IMG/VR virus record: IMGVR_UViG_3300023174_000138
Coordinates: 14,144-78,143 of that record
From: a virus
DNA: 64,000 nucleotides
Strand: one strand, 5' to 3'
Shown here: piece after piece, positions 1 to 64,000 of the stretch
How the letters are laid out: each line of letters starts with the position of its first letter
Position numbering within the stretch: the first letter of the stretch is position 1
The notes under the pieces: model-generated
The model's database searches: none
What the model saw: only the letters and a program-made list of their open reading frames with translations
What the model was told of the DNA's origin: nothing
Made by a program: the position numbers and the translations under genes

Positions 1-844
1 CGGTCTCAGTGATAGACCTGCTAAATGGATTCAAAAGGTTGCTAATCTTACATATGGTGAGGTGTTAAAAGAAAACAGCCAATTTCAATCAAGGGTTATA
101 GATATTACGGAGACACCTATTCAGGAGGCGCCTGCCAAACAAATACAACCAGATCTTCCAACAGACCCCATAAACTTATTTGATAAAAATCAATGTGAAT
201 TCTACAAGGATAATCCTGTTGTCAAGGAGGCTCTAGCGTTAATTAAGCATAGAAAGCTAGACACAGCTGTTAATAAGCCTGCTGCACTATATCTCACCCT
301 GACAGATAGAATACATAAAGATAGATTAGTTATACCGTTTTACGATACTACAGGTAAGATAGTTCATTACCAAACGCGTACGATAATTGAAAATAAAAAA
401 TACCCTAAGTATCTTTCAAAGTTAAATAGTGAAAAGAGTTTATTTGGTATTAATCAAACTTTAGAAAAAATATCGTACTTGTTCGTAACGGAAGGGCCTA
501 TTGATGCTTTTTTTATTGAGAACGGTATTGCAGTCGCCGGTATTAATGAGGGTAAAGGGTCGTTCTTTACACACAAGCAACAAGAGCAACTCAATGCATT
601 CCCTCTACACGAAATTATATGGGTACTAGATAATCAGCGGATTGATTCTGCAAGTAAAAAGAAGACTATTGCTTTAGCTAAGGCAGGTCAAAAAGTTTTT
701 ATATGGCCAGAAAAACTTAAAATGTACAAAGACCTTAATGAAATGGCTATCGGTCTAAAAGTTAACAAAATTTCTACTAAATTTATTCTAGATAATACCT
801 TTTCAGGTGTAAAGGCCAATCTGATACTTGCTAACCAATCTTAA
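1..844 (+). CDS. gp61: DNA primase (T4 gp61-like), 5'-truncated by the window edge
   Basis: The frame is open from position 2 (GLSDRPAKWIQKV...). RLVIPFYD..G...YQ.R and the TOPRIM motifs VTEGPIDAFF, VLDN and KDLNEM are present. Confidence 0.9.
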   Translation, partial: GLSDRPAKWIQKVANLTYGEVLKENSQFQSRVIDITETPIQEAPAKQIQPDLPTDPINLFDKNQCEFYKDNPVVKEALALIKHRKLDTAVNKPAALYLTLTDRIHKDRLVIPFYDTTGKIVHYQTRTIIENKKYPKYLSKLNSEKSLFGINQTLEKISYLFVTEGPIDAFFIENGIAVAGINEGKGSFFTHKQQEQLNAFPLHEIIWVLDNQRIDSASKKKTIALAKAGQKVFIWPEKLKMYKDLNEMAIGLKVNKISTKFILDNTFSGVKANLILANQS

Positions 845-1248
845 GAATCTTCGCCAGAAATTAAATAGCCTTTTAACGATTCATTTAATGAACTTAGCTC
901 CATTGCAACTCTAGCTAAGCGCTTCTTTTCACTGTTTGAAATTTTTTCAAAAAGCGTATCACAACCAGCAGCAGCAAGCTGCGATTGTACGCTGGAACTA
1001 TCAACACCATTAATAAAATTAATAAACTTTTCTACTTCCTGTATCCAGCCTGCAAGTGTCTTTTTCTGAGCAGCGTTGTGCGCGCCTCTAACCTGATCAA
1101 CACCTTGTGGAGGTGCGTTCGCATCTAATGCAGCGGGGTTAGTACCAGGCTCTAATTCTGAGGCCATTGCTTCGGGCTCTGTAGGTAAATCTTGCTCAGT
1201 TTTATCGGCTTCTAAAAGGTGTGTAAATCTCTTTGCAAACAAATTCAT
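841..1248 (-). CDS. Late hypothetical protein, candidate internal head protein
   Basis: 135-aa ORF with TAAATA 5 nt before the ATG. N-terminus MNLFAKRFTHLLE-A resembles a capsid-targeting/protease-cleavage leader. Confidence 0.7.
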   Translation of the reverse strand: MNLFAKRFTHLLEADKTEQDLPTEPEAMASELEPGTNPAALDANAPPQGVDQVRGAHNAAQKKTLAGWIQEVEKFINFINGVDSSSVQSQLAAAGCDTLFEKISNSEKKRLARVAMELSSLNESLKGYLISGEDS

Positions 1249-1253
1249 ATTAT

Positions 1254-1283
1254 TATTTATTATCTACATGACTAGATTAAATA
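1254..1283. promoter_or_regulatory. Divergent pair of T4-type late promoters
   Basis: TAAATA on the minus strand (1259-1254) and plus strand (1278-1283), each 5 nt before an ATG. Confidence 0.75.
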
Positions 1284-1288
1284 TATAT

Positions 1289-1660
1289 ATGGTAAAAAAA
1301 GTAAGTGCGCTAAATGAGGACTCGCAAATGCTTTATAATAAATGGGTTAGAGGCATTGCTACGAGACAGCTACAACCCGAAATAATTACACTTTCTGATA
1401 TAGTCAATCGTTTCCGCAATAACAACCAGGCGCCTAAAGTATTACCGTATCCACTTGATAAGGTTATAGATTTCTTGGGCGATATCTTTGTAAAATGTGC
1501 AGATTTGCGTAGAACTCTAGCTCAAGGTGTTAGCAGTCCTTTAATTAAAGATAAAGCTGAAAAAATTAAGACTATTAGAGAATTAAATTCAGAAATACAA
1601 AAAATTCAAGAACAATTGTTTAGCTGTACAGACAAACTAAACAAATTACTTGAAAAATAA
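1289..1660 (+). CDS. Late hypothetical protein (start revised from 1268 to 1289)
   Basis: TAAATA 1278-1283, then 5 nt, then in-frame ATG 1289. C-terminus is coiled-coil-like. Confidence 0.7.
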   Translation: MVKKVSALNEDSQMLYNKWVRGIATRQLQPEIITLSDIVNRFRNNNQAPKVLPYPLDKVIDFLGDIFVKCADLRRTLAQGVSSPLIKDKAEKIKTIRELNSEIQKIQEQLFSCTDKLNKLLEK

Positions 1661-1678
1661 CTAGTTACAGTTTAATAT
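1650..1678 (+). promoter_or_regulatory. Sigma70-like promoter
   Basis: TTGAAA-17-TAATAT, 6 nt before ATG 1685. Confidence 0.55.
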
Positions 1679-1684
1679 ATAGGT

Positions 1685-2116
1685 ATGTTAAAACGGGCTG
1701 CACTTAGTCTTTTATTGACTTTTTTTGTCAGTACACTATTAGCCTGGCCATTGACTTTTTTAGGGGTTTGGTTTTTAAGTGGGTTTGGATTTTTTACCGT
1801 TCTACAATTCGTTGGGTTTTATTTTTATAGAGATTATCTTACACGTAAAAATGCTATTGAAGAGCAAAAATTAATTATTGCCCGTGAAGCCGAGCTTAGT
1901 AAGCAAGGAGCAGAGGTTGTATGTCCATGTGACAGACAGGTAAAATGCTTTATACCTATAGTGCTAAATCAACGAAATGAATATATCTGCCCGGGTTGTG
2001 ATAAGAATGTAAATGTAGCTGTAAATCTAAAAACTGTATTAGTTACGACACCAATTGTTGATACACTAGAGGATGTTGTAGTAAATAAATTAAGGAGTCA
2101 AAGTGGAAATAGTTAA
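1685..2116 (+). CDS. Membrane protein with two N-terminal TM helices and a C-terminal Cys4 zinc-ribbon-like motif
   Basis: Hydrophobic residues about 5-47; CPCD...CPGC motifs; sigma70-like promoter directly upstream. Confidence 0.7.
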   Translation: MLKRAALSLLLTFFVSTLLAWPLTFLGVWFLSGFGFFTVLQFVGFYFYRDYLTRKNAIEEQKLIIAREAELSKQGAEVVCPCDRQVKCFIPIVLNQRNEYICPGCDKNVNVAVNLKTVLVTTPIVDTLEDVVVNKLRSQSGNS

Positions 2117-2489
2117 TGTAGTCGCTAGTCAAATAATGCCTGTTTCTGGCTACACGGCCCCGCCGTCTATTGCTCAGGTAAAAAAAGAAGTTGAAAATTT
2201 CTTTTTTTCAAAAGGACCACTAGCCTATAAAATATACAAAAACGCCTATACAAGCTCGTTAGGTGACTCTGCCTCGCCCGAGGCTTTTATTCAAGAATTC
2301 TTTAATGCATTAGAAAATTCTATTAAATTACAGCTCAGGGACGTTGTTGTTGAACCAACAACAACATTAAAGAATGTTTTTGAAATATTGCGCAATAGCT
2401 TTGCTATTTTGAGTACTGCTGGCGTAAAAATTGACCCGGTTACCTTTTACGCGACTTTGGTCGCGTTTGTATTAAGTAAATTAAAATAG
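2103..2489 (+). CDS. Hypothetical protein
   Basis: 128-aa ORF with GTG start, preceded by AAGGAG and overlapping the upstream gene. Confidence 0.65.
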   Translation: MEIVNVVASQIMPVSGYTAPPSIAQVKKEVENFFFSKGPLAYKIYKNAYTSSLGDSASPEAFIQEFFNALENSIKLQLRDVVVEPTTTLKNVFEILRNSFAILSTAGVKIDPVTFYATLVAFVLSKLK

Positions 2490-2492
2490 TTC

Positions 2493-2521
2493 TTGCGTTA
2501 AAAAAATTGTTCATATATTAT
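2493..2521 (+). promoter_or_regulatory. Sigma70-like promoter
   Basis: TTGCGT-17-TATTAT, 7 nt before ATG 2529. Confidence 0.55.
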
Positions 2522-2528
2522 TTACCGT

Positions 2529-2885
2529 ATGAACGATACAATTAATATTCAAGGTTCGGAAAAAACGCATACCATGAAAAAAGTTGAGTATGCTAGATGG
2601 CTATGTCTTGTCGAGGCTATTGATTTGATTGAGAGAAAAGCCAGCGAGCTTAAAGCTGATTTAATTTCAGATGACTTCTGGGTAAAGCCGTTAGCTTTTC
2701 AAAAATATATTGAACAAAGACTTGAAACGATGGTCATTGATGTCGATAGGGAGGAGTTTAACATCCCTACAAACGTATCTATAGATTTGAATAAGGATTT
2801 AGTACCAGTCGCTACTCAAGAAGAAGAAATTAAAGAGGAAGATGTTGAACCTTCGGAAGAAGATATTGCAGAGGTTACCGTTTAA
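2529..2885 (+). CDS. Hypothetical protein with acidic C-terminal tail
   Basis: 118-aa ORF downstream of TTGCGT-17-TATTAT; E/D-rich tail. Confidence 0.7.
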   Translation: MNDTINIQGSEKTHTMKKVEYARWLCLVEAIDLIERKASELKADLISDDFWVKPLAFQKYIEQRLETMVIDVDREEFNIPTNVSIDLNKDLVPVATQEEEIKEEDVEPSEEDIAEVTV

Positions 2886-3634
2886 TAGTACCCGCCGTAA
2901 ATTTCAGTGTTATTAACAGACATATCAAATATTTGTCTGCTACTAGTTGTGTCCGTGCTTTCAGGATAACTACTTGGCCGCGGTGTATAGGTTTTATCGT
3001 CCGGTATTGACGTTGCAATTGTACCGTACTGTGCATTGTCATAGACTTGTGCGCTACCTTTTTCTTGAGGTAAATTCGGCTCAAAAGAATTATCAAAGCG
3101 CTTAGCTTTTAATAACCATACATAGTGACCCATAAGAGGATTAATTTCCGAATTTTCCTGGTCCAATCGCTCTGTTATCTCGTACATTTTTCCATCTCTC
3201 TCACCTGGTCTTGTATTGCCATATTCTACCATCTTGAAAACATCTCCTGCTTTAGGTTCCGTATCAGGTGGATAAACAGAATAAAATGAACTTATGTGAA
3301 GATAGGCTGTACATGTTTCATCGCTCATGTAACCAAATTTGCTCAAGATTAATGCGTTTTCAGATAACTTGATCGCCATCACAACATCTCTTGGATCTTC
3401 AAATCTTGCTGTAGGTTGTTCACCGTAAACATTATCTGCAGATAACAGATTGTATGTATTACGAAAATACTGAACTTTTTGACCGTATAAATCTAACTGC
3501 TCTCTCCAATAATTACTGTACAGTTGTCTTTCACATTCATTATTTTCTTTTTCCGTAAACCTTAAAGTGCTTGTAGTGTATTTTAATGGGTATGTTCTTA
3601 TACAGTTTACACCGGTGTACTTATCGATACTCAT
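2882..3634 (-). CDS. gp14: Neck protein (T4 gp14-like)
   Basis: E.L.LYG..V.Y.R.......D.VYGE.P..RF, SKFGY..DE and PKAGD motifs are typical of gp14. Confidence 0.85.
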   Translation of the reverse strand: MSIDKYTGVNCIRTYPLKYTTSTLRFTEKENNECERQLYSNYWREQLDLYGQKVQYFRNTYNLLSADNVYGEQPTARFEDPRDVVMAIKLSENALILSKFGYMSDETCTAYLHISSFYSVYPPDTEPKAGDVFKMVEYGNTRPGERDGKMYEITERLDQENSEINPLMGHYVWLLKAKRFDNSFEPNLPQEKGSAQVYDNAQYGTIATSIPDDKTYTPRPSSYPESTDTTSSRQIFDMSVNNTEIYGGYY

Positions 3635-4014
3635 TTTTGTAAAATATATCCTCTCAAATTTGGATCAAACTTTAACAAGATACCTGTATTGCCTAAGCTC
3701 TTTGGTGTGTTTGGATCTAGTCTTGAAATACCAAATTGTTGAGATAGTTTCTGTACTTCACTTGGGGTTAATGCTTTTCTACCCGAGTTGGCTATTTTTA
3801 AATCTTGCAACGCTTGAATAGCCTTTGGATCAACCCTGTGCATGTCAGGCACTGTTTGCGCGTGCTTCCGAAAACCTGGATCTTTTATTATTTTGCGATG
3901 CCTTTCTGTAGGTTTGAAAAAATTAGGACCTATATTTGTTGACAAAGTACCTTGATTCCATGTAGCTACTTCACTGAGCAATTGTTTATTGAAATATTTG
4001 GCAAAAAGACTCAC
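3631..4014 (-). CDS. Late hypothetical protein, candidate internal head protein
   Basis: Perfect TATAAATA 4 nt before the GTG; N-terminus MSLFAKYFNKQLLSE; ATGA overlap with gp14. Confidence 0.7.
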   Translation of the reverse strand: MSLFAKYFNKQLLSEVATWNQGTLSTNIGPNFFKPTERHRKIIKDPGFRKHAQTVPDMHRVDPKAIQALQDLKIANSGRKALTPSEVQKLSQQFGISRLDPNTPKSLGNTGILLKFDPNLRGYILQK

Positions 4015-4018
4015 AGGT

Positions 4019-4026
4019 TATTTATA
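4019..4026 (-). promoter_or_regulatory. T4-type late promoter
   Basis: TATAAATA 4 nt before GTG 4014. Confidence 0.8.
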
Positions 4027-4028
4027 AT

Positions 4029-4056
4029 AAAAAAGCCGTCATTAATGACGGCTTTT
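4029..4056. terminator. Intrinsic terminator (possibly bidirectional)
   Basis: Perfect palindrome AAAAGCCGTCATTAATGACGGCTTTT, followed by a T6 run on the minus strand. Confidence 0.85.
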
Positions 4057-4081
4057 CTATATATTATTTAAATAAGGATCT

Positions 4082-5020
4082 TTATTTAAAGAAATCGCCA
4101 ATTTTGTAACCAGTGGCGTTAACTTTATTATTCTTACTCGTTAGTGAGTGGCCCTTGCTATCAGGAAGGGCGGAAAGCTTACCATCGTTTACGGCCTTGA
4201 TATCACCGGAAGCTTTGCCGCCTTTAGCATGACCGAGCTTACCAGCAACCTTATTGTTCTTGCCTTGTAGAGCTTGACCCTTACTGTCAGGGAGCTGTTC
4301 AAGTTGAGTAGCTTCACCGGCTACTTCTTCTTGATCTTCATCTTTTTCTTCTTCTTTTTCGTCTTTTTTAGCTTTGTGCTGCTCATCTTCTTCTGCAGCA
4401 ACAGGGGCTTGCTCGTCTTCAGGCTTTTCTTCTGTTTCACCGCCAAGATCTTCTTCACCACCGTGATCTTCTTCACCACCACCTAGAACGTCGCCGAGCA
4501 TATCGTGTAATTTTTGAGCAACATCGCGAGGAAGTGTCAAGGTGATTTCATCGCCCTCACCACCCATATCTTCTGGCTTATCAGCCTCAGCACCTTCCGG
4601 GCCGGCTTGAATGCCAAGATCAAGGGCATCATCCTTCATTACATCTTCATAAAGTTTATCAAATATCGATTTGCTCATAATATTATTTATATTCGCTGGC
4701 TCCTTTTTTTCAAGGGCTGTAGAAAATTTTTGTGGCTCAAAATGATTATTTTTTTCTGCATTTTTAGGATCAACTATATTCTTGCTAAAACCTTCTGCGG
4801 CTTCTGGGCCAGTATTCTTAAGAGCGAAAGCGTTTTTATCTGTGCCCTTTGCCATTATCTTTTTAGCATCAATTTTTTTATCTTTTGCCAATGGAAAAGT
4901 AGCTAATGTCTTTTTTGTCTTTTCTTCTACTACTTCTGTACTAGTATTATTTTTCGGAGCAACATGCTCCATGGCTGCGTAAACCAACCCGATATCTTTA
5001 ATACTAGTAACTCTTGTCAT
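4082..5020 (-). CDS. Acidic/low-complexity late protein, candidate prohead core or internal protein
   Basis: 312 aa, E/K/G-rich. TATAAATA lies 6 nt before the ATG. LPDSKGxxLxxKNNKV occurs twice. A second in-frame late start is at 4678. Confidence 0.75.
   Translation of the reverse strand: MTRVTSIKDIGLVYAAMEHVAPKNNTSTEVVEEKTKKTLATFPLAKDKKIDAKKIMAKGTDKNAFALKNTGPEAAEGFSKNIVDPKNAEKNNHFEPQKFSTALEKKEPANINNIMSKSIFDKLYEDVMKDDALDLGIQAGPEGAEADKPEDMGGEGDEITLTLPRDVAQKLHDMLGDVLGGGEEDHGGEEDLGGETEEKPEDEQAPVAAEEDEQHKAKKDEKEEEKDEDQEEVAGEATQLEQLPDSKGQALQGKNNKVAGKLGHAKGGKASGDIKAVNDGKLSALPDSKGHSLTSKNNKVNATGYKIGDFFK
4684..4691 (-). promoter_or_regulatory. Internal T4-type late promoter
   Basis: TATAAATA, 5 nt, then in-frame ATG 4678 inside the 312-aa ORF. 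Confidence 0.7.
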
Positions 5021-5026
5021 ATATAG

Positions 5027-5047
5027 TATTTATACTCAGGATAAATA
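5027..5047. promoter_or_regulatory. Back-to-back late promoters for the 312-aa gene and terminase
   Basis: TATAAATA on the minus strand (5034-5027) and ATAAATA on the plus strand (5041-5047). Confidence 0.8.
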
Positions 5048-5052
5048 ATAAT

Positions 5053-6768
5053 ATGACGGATAAAGAAAAATATTATCTAGGCAACGAACGCTTGCCCACC
5101 ACAGATACCAAGTTCGAATACACATCTGAGATGATAAGCGAGATTAAAAAATGTAAGAAAAACCTATTACATTTTGCTGAGAATTACTTCTTTATCATTA
5201 ACTTAGATAGAGGTAAGGAAAAAATTAAATTATATCCTTGTCAAAAAAGAGTACTCAGGAACTTAAGAGATAATCGTTTTGTCATACTACTCTCTTCTAG
5301 ACAGAGCGGTAAAACTACACAAATGACAATATATTGTCTGTGGAATGCATGCTTTAATGATGATCAGAGAATTCTTATTGTTGCAAATAAAGAGCAAACA
5401 GCGAAAAATATTTTCAAACGGGTAAGACTAGCCTATGAGATGTTACCTAATTTTTTAAAGCCTGGTGTAGTCGAATACGGTCAGACAAGCATGACACTTA
5501 CAAACGGCAGTAGTATAGGTATCAGTACAACTAGCAGCGACGCGGGTAGAGGTGATAGCTGTAATTGTCTTGTGTTGGATGAATTGGCTTTTATTGACAA
5601 TCATATTGTTGATAAATTCTGGGAATCAGTATATCCAATTATTAGTAGTTCTAAAAAAAGTAAAATTTTTATTGCAAGTACCCCTAACGGTACAGATAAT
5701 CTTTTCTACAGACTCTATAAAGGCGCTGAAGAGGGCGATAATAACTGGCGAGCAGAAAGAATCGATTGGTGGGAAATCCCCGGAAGAGATGAAAAATGGA
5801 AACACGATACAATTAAAACTCTTGGTAGCGCGGAAACATTTTCGCAAGAATTTGGAAATGAATTTCTTCATGGTGGCGAAAGTAGTATTAATGAATTTCT
5901 ATATAATTCCTCTTTAAGAGATTGCAGAGAGCCAGAATTTGTTTTTGATGATGGAAAATATTTAATGTGGGAGGAGCCACGTGAAGAAAGAATTTATATA
6001 GCGGGTGTTGATGTAAGCGAGGGTGTGAACGAGGCGGCTAGCGTTGTACAAATTTTAGATGTTACTGATTTATCTAGTATAGAGCAGGTTGCGGTTTACC
6101 ATACTCGAAATACACCGCCATTTCAATTTACTGCAAAACTTTTAGAGATTTTAACACAATGGGGGCGGCCACCTGTTTGTATAGAAAGAAATAGTTGCGG
6201 TGCGCAAGTGGTAGAACAACTCAAATTTACTCATGGGTATGAAAATATAGTATCGTGGGGCGCTAAAGCAGGTGATAAAACTGATTTTAAAAGAGTTGGA
6301 ATTTTATCACACACAAATACAAAGTACAGAGGCATTACTAACATGAGATATTGGGTGAACGAATTAAAAGTATTAAAGTTTAGAGATATTAATACTCTTA
6401 AGGAATTTAAAACTTTTATAAGATATCCTAATAATACGTGGGGTGCACGCCCCGGTGCTGATACCTGGGATGATAGAGTCATGGCCTTAGTATGGGCTTT
6501 AATTATTCTTGAAAATGAGCTTTGTAACAGATATTTTGATGTTATTAAGCTTGATGATTGTGATAGACCACAAATTATTAAACCGTTAGACTATGGTATA
6601 AGAGGTGTCGTGAGTCCACTCAGCTTATACATGAACGAAAAAAATATTGGGGCTGAAACCGCGCTGCCCACTATTTTCGAAGGCGGGAGTGAAGAAAAAG
6701 ATGCAGAAATGGAAGAGTTAAAAAGACAAGGCTGGTACTTACCGGGACAGTCATTTTTTGATAAATAA
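5053..6768 (+). CDS. gp17: Terminase large subunit (T4 gp17-like; start revised to 5053)
   Basis: YLGN..L N-terminus, Walker A SSRQSGKTT, Walker B LVLDELAF, coupling motif STPNG, nuclease motifs GVDVSEG and DDRVMAL. TAAATA lies 5 nt before ATG 5053. Confidence 0.96.
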   Translation: MTDKEKYYLGNERLPTTDTKFEYTSEMISEIKKCKKNLLHFAENYFFIINLDRGKEKIKLYPCQKRVLRNLRDNRFVILLSSRQSGKTTQMTIYCLWNACFNDDQRILIVANKEQTAKNIFKRVRLAYEMLPNFLKPGVVEYGQTSMTLTNGSSIGISTTSSDAGRGDSCNCLVLDELAFIDNHIVDKFWESVYPIISSSKKSKIFIASTPNGTDNLFYRLYKGAEEGDNNWRAERIDWWEIPGRDEKWKHDTIKTLGSAETFSQEFGNEFLHGGESSINEFLYNSSLRDCREPEFVFDDGKYLMWEEPREERIYIAGVDVSEGVNEAASVVQILDVTDLSSIEQVAVYHTRNTPPFQFTAKLLEILTQWGRPPVCIERNSCGAQVVEQLKFTHGYENIVSWGAKAGDKTDFKRVGILSHTNTKYRGITNMRYWVNELKVLKFRDINTLKEFKTFIRYPNNTWGARPGADTWDDRVMALVWALIILENELCNRYFDVIKLDDCDRPQIIKPLDYGIRGVVSPLSLYMNEKNIGAETALPTIFEGGSEEKDAEMEELKRQGWYLPGQSFFDK

Positions 6769-6773
6769 ATCAA

Positions 6774-7367
6774 ATGGCAACACAACCAAATCAAACACCA
6801 ATATTTCAAAGCCCGTTAAACAAGCAGAGAAAAGATAAATTTATTTGCGTTTTAACTATTCCAAGAATATTGCGCGATGAAGTAGAGGATATTGCTAGAA
6901 GAAATTCTTCAGTAAATTTTGACGCATTACAATTTAGTATTTTTGGCGCTGTCGCCCCACCTATAGAAATACCTCCAGTCCAAGTACCTTACGCTGGCCA
7001 GACTCTTAAGGTGACTTCCTATGCAAGACCTTCATTTCCTGTATTAAAAATTGATTTTACTGTTGACAATTTTTTTAATAATTATTGGGTTATATATAAA
7101 TGGCTTGAAGTTTTTAATGACCCAACAATTGGAGTTTTTAGCCCCAATGATACAGATTTAGATTCACGAACAGCACAGTATATGACTAATATTACTATCT
7201 ACGGGTTAGATGAATATAATAATAAAACAATAAAATTTGACTATATCCGGGCGTTTCCTGTTGCTCTGCAAGGTATTGAATACAATGATAGGGACAGTGG
7301 GGAGATGGAATGTAGTTTTAATTTTGCTTATCACCAACTTAAAATAACCCTTTTACCAGTAAATTAA
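6774..7367 (+). CDS. Tail completion / tube terminator protein (T4 gp3-like)
   Basis: Tube-fold signature L.IDFTVD..F.NY..IYKWL and AFPVALQGIEY; lies next to the sheath gene. Confidence 0.7.
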   Translation: MATQPNQTPIFQSPLNKQRKDKFICVLTIPRILRDEVEDIARRNSSVNFDALQFSIFGAVAPPIEIPPVQVPYAGQTLKVTSYARPSFPVLKIDFTVDNFFNNYWVIYKWLEVFNDPTIGVFSPNDTDLDSRTAQYMTNITIYGLDEYNNKTIKFDYIRAFPVALQGIEYNDRDSGEMECSFNFAYHQLKITLLPVN

Positions 7368-7407
7368 GAAATATTGTATAAAATATTTTTTTTTTGAAAA
7401 AGTTAAA

Positions 7408-7424
7408 CATAAATAGTATAAATA
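7408..7424 (+). promoter_or_regulatory. Tandem late promoters upstream of the sheath gene
   Basis: CATAAATA 7408-7415 and TATAAATA 7417-7424. Confidence 0.75.
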
Positions 7425-7431
7425 TTAACGT

Positions 7432-7467
7432 ATGAGTAACCGTCTTTCTACTGGAGTAACAAAATAA
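7432..7467 (+). CDS. Putative 11-codon leaderless leader peptide (MSNRLSTGVTK) ahead of the sheath gene
   Basis: TATAAATA 7417-7424, 7 nt, then ATG. The ORF ends TAA-T-ATG at the sheath start. Confidence 0.4.
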   Translation: MSNRLSTGVTK

Positions 7468-7468
7468 T

Positions 7469-9913
7469 ATGGCAAGAACTATTCAAAGTCCAGGAGTTGA
7501 AATTCGTGAAGTTGACCTCACGTTAAGACCTGTAATCAATCAAGGCACTAGTGTATTTATAACTGGTTTTGCCGCTCAAGGCCCTATCGATGAAGTGTTA
7601 CAGCCAACCTCTTTAAGCGAATTTGAGCAAATTTACGGTACCCCGACCAATGCCGCAGAAAGATATTTTTATCATACAGTAAAGGCTGCCCTGCAAGGGC
7701 CAGTGCAGTTAAAAGTTTCTAGACTACCTTACGGTGATGATCGAGGTGAAGGCTTTGCTACATGGCGCTACAGCGCTCTAGTTTACCCAGCAGTCGGCTT
7801 CAACACAACAACCAATCCTATTTCTTCAACCTATACAAGCAAGCTTTCTGCAAATGCATTATTTCTTACGGCGCCTTATCACCTAGAATTATCTTTAGAA
7901 CAATATCAACTATTGGCTAATAATAATATTGATTGGTCGGTTGATGGTATTACTGCAGAAATTCCATTTACTGGGTTTAATGAAATAGGTAGAACAGCGA
8001 TAATAATCATAAACAAATCTCAAGTGACAAACAATAATAAGTTTGAAGGTTATTATGTCGCTTTAACAGACAATGCTAATGTTAACCCTGCTACACCCTT
8101 TGACGGTGTTGGCTCCATTAAAGCTGTAGGAGCGTCTCTACCAGTTATTGGTGAGGCTACCTCGTACATTAGTGTACCGAAAACTAGATTAAATTTTGCT
8201 TTATCTGCTACAAAATTTGGTGACGGTACAAGTATTAGTGAAGTAATGGAAAACATGAGCACATTTGATATAGCTGGTACAAACTTCTCTGATACATTAT
8301 CATTAGGTGTCTTCAAGCTAAGACAGAGCGTATTTTCACCAGATGTGATAGCGTTAGATTATGTTTTATCTGAAAAATATGTAGGCTCGCTTGATTATCA
8401 CAGACAGATTGCTTCTGAAACTGGTGGTGCACCGACGAGCTTTTTCTTAGGGAATTTAACAAAGAATTCCCCTAACATTAAGGTTTTAGTTAACCCTTAT
8501 ATTTCAAATCAACTATCCAATACATGGCTTGATTCTAGTGGTAAGCCAACAAAAACAGTGAGAATGGCATCTCAGCAAAACTTTACACCTTTAAGTGTTC
8601 AGGGAGCTGTTGACACAAGCACATCATTTTTAACACGCGTAGGTACAACATCCGCTGTTACTATTAAAGGTAGCGTGGTAAATCTCAAGAATTCAGAATT
8701 TGCAGATGTAAACGATTATGCTGACAGTCTGTTTCCACTTGGTGTATATTCAGAAACAGTTACAACTAATAAAAATATCGGAAGCTTGCCTCAGAAGTTA
8801 GAGCGTGTTTTCGATTTAGTTGAAAATGCCGATCTATATCCAATTAATATTGTCCCCGAAGCTGGTCTAGGATCAATTTATGTTGGTGTAACTGAGGCCG
8901 CGGTTAAGGCAAATATACCTCTTTCCGCGTGCGGTCCCTACAGTGAGACAACTCCAATCAACACATTAAGTAGTTTCTATACAACTAATAACGAGCTAAT
9001 AACCGATGAAGGATTGAGAATACGCGGTAATTATAATGCCGTAGCTAGTGTATTTGTAAATGCTGCGCAAAATCAAAGAAAAGACTTTTTAGTTGTTCTG
9101 GATGCTCTAAGACATATTTTTGTTCAAGGTGAGAACAATAAGATTATCAATACAAAGAAAATTTACAGTCCTAATGCAGGTGTTGATCCAGATCCTCGCG
9201 CACCAGGTTATGTAAGTACTAACTTTAGTCAACACATTTATTGGCCATTAAGACATCAATTTGGTCTGCTAGATTCTAGTTATGCATGTACATATGCTAC
9301 GGTAGCCCAGGTCTTAGATCCATCTACTAATAGACAGGTCTGGATTCCATTCTCTGGGTTTGCAACCGCTGCAATGGCTAATACTGATGCAAACTTTCAA
9401 CCATGGTTTGCCCCCGCAGGGTTTACACGCGGTATATTACTTGGTGTAAATGATCTTGGTGTTTATCCTAAGCAGAAGCAGCGCGATCAACTTTATAAAA
9501 TTGGTCTAAACCCTGTACCGTTCTTCCCTGTTGAAGGTTTTGTTATCTTCGGTCAGAAGACATTGCTCAAGAAGCCCAGCGCTTTTGATCGCATTAATGT
9601 ACGTAGATTATTCTTAAATCTAGAAGTAGCTACTAGGGACACTGTTAAGTATTTTGTGTTCGAACCCAACACATTGTTTACTAGAACACAAGTAATTAAT
9701 ACTTTAACACCTATTTTTGAAAATGCTAAGAATACTGAAGGGTTATATGATTATCTCATTATTTGCGATGAGCGTAATAATACGCCCGATGTTATCGATC
9801 AAAATGAAATGAAGGTTGATATTTATCTAAAGCCGGTCCGTGCCGCGGAGTTTATCTTAGTAAGCTTCTACGCTACACGTACTGGTCAAAACTTCCAGGA
9901 GTTAGTAGCGTAA
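7469..9913 (+). CDS. gp18: Tail sheath protein (T4 gp18-like)
   Basis: SPGVEIREVDLT N-terminus; PWFAPAGFTRG, GQKTL..KPSAFDRINVRRLF, FEPN and DERNNTPDVID motifs. Confidence 0.96.
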   Translation: MARTIQSPGVEIREVDLTLRPVINQGTSVFITGFAAQGPIDEVLQPTSLSEFEQIYGTPTNAAERYFYHTVKAALQGPVQLKVSRLPYGDDRGEGFATWRYSALVYPAVGFNTTTNPISSTYTSKLSANALFLTAPYHLELSLEQYQLLANNNIDWSVDGITAEIPFTGFNEIGRTAIIIINKSQVTNNNKFEGYYVALTDNANVNPATPFDGVGSIKAVGASLPVIGEATSYISVPKTRLNFALSATKFGDGTSISEVMENMSTFDIAGTNFSDTLSLGVFKLRQSVFSPDVIALDYVLSEKYVGSLDYHRQIASETGGAPTSFFLGNLTKNSPNIKVLVNPYISNQLSNTWLDSSGKPTKTVRMASQQNFTPLSVQGAVDTSTSFLTRVGTTSAVTIKGSVVNLKNSEFADVNDYADSLFPLGVYSETVTTNKNIGSLPQKLERVFDLVENADLYPINIVPEAGLGSIYVGVTEAAVKANIPLSACGPYSETTPINTLSSFYTTNNELITDEGLRIRGNYNAVASVFVNAAQNQRKDFLVVLDALRHIFVQGENNKIINTKKIYSPNAGVDPDPRAPGYVSTNFSQHIYWPLRHQFGLLDSSYACTYATVAQVLDPSTNRQVWIPFSGFATAAMANTDANFQPWFAPAGFTRGILLGVNDLGVYPKQKQRDQLYKIGLNPVPFFPVEGFVIFGQKTLLKKPSAFDRINVRRLFLNLEVATRDTVKYFVFEPNTLFTRTQVINTLTPIFENAKNTEGLYDYLIICDERNNTPDVIDQNEMKVDIYLKPVRAAEFILVSFYATRTGQNFQELVA

Positions 9914-9925
9914 CAGTGAGAGGGA

Positions 9926-9932
9926 ATAAATA
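9926..9932 (+). promoter_or_regulatory. Late promoter for the tail tube gene
   Basis: ATAAATA 5 nt before ATG 9938. Confidence 0.75.
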
Positions 9933-9937
9933 ATTTT

Positions 9938-10489
9938 ATGGCTGATGTAAAACAATTAATTGCTGATTTTTATAGGGTTGCATCTACTAGAGATTTTCAA
10001 CGCGATATTCAATTTCGTGTATTGAGCATCACCCCTGGTGGCACAACTATTAGTTTTGATGAAAATGATTTAGTGTATGCAAAAGCAGCGAGTTTACCTG
10101 CACGTCAAATTACAAATGTACAAGCTAAGTTTATGGGATTAAATTTCAACCTTCCTGGTACCGCAGCATACCCTAACAGTGACGGTTATACACTAACATT
10201 CTATAATGATGCTAAGAATAATTTAAGACAAAAATTTGAAGATTGGACCCGTGATACATTTAATGATGCTAACAGCACCGGTAATTACTTCACACCTACA
10301 CAAGCCAGTACAATAGATCTAGTTCAGCTAGACACTCAAATGAACAGAGTTGCACAATATCAACTTGTAGGTGTGAGTATTCGCAATGTTGGTGATATCA
10401 AATATAGTATCGGTGAAGGCACTGGTCAAATAGTTGATTTCGACGTTACTCTAGCTTATCACTATTTCACACGCAAAGAATTATCTTAA
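9938..10489 (+). CDS. gp19: Tail tube protein (T4 gp19-like)
   Basis: AASLPA, LTFYND...LRQKFEDW and FDVTLAYHYF motifs; follows the sheath gene. Confidence 0.88.
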   Translation: MADVKQLIADFYRVASTRDFQRDIQFRVLSITPGGTTISFDENDLVYAKAASLPARQITNVQAKFMGLNFNLPGTAAYPNSDGYTLTFYNDAKNNLRQKFEDWTRDTFNDANSTGNYFTPTQASTIDLVQLDTQMNRVAQYQLVGVSIRNVGDIKYSIGEGTGQIVDFDVTLAYHYFTRKELS

Positions 10490-10515
10490 TTTAATCAGTG
10501 CCATAAATATTTTAA

Positions 10516-11454
10516 ATGGCACTTTCTAATCCATTAATTGATGCTTTCCAGGGCTTAGTTTCTAACACTGTTGGTGTTGGTCGCGGTGTTAATCCTCTTA
10601 GCCAGCCTCAAATTACTACACTACTCGGGTTTAATATTCCTGGTGTACCATTAGTTAGTACTAGAGATTACTTTTTACTTCAACTACAATCATGGCTTAC
10701 TTCTCTACCGCTACAAACCCAATGGATTGCTGTTATAGATAGTTTTCCTTACGCATTAAGAACTGAGCTATTACAGAGTCTAGAAAGGACAGACGGCGGT
10801 AAAAAAGGCTTTGATATTGACCGAGCACGAGCAATATTAACGAGCTATCCATTACAAAAAGTAATAGGGTGTGTATTTGCACAAGGCGCACAAATACCTG
10901 GCGAGACCCTAACTGTTATGGATACGCCGTTAGACAATAATAGAGGATTTGTACCTGGTATAATATCTGATAAGCGATCTGGGTACGCTGGTAACCCTCT
11001 TGCATTAGATTTTTTAGAAACAAATACAAGTATTGTAGATTTTGTCTTTAGACCCTGGGTGATGCTCGCTAGTCATTATGGTCTAGTTGCGCGACCAGGA
11101 GATATGCCCGGGTCTAAAGACCTTTTTAACGTTAAATCAAACATTACATTACTATGTTATACGCGTAGCTATCAAAACGTAAGTCAAATTCCAAGAAAAG
11201 TATTTACATTTTATAACGTTGTACCCACGCTAATTAATAACTTTAATTTAGACTATGGCTCTGAACCCACAGATGCTACTGCATATCGTGTAAATTTTAC
11301 TTACACGAATTATACTATACAAAATAATCTATACTTTCCGCTTGCAGATATTATTCAAACTGCAAGTTCTGTATTCAACAACGGGTATACACCTACAGTA
11401 TCACCGTTACAGTCTTCAAATAATTACCCTCAAAATGTAGCTGGTTTTTTCTAA
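10516..11454 (+). CDS. Tube-fold baseplate protein (gp54-like tail tube initiator)
   Basis: LDFLETN...VDFVFRPW and FTFYNVVPT...VNFTYTNY tube-like motifs; position after the tube gene. Confidence 0.55.
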   Translation: MALSNPLIDAFQGLVSNTVGVGRGVNPLSQPQITTLLGFNIPGVPLVSTRDYFLLQLQSWLTSLPLQTQWIAVIDSFPYALRTELLQSLERTDGGKKGFDIDRARAILTSYPLQKVIGCVFAQGAQIPGETLTVMDTPLDNNRGFVPGIISDKRSGYAGNPLALDFLETNTSIVDFVFRPWVMLASHYGLVARPGDMPGSKDLFNVKSNITLLCYTRSYQNVSQIPRKVFTFYNVVPTLINNFNLDYGSEPTDATAYRVNFTYTNYTIQNNLYFPLADIIQTASSVFNNGYTPTVSPLQSSNNYPQNVAGFF

Positions 11455-11473
11455 TTTTTTTGTTAACTAGCAT

Positions 11474-12298
11474 ATGGAGTTTGTTCTAAATTGTTGGGTC
11501 CCATCATTAAGCGGTTTTTATAAAATAAAAGAACTCAGAAACCGGCAAATATCTACCCTCTCGAAATATATTCTTAACGAAGATCACCCCGGTACAAATC
11601 AGTGTTTTGAAGAAATAATAAAAGAAAATTTTGTAGATTACAATGCATATAGTTTAAACCGTTTTGATAAATGGTTTATCCTAACATTTCTGCGTGCAAT
11701 TAACGTTTCTCCAACACTATATCTTCAAACTACAAATACAGGTAACATACCATGTAATATAGAAATATCACTTTTTGATATTTTAACTAAACTATCGGAA
11801 ATTAATTGTATAGATACTTTTAAAATAGGTGTTGAAAATATTAATTTTTTGCTACAACCTCATAAATTATTATTTACCGATGAACCAGTTTTAGACTCTA
11901 TTGCTACGGTTGAATATAAGAGTCAAAATATTACAGATTTAAAATTAATAAAAGAATTGCTTTTAAAAAATGTCAATTTAAGAAACTACATAGCTCAGGA
12001 ATTACTTCTTAAAGATGGTCAGTCTCAACACTACATTATAAAAAATAATAATACTTCACTTAATTTAGCTGATTTACCGGTGCGTGTTTATGATAATACA
12101 TTATTCTTTTTTGTAAGGTCTATCTATTTACCCTACTGCAAGGGATTATATGAAAAGCAGTATAATTTAATGAGATTTGGCAATTTTAGCTATAGTGATC
12201 TACAGCAATTAACACCTGCAGAAAGTGATATTTTCCTAAATTTATTTAAACAAGATGAATCTGATAAATCTCAGTCTAATGGTATTAATATTCAATAA
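11474..12298 (+). CDS. Baseplate hub assembly protein (gp26-like fused to a gp51-like C-terminus)
   Basis: D..FILTFLRAINV is gp26-like. C-terminal YEKQYNLMRFGNFSYSDLQQLTPAESDIFLNLF resembles gp51. Confidence 0.55.
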   Translation: MEFVLNCWVPSLSGFYKIKELRNRQISTLSKYILNEDHPGTNQCFEEIIKENFVDYNAYSLNRFDKWFILTFLRAINVSPTLYLQTTNTGNIPCNIEISLFDILTKLSEINCIDTFKIGVENINFLLQPHKLLFTDEPVLDSIATVEYKSQNITDLKLIKELLLKNVNLRNYIAQELLLKDGQSQHYIIKNNNTSLNLADLPVRVYDNTLFFFVRSIYLPYCKGLYEKQYNLMRFGNFSYSDLQQLTPAESDIFLNLFKQDESDKSQSNGINIQ

Positions 12299-12309
12299 CT
12301 GGAAAACAT

Positions 12310-12317
12310 TATAAATA
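12310..12317 (+). promoter_or_regulatory. Late promoter
   Basis: TATAAATA 7 nt before ATG 12325. Confidence 0.75.
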
Positions 12318-12324
12318 TATTATT

Positions 12325-13869
12325 ATGGACGATATTAGCTCTGCAAGTAAAGCATCTCACGAGCTAGATCAATTGCTTCTTGATATAACCATGGGTGATC
12401 TGAATAAGGATTTTGCCAATGCTGATAATACAGCAAAGAACTTAATTCAATTTACCCCGGTCGAAGTACCTAGCGACAAAATAGCTGATCCCTTAGCGGT
12501 AGCTAGTCCGCAGTCTAGTAAGCAGGGCGAAACCACTAGTGATATTATTCAAGACATTAACTTATCAGATCTTGATAGGCTTAACCAAAAATTTACCGAG
12601 CAAACAGCTCGTAATAATCAACCAACTGAGCCTGCAGCCTCTCAACCGCAACAACTTCCTGTAAAGCAAGAAAAACCTGAAAAAACATTACCTCAACCTG
12701 CTTTACAAAAATTTGATGAAAAAGCTTTTAACGAAGAAATGGAAAAAATGGAAGAGAAACTAGCTAGAGATACTGCCCATTTGGCTCCTCCGCCAGATAT
12801 ATTTTCAAAAAGTACACCTAGCGCAGCGGATAAGGTCAAGGCCATAAAGGAAAAAACCGTTACAGAGGGCAAACCAGCAGCTAGCCTGGCAGAAACTCAA
12901 GAAAAAAAATTACCCGATTGGGTAACTATGCCTGTAAAGAAAAAAGATAAAGAAGAAGTAGTTACTAAAGATGTACCTGCAATAAAAGAAAATATTAAAA
13001 CAACTGGCATTCAACCTGATACAGTTAAAGTAGCTAAACCAGAGCCAGTTCAAGCACCTAACACACCTGTAGCAGCTCCGGTAGCTAAGATTACCACACC
13101 ACCTGCATTACGTACCGAGCAAGAAGCTACCACAAAAAAATCCGAACCTAATCAAGGTTTAAAGCCTTTTAGTGAAGCACAAGTAGCGCAAGCACCAAAA
13201 CCAGAATCAAAAGAAAATAAGCCTAAACGACCTATTGATAATCCAAATATAGCTAACCAAATACAGTCTGCATTAAGAGGTATTAATGAGCTAAGCCCGG
13301 CACTTGATGTTTTTAATCTTAAGGCGTATGTTAATCAGGGTATTAAAGAAGGTGCCGCAATGAGAGGTGCACCTGGAGTAACGGATATGGAGTCATTGCT
13401 AAAGCAGTTACCATTTGCCTCTATACCAAAGCAACCATCTGCTGAACAATCACAGCAAGCAGCACCAGAACAGCCATCAACACCATTTAATTTTAACCTT
13501 GGCTCTTCTATACCAAATATATCGGAGCGCAGGTCTCCAACAGCCCTCGCAAGTAATAACGATAGATCACTTATTGTTATAAATCAAAATTTAAATAAGA
13601 TATCAATTAGTCTTCAGCAAACACAACAAACTCTTGTCAACTCGCTAAATTCGCTAAATAATACAGCAATGGAAATACTAAGAACTATACCAACTATATC
13701 CATACAACAAGGTCAAACTAATAGTAGTGCTAGTACTAGCAACAATAAAGGTCACTTCACACCCACTGAATCGTTAAACTTAATAGGTAATTTTAGAGAT
13801 AAACTCGGATTAACGCCACGAACGTTTGCTAATAATACCGTTTTTCCAGGTAATAACAGCATAGCATAA
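12325..13869 (+). CDS. Low-complexity P/K/E/Q-rich protein, candidate tape measure or hub protein
   Basis: 514 aa, largely disordered-looking; lies between the gp26/51-like and gp48-like genes. Confidence 0.45.
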   Translation: MDDISSASKASHELDQLLLDITMGDLNKDFANADNTAKNLIQFTPVEVPSDKIADPLAVASPQSSKQGETTSDIIQDINLSDLDRLNQKFTEQTARNNQPTEPAASQPQQLPVKQEKPEKTLPQPALQKFDEKAFNEEMEKMEEKLARDTAHLAPPPDIFSKSTPSAADKVKAIKEKTVTEGKPAASLAETQEKKLPDWVTMPVKKKDKEEVVTKDVPAIKENIKTTGIQPDTVKVAKPEPVQAPNTPVAAPVAKITTPPALRTEQEATTKKSEPNQGLKPFSEAQVAQAPKPESKENKPKRPIDNPNIANQIQSALRGINELSPALDVFNLKAYVNQGIKEGAAMRGAPGVTDMESLLKQLPFASIPKQPSAEQSQQAAPEQPSTPFNFNLGSSIPNISERRSPTALASNNDRSLIVINQNLNKISISLQQTQQTLVNSLNSLNNTAMEILRTIPTISIQQGQTNSSASTSNNKGHFTPTESLNLIGNFRDKLGLTPRTFANNTVFPGNNSIA

Positions 13870-13870
13870 T

Positions 13871-15340
13871 ATGAACCTATACACATTTGAAAGTTTTTCT
13901 CAGCCAAATCCCATGTTGAACGGGGCCCCGCGATTAATGCCTGCGGGTATGATTTCTGGCCAGGGCGCCAATTATATAGCAAAAGATAGTGCTAGCTATG
14001 GATTGATTGATGTTATTAACAAATTTCAATGGACAACATCGCCAAAATCTTCTCGACAAGAAGTACCTAACATACTATTAAAAGAAAAGCGTCTTAAGAA
14101 TAATGCTCTTTATGCGCAAGTCGCTTATTATGGGTTAGCACTTGGCGGTGTTATGGCTGGTGGACTTGGTGGTTTAACTTCGCTAAACGAAACATTTAGA
14201 CCATTTGCGCAGGCATTAGTCGGCGGGTTCGGTGCACAAACGTTTGCAAGTACAGTGACAAAGACTTTGCAAAATATAACTTCCTTTATTAATGGCGATG
14301 CGGGTGGGTTGGGCTCGGGGTTACTTTCAAAATCTTTAGAACTTGCGACAGCCGGGCTTGGTATAGCTGGCGGTGCTATGGCCACCCCCGAAAACATACA
14401 AATGGGCCTTAACACTATAGCGCAAGCAGCTCAATTATTAGGTCAGAATATGCCTGGTAAATTTAATATAGAAAGATTAGCTAGTGACACACTGCAACCC
14501 TATGAAGGTCTTTACATAACTGAAGATACAAAGTTTATCTACAGCCTTCCATACTTTAGCGATGAACAAAACAGTATTAATAATGCCTTCGGAGATTTTG
14601 ATGAAGTAATGGGCCAAGGCGGTCTTGATCCACTCAATGCATATGCAGCCGCACAAAATGTTAGAGCTGCTGCAAACTTTATGTCCGGCACACTTAATTT
14701 TGATGCCCCCGGCATTTATATTGAAAAGCCTAAGTTTTTTAATTTTAAAGAACAAGGCGAACAAATTAGATTTAGGTTTCCTCTTATTAATACTGGGTGG
14801 TCGACATATGAAGATGTGTGTCAAAACTGGCAGTTAATGTATCTTTTAGCTTATCAAAATAGACCTAATAGAAGAAGCCGTGATTTAATAGATCCAGCTG
14901 TAATTTACGAGCTAACAATACCTGGTGTAAGATTTTACCCTTTCGCGTATATTAGTGACATGTCTATTAATTTTGTTGGAGCTAGACGTAGAATGAATTT
15001 AACGGTACCTTTAGCTGGTGGCTCTAGATCTATAAACACAATTGTGCCTGATGCTTATGTGATTGATATAACATTAACAACACTTGTATCTGAAACTCAG
15101 AACTTTCTTTTTGCACTTTTACATGATAAGCAGGATGTTATTACGACGGTTGAGCAAAGATCGGTGTTTGATATTTTTGCTGAAGAAGCAAGAAGAGGGT
15201 TTAATAGGACTGTGCTTCAAAGTCAAGAGCCAACAACTAGATCTGGCGCTCAACAATTAGGTGAAGCCGCAGGCAATATTATTAATTTCTTTAGGAAATC
15301 ACCTGTCGGATCAGGTCCCGGGTCAGGAGGTATACAATGA
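13871..15340 (+). CDS. Baseplate tail-tube cap-like protein (gp48-like)
   Basis: Gly/Ala-rich central part, then IRFRFPLINT, PG.RFYPFAYISDMSINF and IDITLTTL; coupled to the upstream gene by TAATATG. Confidence 0.5.
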   Translation: MNLYTFESFSQPNPMLNGAPRLMPAGMISGQGANYIAKDSASYGLIDVINKFQWTTSPKSSRQEVPNILLKEKRLKNNALYAQVAYYGLALGGVMAGGLGGLTSLNETFRPFAQALVGGFGAQTFASTVTKTLQNITSFINGDAGGLGSGLLSKSLELATAGLGIAGGAMATPENIQMGLNTIAQAAQLLGQNMPGKFNIERLASDTLQPYEGLYITEDTKFIYSLPYFSDEQNSINNAFGDFDEVMGQGGLDPLNAYAAAQNVRAAANFMSGTLNFDAPGIYIEKPKFFNFKEQGEQIRFRFPLINTGWSTYEDVCQNWQLMYLLAYQNRPNRRSRDLIDPAVIYELTIPGVRFYPFAYISDMSINFVGARRRMNLTVPLAGGSRSINTIVPDAYVIDITLTTLVSETQNFLFALLHDKQDVITTVEQRSVFDIFAEEARRGFNRTVLQSQEPTTRSGAQQLGEAAGNIINFFRKSPVGSGPGSGGIQ

Positions 15341-15729
15341 CCGGCTTAAGTGCGTTAGGGGTATTTAGAAAAGATTTAGATTTTCTAGAAACTGTACCCA
15401 GTATAAGCTACGAAAATATATTTCGTATGTATTCTACAGAAAATACAGAATCTTCAAATTTTTACTATTTTAATATTTTAAATAGTGTTTATTTTCCTGA
15501 TAATATACCCACAGGTAGTTATTATACAATTACTCTAAATAAACGGTTACCGTGGACAGCAATAAGCTATAATGAGTATAGGACAATAGATCTATGGTGG
15601 ATTATAGCACTAGCAAATAAAATATATAATCCCGTATATTATCCGGCTCCCGGTTCGACGTTAAGAATTATTAAACCTGAATATGTGAAGTTAATTTTTG
15701 ATGAAATAACCTTACAGACAAAGCAATAA
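15337..15729 (+). CDS. Baseplate wedge protein with LysM-like motif (gp53-like)
   Basis: ISYNEYRTIDLWWIIALANKI.NP...P.PG..LRI motif. Confidence 0.75.
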   Translation: MTGLSALGVFRKDLDFLETVPSISYENIFRMYSTENTESSNFYYFNILNSVYFPDNIPTGSYYTITLNKRLPWTAISYNEYRTIDLWWIIALANKIYNPVYYPAPGSTLRIIKPEYVKLIFDEITLQTKQ

Positions 15730-17282
15730 TGAACTCGATACAAAACTTAAGTTTTACTGGTAAACCAGAGCGTGTGACTATAGGTGATAATACTTATGAA
15801 TTTAATATAATGTTAATTAACGGTGACGGTCAAACTATTGGTATAAAATACTCAAGTTTAGTTGAGTTGTCTATCTCTGATACCTTAACAAACTTTTACG
15901 CTGATGGATATATTATTTTTAATAACGCATTAGATGCATTAGAGAGTGTTCAGAGTATTTCAACAGATGTAAGGGGTCGCCCAGAGCAAGCGTTTTCTAC
16001 ATTTACGTTTCGTGGAGATGGAAGAGATTTCTTAGCAATTAATATACAGCCTTCTGTTCACACAGATGACACCGATCCAATAAACCACGTTGATAATAAA
16101 AATCAATTCTCTCTTAATTACATGTTCTCTATTCTTGACATGCAGGACATTATTACGGAGGATAAAGAAACTAAACTTAAGAAATTATATTTTTGTGATT
16201 TTGTTTTTCAAATTTTAAACGAAAAAAACGCCTATTTTTCAACAAGTAAACTTTCAACAGATAAAGGAAAAGGAAACACAAACAGGAGCATTTATACTGG
16301 CGAGGCAATAAAACAGCTTCTAGCATCTACCCTTTCACAGGACACTGGACTCACACAAAAATTTAGCGCTAAATGGGATCGGGGAGAAGAAAAAATATTT
16401 TACAGTAGCTCCGCTGGTGGCAAAGCTATTGATGATCTGTATTATCTTTTAGATTATCATGTTAGTACAAAAGAGAATGACTATTGCCCTGCGTTGTTAA
16501 GAAAAAACAGACAAAATATATGGACATTGAGTCCTGTGACAGAGTTATTTAAATCTGCATATTACAAAGGGTCTTCATCTCTAGGAGATATAGGCGGGAC
16601 AGGATTAATAGAGAATTTTATTATCGGGAAACCTACATCGGGAGATTATAATCCTATTAATTCAATAGAACGTAATCCTAAAACTTCGTTTTTTGCTAAT
16701 AATTTGCCTGATTATTCATTTATAGAAAATTTCGAAAGTGCCAATATTAGCGCACCTTCCAGTACATATGGCGTTGCAACGCACGTAGTACACAATTACA
16801 ACGTTGCAGAAAAAACGTTTTCTATTGACTTAGCAGAAAATAGCATAAACTCTGCTTTTAAGAAATATAAAAAACATTTTGTTCAAACTCAAAAAGGACT
16901 GATAGGTTCTTCGCCTAGTGCAAATTTATCACTTAATAGGACTAAGACCGATAATAAAAATGTTCATCATGTTTTTAACCCTAACCCCACTCAAACTATT
17001 AGGTTAAATTCTGGTAGCAATAAAATTCTACTTAATTCGATTTTTAACAATACAACCATTGGATTTAAAACACGTGGAAGTATTTTTAGGGAAGCTGGTA
17101 AATTCTTTACGGCAGACAGACGTGATTTTGCCAATAGTTCCGCTTTTGATAATAAAATGCTCGGCACGTATTTGATAACTAAAGTAGATCATGTATTTAA
17201 AAACGGACAGTATTATAATTATCTGGTTGGTGTGAAAACATATGCTGCAGAAAAAACTAAAAATTCTAACGAGATTATATGA
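15729..17282 (+). CDS. Baseplate hub protein (gp27-like)
   Basis: C-terminal RG...REAGKF...GTYLITKVDHVF...Y motif typical of hub proteins. Confidence 0.6.
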   Translation: MNSIQNLSFTGKPERVTIGDNTYEFNIMLINGDGQTIGIKYSSLVELSISDTLTNFYADGYIIFNNALDALESVQSISTDVRGRPEQAFSTFTFRGDGRDFLAINIQPSVHTDDTDPINHVDNKNQFSLNYMFSILDMQDIITEDKETKLKKLYFCDFVFQILNEKNAYFSTSKLSTDKGKGNTNRSIYTGEAIKQLLASTLSQDTGLTQKFSAKWDRGEEKIFYSSSAGGKAIDDLYYLLDYHVSTKENDYCPALLRKNRQNIWTLSPVTELFKSAYYKGSSSLGDIGGTGLIENFIIGKPTSGDYNPINSIERNPKTSFFANNLPDYSFIENFESANISAPSSTYGVATHVVHNYNVAEKTFSIDLAENSINSAFKKYKKHFVQTQKGLIGSSPSANLSLNRTKTDNKNVHHVFNPNPTQTIRLNSGSNKILLNSIFNNTTIGFKTRGSIFREAGKFFTADRRDFANSSAFDNKMLGTYLITKVDHVFKNGQYYNYLVGVKTYAAEKTKNSNEII

Positions 17283-18106
17283 GTACATCTATTGATCCGC
17301 ATTTAATGCAAATTAGTCTTTTTTATAAAAAAGATTTCTATCAACAGGCCTCTAACTACTTGCAAGCTGTACAAAGCTATTCTTCTGAGCTTGAGACCGC
17401 TATTAACTTTGCAAAATCAAAAGTGGCTAATGATCCGATCACTACTATGGGTCAATTTTTTATAGAGTTAGATAAAAAAATGAAATCTATGTCACCTCAA
17501 TTTGCCGCGAATTGGATAAAAACATTTAATAGTGCTCACGAGCAAGTCAGAAATGAAGTAGGTGTTGCAATAGGAACAGGTACTTTTTATAGAAGTTTTA
17601 GCGATAGTATTGGCGTACTCACAAGGCAGGAAAATGTATACGATGAAAGTACGCAATCTGTATTGAACAATGCGTTTCCTTTAAGATATGGTGCTTCATT
17701 AACTAATAAAATACATCCAAGGATTCAGCTTCTACATGGTGAAATAAGCAACAAATTAAACACTGTAATGAATAAAAACCTTAAAAATATTCAGACACAA
17801 GGTACTTCACCGGATAAAGCCCACGGAGAAAATTTAGTACCAGATATTGCCCATGTAAAGAGAGTACAGGGGTTAGTACCTACGTTAAACCAGCGTATAA
17901 GAAACGAGTTTAAAGAACTCTACAATGTAATTTCTTTCTATTGCAATTACAATCCACGGTCAGCATCTCAGAATATACAATTTGTACCTAACATTAATAT
18001 TTCAGTAAACGTTGAAGGGACCCCTGTTAATCAGGATGTACTGTTTAATCAGCTTCAAGATGTTAAAAGAGATATTACTACTAAGAAAGTGTTGGGTGTA
18101 GCGTAA
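17279..18106 (+). CDS. Hypothetical (probable virion) protein
   Basis: 275-aa ORF with an ATGA overlap with the hub gene. Confidence 0.65.
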   Translation: MSTSIDPHLMQISLFYKKDFYQQASNYLQAVQSYSSELETAINFAKSKVANDPITTMGQFFIELDKKMKSMSPQFAANWIKTFNSAHEQVRNEVGVAIGTGTFYRSFSDSIGVLTRQENVYDESTQSVLNNAFPLRYGASLTNKIHPRIQLLHGEISNKLNTVMNKNLKNIQTQGTSPDKAHGENLVPDIAHVKRVQGLVPTLNQRIRNEFKELYNVISFYCNYNPRSASQNIQFVPNINISVNVEGTPVNQDVLFNQLQDVKRDITTKKVLGVA

Positions 18107-18560
18107 TATTAACAGCTTCAGCCTGGGCCTCAATAACTTTGGCCTCGTCCATAATTTTCTTAAAAACTTCATCACGGCTTAGCATTAATCGATCTTTTCT
18201 ATCTTCTTCTTTCAACATTTTACGTGATTCTATTTCCATTGCCTTTAAATCTTTGGCCGAATCGCGTCTTATTTGAGTGATGTGCACATCTTTAATTACA
18301 GAAAGCGCGCTTGCTACAGCCTTCAGCGCTTGCGACAACGCCTCTACTTCCCTGCTTTCAGGGTTATTCATTACATAATCTTTTACACCCTCAACTATTT
18401 CAAGCCCTTGGGTGACTAGTTTACCTGTACTATTAAGTACAAAGTCTTCTAGCTTTTCTCTAGGTAAATTAAAGTCCTGTTTAAGTAGTTCTTTATTTGC
18501 AGAGGTGGTGGTTTGTAGCTGATTAATTAGATCATTTACGCTAAATTCTTTTTCTGGCAT
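18081..18560 (-). CDS. Probable terminase small subunit (T4 gp16-like)
   Basis: Helical 159-aa protein. NPESREVEALSQALKAVASA resembles the gp16 PR..EV...L.K motif. Late promoter 4 nt before the ATG. Confidence 0.55.
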   Translation of the reverse strand: MPEKEFSVNDLINQLQTTTSANKELLKQDFNLPREKLEDFVLNSTGKLVTQGLEIVEGVKDYVMNNPESREVEALSQALKAVASALSVIKDVHITQIRRDSAKDLKAMEIESRKMLKEEDRKDRLMLSRDEVFKKIMDEAKVIEAQAEAVNITLHPTLS

Positions 18561-18564
18561 ATAT

Positions 18565-18602
18565 TATTTATCCCTTGAAATATATATACCATACTTTATA
18601 TT
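18565..18602. promoter_or_regulatory. Divergent late promoter (minus, small terminase) and sigma70-like promoter (plus, dut-gp44)
   Basis: TAAATA 18570-18565; TTGAAA(18575)-16-TATATT, 6 nt before ATG 18609. Confidence 0.6.
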
Positions 18603-18608
18603 AATGAT

Positions 18609-19058
18609 ATGACGACTAACGCTCCTCTGTATGCTCCTAGTATGAAATTTGAAAAGACTCACTCTGAGGCTGTACTACCAGCAAAAAATTTTCCATCCGA
18701 TTCTGGCTGGGATTTAGTCGCTGTCGAAGACATAGTTATTCCTGCTAACGGCAGAAATACAGTGCCTGTAGGTCTGAAGCTAGCATATTTAGAGAGCGGA
18801 TACTGGTTAAGTGTCGAGTCTAGGTCAGGCTTGAGTTTTAAACACGGTATACTTGCTCACCCCGGTATTATAGATCAAAACTATAGAGGTGATCTCGGGG
18901 TGCTACTCTACAACCATAACGCTGCAGATTACAATGTTAAGAAAGGTGATAGAATAGCGCAACTTGTATTGCATTACAACATTGATATTAATGTTGGGTG
19001 GGGAACGGTTCAAAGTACCGATCGTGGCGAAAAAGGTTTCGGAAGTAGTGGGAAATGA
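18609..19058 (+). CDS. dut: dUTPase (trimeric)
   Basis: SGWDL, RSGLS, GIIDQNYRG, RIAQLV and RGEKGFGSSG motifs. Confidence 0.96.
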   Translation: MTTNAPLYAPSMKFEKTHSEAVLPAKNFPSDSGWDLVAVEDIVIPANGRNTVPVGLKLAYLESGYWLSVESRSGLSFKHGILAHPGIIDQNYRGDLGVLLYNHNAADYNVKKGDRIAQLVLHYNIDINVGWGTVQSTDRGEKGFGSSGK

Positions 19059-19990
19059 TGGATGTTAATAGAGTTTGGACGGAAAAATACCGCCCAACAA
19101 AGCTAGATGATATTATTTTATCTGATAAAAATAGAAGTATACTAAAAACATTTATTGATAACGATGAAATACCAAACCTATTATTCTGCGGGCATGCAGG
19201 AATAGGCAAAACAACCACAGCAAAAGCTCTCATTAATCATCTAGATGCTGAATTTATTTATCAAAATTGTTCAGAAGTTGGTATAGATACTGTACGTAAT
19301 GATATTACCGGTTTCAGTAGAACAAAAAGCTTTAATGGTAAAAAGAAAATTGTTCTTCTAGATGAAATAGATGGTATTGCATCAATAGATGCACAACGAT
19401 CGCTAAGAAATGTTTTGGAAGAATATGCTGGACATTGTCGATTTATTTTAACATGTAATTACAAGCATAGAGTCATTATACCTTTACAAAGTAGATGTCA
19501 ATCTTTGGACTTAGATCCAAATATAACCGATGTTGCAAAGCGCTGTCTTTACATTTTAAAACAAGAGAATACTAGTATTGACGACGATAGTAAGAGAAAA
19601 TTAGTCGGGTTATTGCGAAAATATTTCCCCGATATTCGTAAAAGCATTAACGAAATGCAGAAATTTTGTATTGATGGTAAGTTATCTATACCTGAATTAA
19701 ATATTGCCAATGATTTTATAGGTAAAGTCATTTCATTGGTTTTATCTAAAAAAACGCTTCAAGGTAGAAAGCTAATCATAGAAAACGAGGCCGTATTTAA
19801 CGGTGACTATCCCGTTCTTATGAAGAATCTTTTTGATGAAGTATGTACAGGTAATTACAAGCTTACAGATAATCAGAAAAGACTATGGTTGGTTGCTATA
19901 GGCGAATACATGTACAGATCTACATTAGTTCTAGATCAAGAAATTAACTTTTACTGTCTCCTACTAACTTTGAGCGATCTTAACGGCTAG
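19055..19990 (+). CDS. gp44: Clamp loader AAA+ subunit (T4 gp44 / RFC-like)
   Basis: WTEKYRP, PNLLFCGHAGIGKTT, LDEID, RFILTCN, PLQSRC and DQEIN motifs. Confidence 0.93.
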   Translation: MMDVNRVWTEKYRPTKLDDIILSDKNRSILKTFIDNDEIPNLLFCGHAGIGKTTTAKALINHLDAEFIYQNCSEVGIDTVRNDITGFSRTKSFNGKKKIVLLDEIDGIASIDAQRSLRNVLEEYAGHCRFILTCNYKHRVIIPLQSRCQSLDLDPNITDVAKRCLYILKQENTSIDDDSKRKLVGLLRKYFPDIRKSINEMQKFCIDGKLSIPELNIANDFIGKVISLVLSKKTLQGRKLIIENEAVFNGDYPVLMKNLFDEVCTGNYKLTDNQKRLWLVAIGEYMYRSTLVLDQEINFYCLLLTLSDLNG

Positions 19991-20603
19991 GGAGATAACG
20001 AGCTGTTGTTTTACCGGGGTTAGGGAAGTTAGGATTGACAGCAGGCGACTTTTCGCCCTGCGCAGGAGAGCTTGGAATGGTTACATTTACATTATTGAGC
20101 TTTCTATCGCCTTCATTATCCTTTTTATTTCCTAAATCGCTTGTGCCTGTTTGTCTGTGAGGGGTTAGCATATTCTCAGTGTTATTAGTTGTATCTTCCA
20201 ACTTAGGGTCAATGTTAGAATTATCTTTTCTCTTCAAACTATCAGGGATTGGTGCTAAATTCGGGTATGTATGAATGGGTTCGAGAACATGTGCAGGTAC
20301 TGTGATAAATTCTCTGTAAAGACCCGGGGCAACTTCCTGTACTAAATCTACTAAAAACGACTCTGCTTCATTTTGAATATCACCCGAATGAATTGTTGGA
20401 CGAACAGCCTTTACAGCACTTACTCTTAGATTAAGACCGCCTTCACTAAAAGATTTTGCTTTTTGAAGATAGTTTGGGGCTTGTTTCTTAAAAAAATCAT
20501 CTTTAAAAGCATTTTCTGTAAATTTAACTAAATCACCTGTAAGAAAACCACCCCTTGTAAAACGTTGAATCGTTGATTCGTATAAAGCAACAAATTTATT
20601 CAT
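19980..20603 (-). CDS. Late hypothetical protein, candidate internal head protein
   Basis: 207 aa; TATAAATA 8 nt before the ATG; N-terminus MNKFVALYE. Confidence 0.7.
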   Translation of the reverse strand: MNKFVALYESTIQRFTRGGFLTGDLVKFTENAFKDDFFKKQAPNYLQKAKSFSEGGLNLRVSAVKAVRPTIHSGDIQNEAESFLVDLVQEVAPGLYREFITVPAHVLEPIHTYPNLAPIPDSLKRKDNSNIDPKLEDTTNNTENMLTPHRQTGTSDLGNKKDNEGDRKLNNVNVTIPSSPAQGEKSPAVNPNFPNPGKTTARYLPSR

Positions 20604-20611
20604 ATCTTTAT

Positions 20612-20670
20612 TATTTATACTTGAAACCTTGCAAATAAATACTTTCGCAACAAATATTACTTAATAAATA
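20612..20670. promoter_or_regulatory. Divergent late promoters for the 207-aa gene and gp25
   Basis: TATAAATA on the minus strand (20619-20612) and ATAAATA on the plus strand (20664-20670). Confidence 0.75.
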
Positions 20671-20674
20671 TAGT

Positions 20675-21142
20675 ATGGCAGCTATTGTACTGAACACTTT
20701 TTCCGCACCAGCCTCTGGTGCCATATACAAGGATTTGCTTATAGATTTAAAAATAGACTATACCCAGAATGTTCAATTAGAAAAACGTAGAGAGATCAAG
20801 GATTTACAAAGATCTGAAGATATTGGCGCGATTAAAAATAGTCTATTTACCCTGTTTACTACTATGCCTGGCCAAAAAATATTAAACCCCATCTACGGTT
20901 TAAACCTAATGCAATACTTGTTTGTGCCTGTTTCCACGTCACAAGCACGGATTATTGGAGAATCGATTTTTTCTGGTATACGTAAATTTGAGCCAAGAGT
21001 TCAAGTGAGAAAGCTTAATGTTGAGGCGCTAACAGATGAAAATCAGTACTTAATATCAATGATTATTGATGTCCCGTCGTTAAATATACAAGGAGTTTCT
21101 ATATTAAGTACATTAAATGATTCTGGATATTATTTTAACTAA
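20675..21142 (+). CDS. gp25: Baseplate wedge protein (gp25-like)
   Basis: AIKNSL..LFTT.PGQKILNP.YG.NL..YLF and I.KFEPRV motifs. Confidence 0.9.
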   Translation: MAAIVLNTFSAPASGAIYKDLLIDLKIDYTQNVQLEKRREIKDLQRSEDIGAIKNSLFTLFTTMPGQKILNPIYGLNLMQYLFVPVSTSQARIIGESIFSGIRKFEPRVQVRKLNVEALTDENQYLISMIIDVPSLNIQGVSILSTLNDSGYYFN

Positions 21143-21144
21143 TT

Positions 21145-23022
21145 ATGAATAGCGACATTACAGCAAACCCTTTTAATTTACCGCTAAATGCTTATGCTGC
21201 ATTTGACGCGGCTAATTTAAAATCGTTAATGATTCAACGCTTGAATCAAGGAAACGTATTTACAGATCAAATTTATGAAGGAAGTAACTTTAATAGCCTT
21301 CTAGATATCATTGCGTATAGTTACAATGTTCTATTATTTTATTTGAATAAAACAGCAAGCGAAAGTTCATTTAGCCAGGTCCAGCTATATGAAAACATGA
21401 ATCGAATTGTAAAGTTATTAAATTATGATCCTATTGGCTATCAAACAAGTATCCTTGCGTTCAACGCCACAGCGCCATCATTATTAGATAGAGGTGTGTA
21501 CACAATACCAAGATATTCCTATTTTACTATAAATGGCATCACATATACATTTACCGAGGATACGACTTTTATAAAAACAATTGACGGTGATGAGGAACTT
21601 ACGACTTTAAGTGACTCCTCTGTTCTTTACCAAGGCAGTATTATTAGCTACCCGTCCTATCTTGCAACAGGTGCACCGTATGAGGAATTTGTATTAGCAT
21701 CTGTTGCTCAAGATGGGACGTCTGATATTATTGATCACAATAACATACATGTCTATGTAACTACAGCTGACGGTACATACGAACAATGGAAAAGAGTAAG
21801 CAGTCTTTACTTAGAAGATTCTAATAGTAAAAGTTTTGAATGCAGGTTAAACGAAAATCAGAGATATGTATTAAAGTTTGGCAATGATGTTAATGGTAGA
21901 CAGCTTTCTACAAACAGTATTGTTAGTGTTTTTTATCTCAGGAGCGATGGTACTGTAGGCCAGGTAGGGCCTAATACTCTTGACGGTACCAAATTGTTTT
22001 TGTACAGGCAACCTCTATTTACAAAAATATTTAATGATATTAAATCTAGTACAACATATCTAAGTGATTTGCAAGCTGCTTCATTAATATTTTCTAACTC
22101 TTCACCGAGTACAGTTTTTTCAAACTTGGAAACAACAATAGATATTAGAAATAATGCCCCTAATGCGTTTAAAACACAGTATAGATTAGTAACAACAAAC
22201 GATGTCGAGACCTACATTAAAAATAATTTTAATAATGTACTTAATGATGTTAGTGTGCTGAATAATTGGGAATATCTCGCAGAGCATGTAAGATATCTTT
22301 ACAATTTAGGCTTAAAAGCCCCGAATAATGATAGCCGTGTATTATTCAATCAAGTTGCGTTTGCTGATAGTTGTGATTTTAATAATCTTTACATTTATGC
22401 TGTTCCTAAATTACAAAATAACAATATTTTTAGTACGACATTGAGAAATAATTATCTGAACACTGGTTTAAAAGATAAAATTCTTAATACTTTGCAAGAC
22501 ATAAAAATGGCTACGGTTGAAATGATAATGATGGACCCAGTTTATGTTGCTGTAGGTCTGGGGGTAGGAAGCACCGATGAAGTTAATAATGAGCTATTAA
22601 CTACAGATATTGTTGGTACAACAGTTTTAATAATAGGAAGATCTCCCGGTAGTAGATACTCAGAAGATGAAATAAAATCTCAAGTAACAAATATTTTCAC
22701 AAATTATTTTAGTGTTGAAAATTGTAAGCTAGGGCAAACAATTGATATTTCCTATCTTGCAGCGTCTATCTTGTCAATAGAGGGAGTGACATCGTTAAAA
22801 ACTCAACGCTATGTTAACGGGCAACAAATACTAAAAAGCGGTTTAAGTCTAATAGTATTTAATCCTGTTTATAGCGAGCCAAAAGAAGATATTTCAATAA
22901 TTTCACAAAATTTAATTTTACCTCGCTTTAAAATACCGTACTTATATCAACCTGAAAATATATTTTCACAAATTGTAATTGCAACGCCTGATACACAAGA
23001 AAAAAGTATAAGGGAGTATTGA
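21145..23022 (+). CDS. gp6: Baseplate wedge protein (gp6-like)
   Basis: FTDQIYEGSNFNSLLDIIAY, FGNDVNG and Q.RLVT..D motifs. Confidence 0.88.
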   Translation: MNSDITANPFNLPLNAYAAFDAANLKSLMIQRLNQGNVFTDQIYEGSNFNSLLDIIAYSYNVLLFYLNKTASESSFSQVQLYENMNRIVKLLNYDPIGYQTSILAFNATAPSLLDRGVYTIPRYSYFTINGITYTFTEDTTFIKTIDGDEELTTLSDSSVLYQGSIISYPSYLATGAPYEEFVLASVAQDGTSDIIDHNNIHVYVTTADGTYEQWKRVSSLYLEDSNSKSFECRLNENQRYVLKFGNDVNGRQLSTNSIVSVFYLRSDGTVGQVGPNTLDGTKLFLYRQPLFTKIFNDIKSSTTYLSDLQAASLIFSNSSPSTVFSNLETTIDIRNNAPNAFKTQYRLVTTNDVETYIKNNFNNVLNDVSVLNNWEYLAEHVRYLYNLGLKAPNNDSRVLFNQVAFADSCDFNNLYIYAVPKLQNNNIFSTTLRNNYLNTGLKDKILNTLQDIKMATVEMIMMDPVYVAVGLGVGSTDEVNNELLTTDIVGTTVLIIGRSPGSRYSEDEIKSQVTNIFTNYFSVENCKLGQTIDISYLAASILSIEGVTSLKTQRYVNGQQILKSGLSLIVFNPVYSEPKEDISIISQNLILPRFKIPYLYQPENIFSQIVIATPDTQEKSIREY

Positions 23023-23023
23023 T

Positions 23024-26000
23024 ATGCCTACACCAGGGGTAAGCATATTTACAACTGTAGTAAGTGGTAGCGATATATTTGCTGCAAAAAGCTATACTCT
23101 ACCGAATACCCCCTTTTACTTTACACCAGTCTGGGCAAACCTGTATAATGTAGATGAATCTGTTAATTTTAGTCAATATGAAATTGTATGGAATTTTGAC
23201 GACGGTACTACGTTTGTTGGCCCGAGCGCCTGTTACTATTATAAATTTCCTGGTGTATACAAACCGACTGCAACTTTTTTTGATAAGCAGGGAAATGCAT
23301 ATACGGTTACAGTTACTTACAAGCTTAGCGTTTATAATGTGTTCCCAGATACTGTGGTATTTGATGCTTTAGCACCAGCTGCGCTTGAAGGGGTGTACAT
23401 GCTACCTGCAGGCAAAAAGAGTGAACCATTAAAAATTTTTAGATATAACAGCTGGCAACATGATGCTTTTCTCTCACAAAACAATTATACAATAAATCTA
23501 TATGCTTCTGGCTCAAAAAGCACATATTATTCTCCTACAGAATACTACAAAGGTAGATATTCTCATTTAAGAAATTTTTTCGGGTTTATAGAAACTACAG
23601 CATCAACAAACAACACACTTATTACAAGAATTGTTGATAAAACAACAACAACATCAGTAAGTGTTTATGCTACACCAATTTTTGACGTGCTAAACAACAT
23701 AACGTTTAATTTTGATACTTTATCAAGTACTGGGTCTGTGTTTGTCGGTACGTCAGGCTCGGTAACAACATCAAATAAATTTGTTAGTTTTATTGATCAA
23801 ACACCGTCGCCAGCTGGCAAGAACACTTTGATATATTTGTTTGCTTCACAAGACTCAACAGGTTTTCAAGATAAATATACTATTGAAAAGGGGTTTAAGT
23901 CGTATCTTGAGCCTACACCTTACAGTGTTAATAATACATCTTGGCAAGTACAGTATCTTAAATCAGTCTTTAACCCTGCACAATCTATTAGCATTACTAG
24001 TAACGGTATAACTGTAGAAGGGGATACAGATACAATTGGTCCTCTGTCTTCTGAACAAATTAATTCCTTTTCAATATATCCAATCAAATGGACAGATTCA
24101 AAAATTTCTTTTTGCTGTATATTTAAGGATTCAGATAACTTTACCACAAAAAATTATCCACCAATAACCGGTTTTAGATATGACGGCAAGTTACCAACAG
24201 AATTAAATTCTATAAGCTTAAGTTTAGTTGAATACCAGCAACCTGAATATAGAACAGATATTCTTCAAACACAAAACGTTGTAGAAGATAAAGCAGTAAG
24301 AATACAAGATGCAATTTTTGAGAAAAACCAAACAATACCCCAGTTTGAAAATAGCAGTTATTTTTGTGGTACTGTTAAAACCAATACTGCTGTACACGTA
24401 GCTGCCATAAGCGCTTGCGCCCTAGTTAAAGATGAACCTATTTTAAATCTAGGCATTACATATGGCTACGCAGGTCAACCAGGTCTAGGTAATATCAAGA
24501 GATTTAAGAAAAATATTACAATGGATCATTGTAGCTCTGAAAATTTACAATTTGAAATTCTTGCAACGGGTACTAACGCTATTACCACCTCAAACAATTC
24601 GAGTATAGGAATATCCGTATTGCCTATGGGTAATTACAAATTAGGTGAAAATAGAGTTTATATCACCGATGCAGATAATGATACAATAAAAGTATTTAAT
24701 AATGACGGTTTGAGACTAGGAGCAATTGATTTGCGTAATGCATTAGTTTACAATGGAGAAAATAACTTACCTATTTCAGTAAATCTTCTTGGTAATTTAG
24801 ACAGCGCATCACCTGCTAACATTGCAATAGACGGTGATGGTAATGCGTGGGTTTCATTATACGACAGCGGCTCGTGTTTTAAATTTGACTATACAACTTT
24901 AACTATAACTGCTTGTGCTGTACCGCCATTAATTAACGTCGAATATGTGTATTCGGACTATTACACGGTAAGTGGTTTTGCAGGAGAAAACAGCTTACTA
25001 CCCGCTTGTATTGATACTGATACGCAGAATAATGTTATTGTTGGTTATAGCCATCCAATTAGCGGTTTTGTTATTAAATACGATGCAAACGGAAATTTGT
25101 TAAAAATAGCCACTATTCCTGTTAATTTTTCTATTCAGGAGCTAATAGTTGACAGTGAAGATAATGTTTATGGTGTTGTCAAAACTCTTCTGCGTAACAA
25201 ACCAAACCCACACTATGTAGAAGACTTTCTATTTAAATGGGATAGTAGTTTAAATTTAGTTAATAATTTCCCTGTATCAATAAAAAATATTGGAAGCGCT
25301 ACTATAGACATGAACGAAAATATATATGTAAGCTCGCAAGCATCAAAATTTACTAGAGTAACGCCTACAGGGGAAGTTACAACGATAGATTTGCCTGCTT
25401 ACCCGGTGACCTACCTTCAATACATAGGAGGCATTGCCTGTGACGAGGAAGGGTTCATTTGGATAATTCATAATCAAACCGGTAAAATTTATTTTTATCC
25501 AATTAATGATTTACAGCAATTACCTTTATCAGGCATTTTTAGCGGTGACTTGCCTGATATTCAACTTACTACGTCTCTAGGGAGTCAAGCTATATACTCT
25601 GTAGCAGGGGACTGGACGGGAGTTAGGTGGATAAACAAATACATCCGAGAAACTACTACAACACCGCGGTATGTTTACGGAAAAAGTAATTTGTTTGCTA
25701 TTTACGAAAATAAACCCGTAATCGCTAAAATAAATGAAGATTTTGATCAAGCTGCGACACTTAAAAGTTATGCTTTGCAAGAATCGATGATTAATAAGCC
25801 TGTACTATTCGATGATTTTATAGGACAGATTGTAGGAGATTATAATAGCTTGCCAACTGATCTCGGCAAAACTATTTACGAAAAAATCGCTAATTTTGTA
25901 GCAAATAATAGCGATGTTGATACATGCGAACTCGAGTCCTTAAGAAATCACTACGAAATGGTAGGTAAAGATCTTGAACAGTTTGGGGTCAATTACCCGC

Positions 26001-26536
26001 CTAAATTACGCAGAATAATGAATCTTTTAAGTATAAAGCCGAGTAAGCTTCTCGGTTCACCAAATACATTTAATCAAAATTTTAGCAGGTTACCTTATAA
26101 TCAAGATAAACAAAATCTAGGCGAGGAAATTTCTATCGATACCGGGACATTTATTGCAGGTGAACCTATAATTAGTTTTGAAAAGTTTAGTGAAAAATAT
26201 AAGCTAATTTATAATACAATAATCCCATTAACAGATGGAACTTTTTGTTCTGCAGGCCAAGTATGTGCTCTAAGCGGTATTAATTATAATTGGGGCTGGG
26301 GACTTGTTACATCTGATAACAGTGTATCCGGGGCAAGCATTGGACAATTTTATAGATTTTATAAATACATACCATACATGCCTTTAACACCAATTGACAG
26401 CGTAATAGACTTTAACAGTAGTCAAAACACCTACACCAATACGCAAAGTTCCTATGGATCCTGGATTGAATACGGTGGCGGAATGGATGTGGCATTATCA
26501 AGAGCACTATATGAAGGGTTAAACTTATATGATTAA
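23024..26536 (+). CDS. Large baseplate/virion protein with PKD-like, NHL-like propeller and wedge-like domains
   Basis: WNFDDGT..Y.FPGVY (PKD-like); repeated IAIDGDGNAWV-type blades; C-terminal IANFV.N.SDVDTC...L. Confidence 0.6.
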   Translation: MPTPGVSIFTTVVSGSDIFAAKSYTLPNTPFYFTPVWANLYNVDESVNFSQYEIVWNFDDGTTFVGPSACYYYKFPGVYKPTATFFDKQGNAYTVTVTYKLSVYNVFPDTVVFDALAPAALEGVYMLPAGKKSEPLKIFRYNSWQHDAFLSQNNYTINLYASGSKSTYYSPTEYYKGRYSHLRNFFGFIETTASTNNTLITRIVDKTTTTSVSVYATPIFDVLNNITFNFDTLSSTGSVFVGTSGSVTTSNKFVSFIDQTPSPAGKNTLIYLFASQDSTGFQDKYTIEKGFKSYLEPTPYSVNNTSWQVQYLKSVFNPAQSISITSNGITVEGDTDTIGPLSSEQINSFSIYPIKWTDSKISFCCIFKDSDNFTTKNYPPITGFRYDGKLPTELNSISLSLVEYQQPEYRTDILQTQNVVEDKAVRIQDAIFEKNQTIPQFENSSYFCGTVKTNTAVHVAAISACALVKDEPILNLGITYGYAGQPGLGNIKRFKKNITMDHCSSENLQFEILATGTNAITTSNNSSIGISVLPMGNYKLGENRVYITDADNDTIKVFNNDGLRLGAIDLRNALVYNGENNLPISVNLLGNLDSASPANIAIDGDGNAWVSLYDSGSCFKFDYTTLTITACAVPPLINVEYVYSDYYTVSGFAGENSLLPACIDTDTQNNVIVGYSHPISGFVIKYDANGNLLKIATIPVNFSIQELIVDSEDNVYGVVKTLLRNKPNPHYVEDFLFKWDSSLNLVNNFPVSIKNIGSATIDMNENIYVSSQASKFTRVTPTGEVTTIDLPAYPVTYLQYIGGIACDEEGFIWIIHNQTGKIYFYPINDLQQLPLSGIFSGDLPDIQLTTSLGSQAIYSVAGDWTGVRWINKYIRETTTTPRYVYGKSNLFAIYENKPVIAKINEDFDQAATLKSYALQESMINKPVLFDDFIGQIVGDYNSLPTDLGKTIYEKIANFVANNSDVDTCELESLRNHYEMVGKDLEQFGVNYPPKLRRIMNLLSIKPSKLLGSPNTFNQNFSRLPYNQDKQNLGEEISIDTGTFIAGEPIISFEKFSEKYKLIYNTIIPLTDGTFCSAGQVCALSGINYNWGWGLVTSDNSVSGASIGQFYRFYKYIPYMPLTPIDSVIDFNSSQNTYTNTQSSYGSWIEYGGGMDVALSRALYEGLNLYD

Positions 26537-29500
26537 TTCTAGTATAGTGAATAACAATTTTTTTGCTAGAGATTCAAACGAGCCTTTTACATTTTTACAG
26601 TGGCTTGTTCAAAGCACTAGTTCAAACTCCGATGTTAATATACAGTTTGCAAACTATAAAAAATATATTTTAAGATGGACAGAAAAAAAGTCTTTGTCTA
26701 AAAAAGAATCAAGTAAAACGTTGCAGTCCGCATATGTACAGGTACTTAGAGAAATAACCCTAACTTACAGTACGGAAGAAGAGAAGAGGTTTATAACGAA
26801 TGCAGATTTGACCAACCCTAGCGATATAGAAGTTATTTTACCTTTTTTTATAAACAGATTAAAACAAATATGCTTATACTATAGTATTGCACGTGAAAAA
26901 CTAAAATACACTTCAATTGAGTATAGTCAGAGAGGCACTAGTGTTAGTATTGAAAAGGCGGTTAAAGATTTAATTTTTTCCACTGCGCGTTTAGATCTTT
27001 CATTTGATAATTTACCTACATTTTTCCCTCCAATATCCGCTATAGCGCAAGATCTTTCTATATACATTGAAGAAGTATATGATACAACATCTAACTATTT
27101 TAATCAAACCGCGCCTGAAAAAAACACGAACAAAACTGCATTACAAAACATTAGCTCTACAAATATAATATTTGACACTCTTTACATAGATTTTAAGCAA
27201 GCGATAATTGATGCTATAAATTATTATCCCTTTTATTTGGATAGTATCATGGGGTTGTTTTCGGTAAATATTGCTCTTTCTGGAACAGAATTAAACTATT
27301 TAAAAAATAGAGATTTTATCGATTATATTAATACTGGATTATCTCAAGATTTAAAAATTAACCTACTCAAAAAACTAGCACCAAAATTTTTGGCTAATGA
27401 TTTTTATTTTTTAAGCACAGGTAATTCCGTGGCTAATACAGTCTCGGGTGTATTGTTTTCTGTGACTCCGCTCTCCGGGGCCCCGACTCTTAATCTACTC
27501 AACAGAAATAGCCCTACTGTTGCTACGGTACCGAGTGTGGATAATCTCTATACAGCTTATGAAATAGGTAAGTTTTTCTTACCTCAACACCAAGGAATTC
27601 TTGTTTACGCAACACCACAAAAAAAATTCTACATTAATAAAGAAAAATTACAACCTAATACTGTTTATACATTTCCGGATCCCGAAACTATTGGCAATGT
27701 TGTATACAACAACTCTACTGAAAAAGAAGCGATAACACCTTTAACCTATATTGTTGATGTTACATGGAACAAAACAAGTCGAAGCAATCAATATAAATTT
27801 GGAGATGTCTTCGCTACGCCCTATAATTCTTTTTATTATGGTTACCAGAGCAGGGAGCAAGATCTTAACCAAAGCGCATCAGGTATCAGTAGAGTTCAAG
27901 ATAACATAGATTTTTGGGATGGCCAAGAGAGCAATATATGGAAAAACGAAGACACATGGCCGGGCATAGATATGCTTGATAGTTACCCATATGAAAAAAG
28001 ACAAGATTCGCTCCTCATTAATACTGGTACTCCTGTATGCTGGAGTAGCGATATCTTTAATAACGATTTCTGTTTAATAAAAGAAATAGACAGTTTAAAA
28101 CCGGCCAGTAAAGAATTGACTAGTGACGGTGTTATGCCAGGTCAAAGCACCATATTGTCTGAACAAACAAATTATCTTAACGAAAAATCAATTTACGAAA
28201 AACACACCGAACCCGGTGTATTATATTTTCGAGACAATATAAAGGGTATAATACAATCAGGCTATGAAGCTTTAAGTTCAGTTATTTTAAGATATCATCC
28301 GTCAATTGTATCTGATATAAGAAGCAAGGTTTATTATTTTGCAATTTATGGTAACACTTTTGTATTAGAAACTAGCGGTCACGTTATAGTTGATAGCTTT
28401 GAGTATAATTATGATAGACTTGCTATAGAATCTATTACACCACAAGGTCTTATTTTTAATAAATTTAACAATAGCTCAAAACTTCAAAAATTTGTCGGTG
28501 AGTGGTATTCGGAGAAAAACAATCTTCTTTATTTGTGTTTTTTGAGGATAAGGAACGAAAGCGCTAGTTCAAACTATAAAGTAGTATACCCGGTAATTCA
28601 CGCAGCTACATTATCACCTCTTCAGAGCCGAATTATATACCCCAACAAAGAAACAGATCTTGTACGTATATATTCTCTTAGCGGTACATCGCTTCAACCG
28701 CCACAAGTTAATTTAGTTAATATTGATGGTGCAAGTTTTGAGTTTTTAAATAAAACTAATATTTTTAACATTACTTATTTCAGTAAAAACTTAAACAGCA
28801 TGCCATTTGTTGTTAATGAGCAAATTTTTAAGAATGAACCTTATTGTACGACATACAATCCTCAGTTTTTTCAACCTTTTTATTTTATAGTTGATAATAA
28901 CTACTATACACCTAGTCTTCCATACTTTGTTAAATACGTTGGAGCTTCTACCGGTTTGATAGGGTCACACTTAATAAATAGTGGCCGGTTTAATACTCTC
29001 GCATTTAATTTATCTAATATGAACTACGCATACTGTGACGGTATCAAGCCTTTACAGCTTAATTCACTAGCTAGCTACATAGTTCAGTTTGACTGGCAAA
29101 CATATAGCGAAATAACCATGTTCATTGGCTGTTCTAGCTACATTGTAAGAAAAATAGATGATTACTTGTTATGGAATGCATATACTTCAAAAGCAGGTTA
29201 TCTTTTTAAAGATACTACTATATCATCATATCAAGAAAAAATTTCTTCTAATAGTTTAACTATTCCAATCACTTCGTACATAACACGTCTTACAGATGAT
29301 GCGTCTTTAGTTAGATTTGATATTGTATCTAATCACCCTACCTTTAAAACCCCAGTTTGCGATAATCCAGACGATATATACCGTAGAATAACTATTACTA
29401 AGGCTGGCCCTGGTAAAGGCCAGGTATTATCTGATCCTTTTTGTATAGATTGCTCAGAAAAAGGCAATAAATGTTTTGAAGATTTTGGAATTAATACCAC

Positions 29501-31097
29501 GGTTAGTTTTATTGCGAGCGCGGACTATTTTAGTTATTTTGAAAAATGGGAAGGCGGGGTGTGCAACGGTATTAATACAGATTGCATTTTTCCTGTGACT
29601 ACAGCGGTCAATTTAACTGCATATTTTGGAAAAATACCAACAGTTGACTTATTGTTAATAACACCAGCAGGTTCAGTTTTCTCGCAAGACGGTAGAATAA
29701 GAGTAACTGCTGGAAATGGCTCTACAGGTCCTGCAACAGCTAATATAGCCTACCCTATTAATACTATTATTACACTCTCTGCAGTATATCCTATCTCAGG
29801 CTGGGCTATGTATGGCTATGATGGCGGAAGATGCAAAGGAGTGCAGGGATTAAGATGTACATTCGGAATTAACACTGATATGACAATTGAAGCTCGCTAT
29901 GTCAGGTTTTACGAGTATCCTCTTAGAATAAATTTAACATCTTACATTGCAGCGCAGTCAGCAAAAGGCGATAGTGTCGCTATTGGTGTCGATAATGTAG
30001 ATGACGGTGTTCGGTCAGGGAATGAGTTTTTCTATAATTATCTATGTAACAATGCTTCATGTACCTACATACTCACGGGGACAAACACCGAAAGGTATAA
30101 GAATCAAATTGCAACATTATGCGCAAGACCTTCACCTGGTAGAAAATTAAAATACTGGATTGGTGAATTAGAATGTAATCAATCTGAATTTACAAACGTG
30201 ATACTTTCTGAAACTTCTGCAGACATTTTAAATACAGGCTACATATGTAAATTAGAGATGAACACTTATAAAGAGACCACCGCAGTATTTGACAAAGGGT
30301 ATTATACACTAACTGTGGTTACTACTGGTGACGGAATAGGCAGTGTGTTCAGTGAATCTCCTGACCCTTATTTTAAGAGAGAAATCGAGGGTGATCAGCA
30401 ACCGGAAGATGACGACGGGTCGTTTGATCCTGCATCCGTAACAAATAATATTGTAAAGTTTGCGGTATTAAGCGGTACAACCCTGACTGTGAAAGCATCA
30501 GCCTTTAGAGGTAATTCGTTTATATGGTTGTCTAGTTATAATTGCACGACTTTAAGTGATGCAATCACTTCGTGCCAAATGACATTAAATCAAGATAGAA
30601 CTATCTTAATAAAGCTGTCTGCTTTTGCTTACTGGGATGTTGTTATTATTAATAAAGCGACTGGCGGTGTAAGAGTTTCAGCATTTCCCGCTGGTAGATA
30701 CAACACACTTATTGCCTGTCCGAGCAGCCCAAGTGGTGGGTGTCGCGCAAGCTATAAATCAGGCAGAATAGTAAGCCTTGTTGCAGAAAATTATCAGCCT
30801 GCTAATCCCACAGCGCCTGTCGGGTCGGTAATCCCTCTAACAGGTGTACAATATTTTCAAAGTAATAAATTGCTGGGCGGCGGTGGTCTAAAATATCAAT
30901 ACACTGCTGGTCCTGGAATTTACCTTTCGGTTATGGATCGACCAGAACCGGAGGGCGAGATTTTCTCGATTATTGACGGAAGTATAATCCTTACCTCAGG
31001 CGGTATACCTTATGTTGCCGGACCAGGTATAATAGTAGAAGCAAAAGCATTTCTACAAGTAACAGACACCGCCTACGTAACTGCTTGGCCGCTGTAA
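26529..31097 (+). CDS. Large virion/baseplate protein with Cys-rich InlB-B-repeat-like Ig modules
   Basis: 1522 aa. The C-terminal third has repeated T.V.L.A...F..W.G.C....C...V.A.F units. Confidence 0.6.
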   Translation: MINSSIVNNNFFARDSNEPFTFLQWLVQSTSSNSDVNIQFANYKKYILRWTEKKSLSKKESSKTLQSAYVQVLREITLTYSTEEEKRFITNADLTNPSDIEVILPFFINRLKQICLYYSIAREKLKYTSIEYSQRGTSVSIEKAVKDLIFSTARLDLSFDNLPTFFPPISAIAQDLSIYIEEVYDTTSNYFNQTAPEKNTNKTALQNISSTNIIFDTLYIDFKQAIIDAINYYPFYLDSIMGLFSVNIALSGTELNYLKNRDFIDYINTGLSQDLKINLLKKLAPKFLANDFYFLSTGNSVANTVSGVLFSVTPLSGAPTLNLLNRNSPTVATVPSVDNLYTAYEIGKFFLPQHQGILVYATPQKKFYINKEKLQPNTVYTFPDPETIGNVVYNNSTEKEAITPLTYIVDVTWNKTSRSNQYKFGDVFATPYNSFYYGYQSREQDLNQSASGISRVQDNIDFWDGQESNIWKNEDTWPGIDMLDSYPYEKRQDSLLINTGTPVCWSSDIFNNDFCLIKEIDSLKPASKELTSDGVMPGQSTILSEQTNYLNEKSIYEKHTEPGVLYFRDNIKGIIQSGYEALSSVILRYHPSIVSDIRSKVYYFAIYGNTFVLETSGHVIVDSFEYNYDRLAIESITPQGLIFNKFNNSSKLQKFVGEWYSEKNNLLYLCFLRIRNESASSNYKVVYPVIHAATLSPLQSRIIYPNKETDLVRIYSLSGTSLQPPQVNLVNIDGASFEFLNKTNIFNITYFSKNLNSMPFVVNEQIFKNEPYCTTYNPQFFQPFYFIVDNNYYTPSLPYFVKYVGASTGLIGSHLINSGRFNTLAFNLSNMNYAYCDGIKPLQLNSLASYIVQFDWQTYSEITMFIGCSSYIVRKIDDYLLWNAYTSKAGYLFKDTTISSYQEKISSNSLTIPITSYITRLTDDASLVRFDIVSNHPTFKTPVCDNPDDIYRRITITKAGPGKGQVLSDPFCIDCSEKGNKCFEDFGINTTVSFIASADYFSYFEKWEGGVCNGINTDCIFPVTTAVNLTAYFGKIPTVDLLLITPAGSVFSQDGRIRVTAGNGSTGPATANIAYPINTIITLSAVYPISGWAMYGYDGGRCKGVQGLRCTFGINTDMTIEARYVRFYEYPLRINLTSYIAAQSAKGDSVAIGVDNVDDGVRSGNEFFYNYLCNNASCTYILTGTNTERYKNQIATLCARPSPGRKLKYWIGELECNQSEFTNVILSETSADILNTGYICKLEMNTYKETTAVFDKGYYTLTVVTTGDGIGSVFSESPDPYFKREIEGDQQPEDDDGSFDPASVTNNIVKFAVLSGTTLTVKASAFRGNSFIWLSSYNCTTLSDAITSCQMTLNQDRTILIKLSAFAYWDVVIINKATGGVRVSAFPAGRYNTLIACPSSPSGGCRASYKSGRIVSLVAENYQPANPTAPVGSVIPLTGVQYFQSNKLLGGGGLKYQYTAGPGIYLSVMDRPEPEGEIFSIIDGSIILTSGGIPYVAGPGIIVEAKAFLQVTDTAYVTAWPL

Positions 31098-31105
31098 ATA
31101 TACAT

Positions 31106-33073
31106 ATGAACCAGTTCGTTGATAATATCGCTATATACAATGATCAGCAACTAGATACATGGTCTGACATAATAGTAAGTTTTGAGTACGAGAGAATATC
31201 ATACAACAGCAATCCTACTGGTGGGTTTGCCTTGGTTTTTTTTGATAGTATTGTAGATATACCTCGTAATGGCGGTAAAGGCTATAGTCTTGGTTATACC
31301 CCTAATGTATCAAAAGATTATTGTAAGCAAAGCGGGTATTCAGGATTACAAGCAGCATTTTTAGCAGTAGGATTTGATAATAAAGGCTTATTTGCCGCGG
31401 ACATCAACGGTGCAACAGGTTTGCCTTTATCTGCAATAAATTACAACCATACAATTACTGTCAGAGGCGGGGTCGCTGAAGACTACGGGGTGTTAAAAAC
31501 ATTAAACTTAACAACTAGTACTCTATCTAGTTATTCCAACGCTTCAACCTTTACAGTTGATCAAAGTGCTTCTTCTGCTAATTTTCCTACAGCACATCGC
31601 TCAGTAAGAGTAATTTTAAAAAACCACGCAACCAAATTATTGGTACAGCTCAAAGATAATGCAGAGAAAGATAATTTCGATACCGTGTTAACTCTAGATC
31701 TACCAGAAAAGAGTAGAGCATCATTAAAGGTAGCAATAACAAATACAGTTGACAACGATTTGACACAGTTTAAAATAAGTAGTTTTAATACAGCAGGATT
31801 TCCCGGAACGGTAAATACCCAGAGACTTGCAGGCTGTTCTTACATTATACAACAACCTTTGTATGGCTCCACTGATAGTCAGCTTTGCGCAGGAAATGAA
31901 TTTGTAACCACAACATTGCCCGGTCAAGTTGTAACATATACAACAGATACTGTAAAATATAATTTAAAAAACATTATCTACACCGGTTCCGGGATACAGC
32001 TAACAGGTTCATCTGTAGATTATGTTGCGGGTATTTACCTAAATACCCCTGTTGTAGTCATCTACAAATATCTTGGAGAAAAACTTGCTAAAACTTTTTT
32101 ACTTAATACTTTTGATAATGAGATACCTAAATGGGTAGATGTAGATGGTGTAAACGGTACTTTAGCAGTATTAACCAGGGCAGTGTCAGGAGCAATTTAC
32201 ATTTACAATTACATAACCAGTTCCACAACTCAATCAGATTTGGGCACATGGAAGCTCTACCAGACTATCTCTTTTGATCCGACAATTCACGGTTCATACG
32301 GGTTTTTAGATAAATTAAAAATTAAAGGTAAACATTTAATAGTAAGCGCAGGTCAAGAACATGTACATACTTTTCGTAAAAGTATTTTTAATACCTGGGA
32401 ATACATACAAACATTAAGTGCAACTATCGCCCCGCAATTTACTAACGGTTTTGGTGAAGAGCTAGCATTAGATGGAAACGATCTCTTAATAGGGGCACCA
32501 CAATCACAGAAAGTTCCTTATCCTGAGCCTGTACAAGGCGAGGTGTACCACTATATTTATTCAGAAGAAAAAAACATATGGCAACTAGCAATGGCTCTAG
32601 GAAGCTTTTACAAACTTAATACTGCTTTGGGAGCATTTGGATCATCGATTGCACTATCTAACAATGTGTGTGTAATTGGTAGCCCAGGCGAGGAATACAG
32701 ATACAATGAATCTGTAGCCGATATTAATATGGGTAGAGTGCATATTTTTAGAAAAACAACTGGCGGGCTATTCTCACAGGGAACTGCTATTGCACCGGAA
32801 GGTATCTATAGAGAGCGTGGGGCTTTTTTTGGAACTAAAGTAGCTTTGTATGAAAACTATGCTTTTATCTTATCGCCTTATACTTCCTCTATTTATAAAT
32901 CTTACATCACAATACTAGATTTAAGCTGTAAGTTTCAAATACCTCCACCGCAGATTAGTGCACCGGCTTGCGCGTTAATTACGTTTGATAATAGAAATTA
33001 TATTCTAGATACATTAACAGACTCGTACTTGCTGTCTTACACGTGTCAATTAGGAGGCGCAGCAGAATTTTAA
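31106..33073 (+). CDS. Virion protein with lectin-like domain and FG-GAP propeller (start revised to 31106)
   Basis: GGFALVF...SLGY...LAVGFD (L-lectin-like); FG..LAL.G..L.IGAP repeats; TAAATA 5 nt before ATG 31106. Confidence 0.65.
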   Translation: MNQFVDNIAIYNDQQLDTWSDIIVSFEYERISYNSNPTGGFALVFFDSIVDIPRNGGKGYSLGYTPNVSKDYCKQSGYSGLQAAFLAVGFDNKGLFAADINGATGLPLSAINYNHTITVRGGVAEDYGVLKTLNLTTSTLSSYSNASTFTVDQSASSANFPTAHRSVRVILKNHATKLLVQLKDNAEKDNFDTVLTLDLPEKSRASLKVAITNTVDNDLTQFKISSFNTAGFPGTVNTQRLAGCSYIIQQPLYGSTDSQLCAGNEFVTTTLPGQVVTYTTDTVKYNLKNIIYTGSGIQLTGSSVDYVAGIYLNTPVVVIYKYLGEKLAKTFLLNTFDNEIPKWVDVDGVNGTLAVLTRAVSGAIYIYNYITSSTTQSDLGTWKLYQTISFDPTIHGSYGFLDKLKIKGKHLIVSAGQEHVHTFRKSIFNTWEYIQTLSATIAPQFTNGFGEELALDGNDLLIGAPQSQKVPYPEPVQGEVYHYIYSEEKNIWQLAMALGSFYKLNTALGAFGSSIALSNNVCVIGSPGEEYRYNESVADINMGRVHIFRKTTGGLFSQGTAIAPEGIYRERGAFFGTKVALYENYAFILSPYTSSIYKSYITILDLSCKFQIPPPQISAPACALITFDNRNYILDTLTDSYLLSYTCQLGGAAEF

Positions 33074-34077
33074 TGAATACTAGTTTTTTAGTAACATCAG
33101 CAAGAATTACAGTCCCTACAAACGCTGTAGCGCTGTCAACATATGACTATTGCTCGTGGTTAGATCATCACATTTTTAAAGACACGAGCTTAACACCTAC
33201 AGGGTACAATTTTACATATCCGTTAACAGCGTATGGTGGTTATTTTTTCCCTAGAACAATTACATTTACATCCGAAATAAGTGGCGGGCCTTTTTATGAT
33301 ATTTGTTACCAAGATTTTTGTTATGAAAGTTATTCCTTATCTCCAATTAACATATACTGTGTGTCTAATGTTACCTTTATCTTGAGTACATTAGATGAAT
33401 CTACTGGAAAAATTGTTAAGATAGTCTATGATTTTGGCGATAACTCTGATCTTTTAATTAAAAATTATGATTATCTAGACCTAAGTAGCTTGCCAATAAA
33501 GTTACAACCAGTTACACATACATACTACCCGACAGATTCTTTTGTATCTGCATATACTCCACGTATATCGACAGTTAATGAAGATGGTTGTATTTCAACA
33601 ATAACGCTTACACTCTGCAGCTTTAAGTGTGGTATAATTGATCTATACGAAAACATGACATTATTAGATGCAGCTCAGTCAAAAACTGTCCGGTCTATAG
33701 TCTTGACTTTAGAAGATAAAAAACAGCGACAAGTGTATACGAATATGCTAGATCTTGATGCACCGCTACCGCAGCTGTCGAGCATTACTAATGCCTCTAT
33801 TGCTCAAGCTCTGGAGCAAGCCACAACAATAGTAAGAGCTTCTACGGCTAGACTACAGTTCCTTAATCCTATTAAAGCTGATATCTTTAATTATGAATAT
33901 ACTGAAGGACCTGGTATTAACATGACCCCGGATACACTGGTATTACCACCTGGTAGCTTTATCTCATCGTCTTCTGCATATGGTATGACCGTTATCGATG
34001 GTAGCGGTGCACCATATATTGTTGGAGACGGTCTAATAGTAACCCCTGGGTTTCTTAGAACCCCATTACCGGAGTAA
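33073..34077 (+). CDS. Virion protein with PKD-like domain (start revised to 33073)
   Basis: TAATG coupling to the upstream gene; YDFGD...HTY motif; C-terminal YTEGPGI module. Confidence 0.6.
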   Translation: MNTSFLVTSARITVPTNAVALSTYDYCSWLDHHIFKDTSLTPTGYNFTYPLTAYGGYFFPRTITFTSEISGGPFYDICYQDFCYESYSLSPINIYCVSNVTFILSTLDESTGKIVKIVYDFGDNSDLLIKNYDYLDLSSLPIKLQPVTHTYYPTDSFVSAYTPRISTVNEDGCISTITLTLCSFKCGIIDLYENMTLLDAAQSKTVRSIVLTLEDKKQRQVYTNMLDLDAPLPQLSSITNASIAQALEQATTIVRASTARLQFLNPIKADIFNYEYTEGPGINMTPDTLVLPPGSFISSSSAYGMTVIDGSGAPYIVGDGLIVTPGFLRTPLPE

Positions 34078-34084
34078 ATAATTT

Positions 34085-37000
34085 ATGTATATAAACTATC
34101 TAACTGAAACTAATTTTTATGGTTTAAGTGCGAATTATGTATTTGACAATAATGTTGATTTCGAAAATAAGAAAATTTATACTGACGGCAGATTAGCGCT
34201 AAACATTGCACCTATTTTTACAAATTTAAAAGATTTTAAAAAAAACAACTATACGTTAATATATCTAACAGATCAAGTAAATTTTTCTAAACTCACAAAC
34301 TTTTATGTTCCACTACAAAATAAAAATATTACAGTAGGTAAAATAATTTGCAAACCTAATAATAATATAAAATTTTTAAAATTTGACTCTGTAATAGACG
34401 AATTTGAATTTTTAGCTTTTAATTACGATCAAAGTTTTAATTCAGTGCAAATAGAGGAACCTTTAAATGTATTTCACTTTATACAAAAATCCCCTGTACA
34501 GTGTAACATTATGTATTACTACAAAGATACTGAATATTATTTAAATTTTAATCCCGTAACATTAAATTTAAATTTTACAACTCTTTCTGCATTCAACGAT
34601 CTTAAAGAATATACTCGTAATTTTTACTATACATACAATGAGGAAAACAAAGTATTTACTTTACAATGTAGAATTCAAGGAAAAGCATACAGAGTTGTAT
34701 ATAATTTTTCTACTAACCGGTTAGCATTAAGCACATTAACAGACATTTCACTTAATGATAGCAGGTGCATATTTTATCTATCCGGATCAAAAAACTTTTT
34801 TTCACCAGAAATAACTATTGACTGGGGAAGTTATGATAAAAAATTTAATCAAAATGATTTATCAATAAATAGTACAAGAAGCTTTTTCGACACAAAGACA
34901 AACTTTTTGCTGCACGCTCAGTATATTAAATCTGAACAAAACTATTTGCCTTGTGATATTTTAACTTTAAAAACACAGCTTAATTTAGCTAACATATCTA
35001 CTAGAGGGAATCCCTTCCCTGGTGAAGATGCGGTTATAAACCGCAATTACGCTACAATATTTAGTGGGGGTAGACAAGAGCAAGGACATGAGAAATTGCA
35101 TCTACAATATCAAACTTACACATACCCGTATAAGTTTTTGCCAGGCAAAACAACATGGTTTCATACACCACAATCAATGTGGCCATATCAACGATTAAAC
35201 ATTAACAACACTACTCTAATTGATGCAGGTGCTGTGGGCGGCGACCACCCTTTAAGAAGTGATAAGGTCTTTAAGAAGCTTGGAAACTATAAAAGTACTG
35301 CAAACTTTGGCAACAGTACTAGCGAGCAAACCGGGCAATGGCTATGTGCATGGCTATCAGCAGGTCCAGATATTAATACAAAACCTATTTGGGTAGATAG
35401 GTACTATAATCCTACTAAATTGACCCCATTTCAAGCACTATCTGCAACACCAGGTTCAATTAGCTATATACCTTCGTATGAATGTTATATGACTACCGGA
35501 ATTTATGATGTAGAATCCAGCCTTACATTTGAACCGGGTAATCTTTATGCATATACGCACCTAGGTAAAGTAGACGCTTTGCAAAATATTAATTCTTTTT
35601 CTATACATCAAAAACAAAAAAACTTCACCAAATTTTATCGTTTAGACGGTAAGGTATTACAACCGGTAGTTGTAGATAATATTACTAGCTATGAATTCAC
35701 AGGAAACAATTACAGCACTGTAGATGTTTCAACATTTAATACAAAGTTAAATACATTTACAATAAGCTTCTGGGCTTCACGGGATGACTGGTCACAGCCT
35801 TGTGGTTTTCAGTTAGCAGGAAATTTTACCGACTATGGTTTAGGTATTTTTCAATATGAGAATGTTTCGCCTTTACTAATGTTTATTGTTACCAAAAATA
35901 ATAAAGGCTCGGTTTACGCTTATAATGAAAATTTAGACTTGGTTAATATATACAATGTATCTAATACAGGAAGTAATATCATTGATGGTGTTTGTAGGCG
36001 GGACCCTCTCAATTCATTTCACATATTTACAAGTCTATCTGGAATAAGTGAATTGAACTTGCAAGAAGCTATTATTGACTCCGCGTCAATGCCTGGGAGA
36101 GTGAGGAAGGTTTTTAATAATTCTACTCACGCCTATTTTACTTTAAATAACACAGTATCGGTGGGTAAATTAGATTTATTGACTAATGACGTTGCTTTGA
36201 CCTCAGTTGGTCTTAATAACTATATAAATTTACGACCACCGGCGGCCGCCTTACAGAGTATTTTTGGCACTCAAACGCTCGATACAAGAATTATTTACGC
36301 AAACAACACTTTATATGCGCTATCTACATTCAATGCAACAGAACCGCGATTTCGAAACGGTATAATTTATTATTTAGATAATGTTTATGGTAAAGGTGGT
36401 ACCCTTTTTTCCTGGGATGTTCTCTCTACAACTAAAACCTTTAGTGCTGTTCTCGCCCAAGATAGATACTATAACTGCTTTAATATAGATAAAACAAATA
36501 ATATCTGGTGCGCTAGCGGCGGAGAGATTCACAAATACGGTCAATATGGACTATTACAACAAATTACTTCCCTTGCACCATTGCTAAGCAGTACTATTCA
36601 AGGATTAAAAATTTTTAATATTTCTTTTGCGGATAATTTTATCGATGGCGCTTTAAAGCAAAATTTGTTTGTCTCTTGTTCTGGTAATACTGCAAAAACC
36701 TTATATGTAGTTAAACTAGATTCAGACGGGACGTTTGAAAAAATAATTAATATAAATACAGACAGCTATACAGAAATAGACTGTAGCAATGACAATTTTT
36801 ATTATTCCAAAATTAATTTAGATGATAAAAATAATTATTCCTTTAAGGTGAGATTGTATAATCAATTTAATACAGAAGATTCAATCATACTAAACCTACC
36901 TATAGACCATAGCGATCTAAACGCGGGTTACCATCATTTTTCTATAACTCTAGATACACTCAACGGGGCTGCCAAACTATACGTTGATGGTGAAGAATAT

Positions 37001-37543
37001 ACCTCAACAACATTCAGTAGCGGAAAATATGCATTTACTCCTCTTCTATTAGATAATCTTACTGTGGGAGCTACCCCTTTCTACAACGGTGCTACATTCA
37101 ATAGTTTTTTAAATATAAACGGCTCTTCTCTTTATTATACAGTAAAAGATCTAAAAGTTGAAAATTTTTATTGGTTCAACACTATATTAAATTATTTTGA
37201 TATTTCTATGTTATATAAAGAAAAAATAGAACCAAATTCTTTAGTATGGGATATACCATGCGGTAGAAGACATTACAACGAAACTATAGCAAGATACTTT
37301 AAAAACAGGATACCTGGCGCAAAAAGTTCATATTTTAATGTAAGTGTAAATACAAGTACACTCGATGCCGCGTGTAGAGATGCACTAGAACCAAAGATTA
37401 TAGAAACAATCGGCGGTGTGATACCAGCATATGCAAAATTAAATAAATTTATGTGGGTTACTAATCTACCTTCGCTTAGTGCAACGGATATACAGCCTTA
37501 TTACCCCGGAAATACACTAACAAATTCAGGACTCACGCGATGA
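34085..37543 (+). CDS. Large virion protein with LamG/ConA-like domain
   Basis: FTISFW ... YHHFSITLD..NG.AKLYVDG LamG signature; late promoter 4 nt before the ATG. Confidence 0.6.
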   Translation: MYINYLTETNFYGLSANYVFDNNVDFENKKIYTDGRLALNIAPIFTNLKDFKKNNYTLIYLTDQVNFSKLTNFYVPLQNKNITVGKIICKPNNNIKFLKFDSVIDEFEFLAFNYDQSFNSVQIEEPLNVFHFIQKSPVQCNIMYYYKDTEYYLNFNPVTLNLNFTTLSAFNDLKEYTRNFYYTYNEENKVFTLQCRIQGKAYRVVYNFSTNRLALSTLTDISLNDSRCIFYLSGSKNFFSPEITIDWGSYDKKFNQNDLSINSTRSFFDTKTNFLLHAQYIKSEQNYLPCDILTLKTQLNLANISTRGNPFPGEDAVINRNYATIFSGGRQEQGHEKLHLQYQTYTYPYKFLPGKTTWFHTPQSMWPYQRLNINNTTLIDAGAVGGDHPLRSDKVFKKLGNYKSTANFGNSTSEQTGQWLCAWLSAGPDINTKPIWVDRYYNPTKLTPFQALSATPGSISYIPSYECYMTTGIYDVESSLTFEPGNLYAYTHLGKVDALQNINSFSIHQKQKNFTKFYRLDGKVLQPVVVDNITSYEFTGNNYSTVDVSTFNTKLNTFTISFWASRDDWSQPCGFQLAGNFTDYGLGIFQYENVSPLLMFIVTKNNKGSVYAYNENLDLVNIYNVSNTGSNIIDGVCRRDPLNSFHIFTSLSGISELNLQEAIIDSASMPGRVRKVFNNSTHAYFTLNNTVSVGKLDLLTNDVALTSVGLNNYINLRPPAAALQSIFGTQTLDTRIIYANNTLYALSTFNATEPRFRNGIIYYLDNVYGKGGTLFSWDVLSTTKTFSAVLAQDRYYNCFNIDKTNNIWCASGGEIHKYGQYGLLQQITSLAPLLSSTIQGLKIFNISFADNFIDGALKQNLFVSCSGNTAKTLYVVKLDSDGTFEKIININTDSYTEIDCSNDNFYYSKINLDDKNNYSFKVRLYNQFNTEDSIILNLPIDHSDLNAGYHHFSITLDTLNGAAKLYVDGEEYTSTTFSSGKYAFTPLLLDNLTVGATPFYNGATFNSFLNINGSSLYYTVKDLKVENFYWFNTILNYFDISMLYKEKIEPNSLVWDIPCGRRHYNETIARYFKNRIPGAKSSYFNVSVNTSTLDAACRDALEPKIIETIGGVIPAYAKLNKFMWVTNLPSLSATDIQPYYPGNTLTNSGLTR

Positions 37544-39288
37544 AATCAATAGCAAAAGAATTTTTTGATCACGGGCTAAATTATGACAGGCTACCTTCAG
37601 ATATTTTTTCTCTGCCTAATCAACTTGAAGATATAAAAATTCAACCTAATGATTTAGCAGTTGCTAGTGTGTTTAATCAAAAAATAAAAAAACTTTATGA
37701 TAACTTTTTATACCTTTATGGAATATGTTTTATTTCAAGCTTTAATATTAATAAAAAATACAGAGGTTGGTTCGACGAAATAAATGGATTTATACCTGAA
37801 AATTACAACGATTTTTGGTTGACAGCAACCACCGGAAAGACCCCGGCGTTAAGTGCTAGCACGAAAGCTGTAGCATTTCGTGATTCTAGGGCACCAAATA
37901 TTATTAATACGGTATTTACCAGCAATAGCGCTGTAGGTATTTTAACTATAGAAAAAATTATTGAAGATATAGAATACATAAATTTACCTTTGCAATTAAT
38001 CTTAACAAGTGGTCTTACCCCAGGTACATCTGAATATACTAACGTTATAAACAATATTGAAAAACAAAGAAATTATATAAACAGCTATAGAGGCGCGGTC
38101 AAATTCACTCAAACCAGTATAGACCCATTATCAGGGTCTATAAATTTTCAAAATATTGGCGGTATTGCACAAATTAATAACGAGCTACTTTACATGACGG
38201 ATTCTATATTTGATAATGTATATTCATATAATTTAAAGGATGCTGCAGGAAACGATAATATTAAGAAAAATATTTTATTTCAACTTAATATCGTAGGAGG
38301 TGAAGGCAGTATACAAGAAAAAATTAAATTTAATACCCCCACGCTGACAGTTAATGTAGACGATAATATATTAATTATTGATCAGGCTAACAGCTGTTTC
38401 AAAATTTTCGATAAAAATCTTAATTGGGTGTCTACTTCTACGCAATCGGTATTTTTCAAGCAGTACCCTAAGCAAAATGCGGCTATTTTCTACAGCGCGC
38501 AGCGCATTCTGGTAATTGCTACAGATACAGATCTTCATTTATTTTCCGTTAGCACTGCTTTTGATATTAGTTATATCAAGAGTATAAGCGTGTATACAGA
38601 GACGTTAGCTGTAAATAAAATTATTGATATTAAATTTGCAAACTATGATTCTGACGTACTTTACATTCTTACAAATAAAAGCATAATTAAAAAATGGATG
38701 TCTAAGTTAGAAAAAAATATAGCGGCCTTTAACATTGATGGCCCGGGCTCGTTAGATCTGAATCTGGGCTCTTTCTACTGGCTTACGCTTTCACCGCTGG
38801 ACAGTACAACAGATATTCTATTAGTCAGGGCAGGAAAGGAGAATACGAACTCATTTATATTAATTTTTGAGGACGATTTAAATCTTGTTTCTCTACTTAA
38901 GCAGCAAGATTTTAATGTATATTCAAAAAATGAAATATGCTTAAATGATCAAGAGTATGTATCATCATGGACATACAACAAATCTTTTAAAAAGCTGTTA
39001 TATAATTTAAATCTATTAACTTCCAACCTCGTGTTTAGGTTTTATACAAAAGAAAAAGAGGCAACCGGGACAACAGAATTTATCTTAAAAACTTACAATA
39101 ATATAATAAACGAAAAAACCATACAAGACACTAATACCTATGCAAATATCTTTATTAATGAAAATTTTCAGTCCGAGACTGTTAATAGGTGCTTCTCTTT
39201 ACTGTTTGACTATCAAAATTACATACTCAACACACTATCAAACAATGACCCTATAAATGTGGATTTAACACCTCACAGAGTCGTGTAA
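37540..39288 (+). CDS. Virion protein with NHL-like propeller
   Basis: LYMTDS and ILIIDQAN..FKIFD blades; ATGA overlap with the upstream gene. Confidence 0.55.
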   Translation: MKSIAKEFFDHGLNYDRLPSDIFSLPNQLEDIKIQPNDLAVASVFNQKIKKLYDNFLYLYGICFISSFNINKKYRGWFDEINGFIPENYNDFWLTATTGKTPALSASTKAVAFRDSRAPNIINTVFTSNSAVGILTIEKIIEDIEYINLPLQLILTSGLTPGTSEYTNVINNIEKQRNYINSYRGAVKFTQTSIDPLSGSINFQNIGGIAQINNELLYMTDSIFDNVYSYNLKDAAGNDNIKKNILFQLNIVGGEGSIQEKIKFNTPTLTVNVDDNILIIDQANSCFKIFDKNLNWVSTSTQSVFFKQYPKQNAAIFYSAQRILVIATDTDLHLFSVSTAFDISYIKSISVYTETLAVNKIIDIKFANYDSDVLYILTNKSIIKKWMSKLEKNIAAFNIDGPGSLDLNLGSFYWLTLSPLDSTTDILLVRAGKENTNSFILIFEDDLNLVSLLKQQDFNVYSKNEICLNDQEYVSSWTYNKSFKKLLYNLNLLTSNLVFRFYTKEKEATGTTEFILKTYNNIINEKTIQDTNTYANIFINENFQSETVNRCFSLLFDYQNYILNTLSNNDPINVDLTPHRVV

Positions 39289-39325
39289 AACACATTGTTT
39301 TTGAATAACTATATATAGGAGTATT

Positions 39326-40081
39326 ATGGCCGGATCATACGTTTTTCATAATAAATTACACCGAGCTAGTCATCATACGCTATCAGGTACTGGTCTTCCG
39401 GATGCTGGTTTAGATCCAATAGCCTCTATAGATCAACCGTTTATAGGTATTTTTTATAATGTTTTACCTGACGTAAACGGTGCCCTTTCAATAAAAACCA
39501 GTAGTTTAGATTGGTGGTCGACTTGGACTACAGTAAATAATCTTTCTAGCATTTGGGCTCCGACACAAAGTATCTATGTTACTTTGACAGGTTTATCTGC
39601 TGATTGGTCGTTAGGTTTTAGTGCTTATACATCGCTTTCATCAAATAGTGCAAAATATGAAAGTGCATATACAACAGTAAAAACATATAGCGCTGATTGG
39701 AGTGCGCCGTATAAAATGTTTACTAATATTGTACAGGAATATACAGCTGCAAAAACATTTGCTGGAACCACTATTAGCTTTGATCCCATACTTAATACAG
39801 CGACGTGGGATGTTGCGCTCAATCAAATTACGTTTTTAAATTTAAGTGATAATATTACTTTTAACCCTGTTGTAAGCGCTAAACGAGGCGGGGTATATGT
39901 TTTAACTGTAATTCAAGATAGTGTCGGCGGTCATGATATAGCATTTGACCCTAGTTTTAGATTTAACAGCACTTTGAATATAACTGGTGTTATTGCGACT
40001 GATCCTAATAGTCGAACCGTTATAACTTTTATTTATGACGGAAATATAATGTACGGTCATAGAGCGTTTTACTATCCATGA
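39326..40081 (+). CDS. Fibre-like virion protein with His-rich N-terminus
   Basis: SD AGGAG; FHNKLHRASHH; W/Y 14-aa repeats; C-terminal GG.Y.L.V.QD..G domain. Confidence 0.65.
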   Translation: MAGSYVFHNKLHRASHHTLSGTGLPDAGLDPIASIDQPFIGIFYNVLPDVNGALSIKTSSLDWWSTWTTVNNLSSIWAPTQSIYVTLTGLSADWSLGFSAYTSLSSNSAKYESAYTTVKTYSADWSAPYKMFTNIVQEYTAAKTFAGTTISFDPILNTATWDVALNQITFLNLSDNITFNPVVSAKRGGVYVLTVIQDSVGGHDIAFDPSFRFNSTLNITGVIATDPNSRTVITFIYDGNIMYGHRAFYYP

Positions 40082-42063
40082 GCAATTTTTTGTATCATAG
40101 CAAATACCACAGGACCAATCATCACACTCTACCTACACCTGGTTTACCAGATAGTGCAATAGATCCCATAGCGTCAGAAGCTGAACCATTTGTAGGGCCG
40201 TTTTATACATTTTTTATCGCCGATCAAGGTACAGTTCCATTAAACGTAAAATATATTTTAACTTATAACACCGATTACGTTACAACGTTTTCTAATCTTT
40301 CCGTAGCTACATTAGATAGTACATATTTAACATTAACAGCAAACGCCGTCACAAATAGCTATGATTGGTACCGGACTAGAACAAACATTCTCACATTGAG
40401 TACAGGCTATAGTCTGTACCCTTATCTTACCGGTACTGTTATATCATTAAGTGGTAGTTGGAATCTCGGATTTAGCAGTTATACGACACTCTGTGCTAAT
40501 AGTGGATTTTACGAATCTACTCGCACAACAGTTTTTATTAATAGCGCGGGCTGGCCATTTATTGATACAACATTAAGATTAAACATACCGCAGCAAAATA
40601 CAAAAAGTAAAAATTTTTCCTTACAGACAATTATTCCTAGTGATGCTGATATTTATTGGGATATAAACCTGCAACAGGTTGGCTTCGTACCATTGACACG
40701 GAATTCATTATTAAAAAATATTAATCCTTCTGATAAAAAGCGTGGTGGAGAATATTATCTTATAATACAGCAAGACGGCTATGGTGAAAAAAAGTTAGAT
40801 TTTGAAAGTGATTTTTCTCTACTAGCTTCTGAAATTGCACCGCAAATAAGTGAACAGCTAGTAGAGTTTTCAACTAATGAAATATGGACATCGGTTTACT
40901 ATGGCAGCGGTTCGTGGATTGCTGTGCCATATAATTCTAATAGGGCTTCACGTTCAGATGATGGCGGTGTTTCATGGTACGGTCTACCCTTGCCGGGTGT
41001 AAAAAATTGGAGATCAATTGTTTACGGTGCAAGTGCCTGGGTTACTATAGCTGACTCTTTTACAGGTGCAGCTGTTTCATATGATTATGGTACAACCTGG
41101 GAATATAAAGATTTACTCGCAGCAAGAAAATGGACTAGTATAGGTTATAATAATAACACTTTTATAGCTGTAGCCTCAGCATCTAATAAAGGTGTTAGAT
41201 CTGTAGACAGGGGTGTCACATGGGTTGAATTTGCTTTACCTTTTACGGCAGATTGGGCTTCAGTAAAATATGGCGACGGTAAGTGGATATCGGTTGCTGG
41301 AGGTGGCGTTGAAGGTAGTAACCCTACTAATCAGGGTGCAATTTCTTTAGATGACGGTCAAACGTGGGATGCATTTAATCTACCCTCTACTAGATTGTGG
41401 TCTGATATTGCATATGGTGAAGACTATTGGGTAGCAGTAGCTAAAAACTCTACATTTATTGCATTGTCTTCACCGCTTGAGGGTAATGGTCAATGGTTTG
41501 ACTATTACATGCCTGGTAGCCCAGGTCAAGGATTTTCCTCTGTTACATTCGGTAATGAAACTTTTGTTGCAGCAAGTTTAAACCCGACGCGGGCTATATA
41601 TACATCTGTTGATGGTAAAATTTGGAAATATAAAAATACTGTTTCTAAGATAATTTATAATGTAAATTATGGCGGTACGACATACGGAGGCAACTTTATG
41701 ATGGTCGGTAAGGACGGAGATGGTACAGTCACGTACAGTAATTATAAGATTGCTGCTTTTGACGCACCAGATTTATCTAGTACTATTAGTGTATTAACTG
41801 CAGCATATGGTGTCACTGTTATAAAATTTGTATGTGACGGGTATAGATACTACGGTATTCCAAGTGTCTATTACGTTTCCCGAGGATCAGTTTGGACATA
41901 TTTCGCCGGACCAGGTATTACACTTATTCCGAATCCGACTGATTTATTAAATGGCGAGGGTATGCTACCAGATGGAGGATTAACAGTTGCAGGTGCTGTA
42001 GTCGTAGATGAAGGTTTTACAGGCATTGAAGGTATTTCAGTTCTATCGGGTATGCCTGTATAA
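40078..42063 (+). CDS. Paralogue of the upstream gene with an inserted BNR-like beta-propeller
   Basis: YHSKYHRTNHH N-terminus; W.SV.YG.G.WIAV and S.D.G.TW repeats. Confidence 0.65.
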   Translation: MSNFLYHSKYHRTNHHTLPTPGLPDSAIDPIASEAEPFVGPFYTFFIADQGTVPLNVKYILTYNTDYVTTFSNLSVATLDSTYLTLTANAVTNSYDWYRTRTNILTLSTGYSLYPYLTGTVISLSGSWNLGFSSYTTLCANSGFYESTRTTVFINSAGWPFIDTTLRLNIPQQNTKSKNFSLQTIIPSDADIYWDINLQQVGFVPLTRNSLLKNINPSDKKRGGEYYLIIQQDGYGEKKLDFESDFSLLASEIAPQISEQLVEFSTNEIWTSVYYGSGSWIAVPYNSNRASRSDDGGVSWYGLPLPGVKNWRSIVYGASAWVTIADSFTGAAVSYDYGTTWEYKDLLAARKWTSIGYNNNTFIAVASASNKGVRSVDRGVTWVEFALPFTADWASVKYGDGKWISVAGGGVEGSNPTNQGAISLDDGQTWDAFNLPSTRLWSDIAYGEDYWVAVAKNSTFIALSSPLEGNGQWFDYYMPGSPGQGFSSVTFGNETFVAASLNPTRAIYTSVDGKIWKYKNTVSKIIYNVNYGGTTYGGNFMMVGKDGDGTVTYSNYKIAAFDAPDLSSTISVLTAAYGVTVIKFVCDGYRYYGIPSVYYVSRGSVWTYFAGPGITLIPNPTDLLNGEGMLPDGGLTVAGAVVVDEGFTGIEGISVLSGMPV

Positions 42064-42069
42064 TAAATA
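42063..42069 (+). promoter_or_regulatory. Late promoter for gp13
   Basis: ATAAATA 4 nt before ATG 42074. Confidence 0.75.
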
Positions 42070-42073
42070 ATAT

Positions 42074-43060
42074 ATGAACTGTAGCACTGTCGAACCTGTT
42101 AGCGCATTTTATAGTACAAACTTACAATCTAAGATTCAGAGTTATGAACGCTTAGGTGAAAGAATTTGCCGCGCGTTAGGGGCCCCGTTAATTAATTTAG
42201 AAATTCATGCAGATCAACTTAATGAATTTATAAGCATTGCCTGTGAGATGTTTACTAAGTACGCGGGCTATACGCAAGAATATCTTGTATTTGATAGTTC
42301 ATTATATGAACCTGGTAAGGGTCTTAGACTAGACGTACTTTTTAGTTTAACAAAAGATTTTAACTTTAGGGCAAAATTTAAAAATGTATCTAGTGATATT
42401 AAATCTCTTTACAACATAGGACGCATGGTTATAGGTGATGCAACAAGCCCTTATCTCTACCAGGTTTTTGATAATAGTCGCCCTAATGAATTAGAGCTTT
42501 TAAACAGCTATGATTATCTTATCGACGATTATAGAAGGGTTGTCGATGTACTAGATTTTGAGGAGGGCAGCACAACCGGGGTCAATACTTTATTCACAAT
42601 TGAGCAAAGCCTTGCACAGCAAACATATTTTAGTTATTCGTTGGGTAATTACGGCTTTGATTTAGTTAGTTGGTATGTCCTAAAGCAGTGGCTTGATACG
42701 AGAGAAAAAGTATTAGCACTGAGGAGAGATACCAGGTTTGATCAGCGCACACAATACTTACAATTGTTTCCTGAGCCTAGAGATACAAGATTTTGGGGAA
42801 TTGTAACGTGTTACGTCGAAAGATCATTGACCGATATTATTAAAGAGCAATGGGTTTATCAATACGCTCTTGCCCTTACAAAAATTGCAATCGGGACAAT
42901 TAGAGGTAAGTACCAAAATACACAATTGTTTGGCGGGGGTACAATTAATGCTGCAATACTTGAAGATGGTAAAGCAGAAAAAATTGAACTTGAAAAAAAG
43001 CTGTATGAAAGTGCGCCAGGACTTGGTGATGCAGCGCCGCCCGACTTTTTTGTAGGGTAA
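42074..43060 (+). CDS. gp13: Neck protein (T4 gp13-like)
   Basis: I.RALGAPLINLEI..DQL, WV.QYALAL.K...G.IRGKY...L.GG..IN and PPDFFVG motifs. Confidence 0.9.
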   Translation: MNCSTVEPVSAFYSTNLQSKIQSYERLGERICRALGAPLINLEIHADQLNEFISIACEMFTKYAGYTQEYLVFDSSLYEPGKGLRLDVLFSLTKDFNFRAKFKNVSSDIKSLYNIGRMVIGDATSPYLYQVFDNSRPNELELLNSYDYLIDDYRRVVDVLDFEEGSTTGVNTLFTIEQSLAQQTYFSYSLGNYGFDLVSWYVLKQWLDTREKVLALRRDTRFDQRTQYLQLFPEPRDTRFWGIVTCYVERSLTDIIKEQWVYQYALALTKIAIGTIRGKYQNTQLFGGGTINAAILEDGKAEKIELEKKLYESAPGLGDAAPPDFFVG

Positions 43061-43064
43061 CAAT

Positions 43065-43520
43065 TTGAAACTTACTATTAAAAATAATAAATTTGTGCAA
43101 GGTATTTTTAAACCAATGCACATGGAAAAATATAAGGGCCATGATTTACCTAGGTACCTAAGTAGTTGGGAGTTGAAATTGTTTCGTTGGTGTGATACAA
43201 ACCCTAATGTTCTAGAATGGGGTAGTGAAAGTATAGTCATACCTTATGAAAGCCCTATTGACGGAAAGGTTCACAGGTATATTGTCGATGCAGTTGTAAA
43301 ACTCAAGACATCGGAGGGGTTGAAAAAATATTTGATTGAGGTTAAGCCATATAAACAGACTATAGAGCCGCAAAATACCCCGGGCAAACAGAAGAAAACA
43401 CTAGTTTACGAGCAATTAACGTTTCTGCAAAATAAAGCTAAATGGCAAGCCGCTAAACACTTTGCTCAAAAACATGGCTTTGAATTCACAATTCTTACTG
43501 AAAAAGAGCTTAGAAAATAG
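43065..43520 (+). CDS. gp4: Head completion nuclease (T4 gp4-like, TnsA-N fold)
   Basis: G.FKP...EKY.G, SSWE..LF.WCD.NP.V.EWGSE, HRY.VD, IEVKP and N.AKW.AA motifs. Confidence 0.9.
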   Translation: MKLTIKNNKFVQGIFKPMHMEKYKGHDLPRYLSSWELKLFRWCDTNPNVLEWGSESIVIPYESPIDGKVHRYIVDAVVKLKTSEGLKKYLIEVKPYKQTIEPQNTPGKQKKTLVYEQLTFLQNKAKWQAAKHFAQKHGFEFTILTEKELRK

Positions 43521-43531
43521 TAAAATAAACA

Positions 43532-43538
43532 ATAAATA
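43532..43538 (+). promoter_or_regulatory. Late promoter for gp21
   Basis: ATAAATA 5 nt before ATG 43544. Confidence 0.75.
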
Positions 43539-43543
43539 ATATT

Positions 43544-44218
43544 ATGGCCTTACGTCTTTTAATAGAAACACCTGCACCAGATGATCAATACGAATACGTA
43601 ATTGAAGAAAAAAGCGGTAATCAGCCCAGCACAATGTATATTAAGGGCCCCTATATGCAGTGTGAAGAGGTTAACAAAAATAAGAGAATATATGATTCTA
43701 GTGAGATGGATAAAGAAGTTAACCGTTATATTTCTGAAATGGTCAAAACAAATAGATCAATGGGTGAATTAAATCATCCCACAGCTGCTGAGGTAAATCT
43801 TGAGCGTGCATGTCATTTAGTTACAGAGTTAAATCGCAGCGGAAATGTTTATTATGGTAAGTCGAAGGTGTTAACGACTCCTATGGGTCAAATTGTTAGA
43901 AGCCTCGTTAACGACGGTGTACGGGTTGGTATGAGTTCTCGTGCATTAGGAAAGCTTGAGGAATGTGGCAATGGCGTTAATAGAGTAAAAGAGTTTAGAC
44001 TTGTTGCTGTAGACTGTGTTGCTGATCCTAGTTTTCCAAAAGCTTTTGTAAACGGTATTCTTGAATCTAAACAATTTGTAGTAACACAAGATGGTAGGTT
44101 TGAAGAATTTTACGATGGCTTTTCTGGCACTTTAAAAAATCTTCCTAGAAAAGATGTTGAAGGTTATCTCAAGGAACAAATTTTAGAATTTTTTAATAAA
44201 ATTAGTAAAGTACTATGA
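43544..44218 (+). CDS. gp21: Prohead core protease (T4 gp21-like)
   Basis: NKNKRIY, GELNHP, GMSSRALG and VDCVADPS motifs. Confidence 0.95.
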   Translation: MALRLLIETPAPDDQYEYVIEEKSGNQPSTMYIKGPYMQCEEVNKNKRIYDSSEMDKEVNRYISEMVKTNRSMGELNHPTAAEVNLERACHLVTELNRSGNVYYGKSKVLTTPMGQIVRSLVNDGVRVGMSSRALGKLEECGNGVNRVKEFRLVAVDCVADPSFPKAFVNGILESKQFVVTQDGRFEEFYDGFSGTLKNLPRKDVEGYLKEQILEFFNKISKVL

Positions 44219-44613
44219 GTAACGAACTAAAAGAAATGGCACCAGTTGCTGTCATTGCTAGAGTTGTTCCTGCTGCGACTGCAGTCTCTAGAGCAAATAA
44301 TTTAGTCAATAGTCTAGCCGCTAAGTTAGCTAGTAAAACACAAAAGCCAGAAGCTAGTGAGCCTCACACCGATGAAGAGTGTTATGAAGATGAAACTGGT
44401 AATGTAAAAATGTGTAAAAAATGTGAAAAAGAATCCAGGAATCTTACAGGTAACTACAATAAATATAATATGCAAGAACGTGTTAATTTAGTCAAGTTTT
44501 TAAAGCAATTAAATGAAAAAAATTATGCCGAGGCCCATAAATATTTAAAGAAAGTTATGGAATCTAAACTCGTAAATCGTATTGCTAAAAACAAGAATGT
44601 GAGGTTGTTCTAA
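44215..44613 (+). CDS. Small prohead core protein (gp67/gp68-like); a nested 47-aa form starts at 44470
   Basis: Lies between protease and scaffold. Internal TAAATA 44460-44465 is followed 4 nt later by an in-frame ATG. Confidence 0.55.
   Translation: MSNELKEMAPVAVIARVVPAATAVSRANNLVNSLAAKLASKTQKPEASEPHTDEECYEDETGNVKMCKKCEKESRNLTGNYNKYNMQERVNLVKFLKQLNEKNYAEAHKYLKKVMESKLVNRIAKNKNVRLF
44459..44465 (+). promoter_or_regulatory. Internal late promoter driving core protein-gp22-gp23
   Basis: ATAAATA, 4 nt, then in-frame ATG 44470. Confidence 0.7.
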
Positions 44614-44614
44614 T

Positions 44615-45490
44615 ATGGCTAAAGATATTAAAGCTATTCTAAAGGAAGCCACACAGGATTTACTTTCTGAAGAAGTTCTAAAGGAAATTGAAGCTGCTTT
44701 TAATTCTGCTATTACAGAAAAAGTTCAGCTACATGTAACCAAGGCTTTAACCGAGCAAGATGAAGATTACAGTAAGAAGCTCGAGCATCTTCTCGGTGCT
44801 ATCGATGCTGATCATACAACTAAGCTAGAAAAGGTTGTTGAGGCCATCGATCAAAACCATTCCGAAAAATTAAAAGCGATCGTCAGTAAATACAGCGAGG
44901 CTTTGAGTAAAGAAGCTAAGACATTTAAGGATGCCACGATCAATAATATTAGTGCCTATCTAGAAGCTTATCTAGATGAAACAATACCTGCGCAAGATAT
45001 TAAAGATGCTGTTAAGAATCGCAAGGCTCTAGAAGTTCTAGACCAACTAAGATCAATTTTGGGTGTTGATGCCGCCCTAGCGAAAGAAAGTGTTCGCAAA
45101 GCCATCGTTGATGGAAAGCGTCAAATACAAGAAGCTTCTGAGAAGCTTGAAGCCGCTAATAAAGAATTAGCTAAGTTAAGGACAGATCTAGCATCTAAGA
45201 ATGCAGAACTTACCCTAGAGAAGAAGACAGTTGGTTTATCCGCTCGCAAGAAGGATTATATCAATAAAGTAATGAAAAGCAAGAGTGCTCAATTTATTAC
45301 AGAGAATATTGATTACGCCGTCAGTCTCTTCGATAAAACTGAAAAAGAGCGGCTTCAAAACATCAAAGAACAAGCAGTACAGGAATCTACGACAGCAACT
45401 GTCGATCGTCCTGTAGTTGAGGAAGAAGTAGAAGAGATTACTGAACAAGTAGTCATGAATCCTTACCTCAAAGAGCTTTCTAAGTACTAA
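44615..45490 (+). CDS. gp22: Prohead core scaffold protein (T4 gp22-like)
   Basis: E/K/A-rich coiled coil; I.AYLE.YLDE and C-terminal M..Y...L motifs; directly upstream of the major capsid gene. Confidence 0.85.
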   Translation: MAKDIKAILKEATQDLLSEEVLKEIEAAFNSAITEKVQLHVTKALTEQDEDYSKKLEHLLGAIDADHTTKLEKVVEAIDQNHSEKLKAIVSKYSEALSKEAKTFKDATINNISAYLEAYLDETIPAQDIKDAVKNRKALEVLDQLRSILGVDAALAKESVRKAIVDGKRQIQEASEKLEAANKELAKLRTDLASKNAELTLEKKTVGLSARKKDYINKVMKSKSAQFITENIDYAVSLFDKTEKERLQNIKEQAVQESTTATVDRPVVEEEVEEITEQVVMNPYLKELSKY

Positions 45491-45550
45491 TTTTAAAGAG
45501 GCGTTGAGCCTGAATTAATATTATAGATATTTTATCTATAGGTCGAAAAT

Positions 45551-45557
45551 TAAGGAG
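45551..45557 (+). promoter_or_regulatory. Strong Shine-Dalgarno sequence for the major capsid gene
   Basis: TAAGGAG 9 nt before ATG 45567. Confidence 0.8.
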
Positions 45558-45566
45558 AACAAATAC

Positions 45567-47036
45567 ATGAAATCAATCAGACCTACACAGTCTTACATTG
45601 ATGAGAGTCGTGCACAAGCGTTGCTCGAAAAGTGGAAACCAGTTCTAGATTATACCTCTGATAACGTTAAGGCTATCAATGACGATCATACTCGTTTAAA
45701 TACTGCCATGCTCTTGGAAAACCAAGAAGCCTGGTGTGTTAACGAGGCGAACGTTGCTGGTGGTACTTCCAGCGTTTTCGGTGGCGTTAATGCCGGTGCC
45801 TACGGTGGCGTCGGTGGTAACGTTCCCGGGGGTGGATCTGACTGGTACGCTTCTGGCGATGCCCGTTTGCCTAAGATTCTCATCCCAATGATTCGTCGTA
45901 CGTTCCCCGAGTTAATTACCAATGAAATTGTAGGTGTACAGCCTATGGGTGGCCCAGTTGGGCTAGCCTTTGCTCTACGCTACAAGTACGCTGCTACAGC
46001 TCTTGGCTATGATGCTCTCGGTAGAGGTCTAGACGCTTCCCTCGGAAGTGATCTAGGATCCCCTCAAACCGCCGCTAATGGCAGGGAGCTTGGCTATCAA
46101 TATCTCGATACCCGTTATACCGGTACATCCAGCGCCCGCCTTTCTGGCGGTAGTGGAGATGCCGCTTCTCTCTTCCCATTTGTGGATGCAGATAAGGGTG
46201 TTGCTCAACTTCTCAAAGAATTCGAATTGACGAGTAAAATCCCTCAAATCGAAGTTAGCTTTGAAAAGACAGCTGTTGAAGCCGGTACACGTAGATTAGC
46301 CGCTCGCTGGTCGGTTGAACTCGAACAGGATCTTAAGAACATGAACGGTATCGATATCGACACTGAGCTCACCAACGCTATGTCGTATGAGCTACAGGCC
46401 GAAATCGACCGTGAAATGATTATTCGTATGATCCAAGTCTCACTCAACGCCGGTCTCGGTGCTGGGTACTCCGTATGGAGCCCCGCTTCCGCTGACGGTC
46501 GTTGGTTGGTAGAGCGCAATCGCGACTTCTATCAGAGACTAATTATCGAGGCCAATCGTATCGCAGTCCGTAATCGTCGTGGTGCTGCCAACTTTATCGT
46601 TGCCACACCTCGCGTTTGCGCGATCCTCGAGATGCTACCTGAGTTTCAATGGGTACCAGTCCAAGGCAATGTCAACACTCAACCTGTTGGCGTAGCTAAG
46701 GTTGGTAACCTTGGTGGCAGATTCAACGTTTATCGTGACACTCGTACAGAAGCCCAATTTGAGGGTGGCTTACGTTCCGGTCAGAAGCGCGTTGAGTATG
46801 CTCTACTCGGGTACAAGGGTCCAGAGTTCTATGACACTGGTATCATCTACTGCCCTTACATCCCTGTAATGGTACAGAGAACCATCGGTCCTAATGACTT
46901 CTCGCCCCGTGTTGGCTTGCTAACACGTTACGGCGTTGTTGACAATATCTTTGGTGCTAATCTCTATTATCACACAATCCTATTGTCCGGACTCGGCGAA
47001 GCGTTTACACCTGCTGGTGCTAACGTTTACTTCTAA
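45567..47036 (+). CDS. gp23: Major capsid protein (T4 gp23-like)
   Basis: LLEKW.PVL, LLENQE, IRRTFP.LI..EIVGVQPM.GPVGLAFALR, ELEQDLK..NGID, YCPYIP and TRYG motifs. Confidence 0.98.
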   Translation: MKSIRPTQSYIDESRAQALLEKWKPVLDYTSDNVKAINDDHTRLNTAMLLENQEAWCVNEANVAGGTSSVFGGVNAGAYGGVGGNVPGGGSDWYASGDARLPKILIPMIRRTFPELITNEIVGVQPMGGPVGLAFALRYKYAATALGYDALGRGLDASLGSDLGSPQTAANGRELGYQYLDTRYTGTSSARLSGGSGDAASLFPFVDADKGVAQLLKEFELTSKIPQIEVSFEKTAVEAGTRRLAARWSVELEQDLKNMNGIDIDTELTNAMSYELQAEIDREMIIRMIQVSLNAGLGAGYSVWSPASADGRWLVERNRDFYQRLIIEANRIAVRNRRGAANFIVATPRVCAILEMLPEFQWVPVQGNVNTQPVGVAKVGNLGGRFNVYRDTRTEAQFEGGLRSGQKRVEYALLGYKGPEFYDTGIIYCPYIPVMVQRTIGPNDFSPRVGLLTRYGVVDNIFGANLYYHTILLSGLGEAFTPAGANVYF

Positions 47037-47083
47037 GCGAATCTAAAAAGAAAACTTTCACCTGGTACGTCCCAGGATATTTT

Positions 47084-47116
47084 AAAAGAGGGGTCCTTGT
47101 GGCCCCTCTTTTTTTT
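47084..47116. terminator. Intrinsic terminator after gp23, probably bidirectional between convergent units
   Basis: AAAAGAGGGGTC-CTTGT-GGCCCCTCTTTTTTTT. Confidence 0.9.
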
Positions 47117-47144
47117 GTTTTAATGCATAAAAAATAATTAACTA

Positions 47145-50100
47145 TTAAATAAGCCAGCCTTCAATTAATATAGAAGCTGAAAGTGTTGTAACTCCTGTAG
47201 CTGCAGGAGCAACTAATCTCAAAGCAATAACATCACCTGCATTGGTAATAATGTTATTTGTATTACCTGCAATATATGATCCATCTAGGATAGTGCCTGC
47301 TATGGAGGGTATATAGGCATTAGCTATACCGGTATTACTTTGAGTTGCGTCTACGAGCTTTAAAGTTGGCGCTACGGTTGTAGTTCCAGTTATGGCAGTA
47401 ATATAACCTCCAAATGTTTTACAAATAAACCTTCGTCCCGCGGGTACAGTAAATAGATTTGTATTTGTAGTTAGGGCACCAATTAAATTATAAGGCGAGT
47501 AGGAGATAGTAGTTAAAAGAGGATATGTTGTAAGTTGGTTTGCCGCAGCATTCCACCCAGCACTATTGGTATTTGTTGTTGTCCAGTCAGATGCCCAATC
47601 TTGACTACTCTTATGAGCATTAGTAGAAATTGTTCCGACTACAGTAAGTTTTTCATTAGGTGCTGTTGTGCCTATGCCAATATTACCTGCTGATGTTATA
47701 ATGAATATAGTAGAAGCATTACTTCCGCTAGTAACAGTAAACAAGTTAGATGCACTTGTGCTAGAGGATGCTGTTGTAATGGTTAAGCTGCCTTGCACTG
47801 AAGAATCTTTATATGATTTAAATCCTTGACCAAATGCAGCACCTCCTGCCACATCAAGATCATTTCCTATGACAGCATTTCTTATAATATATGCAGTATC
47901 TGTTGATAGCCCTCCTGCTTGTAATTGCTGTATATATGCTCCACCTAAATCAAGAACATTTATTCTATTATTAGCTCTATCAGCTAAATAGGCATATCTA
48001 CCTTGTATATCGAAATTACATGGCCAGGTAGAAGTGCCGCTATAGCTAGCTATGGATGCAACTAACCTAGGAGAAGATGGATTAGATACATCTATTTTAT
48101 GTAACCCAGCTAAATTAGAAAAATAAGCATAATTGCCTTGCAAAATAATGTTACTCAAATTTGTACTCCCTACAACAAAAGGTACAGGGATGTATGATGT
48201 AGTTGTACCGTTGTTTATTCCAAATTGATTATTAAAGTTCATGTAGAGGTACCTTCCTCTAACTATTGCACCATTTACTGCTCCTCCGGTAAAATAGAAC
48301 ATTTCAGCTGCAGGCTTACTTCTCGGATCAGATACATCCATTCTATATACCCCTGCAGTACCTGAGTACCCTCTAGCCCAGTACAAATATTTTCCTTGTA
48401 TTGTTAATCCGTTACTGTTTCCATTAGTACTCGTTTGTGTTATAAATATTTTTTCAGGCGCATATGGATTACTAATATCATACGCAATAATATACCCATC
48501 AACCGATGAGTTGTTAGTTAGAATAAATGCGTAGCTTCCTTGCACAACAACATCAAAAGCGTTTTGTGTCGTCCCTATGGTAGAGGTGCTTAGCAATTTA
48601 AAACTTGAGGGATTCTGAATTTCAAATATTTGAAATACACTACTTGATCCGTTACTAGTAACCACATAAGCATATTTGCCATTAACATACAGACCTTGTG
48701 GGTTAGAAGCGGTTGAAATCTTACCGGTACTAATTGGCGTGGTTTGTGTCAAGTCATAACTCATTAAAGACGCGTCACCGTAGTTTGTGACATACGCATA
48801 GTTACCTTGTATTTTAATATTAGATGTAGAAGAAGTGGCTGCAGCAGAAGCAGCAAACTTCATAGTACCTCTCACATCCACTGGTGCTACAGGTGCATTG
48901 GTATAAAAACCAGCATAACCTGATACAGGTTCAACATACATGCCAGTCATAGCAGATATAGGTGTTGTAGAGGTTATGCTACTAGGATTAGGACCTGCAT
49001 AAACACCACTTGCATAAGCAATGCCATTAGTGCTTAAAAAGCTTGTTACTGTAAAGCCGCCAAGACGAATATTATCTAACGTTTCATCAGCAATACGTCT
49101 GCCGGAGTATAATGCTCTATTAGTACCAGCATTTGCAAGAATTACAAATAAACCGTTACCGTATGCTGCAGCTTTGTATGTCTCAGCTTCTGTTCCTGTT
49201 TTAACCACCCATGTAATACCATCAAAAGAATACATCCACTTTGAACCTGAACTAGTAAGTGAGGCTGCAACAAACACTCCATCGCCATAAGCAACACTTT
49301 GCCAATTGCCTCCAGAAACGGCTCTAGAAGTCCATGTGATACCATCAGGTGAAGTCATTACACGACCACTTGTACCGGAACTTGCTACAGCGACAAATAT
49401 TCCATTGCCATAAGTAATACTATTCCATTGCTCTGATGCTGCAGCAGTTCTAATTGTCCAGGTGACGCCATCTGGTGACGTCATGACACGGTTTATCGCA
49501 GAAGGAGTGCCTGCAGTATTTGACACAGCAACATACAAACCATTGCCATATGTAACTGAGTTCCAGCTAGTAGCAGCTACAGCTACTGAAGTCCAGGTTA
49601 CACCATCTGGTGAGGTCATGACACGGCCATTGGCTACTGCCACAAACAAACCATTGCCATATGTAACACTGGTCCAGGCATATCCTTCAACAGTTCGCAC
49701 AGTCCAGTTAATGCCATCTGGAGAAGTCATTAAGCGGTTGCTGCCAGCATTAGCAACTGCTACAAACAAACCTCTGCCAAATGTCACGCTGGTCCAGTAA
49801 TTTGTAGTAATAGAACCACTATTCAATACCCAGTTTATACCGTCTCGTGAATATGCTATACCATAATCGATGGCTACAGCTACAAAAACTCCGTTACCAT
49901 ATGCTACACTATTCCATGCATAACTAGATGAAATAGAACCAGCGCTCCAATCTACACCTCGAATATAAGAGCTACTAGAAGCATTAGTAATTGTATAGAC
50001 TGATTCCCATTTACCGCTATTTGAATTGGTAGTGGTCCAGTTAGAATCGTACTTTGGAATATTATTATAAGCCGAATCCCAATTAGCACTATTAGTATTG

Positions 50101-50435
50101 GTTGTAGTGTAATTAGAATCGTATTTTGATATATTATTATAAGCCGAATCCCAATTAGCACTATTGGCTTTGCTAGAAGTATATACACTATCCCAATTAG
50201 CGCTATTGGCTTTAGCAGAACTATAAACACTATTCCAGTAACCGGAATTAGTATTGGTGGAGGTCCAATTAGAGTCGTATTTACTGGAGTTAGAATTAAA
50301 GGAAGTCCAATTAGAGTCGTATTTACTGGAGTTAGAATTAGTGGTAGTCCAGTTGGAGTTCCACTGATCACTATTACCGTTTACAGTACTAATTGTACTT
50401 ATAACTGTTACGTTATTAAGAAAAGGAATGCTCAT
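47145..50435 (-). CDS. Tail fibre / receptor-binding protein with N-terminal 14-aa repeats, a W.SV.YGNG propeller and an LVIVD-like propeller
   Basis: NSxxWDSxYT repeats; about seven WxSVxYGNGxFVAV...SPDGxTW blades; VQG.YAY blades; GNIGIGT.AP..KL motif. Confidence 0.75.
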   Translation of the reverse strand: MSIPFLNNVTVISTISTVNGNSDQWNSNWTTTNSNSSKYDSNWTSFNSNSSKYDSNWTSTNTNSGYWNSVYSSAKANSANWDSVYTSSKANSANWDSAYNNISKYDSNYTTTNTNSANWDSAYNNIPKYDSNWTTTNSNSGKWESVYTITNASSSSYIRGVDWSAGSISSSYAWNSVAYGNGVFVAVAIDYGIAYSRDGINWVLNSGSITTNYWTSVTFGRGLFVAVANAGSNRLMTSPDGINWTVRTVEGYAWTSVTYGNGLFVAVANGRVMTSPDGVTWTSVAVAATSWNSVTYGNGLYVAVSNTAGTPSAINRVMTSPDGVTWTIRTAAASEQWNSITYGNGIFVAVASSGTSGRVMTSPDGITWTSRAVSGGNWQSVAYGDGVFVAASLTSSGSKWMYSFDGITWVVKTGTEAETYKAAAYGNGLFVILANAGTNRALYSGRRIADETLDNIRLGGFTVTSFLSTNGIAYASGVYAGPNPSSITSTTPISAMTGMYVEPVSGYAGFYTNAPVAPVDVRGTMKFAASAAATSSTSNIKIQGNYAYVTNYGDASLMSYDLTQTTPISTGKISTASNPQGLYVNGKYAYVVTSNGSSSVFQIFEIQNPSSFKLLSTSTIGTTQNAFDVVVQGSYAFILTNNSSVDGYIIAYDISNPYAPEKIFITQTSTNGNSNGLTIQGKYLYWARGYSGTAGVYRMDVSDPRSKPAAEMFYFTGGAVNGAIVRGRYLYMNFNNQFGINNGTTTSYIPVPFVVGSTNLSNIILQGNYAYFSNLAGLHKIDVSNPSSPRLVASIASYSGTSTWPCNFDIQGRYAYLADRANNRINVLDLGGAYIQQLQAGGLSTDTAYIIRNAVIGNDLDVAGGAAFGQGFKSYKDSSVQGSLTITTASSSTSASNLFTVTSGSNASTIFIITSAGNIGIGTTAPNEKLTVVGTISTNAHKSSQDWASDWTTTNTNSAGWNAAANQLTTYPLLTTISYSPYNLIGALTTNTNLFTVPAGRRFICKTFGGYITAITGTTTVAPTLKLVDATQSNTGIANAYIPSIAGTILDGSYIAGNTNNIITNAGDVIALRLVAPAATGVTTLSASILIEGWLI
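49950..50370 (-). repeat. Coding tandem repeat with a 42-nt (14-aa) basic period
   Basis: GTCCAATTAGAGTCGTATTTACTGGAGTTAGAATTA is identical at 50263 and 50305; ATATTATTATAAGCCGAATCCCAATTAGCACTATT occurs twice. Confidence 0.85.
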
Positions 50436-53141
50436 TTATCCCTGATCTTCTGTCCATGCTATTTTTGATCTTGTCATAGCTATGTAATTATTATTAAGAT
50501 CATCAGGAGAACCAAATGTTTTTATACCAACAGTAACTACATCAGGGCCATCAGGAAATACATAATTACCTCCTAAAATACTATTAGTTAAATCTCTAAC
50601 TATATCTATATTAAATGTATTGTAACATAATTTTTGTGTTCCAATAGAACTAAAACTATTATCTGGAGTAAGCAAAAAGTATGCAATTAAATCGCCCCCA
50701 GTACCCTCAACGTTAAAAGTGCCGTCTCTTGTATGATCAAAATATTGAGCTATACTACCGTTTGGAGCTGAGCGCCAGGCTGATAAATTTTTGAAAAGCG
50801 TTTGAGGTTCGGGGTTTACTCTAACAAAAATTTGTATAGGCGCGGTAGACACGACTTGAATATTTCTTAACGCCAAAGAAGAATGGTTGACTACATTTCT
50901 TACACCTAGCAAACCGGTAATTCCATAGTCAACAGAAGGAGCTAACCTCACACTTAATAATGCTTGTTCAGCAGAAGTCGCAGAAAGCATAGTCGTGTTA
51001 AATGCAGAAAACAGATAAGATTTATCTTCATTGAAATTACCATCCATTAATGCAGCGACACCCCAATGACTTAACGCAGGAGAACAATTTTGATTGTATG
51101 ATATAACCCCGTCACCGCTTAATGCTGTGATATTACCGGTAGTAAGCCCTCCTACATTTCTTCTATTAATAGTTAGTTTAACCCCGTTAGAAACGGTTTC
51201 GGATTTAGTATAATAAATATACTCATTATTAATAACAATACAACCTTTATTAGGAAGATTTGCCCCTAAATCAGAATCTACTATTATAAATGAGGAATTA
51301 ACTTGTAAATCGCTTATTAAATTTCCGCTTTTTGAATTGCTTGTAATTTCAAACCGCCCAGGTACATTACCGGAACGCATATGCGCTTTTGTATTAACGT
51401 TGTTGTTATAAATTTCATGAAAATATATAATTTTACCTTCATTGGCTCTTATTCCATAACGTATTTTTCCAGCACCATACCAAGAATAGTCGATAAACAC
51501 CATTTGCATTCTATTAATATTAAAAATATAGCCGCTTGGACCAGTGCCATCTAGTTTATCTAGATTAAATTCGCTTTGAGGAATTCTTAATTCTTCTGTT
51601 TTAACTACTTTTAACCCTGAAGCACTAGGCCCTCTATAAGTAGGGGTTATAACTGCAGATAAATTATTGCGTATTGAAAATACTTGATATGACATTCCTT
51701 TAATTGATATAAAATCATTTTCTCTTAACTGTGTTAAAAACTTTGTATTATTATCAGTACTCACCATCCAAGAGCTACTTGCCGCAACAGTAATTGTACC
51801 GTTAATAGGGGTTGTGGTTTGTCGCTTTACAACATAGAACGACTTTCCGTCAAATTCAAAAAACATCCCATTTTGATCATCAAATAAACCGCTTCTCACG
51901 GTGGCATCATGCCACCCGTTGACGTCTACCGAGGCAATCCCGCCTGGGGCTAAATCAGATGTAGGAAAAGGATTATACACTGTATGCACTGGTATTTGTA
52001 CTTCAAATGTTTTAGAGTTTATAATTTTTGAAATTTTAAATGTTTGATTATAAGGGTTTTTACCCCCGCTTATGGTAAATCCGTTTGTTGTAATATTAAC
52101 GCCTTCTCTATAGGTTTCAGGTGTAGCAAAACCATGATATTGTTCCGTAGTTATTCTAAAATCATAATAAGGGTAAGTAATATCATTTTGATTAGAGTCT
52201 ATTACCTGGCTCGCTATTACTTCATAAACAGGTCTAAATAAAACTCCTGAACTAAATTGCATACTTTTACCAGATTGATATTTAAAATAATTTCTTGTTT
52301 GTCTCATAACCCTACAGTTAGGAGCGCTGGTACCGGGGTTAATTTGAACACCCCCGTCTTGAAATCTATGAATAGCTACCCCCTCTGTTCTTCCATATAC
52401 TTTACCGGAGGATGGTATTAATAGCGTACTTCTGCTAAAATTTTGACCTGTGAGTGTTTGAAAAATAATTTTTGTATCGCTGGGTACTGCACTAACAGAA
52501 AATGAACCGCACCATGGTGCGGTTGGTTGATTATTATCTACAACAATAATAGGACTATTAAGAAAAAGCCCATGAGGTGTTTGAAACTCTACTAGCGCTG
52601 CGCTTGTAGCTGGAATTGCTGATACCCCTACAATCGGTATATCAGCATTAGAATAAAAACCTCCTGTGTATAAACCTGTGTAAGCTGTCTTTTGATCACC
52701 AACTAATGCTCCAGGCGATTTGGTTAACACTTGAAATGAATATTCAGAAGGGACTTGCGTGATTATATAAGCTCCATCAACATATGTGGTATTCGCCGAA
52801 TCTTTTATTACTATCGAATCACCTACTTTAAACGCATTTCTAGGTAAAATATTTACTGTTACCGTTAAAAATTTATTATTTGCCCCGGAAGGAAGCATTG
52901 AAGTTATTTGACCTGCCGTAAATGCAGGTTCATTTGCTCTAGAATAAACACCAGGTAAGTTGCTAGCTAAATTTAAAAATTCCCACTTAGAAGCTTGTAA
53001 TGAATATTCAAAATCTGTGTCAATTAAGCTTTGCGGATTACTAACACGCAATTTTTCCACAGCATCTCTACCGGCATCATTGAATTTGATACCGTCTTCT
53101 ACTAGGTTCTGCAAGAACCCCGATTCTCTACTATATGGCAT
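50436..53141 (-). CDS. Large virion structural/fibre protein
   Basis: DA.EKLRVSNPQSLIDTDFEY, RQTR.YFKYQSGK, GLFDDQNG.FFE and IDYSWYGAG.IR motifs, as in T4-like virion proteins. Confidence 0.7.
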   Translation of the reverse strand: MPYSRESGFLQNLVEDGIKFNDAGRDAVEKLRVSNPQSLIDTDFEYSLQASKWEFLNLASNLPGVYSRANEPAFTAGQITSMLPSGANNKFLTVTVNILPRNAFKVGDSIVIKDSANTTYVDGAYIITQVPSEYSFQVLTKSPGALVGDQKTAYTGLYTGGFYSNADIPIVGVSAIPATSAALVEFQTPHGLFLNSPIIVVDNNQPTAPWCGSFSVSAVPSDTKIIFQTLTGQNFSRSTLLIPSSGKVYGRTEGVAIHRFQDGGVQINPGTSAPNCRVMRQTRNYFKYQSGKSMQFSSGVLFRPVYEVIASQVIDSNQNDITYPYYDFRITTEQYHGFATPETYREGVNITTNGFTISGGKNPYNQTFKISKIINSKTFEVQIPVHTVYNPFPTSDLAPGGIASVDVNGWHDATVRSGLFDDQNGMFFEFDGKSFYVVKRQTTTPINGTITVAASSSWMVSTDNNTKFLTQLRENDFISIKGMSYQVFSIRNNLSAVITPTYRGPSASGLKVVKTEELRIPQSEFNLDKLDGTGPSGYIFNINRMQMVFIDYSWYGAGKIRYGIRANEGKIIYFHEIYNNNVNTKAHMRSGNVPGRFEITSNSKSGNLISDLQVNSSFIIVDSDLGANLPNKGCIVINNEYIYYTKSETVSNGVKLTINRRNVGGLTTGNITALSGDGVISYNQNCSPALSHWGVAALMDGNFNEDKSYLFSAFNTTMLSATSAEQALLSVRLAPSVDYGITGLLGVRNVVNHSSLALRNIQVVSTAPIQIFVRVNPEPQTLFKNLSAWRSAPNGSIAQYFDHTRDGTFNVEGTGGDLIAYFLLTPDNSFSSIGTQKLCYNTFNIDIVRDLTNSILGGNYVFPDGPDVVTVGIKTFGSPDDLNNNYIAMTRSKIAWTEDQG

Positions 53142-54550
53142 TCACCCTATTGGACCAGGAGGCTCATCGCCCTCCATATAATCAACTCGATCCCAATATG
53201 CTCACAGATTACTCAGTGTTTGGACTATATCTTCAAATTATAAAATTTGTCGGACGCTCGTGCTGGTTATTAAGGCTTCCTATACCTCCAGTAGTCTCTA
53301 CACCTTCTAGAAAAGCGTTTCTAGCTTGGCTCGGTATTACCCACGACTTTCACGCCGGGCTTCACCGAATTCATCCGATAAGGGCGGTTATTTTTAAGTT
53401 AATCTTCTAGTGCAGTAAACCCTCCTCTCTGAAACCGTGTGGTGACAATTTTTGTGCGTTGCGCAAAAATAACTTTATCATATCCCCCTATACCTGTGTC
53501 TGCTTCTAGTTTACCTATTCTATATATTCTGCCTTTTTGTGACTCTTGCTTAAAAGGAGCAGGAGACCACCATTCTATACTGTTTATACCATCATCAGAA
53601 CCATTAATAGTTTTATATCCAAATTGTCCTAATTTTAATACTTCATTTAAAGGAGGCTCAGAGCCACCTCTTTTAGCATTTCCTCTTACTTTATTACTAA
53701 AAAATGTCCATACTATTTCAACAAAAACAATATCATAAGGCTTTAGAGGTATACCCTCAAAGCACCTAAATAGAAGCCCGTCTGATAAACAGGGTAATCT
53801 ACCGGAATTATTATTTCCCGTCTGCCATTTAAATCCTTCAGAGGATGGAATAACTCCTTCGGGTTTTATCTTAAGATCGGCATTTACATTTTGAATAGGC
53901 CATTTATTTAATTTATCAATACTATTATTTTTATAGTAAAATAGTTTAGTTATTGTTACTGTTGCGGGTAATTGAGGGGTGGCGGTTGTATATGGATTAG
54001 CTATATAAGTCCAGCTAACTTCATTTATAGTACTAGAATTACCTAGAGTATTATCTGTACTACTACTAAAAGCATTATCATACCAGGGATCTACATCATT
54101 TAGACGTGTCTGCCAAACCCAGCGAGTATTGGCTAGATCATATATTATTCTACTTCTACCACTTCCATTACTCGATTGCCATGTTTCTGCCCCATCAATT
54201 TTACTTTTAAAAGTAAAATCTTGATTTATGGTAATAAGTAAGCCAGCTACATTAATATCAACATTTATAGCGGTTTTTGAGGGGGTACTATCAAACCCAC
54301 CGTTACGTTGACCTTTTCTTGTTGCTAAATAAACAAATGTATTGTTTTCATATTTAAAAACGTAACGTCTTAAGGCTGTGTTTTTCGCTCGTTGCGCCGC
54401 TCTTGTGCTATTACCTTGTTTACCACTTCTCGATGCTGACTTACCTAGAGCGAGTTGGCCAGGGTAATAAGTACGTCTTGCTCCCTTATATACAGGTAAT
54501 AAAGCAGGTCTATCTTCGTTCCCTATAAACTTTCTATTATTGTTGTTCAT
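53142..54550 (-). CDS. Intron-containing hypothetical late protein: exon 1 54550-53419, exon 2 53200-53142 (396 aa spliced, 383 aa unspliced)
   Basis: Joining GGG-T to CA-TAT restores the frame as ...RGGSYWDRVDYMEGDEPPGPIG*, and its TGA abuts the ATG of the next gene. N-terminus is basic. Confidence 0.6.
53201..53418 (-). ncRNA. Group I self-splicing intron with no homing endonuclease ORF (3' splice site 53201 or 53194)
   Basis: Core elements on the minus strand: P AATTCGGTGAAG, Q AATACCGAGCCAAG, R GGTGTAGAGACTA, S GAAGATATAGTCC. Helices: P3 TCGGATG/CGTCCGA, P4 TTCGGT/ACCGAG, P5 GCCC/GGGT, P6a CTAGAA/TTCTAG, P7 GACTA/TAGTC, P7.1 CTGG..CCAG, P8 CAAATT/AATTTG, P9 with a GTAA loop, and P1 GAGGGT/GCCCTT with a U-G pair. 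Confidence 0.9.
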
Positions 54551-54554
54551 ATAG

Positions 54555-55196
54555 TTAACTAAGAGTTATAGCTGGAGAAAATAAAACCCCTGTTTCAACT
54601 GCGCAGAATGCCTTTACCATTCTTGCGCTTGGCCCTACTATTCCTTTTGTATAGCTACCCAAAATTTCACCTAACCCAGCAGTTCCAATATACAGAACGG
54701 TGTCTGTTGGAGTATGTGTAGAATTGGGGTTGTAAATATCCCAATTCGGGTAAAGCGTACGATAGAGAAGCGTTTGTTTTCTGGTTGTTGAATTATTACT
54801 GTCACTGTATATAAAGCCTGAACCAAGAATAGGTGATTTACAAGAGATAAATGATCTGTATTCCCAGCGTTTAGGGTATCTGCCACTAGTATTAAGCGTA
54901 ATTTCAATAGGAGAAATTAACGGTTGATAAATTCTATCAATTTTAAAAATATCGGGAGTATAATAATCTTTGTATCGATACACATCTTGATATAAAAGTT
55001 TTTTTGGCTTTCTTTCTCCAACAAAAACTGATTCTTGCACTTTTTCACCAACAACCCTTACCGGGGGTGTAGCTTTTTGCCTACCTCTTCCAACGGTACC
55101 TAAATAATAGTTTTTAATGTACACTCTATCATATTTATCATATACATATGATATTTGATTGGCATTCAATTCAGGATCAGGGGGTAAATCTATCAT
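54555..55196 (-). CDS. Hypothetical protein
   Basis: 213-aa ORF closely spaced with both neighbours. Confidence 0.65.
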   Translation of the reverse strand: MIDLPPDPELNANQISYVYDKYDRVYIKNYYLGTVGRGRQKATPPVRVVGEKVQESVFVGERKPKKLLYQDVYRYKDYYTPDIFKIDRIYQPLISPIEITLNTSGRYPKRWEYRSFISCKSPILGSGFIYSDSNNSTTRKQTLLYRTLYPNWDIYNPNSTHTPTDTVLYIGTAGLGEILGSYTKGIVGPSARMVKAFCAVETGVLFSPAITLS

Positions 55197-55198
55197 AA

Positions 55199-55651
55199 TT
55201 AATATTTCTTATAATTTACTGTAAAAAATGCAAGGTTTTTAGAAAGAGTATTTGTAATAGGAGAATCACATATTGTAATGTAAAAAGGAAAACCTGTAAT
55301 ACCATACGGTATTGATATGTCAAAATTTTCATTAGGATGTAGTATTCTCGAAAAAACAAGTAATGATTTCTCAAACAACGCATCTACAATATTACTACCA
55401 GAATATTTTCTTATTTGTAGGTACGTAGTTCGGGGATTATACGATACGCCGTTTATATACATAATTGTACCAGAGTCGGTAAAATATGCAGATAAGCATG
55501 GAGCCCCTGGCATACCGGTGGTAGATATCACACAATTAAGCGTATTTACTTCTGTTATAACATCTAATCTGGATTTATTATTATTAGATGTAACACTAAC
55601 ATTATCAATTACTGCGCTTACTGGAAAAACTTTTGAGGAAAGATATGCCAT
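55199..55651 (-). CDS. Late hypothetical protein
   Basis: 150 aa; TAAATA 7 nt before the ATG. Confidence 0.65.
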   Translation of the reverse strand: MAYLSSKVFPVSAVIDNVSVTSNNNKSRLDVITEVNTLNCVISTTGMPGAPCLSAYFTDSGTIMYINGVSYNPRTTYLQIRKYSGSNIVDALFEKSLLVFSRILHPNENFDISIPYGITGFPFYITICDSPITNTLSKNLAFFTVNYKKY

Positions 55652-55671
55652 ATTTAATTATTTAATAATAC

Positions 55672-56469
55672 TTAGTATATATTCCATCCTGCAGGGTTCC
55701 CTACCCATGTTAGCCTAAACGTAAACCCGTTTATATTGGCAGATAAATCATCAACTAATGAGTCTATGGGATTACCATTGTTTTTAATTACAAAATTATA
55801 TGTTGCCCAGGTATTATAAGTATCAATAAATACCAGAGTATCCCCTAATGAAGGGGTTGACGGCAAAATGCCTCTAACAGGGCCAGATGAGGTATCAACC
55901 GCGTAATAACCGGATAATATATTAAAATTAGAATTTTTAAATTGATACTTTTCTATTGCTGTTACGTAAGATGTATTACCATATGCAGCTATTAGATTTG
56001 AAGGCTTGGTGCCTATAATTAATACTCTATATGCATTAACATTAGGAATAAATGCAAAATTAACTTTAATATAGTTATTATCGATTACATTAATTTCTGG
56101 GTAAGATTGAATATTAGTACTATTGTCATAAACAGAGATAACAATATCTTTTGTATTAAAATTATGCACAATATTAAATGATGATGAAATATTATTACCT
56201 ATATTTTCAGTGTATTTTAAAACTGCTTCGGATGTTACTGAAGTATAAATAGTACCACCAACACTAAGGCTACCCATAACAGTAGCAGATAAAAGTAGAA
56301 CGTTATTAGTAGATAGATAATTTGTTATTGTAGGTATAATATCTGCGGATTCTTCCCAGCTATCTGACAAAGAATTAACTGTGGTGTAAGTACTATTCCA
56401 TTGATCACTACTACCGGCAGCGGTGCCGCATAATGTAGTTATATGTGTGGTCCTAAACGGTAAAAGCAT
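55672..56469 (-). CDS. Fibre-associated protein with a gp9/gp10/gp34-N-like C-terminal domain
   Basis: YAVDTSSG.V...LP.TP.LGD...FID...W ... L.WV...GW motif; I.HN.NT.DI.ISVYD module. Confidence 0.6.
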   Translation of the reverse strand: MLLPFRTTHITTLCGTAAGSSDQWNSTYTTVNSLSDSWEESADIIPTITNYLSTNNVLLLSATVMGSLSVGGTIYTSVTSEAVLKYTENIGNNISSSFNIVHNFNTKDIVISVYDNSTNIQSYPEINVIDNNYIKVNFAFIPNVNAYRVLIIGTKPSNLIAAYGNTSYVTAIEKYQFKNSNFNILSGYYAVDTSSGPVRGILPSTPSLGDTLVFIDTYNTWATYNFVIKNNGNPIDSLVDDLSANINGFTFRLTWVGNPAGWNIY

Positions 56470-56512
56470 AACGATAGATTATTTATGCACCTTTAAAAAA
56501 ATTAAAGGTTGA

Positions 56513-58978
56513 TTATGGACCGTCTAAACCATCAGCAAGGGCAGTGACAGAGTAACTTGCATTAGCATTAAAGGTAAATGTTAGTCGTATAGATGATGCG
56601 GGTGTGCTAATATCTATATCGTTTAAGATACCGGCAGGATCAAGCATCGCATACACTGTGCCGCTCCAAGTATTATTGTCTAGAAGTGCTAGAATTTCTG
56701 CTGAAGCACGGCGACCCGTTGTATTATTTCTAATTAAAATAATATACTTTACTGCGCTCACTGTACCTACATCAAGCGTATTAACGTGTAAAATATTATT
56801 GTTAGTTATTGTTGAACCGCTGTATACTTTTCTTAGTGAGGCACGCGTACCATCGCTTACATTTAAGCCTGTTACCGTGACATCAGTTTGTGTCTTAAGG
56901 TACGAGGCACTATTAACTTGATAGGTTGAATACGTACTGTCCCATAAATCTTGCTTTGTGTTAACTGCGTTGTACGCTGTATTCCAGTTTGCACTATTTG
57001 GCAATACCGTTGTATAGGTATGGCCCCATTGATAGCTGGAATAGCTACCTAAAGCTATTATTCCTTCGTTAGCAGAAATTTGACCGTTAACTGTTAAGCC
57101 AACTAAAGTTGGCTGTGCGTTACTATTAGCAGGATTAGCAATATTAATACCTACAACACCTCTTGCATCAACTTCGTGATTACCAACGTGTAGAACTTCA
57201 GTGCCATCACCATCGTAGAATGAGGCAATATCATATTCTGGGTTAGTATTTTTTACATACAACGCACGCGTTGGGCCTGTGTTAATAACACTTAATGCGC
57301 TGGAAGTTGTAACTATAGTGTTTACAAATCTAGCAGAACCTGCAACGATCAATGTCTTATTAACGGTTAGTTCTTCAAAGGTACCTGTACCGTTAGCTAC
57401 TGTTAAATCGCCAGGTAGGCTCAAACTGCTGGGCAATGAAAGAGTAACATTATTGGCAGGTGCTCCAACATTAAATGTTGCAACTAACTGGTTGGATGTA
57501 CCCTTAATGTGGAAAGTTGCGCCGAGCGCAGTTTTTGCACTAGAAGTACCATCACCAAAGTAAATACCATCGTTAGCGAGTTTAGCGTTTGTTATCCCGC
57601 TATCTTTAATTTGAAGATTATTAGAAGCTATTTCAATAGTAGTATTATCGACATTTGTACTGAAACCATCAGTTGTAGTAAAGGATAATGCACCGCCAGA
57701 TTTTAATATATTACTGGCATCGATCTTACCCTTTGTTACAGAGTTAGCAGCCAGTTTAATATTGGTTACACCGCCGTCGACAATGCTTAGATTATTTGTG
57801 TTAAGTTCAATACTAGTAGTATCAACATTTACTGAAAAACCATCGGTAGTAGTAAAGGTTAAACCATTATTTGAAGATTTTAAAATGCTTGATGCATCGA
57901 TCTTACTCTTTGTTACAGAGTTAGCAGCTAGTTTAGCATTTGTAATTCCGCTATCTTTAATTTGAAGGTTATTAGAACCGTTTATCTCAATTGTACTGTT
58001 ATCGGTGTTTGAGAAAAACCCATCAGATGTATTAAAGCTTATAGCACCAGTAGATTTAACAATGTTACTGGCATCGATCTTACCCTTTGTTACAGAGTTT
58101 GCAGCTAACTTAGCATTGCTAATCCCACTATCTTTGACTTGAAGATTGTTGCTAGCAATTTCAATTGAGACACTATCAACATTAGCAGAAAGACCATTTG
58201 CGGTTGTAAAACTTATTGCACCGGTGGGGTAAACAATAGCGCTAGGATCAATTTCTGCTTTTGTAACAGCGTTATCTGCTAATTTAGCATTTGTAATACC
58301 ATTATCTTTTACTCTTAATGCATTGGAGTGTAGTTCAATTGTACTATTATCAGCAACATTAGAGTTTAGCTTTGTCCCTGTAACACCAGAATCTTTAATT
58401 TTTAATTGGTCTGAGGCAAGCTGTAAAGTAGAATCATCTACGACGTTTGCATTTAATTTTGCACCGGTGATACCATCGTCTTTAACTTGTAAATTATTAG
58501 AACCGTTTATCTCGATTGTACTGTTATCGACATTTGTACTGAAACCATCAGAAGTGGTAAAGGATAATGCACCGTTTGTTTTTACGATGCTTGATGCATT
58601 GATTATACTTTTATCTACTGAATTTGCTGCAAGATTAGAGTTACTAATTCCACCGGATTTTACTGTTACTAAAGCTTCAGTAATATCAAAATTAGAACTG
58701 CTAAATTTAGCAACGCCTTTGCGATCCGCGGTTGCATCTACCCCTGAAATAACTAATGTTTCTGTATCACGATTGGCGGTAACGAAAATGCCTGTTTCAC
58801 CGGATAGCTTGAATGAATCCCCACCTGATACTTGAAAAGATGTTGAATTATTAACAGATTCTACAGTAAAAGACGCTGTTGCCTGACTAAAGAGATCTTC
58901 TAAATCCCTACCCGCAGAAAGTATTTTACCCAATACATTTAAATCATTCTTTACTTTAAATTGGCTATTCAAACTCAT
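56513..58978 (-). CDS. Tail fibre shaft protein with repeats
   Basis: Many VDNSTIEI..NNLQIKDSGITNAKLA.NSV repeats. Confidence 0.75.
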   Translation of the reverse strand: MSLNSQFKVKNDLNVLGKILSAGRDLEDLFSQATASFTVESVNNSTSFQVSGGDSFKLSGETGIFVTANRDTETLVISGVDATADRKGVAKFSSSNFDITEALVTVKSGGISNSNLAANSVDKSIINASSIVKTNGALSFTTSDGFSTNVDNSTIEINGSNNLQVKDDGITGAKLNANVVDDSTLQLASDQLKIKDSGVTGTKLNSNVADNSTIELHSNALRVKDNGITNAKLADNAVTKAEIDPSAIVYPTGAISFTTANGLSANVDSVSIEIASNNLQVKDSGISNAKLAANSVTKGKIDASNIVKSTGAISFNTSDGFFSNTDNSTIEINGSNNLQIKDSGITNAKLAANSVTKSKIDASSILKSSNNGLTFTTTDGFSVNVDTTSIELNTNNLSIVDGGVTNIKLAANSVTKGKIDASNILKSGGALSFTTTDGFSTNVDNTTIEIASNNLQIKDSGITNAKLANDGIYFGDGTSSAKTALGATFHIKGTSNQLVATFNVGAPANNVTLSLPSSLSLPGDLTVANGTGTFEELTVNKTLIVAGSARFVNTIVTTSSALSVINTGPTRALYVKNTNPEYDIASFYDGDGTEVLHVGNHEVDARGVVGINIANPANSNAQPTLVGLTVNGQISANEGIIALGSYSSYQWGHTYTTVLPNSANWNTAYNAVNTKQDLWDSTYSTYQVNSASYLKTQTDVTVTGLNVSDGTRASLRKVYSGSTITNNNILHVNTLDVGTVSAVKYIILIRNNTTGRRASAEILALLDNNTWSGTVYAMLDPAGILNDIDISTPASSIRLTFTFNANASYSVTALADGLDGP
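57580..58660 (-). repeat. Coding tandem repeats of about 58-60 aa, with shorter 28-aa units, in the fibre shaft
   Basis: Recurrent DNA segments such as GCATCGATCTTACCCTTTGTTACAGAGTT and TCGACATTTGTACTGAAACCATCAG. Confidence 0.8.
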
Positions 58979-58984
58979 ACCAAT

Positions 58985-58991
58985 TATTTAT
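58985..58991 (-). promoter_or_regulatory. Late promoter for the fibre shaft gene
   Basis: ATAAATA 6 nt before ATG 58978. Confidence 0.75.
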
Positions 58992-59012
58992 GCCAGCAGT
59001 CCGAGTTTATTT

Positions 59013-61136
59013 TTATATTTTATAAAAATTAGTACGCAAGCCTTTTATGGAATATCTTTGTATGGGATTTGTCAAGGTTGTTGTGAATGTTGCTGTTAAA
59101 TAAAGCATACCACCTACAACAGTAGTAGTATAGCCTGAAATTAATTCAGAAGTACCTAGTTGACCATATTCTGTAACTACAGATTGTGAAGGTGCAACAG
59201 TACCGACAACATTTAATTCAGAATAATAGATTTCGTTATTAAAATTAGTTTCTACCTGTAAGGTATATTTAGCGCTCTTGAATTCGGACAATTCAAAAGC
59301 GTCAATTATTACACTGTTCTGATTTACTATTGATTCTACATATATTGGAGAATGGGGATTTGTATTAATTTCTAGATAATGTTCTGGGTTGCTATCATCA
59401 TATCCCGCAAATATATAGACTCGTTTATTTGCAGTAAGAGCTACGGTATAACCCTTGTAAACTGTTGGATGTGGGTTTACAGCAAATTCAGCAATCGTTA
59501 GTTTATTTGAAGCTATGTTTTCGTATACATTTTTATCAATTTGAGAAGAAAGATAACTTACCTTAGAAGACAGGTCTATTACTTGCTGGTATGCATATGA
59601 CCAGTTCGAGCTGTTAGATCGGGTTACTGAATAAGTAGAATTCCACGATCCTGAAGTACCTATAACTTCAGTTAAATCATCTTTAAGAATACCTAGATTA
59701 ACTGTATTGCCCGGTACAATAGAAAGATTAAAATTGCTATTGTTGAAAGCTAAAGTTTGAATTCCTGTACTCCAAGCTGCAGAATACGTATTAACAGTTG
59801 TATGAGTGGAATTCCAATTACCGCTATTACCTGATACTACAGTATTGATATTGCTTGGCCCGAGATCAAAAAATGAAGAAATGTCTTTACCGCCTGATAA
59901 AATATGACCATTTACATTAAGCGTACCATTCATTATACCGCCATCGGCATATTGAACGGCTACTGACCCACCACCAGATCCAAGATCTAAAATTCGTCGC
60001 GCCCAGTACCGAGCAACATCAGCAATATATTTTTGCTGTTCATCATTAAATTTTTTTGAATCTTTTGATTCTTTATTTTTATCGTCGATTAATTTTTTTA
60101 CTTTTTCATTAATCTGCTTAATTTGTTTATTAAACTCCGGTGCAATTTTACCCGCTTCAATATTTGTTAATACAACAAAGTCGTTAAATAGACCTGCTTT
60201 ATATTTCTCTAGCTCTACTATTAATTTGTCATTGTAATTTTTTTCTAAAACTTTTGCTAGCTGCTCTGTTTTGTCATAATTTTTTTCTAAAACTTCTACT
60301 AGCTGTTCTGTCTTATTTTTTAATCTTTCATTGTATGTTATTTCTAGATTTTTTGATTGAACCTCGAGGTTAATCCGGTTTTCATTACTTTCTTTTGTAA
60401 TTTTTTCTAAAAGAGTATTTAATTGTTCTTCTCTATACGCTTTATCTTTGGCCTCGAATTCAATACCGTACTCTTCAAAAGTGTTGTAAATGCGTTCGCG
60501 TAAATCTGTTTCTAAATCATTAAAATTCTCAACTAATTTAGCTTTTGAAACTTCGCCCTGCTTTTTCGTCGCATTAAAGTATTCTTCGAGTAACTCCTGC
60601 TTGTATTCAGCCAGTCTCTCTTTAACTATATTTTGTTTTTCTAAAATAATTTTTTCCTTTTCAAGTTCTTTTTTCTCTTTTGCAAGTTGTTTTTCTAATC
60701 TTAAAGCCTCGTTTACCATTTCTGTATAAACTGGTGGTATTATCTCAGGCTGCTGTTTAATTACAGGGTTTTTAATATTATTCTTTTCCTCAATAACTGC
60801 TATTTTTTCTGGTGCGGGAGTAGCAATCTTAACCCCGTCTTTTAACAGACTAAGATTAATTGTCGAATAGGGCGTCTCTATATTTTCATCTATTATAATT
60901 TTGAACAGGACATTTCTAAAATGGGTTTTATCCTCCAACGTTACATCGAGCTTAGCATATTTTTCTAAGTTCTCTGTAGTATATTCAACTATAATTTCTT
61001 TTGTTTTAGTTTTAAAAATTCCAATATTAAATAGATAATCGGAAAAAGAGCTACAGTATATAACGTTTTCTGCGCTGTTAGTTTCTAGCAGATTGAAGGG
61101 TATCTTACTATTCAGTAAAACGTTGTGAAGTTTCAC
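59013..61136 (-). CDS. Virion protein with a long N-terminal coiled coil and fibre-like C-terminus
   Basis: E/K-rich heptads, LGSGGGS linker, W-repeat segments and IDAF...FKSAKY.LQV...SEL end domain; TAAATA 4 nt before the GTG. Confidence 0.7.
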   Translation of the reverse strand: MKLHNVLLNSKIPFNLLETNSAENVIYCSSFSDYLFNIGIFKTKTKEIIVEYTTENLEKYAKLDVTLEDKTHFRNVLFKIIIDENIETPYSTINLSLLKDGVKIATPAPEKIAVIEEKNNIKNPVIKQQPEIIPPVYTEMVNEALRLEKQLAKEKKELEKEKIILEKQNIVKERLAEYKQELLEEYFNATKKQGEVSKAKLVENFNDLETDLRERIYNTFEEYGIEFEAKDKAYREEQLNTLLEKITKESNENRINLEVQSKNLEITYNERLKNKTEQLVEVLEKNYDKTEQLAKVLEKNYNDKLIVELEKYKAGLFNDFVVLTNIEAGKIAPEFNKQIKQINEKVKKLIDDKNKESKDSKKFNDEQQKYIADVARYWARRILDLGSGGGSVAVQYADGGIMNGTLNVNGHILSGGKDISSFFDLGPSNINTVVSGNSGNWNSTHTTVNTYSAAWSTGIQTLAFNNSNFNLSIVPGNTVNLGILKDDLTEVIGTSGSWNSTYSVTRSNSSNWSYAYQQVIDLSSKVSYLSSQIDKNVYENIASNKLTIAEFAVNPHPTVYKGYTVALTANKRVYIFAGYDDSNPEHYLEINTNPHSPIYVESIVNQNSVIIDAFELSEFKSAKYTLQVETNFNNEIYYSELNVVGTVAPSQSVVTEYGQLGTSELISGYTTTVVGGMLYLTATFTTTLTNPIQRYSIKGLRTNFYKI

Positions 61137-61140
61137 TATT

Positions 61141-61205
61141 TATTTAGTAATTACTTCTATAGGATCAATTTCTTTTATAGGAAAGAAGCTCTATAGCTCT
61201 AAATA
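61141..61205. promoter_or_regulatory. Divergent late promoters for the 707-aa gene and the ferritin-like gene
   Basis: TAAATA on the minus strand (61146-61141, 4 nt before GTG) and plus strand (61200-61205, 5 nt before ATG). Confidence 0.7.
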
Positions 61206-61210
61206 ACTGT

Positions 61211-61576
61211 ATGCACGCGGCAATTAGAGATCTTTTACAAATGCAAAATCAATTGCGTATATTTCATTGGCAGGCTAAAAGTTACGCACAGCACAAGGCT
61301 TTAGGCAAAGCATACGAATCATTAGACGAATTGATAGATGCTTTTGTCGAGACTGCACTTGGCAGAGCTGAGGCCAGCTTTACCAATGGTAACATCGATA
61401 TTAAGCTATTTGATATAACTGAATTAAGCATATGTGATGCGATGGATACGTATAAAACCTTTTTGTCTGATATTACAAGAAAGCTTAACCCTGAAGCTGA
61501 TACGGACCTACTTAATATACGTGATGAAATGCTTGGTGTATTAAACCAAACATGCTATTTACTAAAACTTGCTTAA
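61211..61576 (+). CDS. Ferritin/Dps-like four-helix protein (DUF5856-like)
   Basis: Q.RIFHWQ..SYAQHKALG..YE.L..LID.FVE and DLLNIRDEML...NQ..YLL.L motifs. Confidence 0.8.
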   Translation: MHAAIRDLLQMQNQLRIFHWQAKSYAQHKALGKAYESLDELIDAFVETALGRAEASFTNGNIDIKLFDITELSICDAMDTYKTFLSDITRKLNPEADTDLLNIRDEMLGVLNQTCYLLKLA

Positions 61577-61601
61577 TATAATCTATACCTAAATATTGTT
61601 G

Positions 61602-62513
61602 ATGTTTGCAAACGAGACAAAAACTGTAAAAATTGGTGGTCACACTTTTTTTTATGTATATGATTTTTTACCACCTGATGTTGTTGAAAACTTAGTAAAA
61701 TGTGTTGAGGTTGATACAAATCAAGGTAAGCACGATCAAGCATGGGAAGTTAAACGCGCAAAGGAGCTTCTAGAAAAGAAAATGAACCATGATCAATGGA
61801 GATCATGGAGTAGCACACTAGGTCCCACTGATGATTTAACTATGGATTTTTTACAGGAGCAACATTTTTGGAGTTTTTACTATGTTAAGCTTCAATACTA
61901 CGTGCAACAATATCTCAATGCCGCTGAACTACAATATCCAGATCTAGAATGGGCTTCTACTTGGTTCTTACGCTCTAAGAATAATACTGCGCAAGAATTA
62001 GCAAAATTTCATAAGCCTTATGATGATACGGGTAAGATTTTTATAGACAAACAACACCACACGCATATTAAAACCCACGTTGTTGGCTGTGTATATTATT
62101 TAAAATCGCCATCAGAACATTATGGTACGGCTATAGAGTTTGATAATCACAAATTTATATCCCCGGGTAAAGAGAACTCACTGTTAATTTTTGATCCAAG
62201 AGTACCGCACAGTAGAACTGTACCATCGCCTGAGCTCTCTGAATACCCTAGACACGCGGTTGTAACGGATTTTAAAGTTAAAGAAAAATTTGGCCGTCTT
62301 ACCGACATAATAACTAAAATGAGAGAGCGTAGCGCTATGAGACGTTGGAACAAACTAAGCGCCATAGAGGATGATATTACCGGGGCTGCGGCTTTATGTT
62401 TTGGTGTAAAGCCGGTTCAGACTGCAGAACTTTCTTACCCAGATTGGTTTGAAGTGGCTACAAACCCCGCAGCAAAAAACGAATTTCGTAAAGAATCAAC
62501 AGATAAAAAGTAA
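61602..62513 (+). CDS. Putative 2OG-Fe(II) oxygenase (start revised to 61602)
   Basis: H.H...VGCVYYL..P, LLIF....PH and a downstream R; TAAATA 6 nt before ATG 61602. Confidence 0.65.
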   Translation: MFANETKTVKIGGHTFFYVYDFLPPDVVENLVKCVEVDTNQGKHDQAWEVKRAKELLEKKMNHDQWRSWSSTLGPTDDLTMDFLQEQHFWSFYYVKLQYYVQQYLNAAELQYPDLEWASTWFLRSKNNTAQELAKFHKPYDDTGKIFIDKQHHTHIKTHVVGCVYYLKSPSEHYGTAIEFDNHKFISPGKENSLLIFDPRVPHSRTVPSPELSEYPRHAVVTDFKVKEKFGRLTDIITKMRERSAMRRWNKLSAIEDDITGAAALCFGVKPVQTAELSYPDWFEVATNPAAKNEFRKESTDKK

Positions 62514-63428
62514 TTACTGTCTAGGTGTTTTTGTAAAATACTTTGTATGGTCTTTTAGTGCATCGTCGAGCAAATTGTAATTACTTGCTCTAGTGGGATT
62601 AATGTCTATGCCACCTCTTCTAACATATAGACAAGATACAACTAACTCTTCAGGTTCAAACTTATCCCATACTCTTTTATAAATTGTCTCGCAAATTTCT
62701 TCATGAAAATGGCACTCATCACGGAAAGAAACAATATACTGTAACATCGAGGTAGGGTTTATAGCATGCGTACCTTTGTAGTGTATATATACATCTCCCC
62801 AATCGGGTTGACTTGTGACCCTGCAATTTGATTTTAAGAGTGCAGAGTGAAAGCGCTGAACTGTAGAAACTGTACTCGTAATACCGCTTAGCAGGCTAGG
62901 GGTTTCAACATATTTACTAGCAGTAATGTATGTAACATCAATAGTATTTTCTAGTGTTGGGTAATCTTTATTACTGAAAACTGGTGGGTAGAAAAGACTA
63001 TCACTAATATTACCGCAAAGCCTTACATAGCACCTCGCTTCTGTTTCAAGCAAATTGCTTAGATCCTTCGCAATTGTTTTTTCTAGCTGTTCAACCACGG
63101 TTAAAATATTACCCTTTATAACTTCCATATTAAACGAGTTTAAGTACAGCTTAATAGACTTAGACTCAACAATATACTTACTAGTACAAGGATATACAAT
63201 TTTAGCAACCGCGGCAATCGGCATACCGTTATTTGTTAAGCAAGATACTTCATATGCATTCCAAATATCATAGCCACAAAATGGTAGCTTATTGTCATCA
63301 ATATTAAGATGCTTTCTATTATTTTGTCTTGGCTCGCGTACTAGTAGGCTCGGATCGTAGGTTGACTTATAACCTGTAATTTTACCTAAATGTTTGGAAA
63401 TATTACTATTATCTAGTGCTGTATTCAT
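62514..63428 (-). CDS. queF: NADPH-dependent 7-cyano-7-deazaguanine (preQ0) reductase, bimodular type (start revised to 63428)
   Basis: YDPSLL, G.DIWNAYE.S, VESKS.KLYLNSFN, LLKSNC.VT.QPDWG, FHEE.CE and Y.RRGG.DINP motifs. Confidence 0.93.
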   Translation of the reverse strand: MNTALDNSNISKHLGKITGYKSTYDPSLLVREPRQNNRKHLNIDDNKLPFCGYDIWNAYEVSCLTNNGMPIAAVAKIVYPCTSKYIVESKSIKLYLNSFNMEVIKGNILTVVEQLEKTIAKDLSNLLETEARCYVRLCGNISDSLFYPPVFSNKDYPTLENTIDVTYITASKYVETPSLLSGITSTVSTVQRFHSALLKSNCRVTSQPDWGDVYIHYKGTHAINPTSMLQYIVSFRDECHFHEEICETIYKRVWDKFEPEELVVSCLYVRRGGIDINPTRASNYNLLDDALKDHTKYFTKTPRQ

Positions 63429-63993
63429 GTAGTTTAATTTTAATCTGTTCCATTCGTTCTTCAACTGTTCCTTTTAAAATAACTATCTTTTCTTTCCATT
63501 GAAATTGATCGAGATAATAGTTTTCATATTTGTTAATAATTGCATTTCTAAATTCTATATCTGTGCTTCTCTCGCCATCATCCTGTAACTCTACATCGTG
63601 AGGATTTGGATAAAAGATAATGTCATATTTTTTATAGAACCTATGCCAATACTGTAACGCTTGTGTATAAACGGCTTCACACACAAGTTTTTTGTCGTAA
63701 AAGTATTCCGTATAAACTAAACCATCCAGCAAACACCTGTCATGTACTGTTCCTTTACACCAATCTCCCATAGACCCACAATTAAACAAATTCTTTAGTT
63801 CCTCGTTTATAATTAACAATTGAGTTATATCATTTGCACCCTCCTCATTAATTGATACATTACATTCATCTCTTATTCTTCTTGTAACTTCGTCAATGTA
63901 GAAGAATTTATCAAAAATTCCGCCACTGCTTCTCATTAATTTAAGTAAAGTAGTCTTACCCGAACATTGCGGGCCTGTAAAGGTTATATTCAT
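63409..63993 (-). CDS. P-loop nucleotide kinase-like protein (NadR/AAA_28 or dTMP-kinase-like)
   Basis: FTGPQCSGKTTL, DRCLLDGLVY, YDIIFY, DDGERS and G.VEER motifs. Confidence 0.8.
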   Translation of the reverse strand: MNITFTGPQCSGKTTLLKLMRSSGGIFDKFFYIDEVTRRIRDECNVSINEEGANDITQLLIINEELKNLFNCGSMGDWCKGTVHDRCLLDGLVYTEYFYDKKLVCEAVYTQALQYWHRFYKKYDIIFYPNPHDVELQDDGERSTDIEFRNAIINKYENYYLDQFQWKEKIVILKGTVEERMEQIKIKLHEYSTR

Positions 63994-64000
63994 TTTTTAT

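What the first reader, a model, noticed from the sequence alone, without database searches (positions are those of the whole stretch)
47145..53419. Splicing may gate translation of the two downstream fibre genes
Seen in sequence: the 901-aa gene (ATG 53141) has no TAAATA promoter and no well-spaced SD. The preferred exon 2 ends TGA-ATG exactly on its start, and the 901-aa gene in turn ends TAA-ATG on the 1096-aa fibre gene. On unspliced RNA, ribosomes stop at 53399, upstream of about 200 nt of folded ribozyme. Inference: only spliced mRNA would deliver ribosomes to the coupled start. The intron would then act as a GTP/Mg-dependent switch or dosage control for putative receptor-binding proteins, which could explain its retention without an endonuclease. 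It would also give two C-terminal isoforms of the host protein.
Basis: inference. Interest (0 to 1): 0.7.

Follow-up and report, generated by a model that had tools for sequence, protein, structure and literature searches.

The report
Guide-first group I ribozyme before fibre gene
The RNA enzyme between two phage structural genes is real, but it interrupts no gene; its guide pairs with a site two bases before the next gene's start codon, so it most likely cuts the message there rather than splicing two exons.

Summary
The proposed splice is not supported. The "unspliced" C-terminus (..GGFTALED*) is the conserved native end of the 383-aa protein in about 50 homologues. The proposed terminal G (53201) and the exon-2 peptide are not conserved, and 9 of 14 relatives have no upstream 5' splice site that fits the guide.

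The ribozyme sits after the stop codon in all 14 related loci where the junction could be read (28-51% protein identity); one further relative lacks it. Its guide (CGCCC, 53386-53382) pairs with GGGUG (53147-53143). The G.U wobble is invariant and the flanking pair covaries. The target lies 0-12 nt (mostly 2) before the downstream ATG.

In this phage 19 of 50 large ORFs have a T4-type late promoter placed so that transcription starts at the ATG. Shine-Dalgarno sites are rare, and the 901-aa gene has neither.

Best reading: a guide-first (permuted-layout) ribozyme cuts at U53144|G53143 and makes a near-leaderless mRNA for the 901- and 1096-aa genes. Nothing was tested at the bench.

The scan has noted this ribozyme layout before in other phage genomes. 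The link to leaderless promoters was not in the notes I retrieved.

The parts
53399..54550 (-). Upstream gene A, 383 aa, beta-rich protein of unknown function. Its native stop is TAA 53401-53399.
   Evidence: ORF list. 54 homologues, nearly all ending ..RGGxTALE*. AlphaFold model pLDDT 73 with no PDB match. No Pfam or PHROG hit.
53387..53398 (-). A/U-rich 12-nt spacer between the stop codon and the guide
   Evidence: Alignment A2: relatives have spacers of 10-25 nt with no conserved motif.
53382..53386 (-). Guide (internal guide sequence) CGCCC, joined to P3 by the 3-nt linker UUA (53381-53379). There is no P1 hairpin and no P2.
   Evidence: Pairs with 53147-53143. 14/14 relatives are paired, G.U is invariant and the outer pair covaries.
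53203..53378 (-). Catalytic core: P3 53378-72/53256-50, P4 53367-64/53335-32, P5 53360-57/53342-39, P6 53330-28/53304-02, P6a 53324-19/53312-07, P7 53296-92/53227-23, P7.1 53291-88/53266-63, P8 53249-34, P9 53218-14/53207-03
   Evidence: RF00028 at 64.1 bits. Compensatory changes in P3, P4, P6a and P9; 91.5% of cells paired against 82.5% in shuffles. Coordinates.
53148..53202 (-). 55-nt P9 extension (helix UUGG 53196-93 / CCAA 53153-50; hairpin GGAGG 53175-71 / CCUCC 53162-58). This is the segment that would be circularised if a second step occurs.
   Evidence: Folds. Relatives have 22-110 nt here, with a G after P9 in 13/14 but A in the window.
53143..53147 (-). Target strand GGGUG. Predicted cut between U53144 and G53143, 2 nt before the ATG.
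   Evidence: The plain MFE fold also closes the element with CGCCCU/AGGGUG.
50436..53141 (-). 901-aa virion structural protein (S-PM2 p175-like; PHROG 5838)
   Evidence: PHROG 5838, E 1.6e-159. 31-33% identity to cyanophage virion structural proteins.
47145..50435 (-). 1096-aa protein with EPTP/LVIVD repeats, start-stop coupled (TAA-ATG) to the 901-aa gene
56480..56486 (-). Late-promoter motif ATAAATA 10 nt before the ATG of the 265-aa gene. It is the nearest upstream promoter of the operon 265-150-213-383-[ribozyme]-901-1096. A second motif lies at 58985-58991 before the 821-aa gene.
   Evidence: The T4 late promoter lies at -13..-6 (PMC1524935).

Best explanation
This is a guide-first (permuted-layout) group I ribozyme that has been kept for a long time between gene A and the p175-like virion gene. 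It is not an intron in a coding sequence. It lies within a polycistronic late transcript that starts at the promoters at 58991 and 56486. Its guide CGCCC (53386-53382) sits 3 nt before P3. It pairs not with an upstream exon but with GGGUG (53147-53143), which lies behind the core and its 55-nt P9 extension. This forms a P1-type helix with the canonical U.G wobble.

Guanosine or GTP bound in the P7 pocket should attack after U53144. That cut would separate the 901/1096-aa message from the upstream cistrons and leave a 5' end of G + GA + AUG. In this phage many late genes appear to be expressed from leaderless mRNAs, with the late promoter ending 4-10 nt before the ATG. The cut would therefore give the 901-aa gene the kind of 5' end that a promoter gives the others. 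The 1096-aa gene follows by TAA-ATG coupling. A second step could in addition close the P9 extension into a small ring.

Shown: the layout, its conservation, the covariation, and the promoter/SD statistics. Inferred: the cleavage itself, the transcription start positions, and leaderless translation.
For: (1) The core is real and under selection: RF00028 at 64 bits, with compensatory changes in P3, P4, P6a and P9.
(2) It is intergenic. About 50 homologues of gene A end in ..GGxTALE*, which is the unspliced reading. In 14 loci with 28-51% protein identity the same core follows the stop codon and precedes the p175-like gene. The P5 subtypes of the ribozyme follow gene-A similarity, which indicates vertical inheritance.
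(3) Guide and target are 100% paired in 14/14. G.U is invariant and the neighbouring pair is G-C x10, U-A x3 (one of them outside the aligned column: in L061 the partner is the A of the AUG) and C-G x1. Other lineages carry UGCCU/AGGUA and GGUCC/GGAUC with the wobble kept.
(4) No conserved upstream 5' splice site exists: 9/14 have no GGGU within 200 nt upstream.
(5) The target lies 0 nt (1 locus), 2 nt (8), 3 nt (2), 7, 10 or 12 nt before the ATG. In most relatives a second helix pairs the segment after P9 with the start-codon region: cognate -6.2 against non-cognate -4.0 kcal/mol.
(6) 19/50 ORFs of 120 aa or more have TAAATA ending 4-10 nt (mode 5) before the ATG, against 42/1875 of all ATGs. 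Only 9/50 pass a loose SD test. T4 late promoters lie at -13..-6 (PMC1524935). The same holds in the other group-A loci but not in SD-using phages that carry a related ribozyme far from the ORF.
(7) The other operon genes are promoter-proximal or stop/start coupled. The 901-aa gene is neither.
(8) The one ribozyme-less relative (L068) has stop, then 14 nt containing CTAAATA, then ATG.
(9) Engineered constructs with the same order (guide, ribozyme, insert, target) cleave and circularise with P1 alone (PMC10457212).
Against: There are no RNA or bench data. Within the gene-A clade only one of the five guide-target pairs varies. The second helix (Px) is weak in the window itself. The cut would leave G+GA before the AUG, not a strictly leaderless end. 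In some relatives the leader would be 7-12 nt. In related ribozymes of other phages the target is followed by a terminator (Flavobacterium phage immuto) or lies about 250 nt before an SD-led ORF, so making a leaderless end cannot be the universal role. The helix could instead be read as P10 with the first G of GGGU as the terminal G. Transcription start positions are inferred from the T4 rule, and the host and its tolerance for leaderless mRNA are unknown. In the window (and in L064) an upstream GGGU (53422-53419) does exist, so some conventional splicing cannot be excluded here.
Confidence: 0.5

Rival explanations
1. One reading: a conventional self-splicing intron. The 5' splice site would lie in the last codons of gene A (after U53434, or after the GGGU at 53422-53419) and the 3' splice site after G53201. 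Splicing would give a 20-residue alternative C-terminus ending in a TGA that abuts ATG 53141, so that terminating ribosomes re-initiate on the 901-aa gene.
For: TGA-ATG is present and in frame. The window has an upstream GGGU that fits the guide's GCCC. G53201 follows P9, where related conventional introns end in ..AAUG. Other genes of the operon do use stop/start coupling.
Against: The residues that would be removed (F/YTALE) are conserved across the family. The exon-2 ORF, its stop and G53201 are unique to the window. 9/14 relatives lack any upstream GGGU, and 5/14 lack even GGU at the Gly-Gly codons.
Confidence: 0.08
2. Same layout, different chemistry. The first G of GGGU (53147) is the terminal G, and GGUG/CGCC is a P10 helix. 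The ribozyme only hydrolyses its 3' splice site, cutting between 53147 and 53146, which is 5 nt before the ATG, and leaving a 5' phosphate.
For: A(A/U)G precedes GGU in most relatives, resembling the ..AAUG ends of conventional relatives. P9.1/P9.2-type extensions normally come before the terminal G. Hydrolysis of the 3' splice site is a known side reaction of group I introns (my own knowledge).
Against: An invariant G.U wobble is the hallmark of P1, not P10. In the UGCCU/AGGUA lineage the aligned position is A, C or U, not G. The C-G pair to that G is invariant.
Confidence: 0.17
3. The main product is a small circular RNA, and the cut in the mRNA is a by-product. After the cut at U53144, the new 3' OH attacks behind a terminal G after P9 (53201 or 53203) and closes the 57-59-nt P9 extension into a ring.
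For: The order guide, core, G, insert, target is that of engineered STS/PIE constructs (PMC10457212; PMC10415121) and of the coral ND5-717 back-splicing intron (PMC6545197). A G after P9 is kept in 13/14 relatives and pairs with the start-codon region, which could order the two steps. Earlier notes of this scan propose rings for the same class (unchecked).
Against: That G is A in the window. The insert varies from 22 to 110 nt and looks like ordinary peripheral ribozyme structure. No junction was found in viral contigs, although DNA collections are a weak test.
Confidence: 0.12
4. The ribozyme has a non-catalytic or upstream-directed role. The folded RNA acts as a 3' stabiliser of the upstream message, or as a barrier that keeps the 901-aa start closed, without cutting.
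For: It always follows a stop codon by 10-25 nt. In phage immuto a terminator follows the target. The start codon is buried between two helices.
Against: The catalytic positions (J8/7, P7, J6/7) are invariant across loci whose flanking proteins are 28-51% identical. The U.G wobble is kept. A closed start with no way to open it would silence a conserved virion gene.
Confidence: 0.1

Closest known systems
Conventional ORF-less phage group I introns (Rfam RF00028; T4 td/nrdB/nrdD type, the type recalled from memory)
   Same: The catalytic core is the same (P3-P9, P7.1 insert, GNRA loops). It scores 64 bits and shares core sequence with conventional introns found by the same 19-nt motif.
   Different: It has no P1 hairpin and no P2, interrupts no ORF, and has no conserved upstream 5' splice site. 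The guide pairs with a strand behind the core.
[quoted passage not shown]
   Same: The order of parts is the same: guide, ribozyme, terminal G, insert, target NNNNNU. P1 alone suffices. 'Target-site cleavage without the second step' is a listed product.
   Different: The element here is natural. Its insert is only 22-110 nt of ribozyme-like structure. The sequence after the target is a gene that starts 0-12 nt away.
[quoted passage not shown]
   Same: It is a natural group I ribozyme working from a permuted arrangement.
   Different: In the coral case the permutation arises at the transcript level and still serves to join two ND5 exons. Here no exons are joined.
Clostridium difficile c-di-GMP-II aptamer plus group I ribozyme in a 5' UTR (Lee et al. 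2010, as reviewed in PMC3984707 and PMC9481103)
   Same: It is a domesticated group I ribozyme in an untranslated region whose reaction decides whether the downstream start can be used.
   Different: The C. difficile element splices conventionally and builds a ribosome-binding site. No aptamer is present here: Rfam found only RF00028 in the window.
GIR1 / lariat-capping ribozyme (from memory)
   Same: It is a group I-derived ribozyme without P1 that cuts behind its core and so forms the 5' end of a downstream mRNA.
   Different: GIR1 uses branching (a 2',5' lariat cap) and a distinct core with DP2/DP2.1/P10. No GIR1-type Rfam match appeared here.

Membership tests
Group I ribozyme (Rfam RF00028 core) | Covariance-model match above the curated threshold | tested here: met
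   64.1 bits against a gathering score of 50, E 6e-14, full model 1-253. Relatives score 65-67 bits.
Group I ribozyme (Rfam RF00028 core) | P3-P9 helices supported by compensatory changes, with an invariant P7/J8-7 core | tested here: met
   16 pairs have changes on both sides. 91.5% of cells are paired against 82.5% in shuffles and 29-44% when slid. P7 is invariant.
Group I intron (self-splicing intervening sequence) | Interrupts a gene, and its removal restores the conserved reading frame | tested here: not met
   The unspliced reading gives the conserved C-terminus and stop of the protein family. The downstream protein starts at its own conserved ATG.
Group I intron (self-splicing intervening sequence) | P1 formed by the upstream exon ending in U paired to a guide G | tested here: not met
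   9/14 relatives have no GGGU within 200 nt upstream. The Rfam P1 alignment has non-standard pairs.
Group I intron (self-splicing intervening sequence) | Conserved terminal G at the 3' splice site | tested here: inconclusive
A G after P9 is present in 13/14 relatives but is A in the window.
Guide-first / permuted group I layout (engineered STS/PIE; coral ND5-717) | Guide upstream of the core, paired to a target with a U.G wobble downstream of the core | tested here: met
   CGCCC 53386-82 pairs with GGGUG 53147-43. 14/14 are paired with covariation. Five guide/target variants occur across lineages.
Guide-first / permuted group I layout (engineered STS/PIE; coral ND5-717) | Circular product from back-splicing | tested here: inconclusive
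   Junction patterns in viral contigs gave no hit for the window and only chance hits for an L007-type junction. DNA collections cannot settle this.
Guide-first / permuted group I layout | Site-specific guanosine-dependent cleavage at the target | not testable with these tools
   This needs in vitro transcription with labelled GTP, or 5'-end mapping.
Lariat-capping (GIR1) ribozyme | Match to the GIR1 model and its DP2/DP2.1/P10 junction | tested here: not met
   The scan of the whole window against all 4227 Rfam families returned only RF00028.
Allosteric c-di-GMP-II / group I ribozyme | A c-di-GMP-II aptamer directly upstream of the ribozyme | tested here: not met
   There is no riboswitch match in the window. 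Upstream of the guide lie 12 nt of spacer and a coding sequence.

The most novel reading that the evidence does not exclude
In a clade of T4-like phages whose late genes are translated from leaderless mRNAs, a domesticated group I ribozyme stands in for a promoter. By attacking a target tethered behind its own core, it cuts a polycistronic late RNA 0-12 nt before the start codon. This creates the 5'-terminal AUG that ribosomes need. A helix that pairs the terminal-G region with the start codon then lets release of the mRNA trigger a second step, which closes the ribozyme's P9 extension into a small RNA ring.
Probability: 0.3. Interest if true: 0.9.

Novelty: new variant of a known kind. Interest (0 to 1): 0.75.

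Why it matters
Group I ribozymes in bacteria and phages are treated as introns, that is, as selfish or neutral insertions that must splice out. Here the same catalytic core has been kept for a long time between two virion genes with its substrate strand moved behind it. In that layout the only conserved reaction it can perform is to cut the message at the next gene's start codon.

If that cut is real, it is a natural counterpart of the engineered 'self-targeting' ribozymes used to make circular RNA. It would also be an RNA-only way to make a translatable (leaderless) 5' end inside an operon.

The prediction is directly testable in vitro on about 320 nt of RNA. It is also testable in a cultured system, because Flavobacterium phage vB_FspM_immuto carries the same layout. 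For annotation, such elements should not be used to predict spliced protein isoforms. In one deposited genome the ribozyme is annotated as a 45-aa CDS.

Tried and rejected
(2) A conventional P1 using the Gly-Gly codons (GGAGGU) was rejected: 5/14 relatives read GGAGGA.
(3) A 5' splice site inside the A/U spacer was rejected: in several relatives the only G between the stop codon and P3 is the guide G itself.
(4) A read-through fusion of the 383-aa and 901-aa proteins across the in-frame TGA was rejected. Homologues of gene A end at TALE*, and the downstream proteins begin at their own ATG.
(5) Gene A as the missing N-terminal domain of p175-like proteins: 80 other p175-domain loci carry an extra 70-117 aa and no ribozyme, but no similarity to gene A was found. 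This was not pursued.
(6) A late promoter inside the ribozyme or spacer of the window was rejected: there is no exact ATAAATA, and TTAAAAATA is only a near-match.
(7) Searches of phage isolates for gene A or the whole locus found no match.
(8) The function of gene A could not be assigned: no Pfam, PHROG, PDB-sequence or Foldseek match.
(9) Back-splice junction searches gave nothing meaningful.
(10) A second scan for more distant or ribozyme-less relatives returned only contigs already held.
(12) The original Lee et al. 2010 paper is not held.
Full report
WHAT IS THERE. On the minus strand the window carries a tight late operon: 821 aa, 265 aa, 150 aa, 213 aa, 383 aa ("gene A"), a 257-nt gap, 901 aa and 1096 aa. 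The window is part of a 78-kb IMG/VR contig of a distant T4-like phage. Its gp23-type capsid protein is about 33% identical to those of cyanophages. A scan of the whole window against Rfam gives one hit, a group I ribozyme at 53441-53202 (64.1 bits, threshold 50). The 901-aa protein is a relative of cyanophage S-PM2 p175, a virion structural protein (PHROG 5838). The 1096-aa protein carries EPTP/LVIVD repeats.

CHECK OF THE OBSERVATION. The unspliced stop is TAA 53401-53399. TGA 53144-53142 abuts ATG 53141 in the same frame. The 901-aa gene ends TAA directly before ATG 50435. The 901-aa gene has no late-promoter motif and no spaced Shine-Dalgarno sequence.

THE PROPOSED SPLICE FAILS THE COMPARATIVE TEST. 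A search with gene A found 54 homologues, and nearly all end ..AQRTRIITTKYxRGGxTALE*. The stop at 53401-53399 is the real stop.

I fetched 14 related loci from viral and metagenome contigs. Their gene A products are 28-51% identical to the window's. In every one the same ribozyme core begins 10-25 nt after that stop and is followed by the p175-like gene. The 20-codon "exon 2" and its TGA exist only in the window. Nine of the 14 have no GGGU within 200 nt upstream of the guide, and five lack even GGU at the Gly-Gly codons. There is therefore no conserved conventional 5' splice site. The P5 subtypes of the ribozyme follow the similarity of gene A, so the element has been inherited vertically with the module. 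One phage contig even carries two copies of the gene A, ribozyme, p175-like module (L040/L045).

WHAT THE GUIDE PAIRS WITH. Three nucleotides before P3, where a P2-less group I ribozyme has its internal guide sequence, the window has CGCCC (53386-53382). Its partner is GGGUG (53147-53143), behind the core and a 55-nt P9 extension. On the 14-sequence alignment A2 this helix is paired in every sequence. The G.U wobble is invariant and three C-G pairs are invariant. The outer pair is G-C in ten sequences, U-A in three (one of them outside the aligned column, because in L061 the partner is the A of the AUG) and C-G in one.

Related ribozymes in other phage lineages keep the wobble while the rest changes: UGCCU/AGGUA, and GGUCC/GGAUC in the cultured Flavobacterium phage vB_FspM_immuto. 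A U.G wobble followed by 3-4 base pairs and a short joiner to the core is the signature of P1, the substrate helix. Here, however, the substrate strand is tethered to the 3' side of the ribozyme. Even a plain minimum-free-energy fold closes the element with CGCCCU/AGGGUG.

In most relatives a second long-range helix pairs the segment just after P9 with the start codon or first codons. Examples are AAAAGUC/GGCUUUU, UAUGUGC/GCACAUA and AUGUUG/CAACAU. Cognate duplexes average -6.2 kcal/mol against -4.0 for non-cognate pairs. The helix is weak in the window itself, where another internal segment pairs with codons 2-4.

WHERE THE TARGET LIES, AND WHY THAT MATTERS IN THIS PHAGE. The target ends 0 nt (one locus, GGGU|AUG), 2 nt (eight loci, including the window), 3 nt (two loci), or 7, 10 or 12 nt before the ATG of the p175-like gene.

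In the window, 19 of 50 ORFs of at least 120 aa have TAAATA ending 4-10 nt (mode 5) before the ATG, against 42 of 1875 for all ATGs. Only 9 of 50 pass a loose Shine-Dalgarno test. The T4 late promoter TATAAATA occupies -13 to -6 (PMC1524935). By that rule these late transcripts would start at or within a few bases of the A of the ATG, which makes them leaderless. This is an inference from the T4 rule, not a measurement.

The other gene-A loci show the same pattern. Phages that carry a related ribozyme far from the next ORF use Shine-Dalgarno sites instead. Within the operon, the remaining genes either have such a promoter or sit 0-4 nt after the previous stop. The 901-aa gene alone has neither. 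The single ribozyme-less relative (L068) has stop, then 14 nt containing CTAAATA, then ATG. Other phages' p175-like genes have a Shine-Dalgarno site or a promoter, and none of 80 examined has the ribozyme.

MOST LIKELY MECHANISM. Guanosine or GTP bound in the conserved P7 pocket attacks after U53144. The upstream cistrons keep the folded ribozyme at their 3' end. The 901/1096-aa message is released with the 5' end G-GA-AUG. The 1096-aa gene follows by TAA-ATG coupling.

It replaces exon ligation and ribosome delivery with cleavage at the start codon, and it predicts no C-terminal isoforms.

Engineered RNAs with the same order of parts do exactly this. They can also go on to circularise the insert, and P1 alone suffices (PMC10457212; PMC10415121). 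A natural permuted group I precursor is known from coral mitochondria (PMC6545197). A domesticated group I ribozyme that controls a start site is known from C. difficile (PMC3984707). I found no description of this layout for phages.

UNCERTAINTIES. Nothing here shows catalysis. The helix can also be read as P10 with the first G of GGGU as the terminal G (hydrolysis 3 nt further upstream). A G after P9 is conserved in 13 of 14 relatives, though not in the window, and it could serve a back-splicing step that makes a 22-110-nt ring (57-59 nt here). Junction searches in DNA collections were uninformative. In immuto the target is followed by a terminator, and in another lineage it lies about 250 nt before the ORF, so making a leaderless end cannot be the only role of the class. 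The window and L064 do have an upstream GGGU, so minor conventional splicing is not excluded here. The host is unknown.

RELATION TO EARLIER NOTES. After reaching this reading I looked up the scan's notebook. Several agents have described the same guide-first or permuted group I layout in other phage genomes, and one claims a head-to-tail joint in environmental RNA. These notes agree with my reading but are unchecked and are not independent evidence. None that I retrieved mentions the leaderless-promoter context.

Noticed in passing
whole window, e.g. ATGs at 1248(-), 5020(-), 5053(+), 9938(+), 12325(+), 42074(+), 58978(-): 19 of 50 ORFs of at least 120 aa have the late-promoter core TAAATA ending 4-10 nt (mode 5) before the ATG, and Shine-Dalgarno motifs are rare. 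By the T4 rule (-13..-6) these late mRNAs would be leaderless. This would be an unusual expression strategy for a T4-like phage.
   Followed up: partly
L040 and L045 (both from IMGVR_UViG_3300007214_000017, 148.8 kb): One phage contig carries two diverged copies of the whole module (gene A paralogue, guide-first ribozyme, p175-like gene). Each copy has its own matching guide and target.
   Followed up: partly
L072 2434-2705 (NC_055915.1, Flavobacterium phage vB_FspM_immuto_2-6A, about 145024-145295): A cultured phage has the same layout in its tail-fibre module: stop TGA, 12-nt spacer, guide GGUCC, core, target GGAU|C, then an intrinsic terminator. The ribozyme is annotated as a 45-aa hypothetical protein (gp045).
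   Followed up: partly
L019 about 4850-5250 (-) and L024 about 8760-9130 (+): These are related group I cores directly behind a perfect TATAAATA / AATAAATA motif. Their 5' leader (ACAGUUCUUUGCAAUUGU-type) forms a 15-22-bp Watson-Crick helix with a strand behind the core, with no G.U. This resembles the antisense arms added to engineered circularising ribozymes.
   Followed up: no
window 50436-53141 (-) compared with L074-L153: The 901-aa protein and its relatives next to gene A start directly at MPY(S/T)RESGYL. They lack the 70-117-residue N-terminal segment (MAKKLVYNYTFDASA..) that other phages' p175-domain proteins carry.
   Followed up: no
window 47084-47112: A strong 12-bp GC-rich hairpin with T-runs on both sides lies between the convergent capsid gene (ends 47036, +) and the 1096-aa gene (ends 47145, -). 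It is probably a bidirectional terminator that closes the ribozyme-containing operon.
   Followed up: no
window 53422-53419 (-): The window's gene A reads GGA GGG UUU (relatives mostly GGA GGU/GGA; L064 reads GGG GGU), which creates an upstream GGGU that fits the guide. The homologues P0001 and P0002 share the identical RFQRGGFTALED tail. Their DNA could not be fetched.
   Followed up: no

What the first reader, a model, noticed from the sequence alone, without database searches (positions are those of the whole stretch)
53194..53425. Unannotated compact group I intron in the fibre cluster, near the 3' end of a late gene
Seen in sequence: the apparent 257-nt gap between two minus-strand ORFs holds a complete group I ribozyme core. 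P, Q, R and S elements are AATTCGGTGAAG, AATACCGAGCCAAG, GGTGTAGAGACTA and GAAGATATAGTCC. Helix positions are P3 53378-53372/53256-53250, P4 53369-53364/53335-53330, P7 53296-53292/53227-53223, P8 53249-53234 and a GTAA-capped P9, with an extra P7.1 stem. The guide GCCCTT (53385-53380) pairs with GAGGGT of the upstream ORF and places a U-G pair at 53419. An in-frame TAA lies early in the intron, as in T4 td. There is no P2 and no homing endonuclease ORF. Established: phage group I introns are best known in DNA-metabolism genes (td, nrdB, nrdD) and are often mobilised by endonucleases. Inference: an intact ORF-less intron a few codons before the end of an uncharacterised late gene is unusual. 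With the terminal G at 53201 the product ends ...RGGSYWDRVDYMEGDEPPGPIG*. With the terminal G at 53194, which gives a better P9.0 (AA/TT), it ends ...RGGWIELIIWRAMSLLVQ*.
Basis: partly seen in the sequence, partly recalled or inferred. Interest (0 to 1): 0.85.

Follow-up and report, generated by a model that had tools for sequence, protein, structure and literature searches.

The report
Back-to-front group I ribozyme between phage genes
The self-splicing-type (group I) RNA enzyme is real, but it interrupts no gene: it lies between two phage virion genes with its guide in front and its cut site behind, so it most likely cuts the message just before the next gene and may release a small RNA ring.

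Summary
The group I ribozyme core is real: Rfam RF00028 scores 64.1 bits against a cut-off of 50, and its helices covary across 16 relatives. The intron reading fails. All 47 aligned homologues of the 383-aa protein end in the same RGG-x-TALE tail as the unspliced ORF, and those codons vary synonymously. Every related locus with enough downstream DNA (about 18) carries the ribozyme 10-20 nt after that stop codon.

The guide (GCCC, 53385-53382) does not pair with a conserved upstream exon. Ten of 16 loci have no possible partner within 150 nt. It pairs instead with A-GGGU-N just before the next gene's ATG. This is a 5-bp helix with an invariant U-G wobble and compensatory changes at two positions.

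It lies upstream of that cut site, so the splice sites are in reverse order.

Predicted reaction (not shown):
- GTP attacks after U53144, two bases before the 901-aa gene's start. This leaves a near-leaderless mRNA, like the phage's promoter-made late mRNAs.
- Bases 53193-53144 may then close into a 50-nt circle.

I found this layout in print only for engineered RNAs, group II introns and one coral mitochondrial intron. This scan has noted it before on other phage DNA.

The parts
53399..54550 (-). Gene A, 383 aa: an uninterrupted beta-rich protein of unknown function. It ends ...RGGFTALED followed by TAA (53401-53399).
   Evidence: ORF. There are 54 homologues, and all 47 aligned ones share the same C-terminal tail. 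The AlphaFold model has pLDDT 76 and no fold match. No Pfam or PHROG hit.
53387..53398 (-). A/T-rich spacer between the gene A stop codon and the guide.
   Evidence: The spacer is 10-20 nt in the 15 loci measured cleanly, and the stop codon is always TAA (the L046 row of that script was unreliable).
53381..53386 (-). Guide strand (IGS) of the P1-like closing helix: C53386, G53385 (wobble G), C, C, C53382, U53381.
   Evidence: It pairs with 53143-53148. The guide is separated from P3 by 2-3 nt, with no P2.
53194..53386 (-). Ribozyme proper, from guide to terminal G. The guide G (53385) to the terminal G is 192 nt here and 190-202 nt in relatives.
   Evidence: Rfam hit, covariation, lengths.
53250..53378 (-). 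P3 (53378-53372 with 53256-50), enclosing P4 (53368-63 with 53336-31), P5 (53359-57 with 53342-40), P6/P6a (53330-53302), the P7 5' strand (53296-92) and P7.1 with its inner stem (53291-53263).
   Evidence: Sequence. Pair counts: P3, P6a and the inner P7.1 stem have changes on both sides; P7 and P4 are almost invariant.
53223..53249 (-). P8 hairpin (53249-53234), J8/7, and the P7 3' strand (53227-53223).
   Evidence: All five P8 pairs covary.
53194..53221 (-). P9.0 (A53221, A53220 with U53195, U53196), the GUAA-capped P9 (53218-53203), and the terminal G53194, which marks the 3' splice site.
   Evidence: P9.0 is paired in 32 of 32 cells. The combinations are GA/UC x8, AA/UU x5, GA/UU, GC/GU and AC/GU. 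Only 3 of 20000 shuffles do as well.
53144..53193 (-). Non-coding segment between the 3' splice site and the cut site (50 nt), the predicted circular product. It contains a stem (53193-89 with 53156-52) and a hairpin (53175-71 with 53162-58).
   Evidence: Fold. In relatives it is 20-93 nt, structured and not coding. Its first base pairs with the base before the guide in 14 of 16 loci, which is P10-like.
53143..53148 (-). Target strand of the P1-like helix, A-GGGU-G. The predicted cut lies between U53144 and G53143.
   Evidence: five contiguous pairs in 16 of 16 loci and the U-G wobble in 16 of 16. The position 3' of the wobble is G-C x12, U-A x3 and C-G x1. The inner pair is C-G x15 and G-C x1. 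None of 20000 shuffles does as well.
50436..53141 (-). Gene B, 901 aa, a virion structural protein with ATG at 53141. It has no late-promoter motif and no Shine-Dalgarno sequence of its own.
   Evidence: phrog_5838, E 1.6e-159. Homologue of cyanomyovirus virion proteins such as S-PM2 p175. Upstream sequence.
53419..53424 (-). It is probably a fortuitous second partner for the guide in this genome.
   Evidence: Present at this position only in the window and L067.

Best explanation
This is a guide-first (circularly permuted at the P1 loop) group I ribozyme, fixed in the gap between two virion genes of an uncultured myovirus.

Layout on the late transcript: gene A stop codon, 12-nt A-rich spacer, guide (53386-53381), catalytic core P3-P9, terminal G53194 (3' splice site), a 50-nt folded non-coding piece, target strand A-GGGU-G (53148-53143), then GA and the ATG of gene B.

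Inferred mechanism:
1. The guide pairs with the downstream target to form P1. Free GTP or guanosine attacks after U53144. This detaches the gene B-gene C message, which now carries an added G and only two further bases before its AUG. That 5' end resembles the leaderless late mRNAs this phage seems to make from promoters placed 3-10 nt before start codons.
2. The terminal G docks through P9.0, and the new 3'-OH of U53144 attacks after G53194. This closes 53193-53144 into a 50-nt circle, makes the cut irreversible, and leaves gene A mRNA with the ribozyme as its 3' end.

Shown here: the layout and its conservation. Not shown: the chemistry and the effect on translation.
For: - Core: RF00028 at 64.1 bits. 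Structure kept in 16 relatives with 24 compensated pairs, 0 of 500 shuffles as good, and slid controls at 32-44% paired against 97.4%.
- Gene A is whole: conserved protein tail and synonymous codon variation.
- Fixed position: the ribozyme is present after the stop codon in all 7 IMG/VR loci and all 10 metagenome loci with enough DNA, down to 35% protein identity. A duplicated gene A-ribozyme-gene B module occurs in one phage (L046).
- Guide:target helix: 16 of 16 loci, U-G wobble invariant, compensatory changes at two positions, 0 of 20000 shuffles as good. An unconstrained MFE fold also forms it.
- Terminal G and P9.0: 32 of 32 pairs in five combinations. The terminal G lies 20-93 nt upstream of the target strand.
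- P10-like pair: 14 of 16 loci.
- No upstream partner in 10 of 16 loci.
- Cut-to-AUG distance is 0-12 nt, mostly 0-3.
- About half of the window's ORFs have an ATAAATA motif ending 3-10 nt before the ATG and no Shine-Dalgarno sequence. Gene B has neither.
Against: - No RNA or biochemical data, so neither cleavage, G addition nor a circle has been seen for this family.
- P1 is short (5-6 bp) and only four loci carry the informative substitutions. Relatedness of the sequences inflates shuffle statistics.
- In this window an upstream GAGGGT can also pair with the guide, so some conventional 5' cleavage is possible here.
- In three relatives the cut site is 7-12 nt from the AUG, which is less clearly leaderless.
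- The transcription start distance for ATAAATA promoters is recalled from T4 and was not measured here.
- The host is unknown.
Confidence: 0.65

Rival explanations
1. One reading: a conventional intron in the last codons of gene A. The 5' splice site lies after U53419 and the 3' splice site after G53194 or G53201, and splicing replaces the FTALED tail.
For: In this window GAGGGU (53424-53419) forms 6 pairs with the guide, including a terminal U-G. With G53201 the frame runs to a TGA that abuts the gene B ATG.
Against: - The TALE tail is conserved as protein in all 47 aligned homologues, with synonymous codon changes.
- GGGT at the Arg-Gly-Gly codons occurs in only 2 of 16 loci, and some loci have no U there.
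- The proposed exon-2 peptides are not conserved. The region has stops and a varying phase.
- G53201 has no P9.0 support, whereas G53194 does.
Confidence: 0.06
2. A conventional but intergenic intron. An unrecognised 5' splice site lies in the A-rich spacer or the last codons of gene A. Splicing at G53194 removes the core and brings gene A's stop codon close to gene B for translational coupling. In this model the guide:GGGU helix serves another purpose.
For: The spacer length is constrained to 10-20 nt and the stop codon is always TAA. The terminal G and P9.0 are intact. Genes in this operon otherwise abut.
Against: - No conserved U-containing element upstream can pair with the only guide-like sequence before P3.
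- After such splicing, 22-95 nt of folded RNA would still separate the two genes.
- The invariant U-G wobble with covariation on both sides marks the downstream site as the reactive helix.
Confidence: 0.1
3. A catalytically silent relic, kept as a folded RNA. It might act as a 3' stabiliser of gene A mRNA, a barrier to ribosomes, or a fold that hides or presents the gene B start.
For: The element is fixed in position and its ends pair, as expected for a structural insulator. Related ribozymes sit at the 3' end of genes that converge with the next gene (L031, L044).
Against: - The parts needed only for chemistry are the most conserved. P7 with its G-binding site, J8/7 and J4/5 are invariant. 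The U-G wobble is present in 16 of 16 loci. The terminal G and P9.0 covary.
- A mere scaffold would not need them.
Confidence: 0.12
4. Cleavage only. The first step, or hydrolysis at a splice site, happens, but no circle forms. The terminal G is used only for folding or for 3' splice-site hydrolysis.
For: The segment between the two sites is poorly conserved and can be as short as 20-24 nt, which is tight for circularisation. P10 is essentially a single pair.
Against: P9.0 covariation and the P10-like pair (14 of 16; 102 of 20000 shuffles as good) argue that the second step is under selection.
Confidence: 0.2

Closest known systems
Canonical small phage group I introns with P7.1 (T4 td, nrdB, nrdD type; subgroup IA, recalled from memory), and canonical relatives found here (tRNA-gene intron L016, ribonucleotide-reductase intron L029)
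   Same: Same Rfam family and the same core sequence motifs. The 21-nt R-element word is shared exactly. They share P3-P9 with P7.1, a GGGU:GCC-type P1, a terminal G with P9.0, and the lack of an ORF.
   Different: In canonical members the guide's partner lies 5-14 nt upstream and the element interrupts a gene. Here the partner lies after the 3' splice site, no gene is interrupted, and the element is fixed rather than sporadic.
Engineered permuted intron-exon (PIE) group I constructs used to make circular RNA
   Same: The 3' splice site precedes the 5' splice site on the transcript, so the normal two steps would circularise what lies between them.
   Different: PIE constructs are man-made. As I recall, they are opened in a peripheral loop such as P6 or P8, so the ribozyme is in two halves. 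Here the opening is in the P1 loop, the core is one piece, and the trailing 'half-intron' is a whole mRNA.
Corallimorpharian mitochondrial ND5-717 intron (Chi et al. 2019, PMC6545197)
   Same: [quoted passage not shown] The paper calls it the first such report.
   Different: That intron still interrupts a gene (ND5), is 18-19 kb long, and owes its permutation to how a circular genome is transcribed. The phage element is about 250 nt, intergenic, and permuted in the DNA.
Circularly permuted group II ribozymes of bacteria (Roth et al. 2021, PMC8637638)
   Same: A self-splicing ribozyme with splice sites in reverse order, less than 100 nt apart. It yields small, poorly conserved circles (15-86 nt there, 20-93 nt predicted here), and its biological role is unknown.
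   Different: A different ribozyme class and chemistry (branching adenosine rather than exogenous G). It is not tied to the start codon of a downstream gene.
Clostridioides difficile c-di-GMP-dependent allosteric group I ribozyme (as reviewed in PMC3984707)
   Same: A domesticated group I ribozyme in a 5' untranslated region. Its choice of G-attack site decides whether the downstream start codon is usable.
   Different: That ribozyme has an aptamer and a true upstream 5' splice site, and it creates or removes a ribosome-binding site. No aptamer is detected here, and translation appears to be leaderless.
GIR1 lariat-capping ribozyme
   Same: A group I-derived ribozyme that processes the 5' end of the downstream mRNA instead of splicing (mentioned in PMC8637638).
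   Different: GIR1 has a remodelled core and catalyses branching. This RNA scores as an ordinary group I core, and no other Rfam family matched the region at E up to 5 apart from two eukaryotic small-RNA families far below their cut-offs.

Membership tests
Group I ribozyme (Rfam RF00028) | Covariance-model score above the curated gathering score | tested here: met
   64.1 bits against 50. Relatives score 61-78 bits.
Group I ribozyme (Rfam RF00028) | Core helices P3-P9 with the P3/P7 pseudoknot, supported by covariation | tested here: met
   54 pairs, 97.4% paired, 24 with changes on both sides, 0 of 500 shuffles as good.
Group I ribozyme (Rfam RF00028) | Terminal G positioned by P9.0 | tested here: met
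   G53194. P9.0 is paired in 32 of 32 cells, in five combinations.
Group I ribozyme (Rfam RF00028) | P1 helix between the guide and a strand ending in U, with a U-G wobble at the reactive site | tested here: met
   Met, but the U strand is 3' of the core. 16 of 16 loci, with covariation at two positions.
Group I intron (an intervening sequence) | Interrupts a gene, whose flanking exons are joined to restore the gene product | tested here: not met
   Gene A ends at its conserved stop codon. Gene B starts at its own ATG, at a variable, non-triplet distance from the cut site. The piece between the splice sites is non-coding.
Group I intron (an intervening sequence) | 5' splice site upstream of the core | tested here: not met
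   No partner tetramer within 150 nt upstream in 10 of 16 loci.
Mobile group I intron | Homing endonuclease ORF, or sporadic presence and absence among close relatives | tested here: not met
   No ORF inside. Present in every related locus with enough downstream DNA.
Permuted (back-splicing) self-splicing ribozyme | 3' splice site precedes the 5' splice site on one transcript | tested here: met
   The terminal G lies 20-93 nt upstream of the U of the P1 target strand in 16 of 16 loci.
Permuted (back-splicing) self-splicing ribozyme | Circular product with the predicted junction; G-dependent cleavage | not testable with these tools
   This needs RNA data or an in vitro reaction. A junction word searched in DNA viral contigs gave only chance matches.
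GIR1 lariat-capping ribozyme / riboswitch-coupled ribozyme | Match to the GIR1 model, or an adjoining aptamer | tested here: not met
   In 53050-53500 at E up to 5, only RF00028 gave a meaningful match. The other two were eukaryotic small-RNA families far below their cut-offs.

The most novel reading that the evidence does not exclude
The ribozyme has taken over the job of a promoter. Using cellular GTP as the attacking nucleotide, it makes a triphosphate-G, near-leaderless 5' end for the gene B-gene C virion message out of a longer transcript. This ties translation of these late proteins to RNA folding and GTP supply. The back-spliced circle serves to make the cut irreversible, or has a function of its own. 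If so, this would be a natural, widespread phage class of permuted group I ribozymes with a gene-expression role.
Probability: 0.3. Interest if true: 0.9.

Novelty: new variant of a known kind. Interest (0 to 1): 0.8.

Why it matters
Group I ribozymes are textbook selfish introns. Only two natural cases of re-use are well known: the C. difficile allosteric ribozyme and the lariat-capping ribozyme. A ribozyme that is fixed between two virion genes, whose splice sites are kept in reverse order by compensatory mutations, and which is aimed at the base just before a start codon would be a third kind of domestication.

It would also be the group I counterpart of the permuted group II ribozymes, whose role is still unknown. 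Here the genomic setting (leaderless late genes, no promoter for gene B) suggests a testable role.

It would be a natural version of the design used to manufacture circular RNA. For annotation, it shows that a strong RF00028 hit next to a stop codon should not be read as a split gene.

Tried and rejected
- **Read-through or fusion of the two ORFs.** The distance from GGGU to the ATG is not a multiple of three across loci, so they are separate genes. The N-terminal 80 residues of the cyanophage homologues do not match gene A.
- **Pairing between gene A's stop-codon region and an internal loop of the 3' domain.** It looked convincing by eye in several loci. Cognate pairs fold no better than non-cognate pairs (-5.3 against -4.8 kcal/mol), and z-scores against shuffles are weak. 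Dropped.
- **Shine-Dalgarno role for AAGGGU.** Spacing to the AUG varies from 0 to 12 nt, so this was rejected.
- **Circle-junction word of the L007 subgroup in viral contigs.** 19 hits, all unrelated chance matches.
- **Function of gene A.** Pfam, PHROGs, tblastn against phage records and Foldseek (PDB, BFVD) gave nothing.
- **Megablast of the locus against GenBank phages.** No match.
The DNA of the closest homologues (P0004 at 95%, P0005 at 64%) could not be read.
- **Own covariance model.** Not built, because the forecast calibration time for a model of about 300 positions exceeds the limit.
- **Genome-contig scan with the core word.** It found 7 MAG contigs, probably binned phage DNA, and gave no host clue.

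Full report
**What is in the sequence.** Two minus-strand ORFs, of 383 aa (53399-54550, gene A) and 901 aa (50436-53141, gene B), are separated by 257 nt. Rfam's group I model matches 53441-53202 on the minus strand at 64.1 bits (gathering score 50, E 6e-14). This is the only such match in the 78-kb viral contig that holds the window. There is no P2 and no internal ORF. The window is from a myovirus, with tail sheath, baseplate wedge and major head protein genes. Gene B belongs to phrog_5838, 'virion structural protein' (E 1.6e-159), and is related to virion proteins of cyanomyoviruses such as S-PM2 p175. Gene A has no family or fold match. Its model is beta-rich with pLDDT 76.

**Gene A is not interrupted.** The 383-aa protein has 54 homologues. 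All 47 that I aligned end in Arg/Lys-Gly-Gly-x-Thr-Ala/Val-Leu-Glu/Asp followed by a stop. This is the tail the window's ORF has without any splicing. In the DNA of relatives these last codons differ by synonymous or conservative changes (ACA/ACT, GCA/GCG/GTA, CTA/TTA). That is the signature of coding sequence. The 'early in-frame TAA' is therefore the gene's own stop codon.

**The ribozyme is always there.** Protein-guided searches recovered 7 IMG/VR loci and 11 usable metagenome loci with 35-52% protein identity to gene A. Sixteen have RF00028 hits of 65-78 bits starting just after the stop codon, and a seventeenth has a truncated hit at a contig end. The eighteenth (L072) has a contig that stops 56 nt after the stop codon, so nothing can be said for it. 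I saw no ribozyme-free arrangement. One phage carries a second, diverged copy of the whole gene A-ribozyme-gene B module (L046). A mobile intron would be sporadic, whereas this element is fixed.

**Where the guide pairs.** The only guide-like sequence before P3 is GCCC (53385-82). In the window it can pair with GAGGGU in the Arg-Gly-Gly codons. Relatives have GGAGGU, GGAGGA or GGAGCA at that position. Only 2 of 16 loci have the needed tetramer there, and 10 of 16 have none within 150 nt upstream. Every locus instead has A-GGGU-N 0-12 nt before the ATG of gene B. The helix N'-GCC-X with X'-GGU-N is formed in 16 of 16 loci, and the U-G wobble is invariant. The pair on the 3' side of the wobble is G-C in 12 loci, U-A in 3 and C-G in the window. 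The inner pair switches from C-G to G-C in the most distant locus, L070. None of 20000 cross-locus shuffles reaches the observed 32 of 32 (also helix 1). An unconstrained fold of 53400-53130 forms the same helix. A wobble U-G flanked by pairs on both sides, opposite the guide, is the hallmark of the reactive P1 helix. Here its U strand comes after the core.

**The 3' splice site comes first.** The first G after an invariant U, 7-11 nt past P9, is preceded by two bases that pair with the first two bases of J7/9 in all 16 loci. The combinations are GA/UC x8, AA/UU x5, GA/UU, GC/GU and AC/GU, and only 3 of 20000 shuffles do as well. The base after the terminal G pairs with the base before the guide in 14 of 16 loci, which is P10-like.

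The order on the RNA is therefore guide, core, 3' splice site, a short piece, 5'-type splice site. From guide to terminal G is a constant 190-202 nt. The piece in between is 20-93 nt (50 in the window), folds into covarying stems, has stops in every phase and encodes no conserved peptide.

**Context that suggests a purpose.** About half of the window's ORFs carry a T4-late-promoter-like ATAAATA ending 3-10 nt before the ATG and lack a Shine-Dalgarno sequence. The predicted cut after U53144 would leave an added G plus GA before its AUG. In relatives the distance is 0-3 nt in 12 of 16 loci. Group I ribozymes accept GTP as the attacking nucleotide (established knowledge). The product could therefore carry a 5' triphosphate like a primary transcript.

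**Most likely mechanism.**
- *Shown:* the layout and its conservation.
- *Inferred:* P1 forms between 53386-81 and 53148-43. GTP attacks after U53144 and frees the gene B-gene C message. The terminal G53194 then docks, and U53144 attacks after it. This closes 53193-53144 into a circle, makes the cut irreversible, and leaves gene A mRNA ending in the folded ribozyme.
- *My odds:* about 0.85 for the permuted layout, 0.65 for cleavage at that site, about 0.5 for circle formation, and 0.3-0.4 for the leaderless-mRNA role.

**Rivals.**
It cannot be the conserved function.
- An intergenic intron with a hidden upstream splice site lacks any conserved partner.
- A silent structural relic does not explain why the chemically relevant parts (P7, J8/7, the wobble, the terminal G with P9.0) are the best kept.
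- Cleavage without circularisation remains quite possible.

**Comparison with what is known.** Canonical relatives sharing the same 21-nt core word sit in a tRNA gene and a ribonucleotide reductase gene, with their P1 partner 5-14 nt upstream. Reverse-order splice sites are known from three settings:
- engineered PIE constructs;
- permuted group II ribozymes (PMC8637638);
- the coral mitochondrial ND5-717 intron, described as the first natural back-splicing group I intron (PMC6545197).

Domesticated group I ribozymes that act on a downstream message are known from C. difficile (PMC3984707) and GIR1. Five full-text searches found no description of a phage or bacterial guide-first group I ribozyme. 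The library lacks most subscription journals, so this is not proof of absence.

**Wider picture.** Among the 50 loci sharing the core word, other sequence classes show the same ends-paired layout in other gene contexts. These were read by eye and are not fully worked out:
- L027/L033 type: GGCCC with GGGUC.
- L018 type: GCCU with AGGU.
- L020/L025 type: 12-20-bp closing helices.
- L031/L044: at the 3' end of a gene that converges with the next.

Notes from earlier follow-ups of this scan on other genomes reach the same reading. I saw them after forming mine (notes) and count them as agreement, not evidence.

**Limits.** All evidence is comparative, with no RNA or biochemical evidence.

Noticed in passing
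window, whole (e.g. starts at 1248-, 5020-, 6774+, 9938+, 10516+, 12325+, 18560-, 20603-, 42074+, 43544+, 56469-, 58978-): At least 19 of 38 ORFs have a T4-late-promoter-like (N)ATAAATA ending only 3-10 nt before the start codon, and no Shine-Dalgarno sequence. The late mRNAs of this phage are probably leaderless.
   Followed up: partly
L046:11808-12043 (-), same IMG/VR contig as L009/L041: One phage carries two diverged copies of the whole module: a gene A paralogue ending ...RGGNTVYR, then the ribozyme, then a gene B paralogue. The second copy's inter-splice-site piece is only 20 nt.
   Followed up: partly
L027, L033, L018, L013, L020, L025, L031, L044 (IMG/VR loci): Other sequence classes of the same ribozyme family also pair their 5' guide region with a site behind the core, in unrelated gene contexts. 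Some are preceded by TATAAATA about 20-25 nt upstream. Some sit at the 3' end of a gene that converges with its neighbour. L020 and L025 have 12-20-bp closing helices.
   Followed up: partly
window 53419-53430 and the same codons in L005-L070: The Arg/Lys-Gly-Gly codons near the end of gene A are almost always AGA/AAA GGA GGN. This gives a conserved GGAGG, a perfect Shine-Dalgarno-like word, about 35 nt before the guide. I have no explanation for this codon choice.
   Followed up: no
L007:699-1200, L066:199-700, L068:311-800: Relatives encode a tmRNA (84-87 bits) and an adjacent tRNA about 2.5-3 kb upstream of gene A, on the opposite strand.
   Followed up: no
window 47145-50435 (-): The 1096-aa gene after gene B starts on the TAA-ATG overlap with gene B. 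It has EPTP and LVIVD beta-propeller repeats, so it is a likely receptor-binding or fibre protein.
   Followed up: no
L033, about 37 nt after the S element: In L033 the guide region is also complementary, over 11 bp, to the 3' side of P9 including a GGGU-C. This is a possible alternative, inhibitory pairing, and it is weaker in its close relative L027.
   Followed up: no
L072:3457-3513: This is the only related locus where no ribozyme could be called. Its contig ends 56 nt after the gene A stop codon, and the few bases present resemble the P3 start of another ribozyme class. Nothing can be concluded.
   Followed up: no
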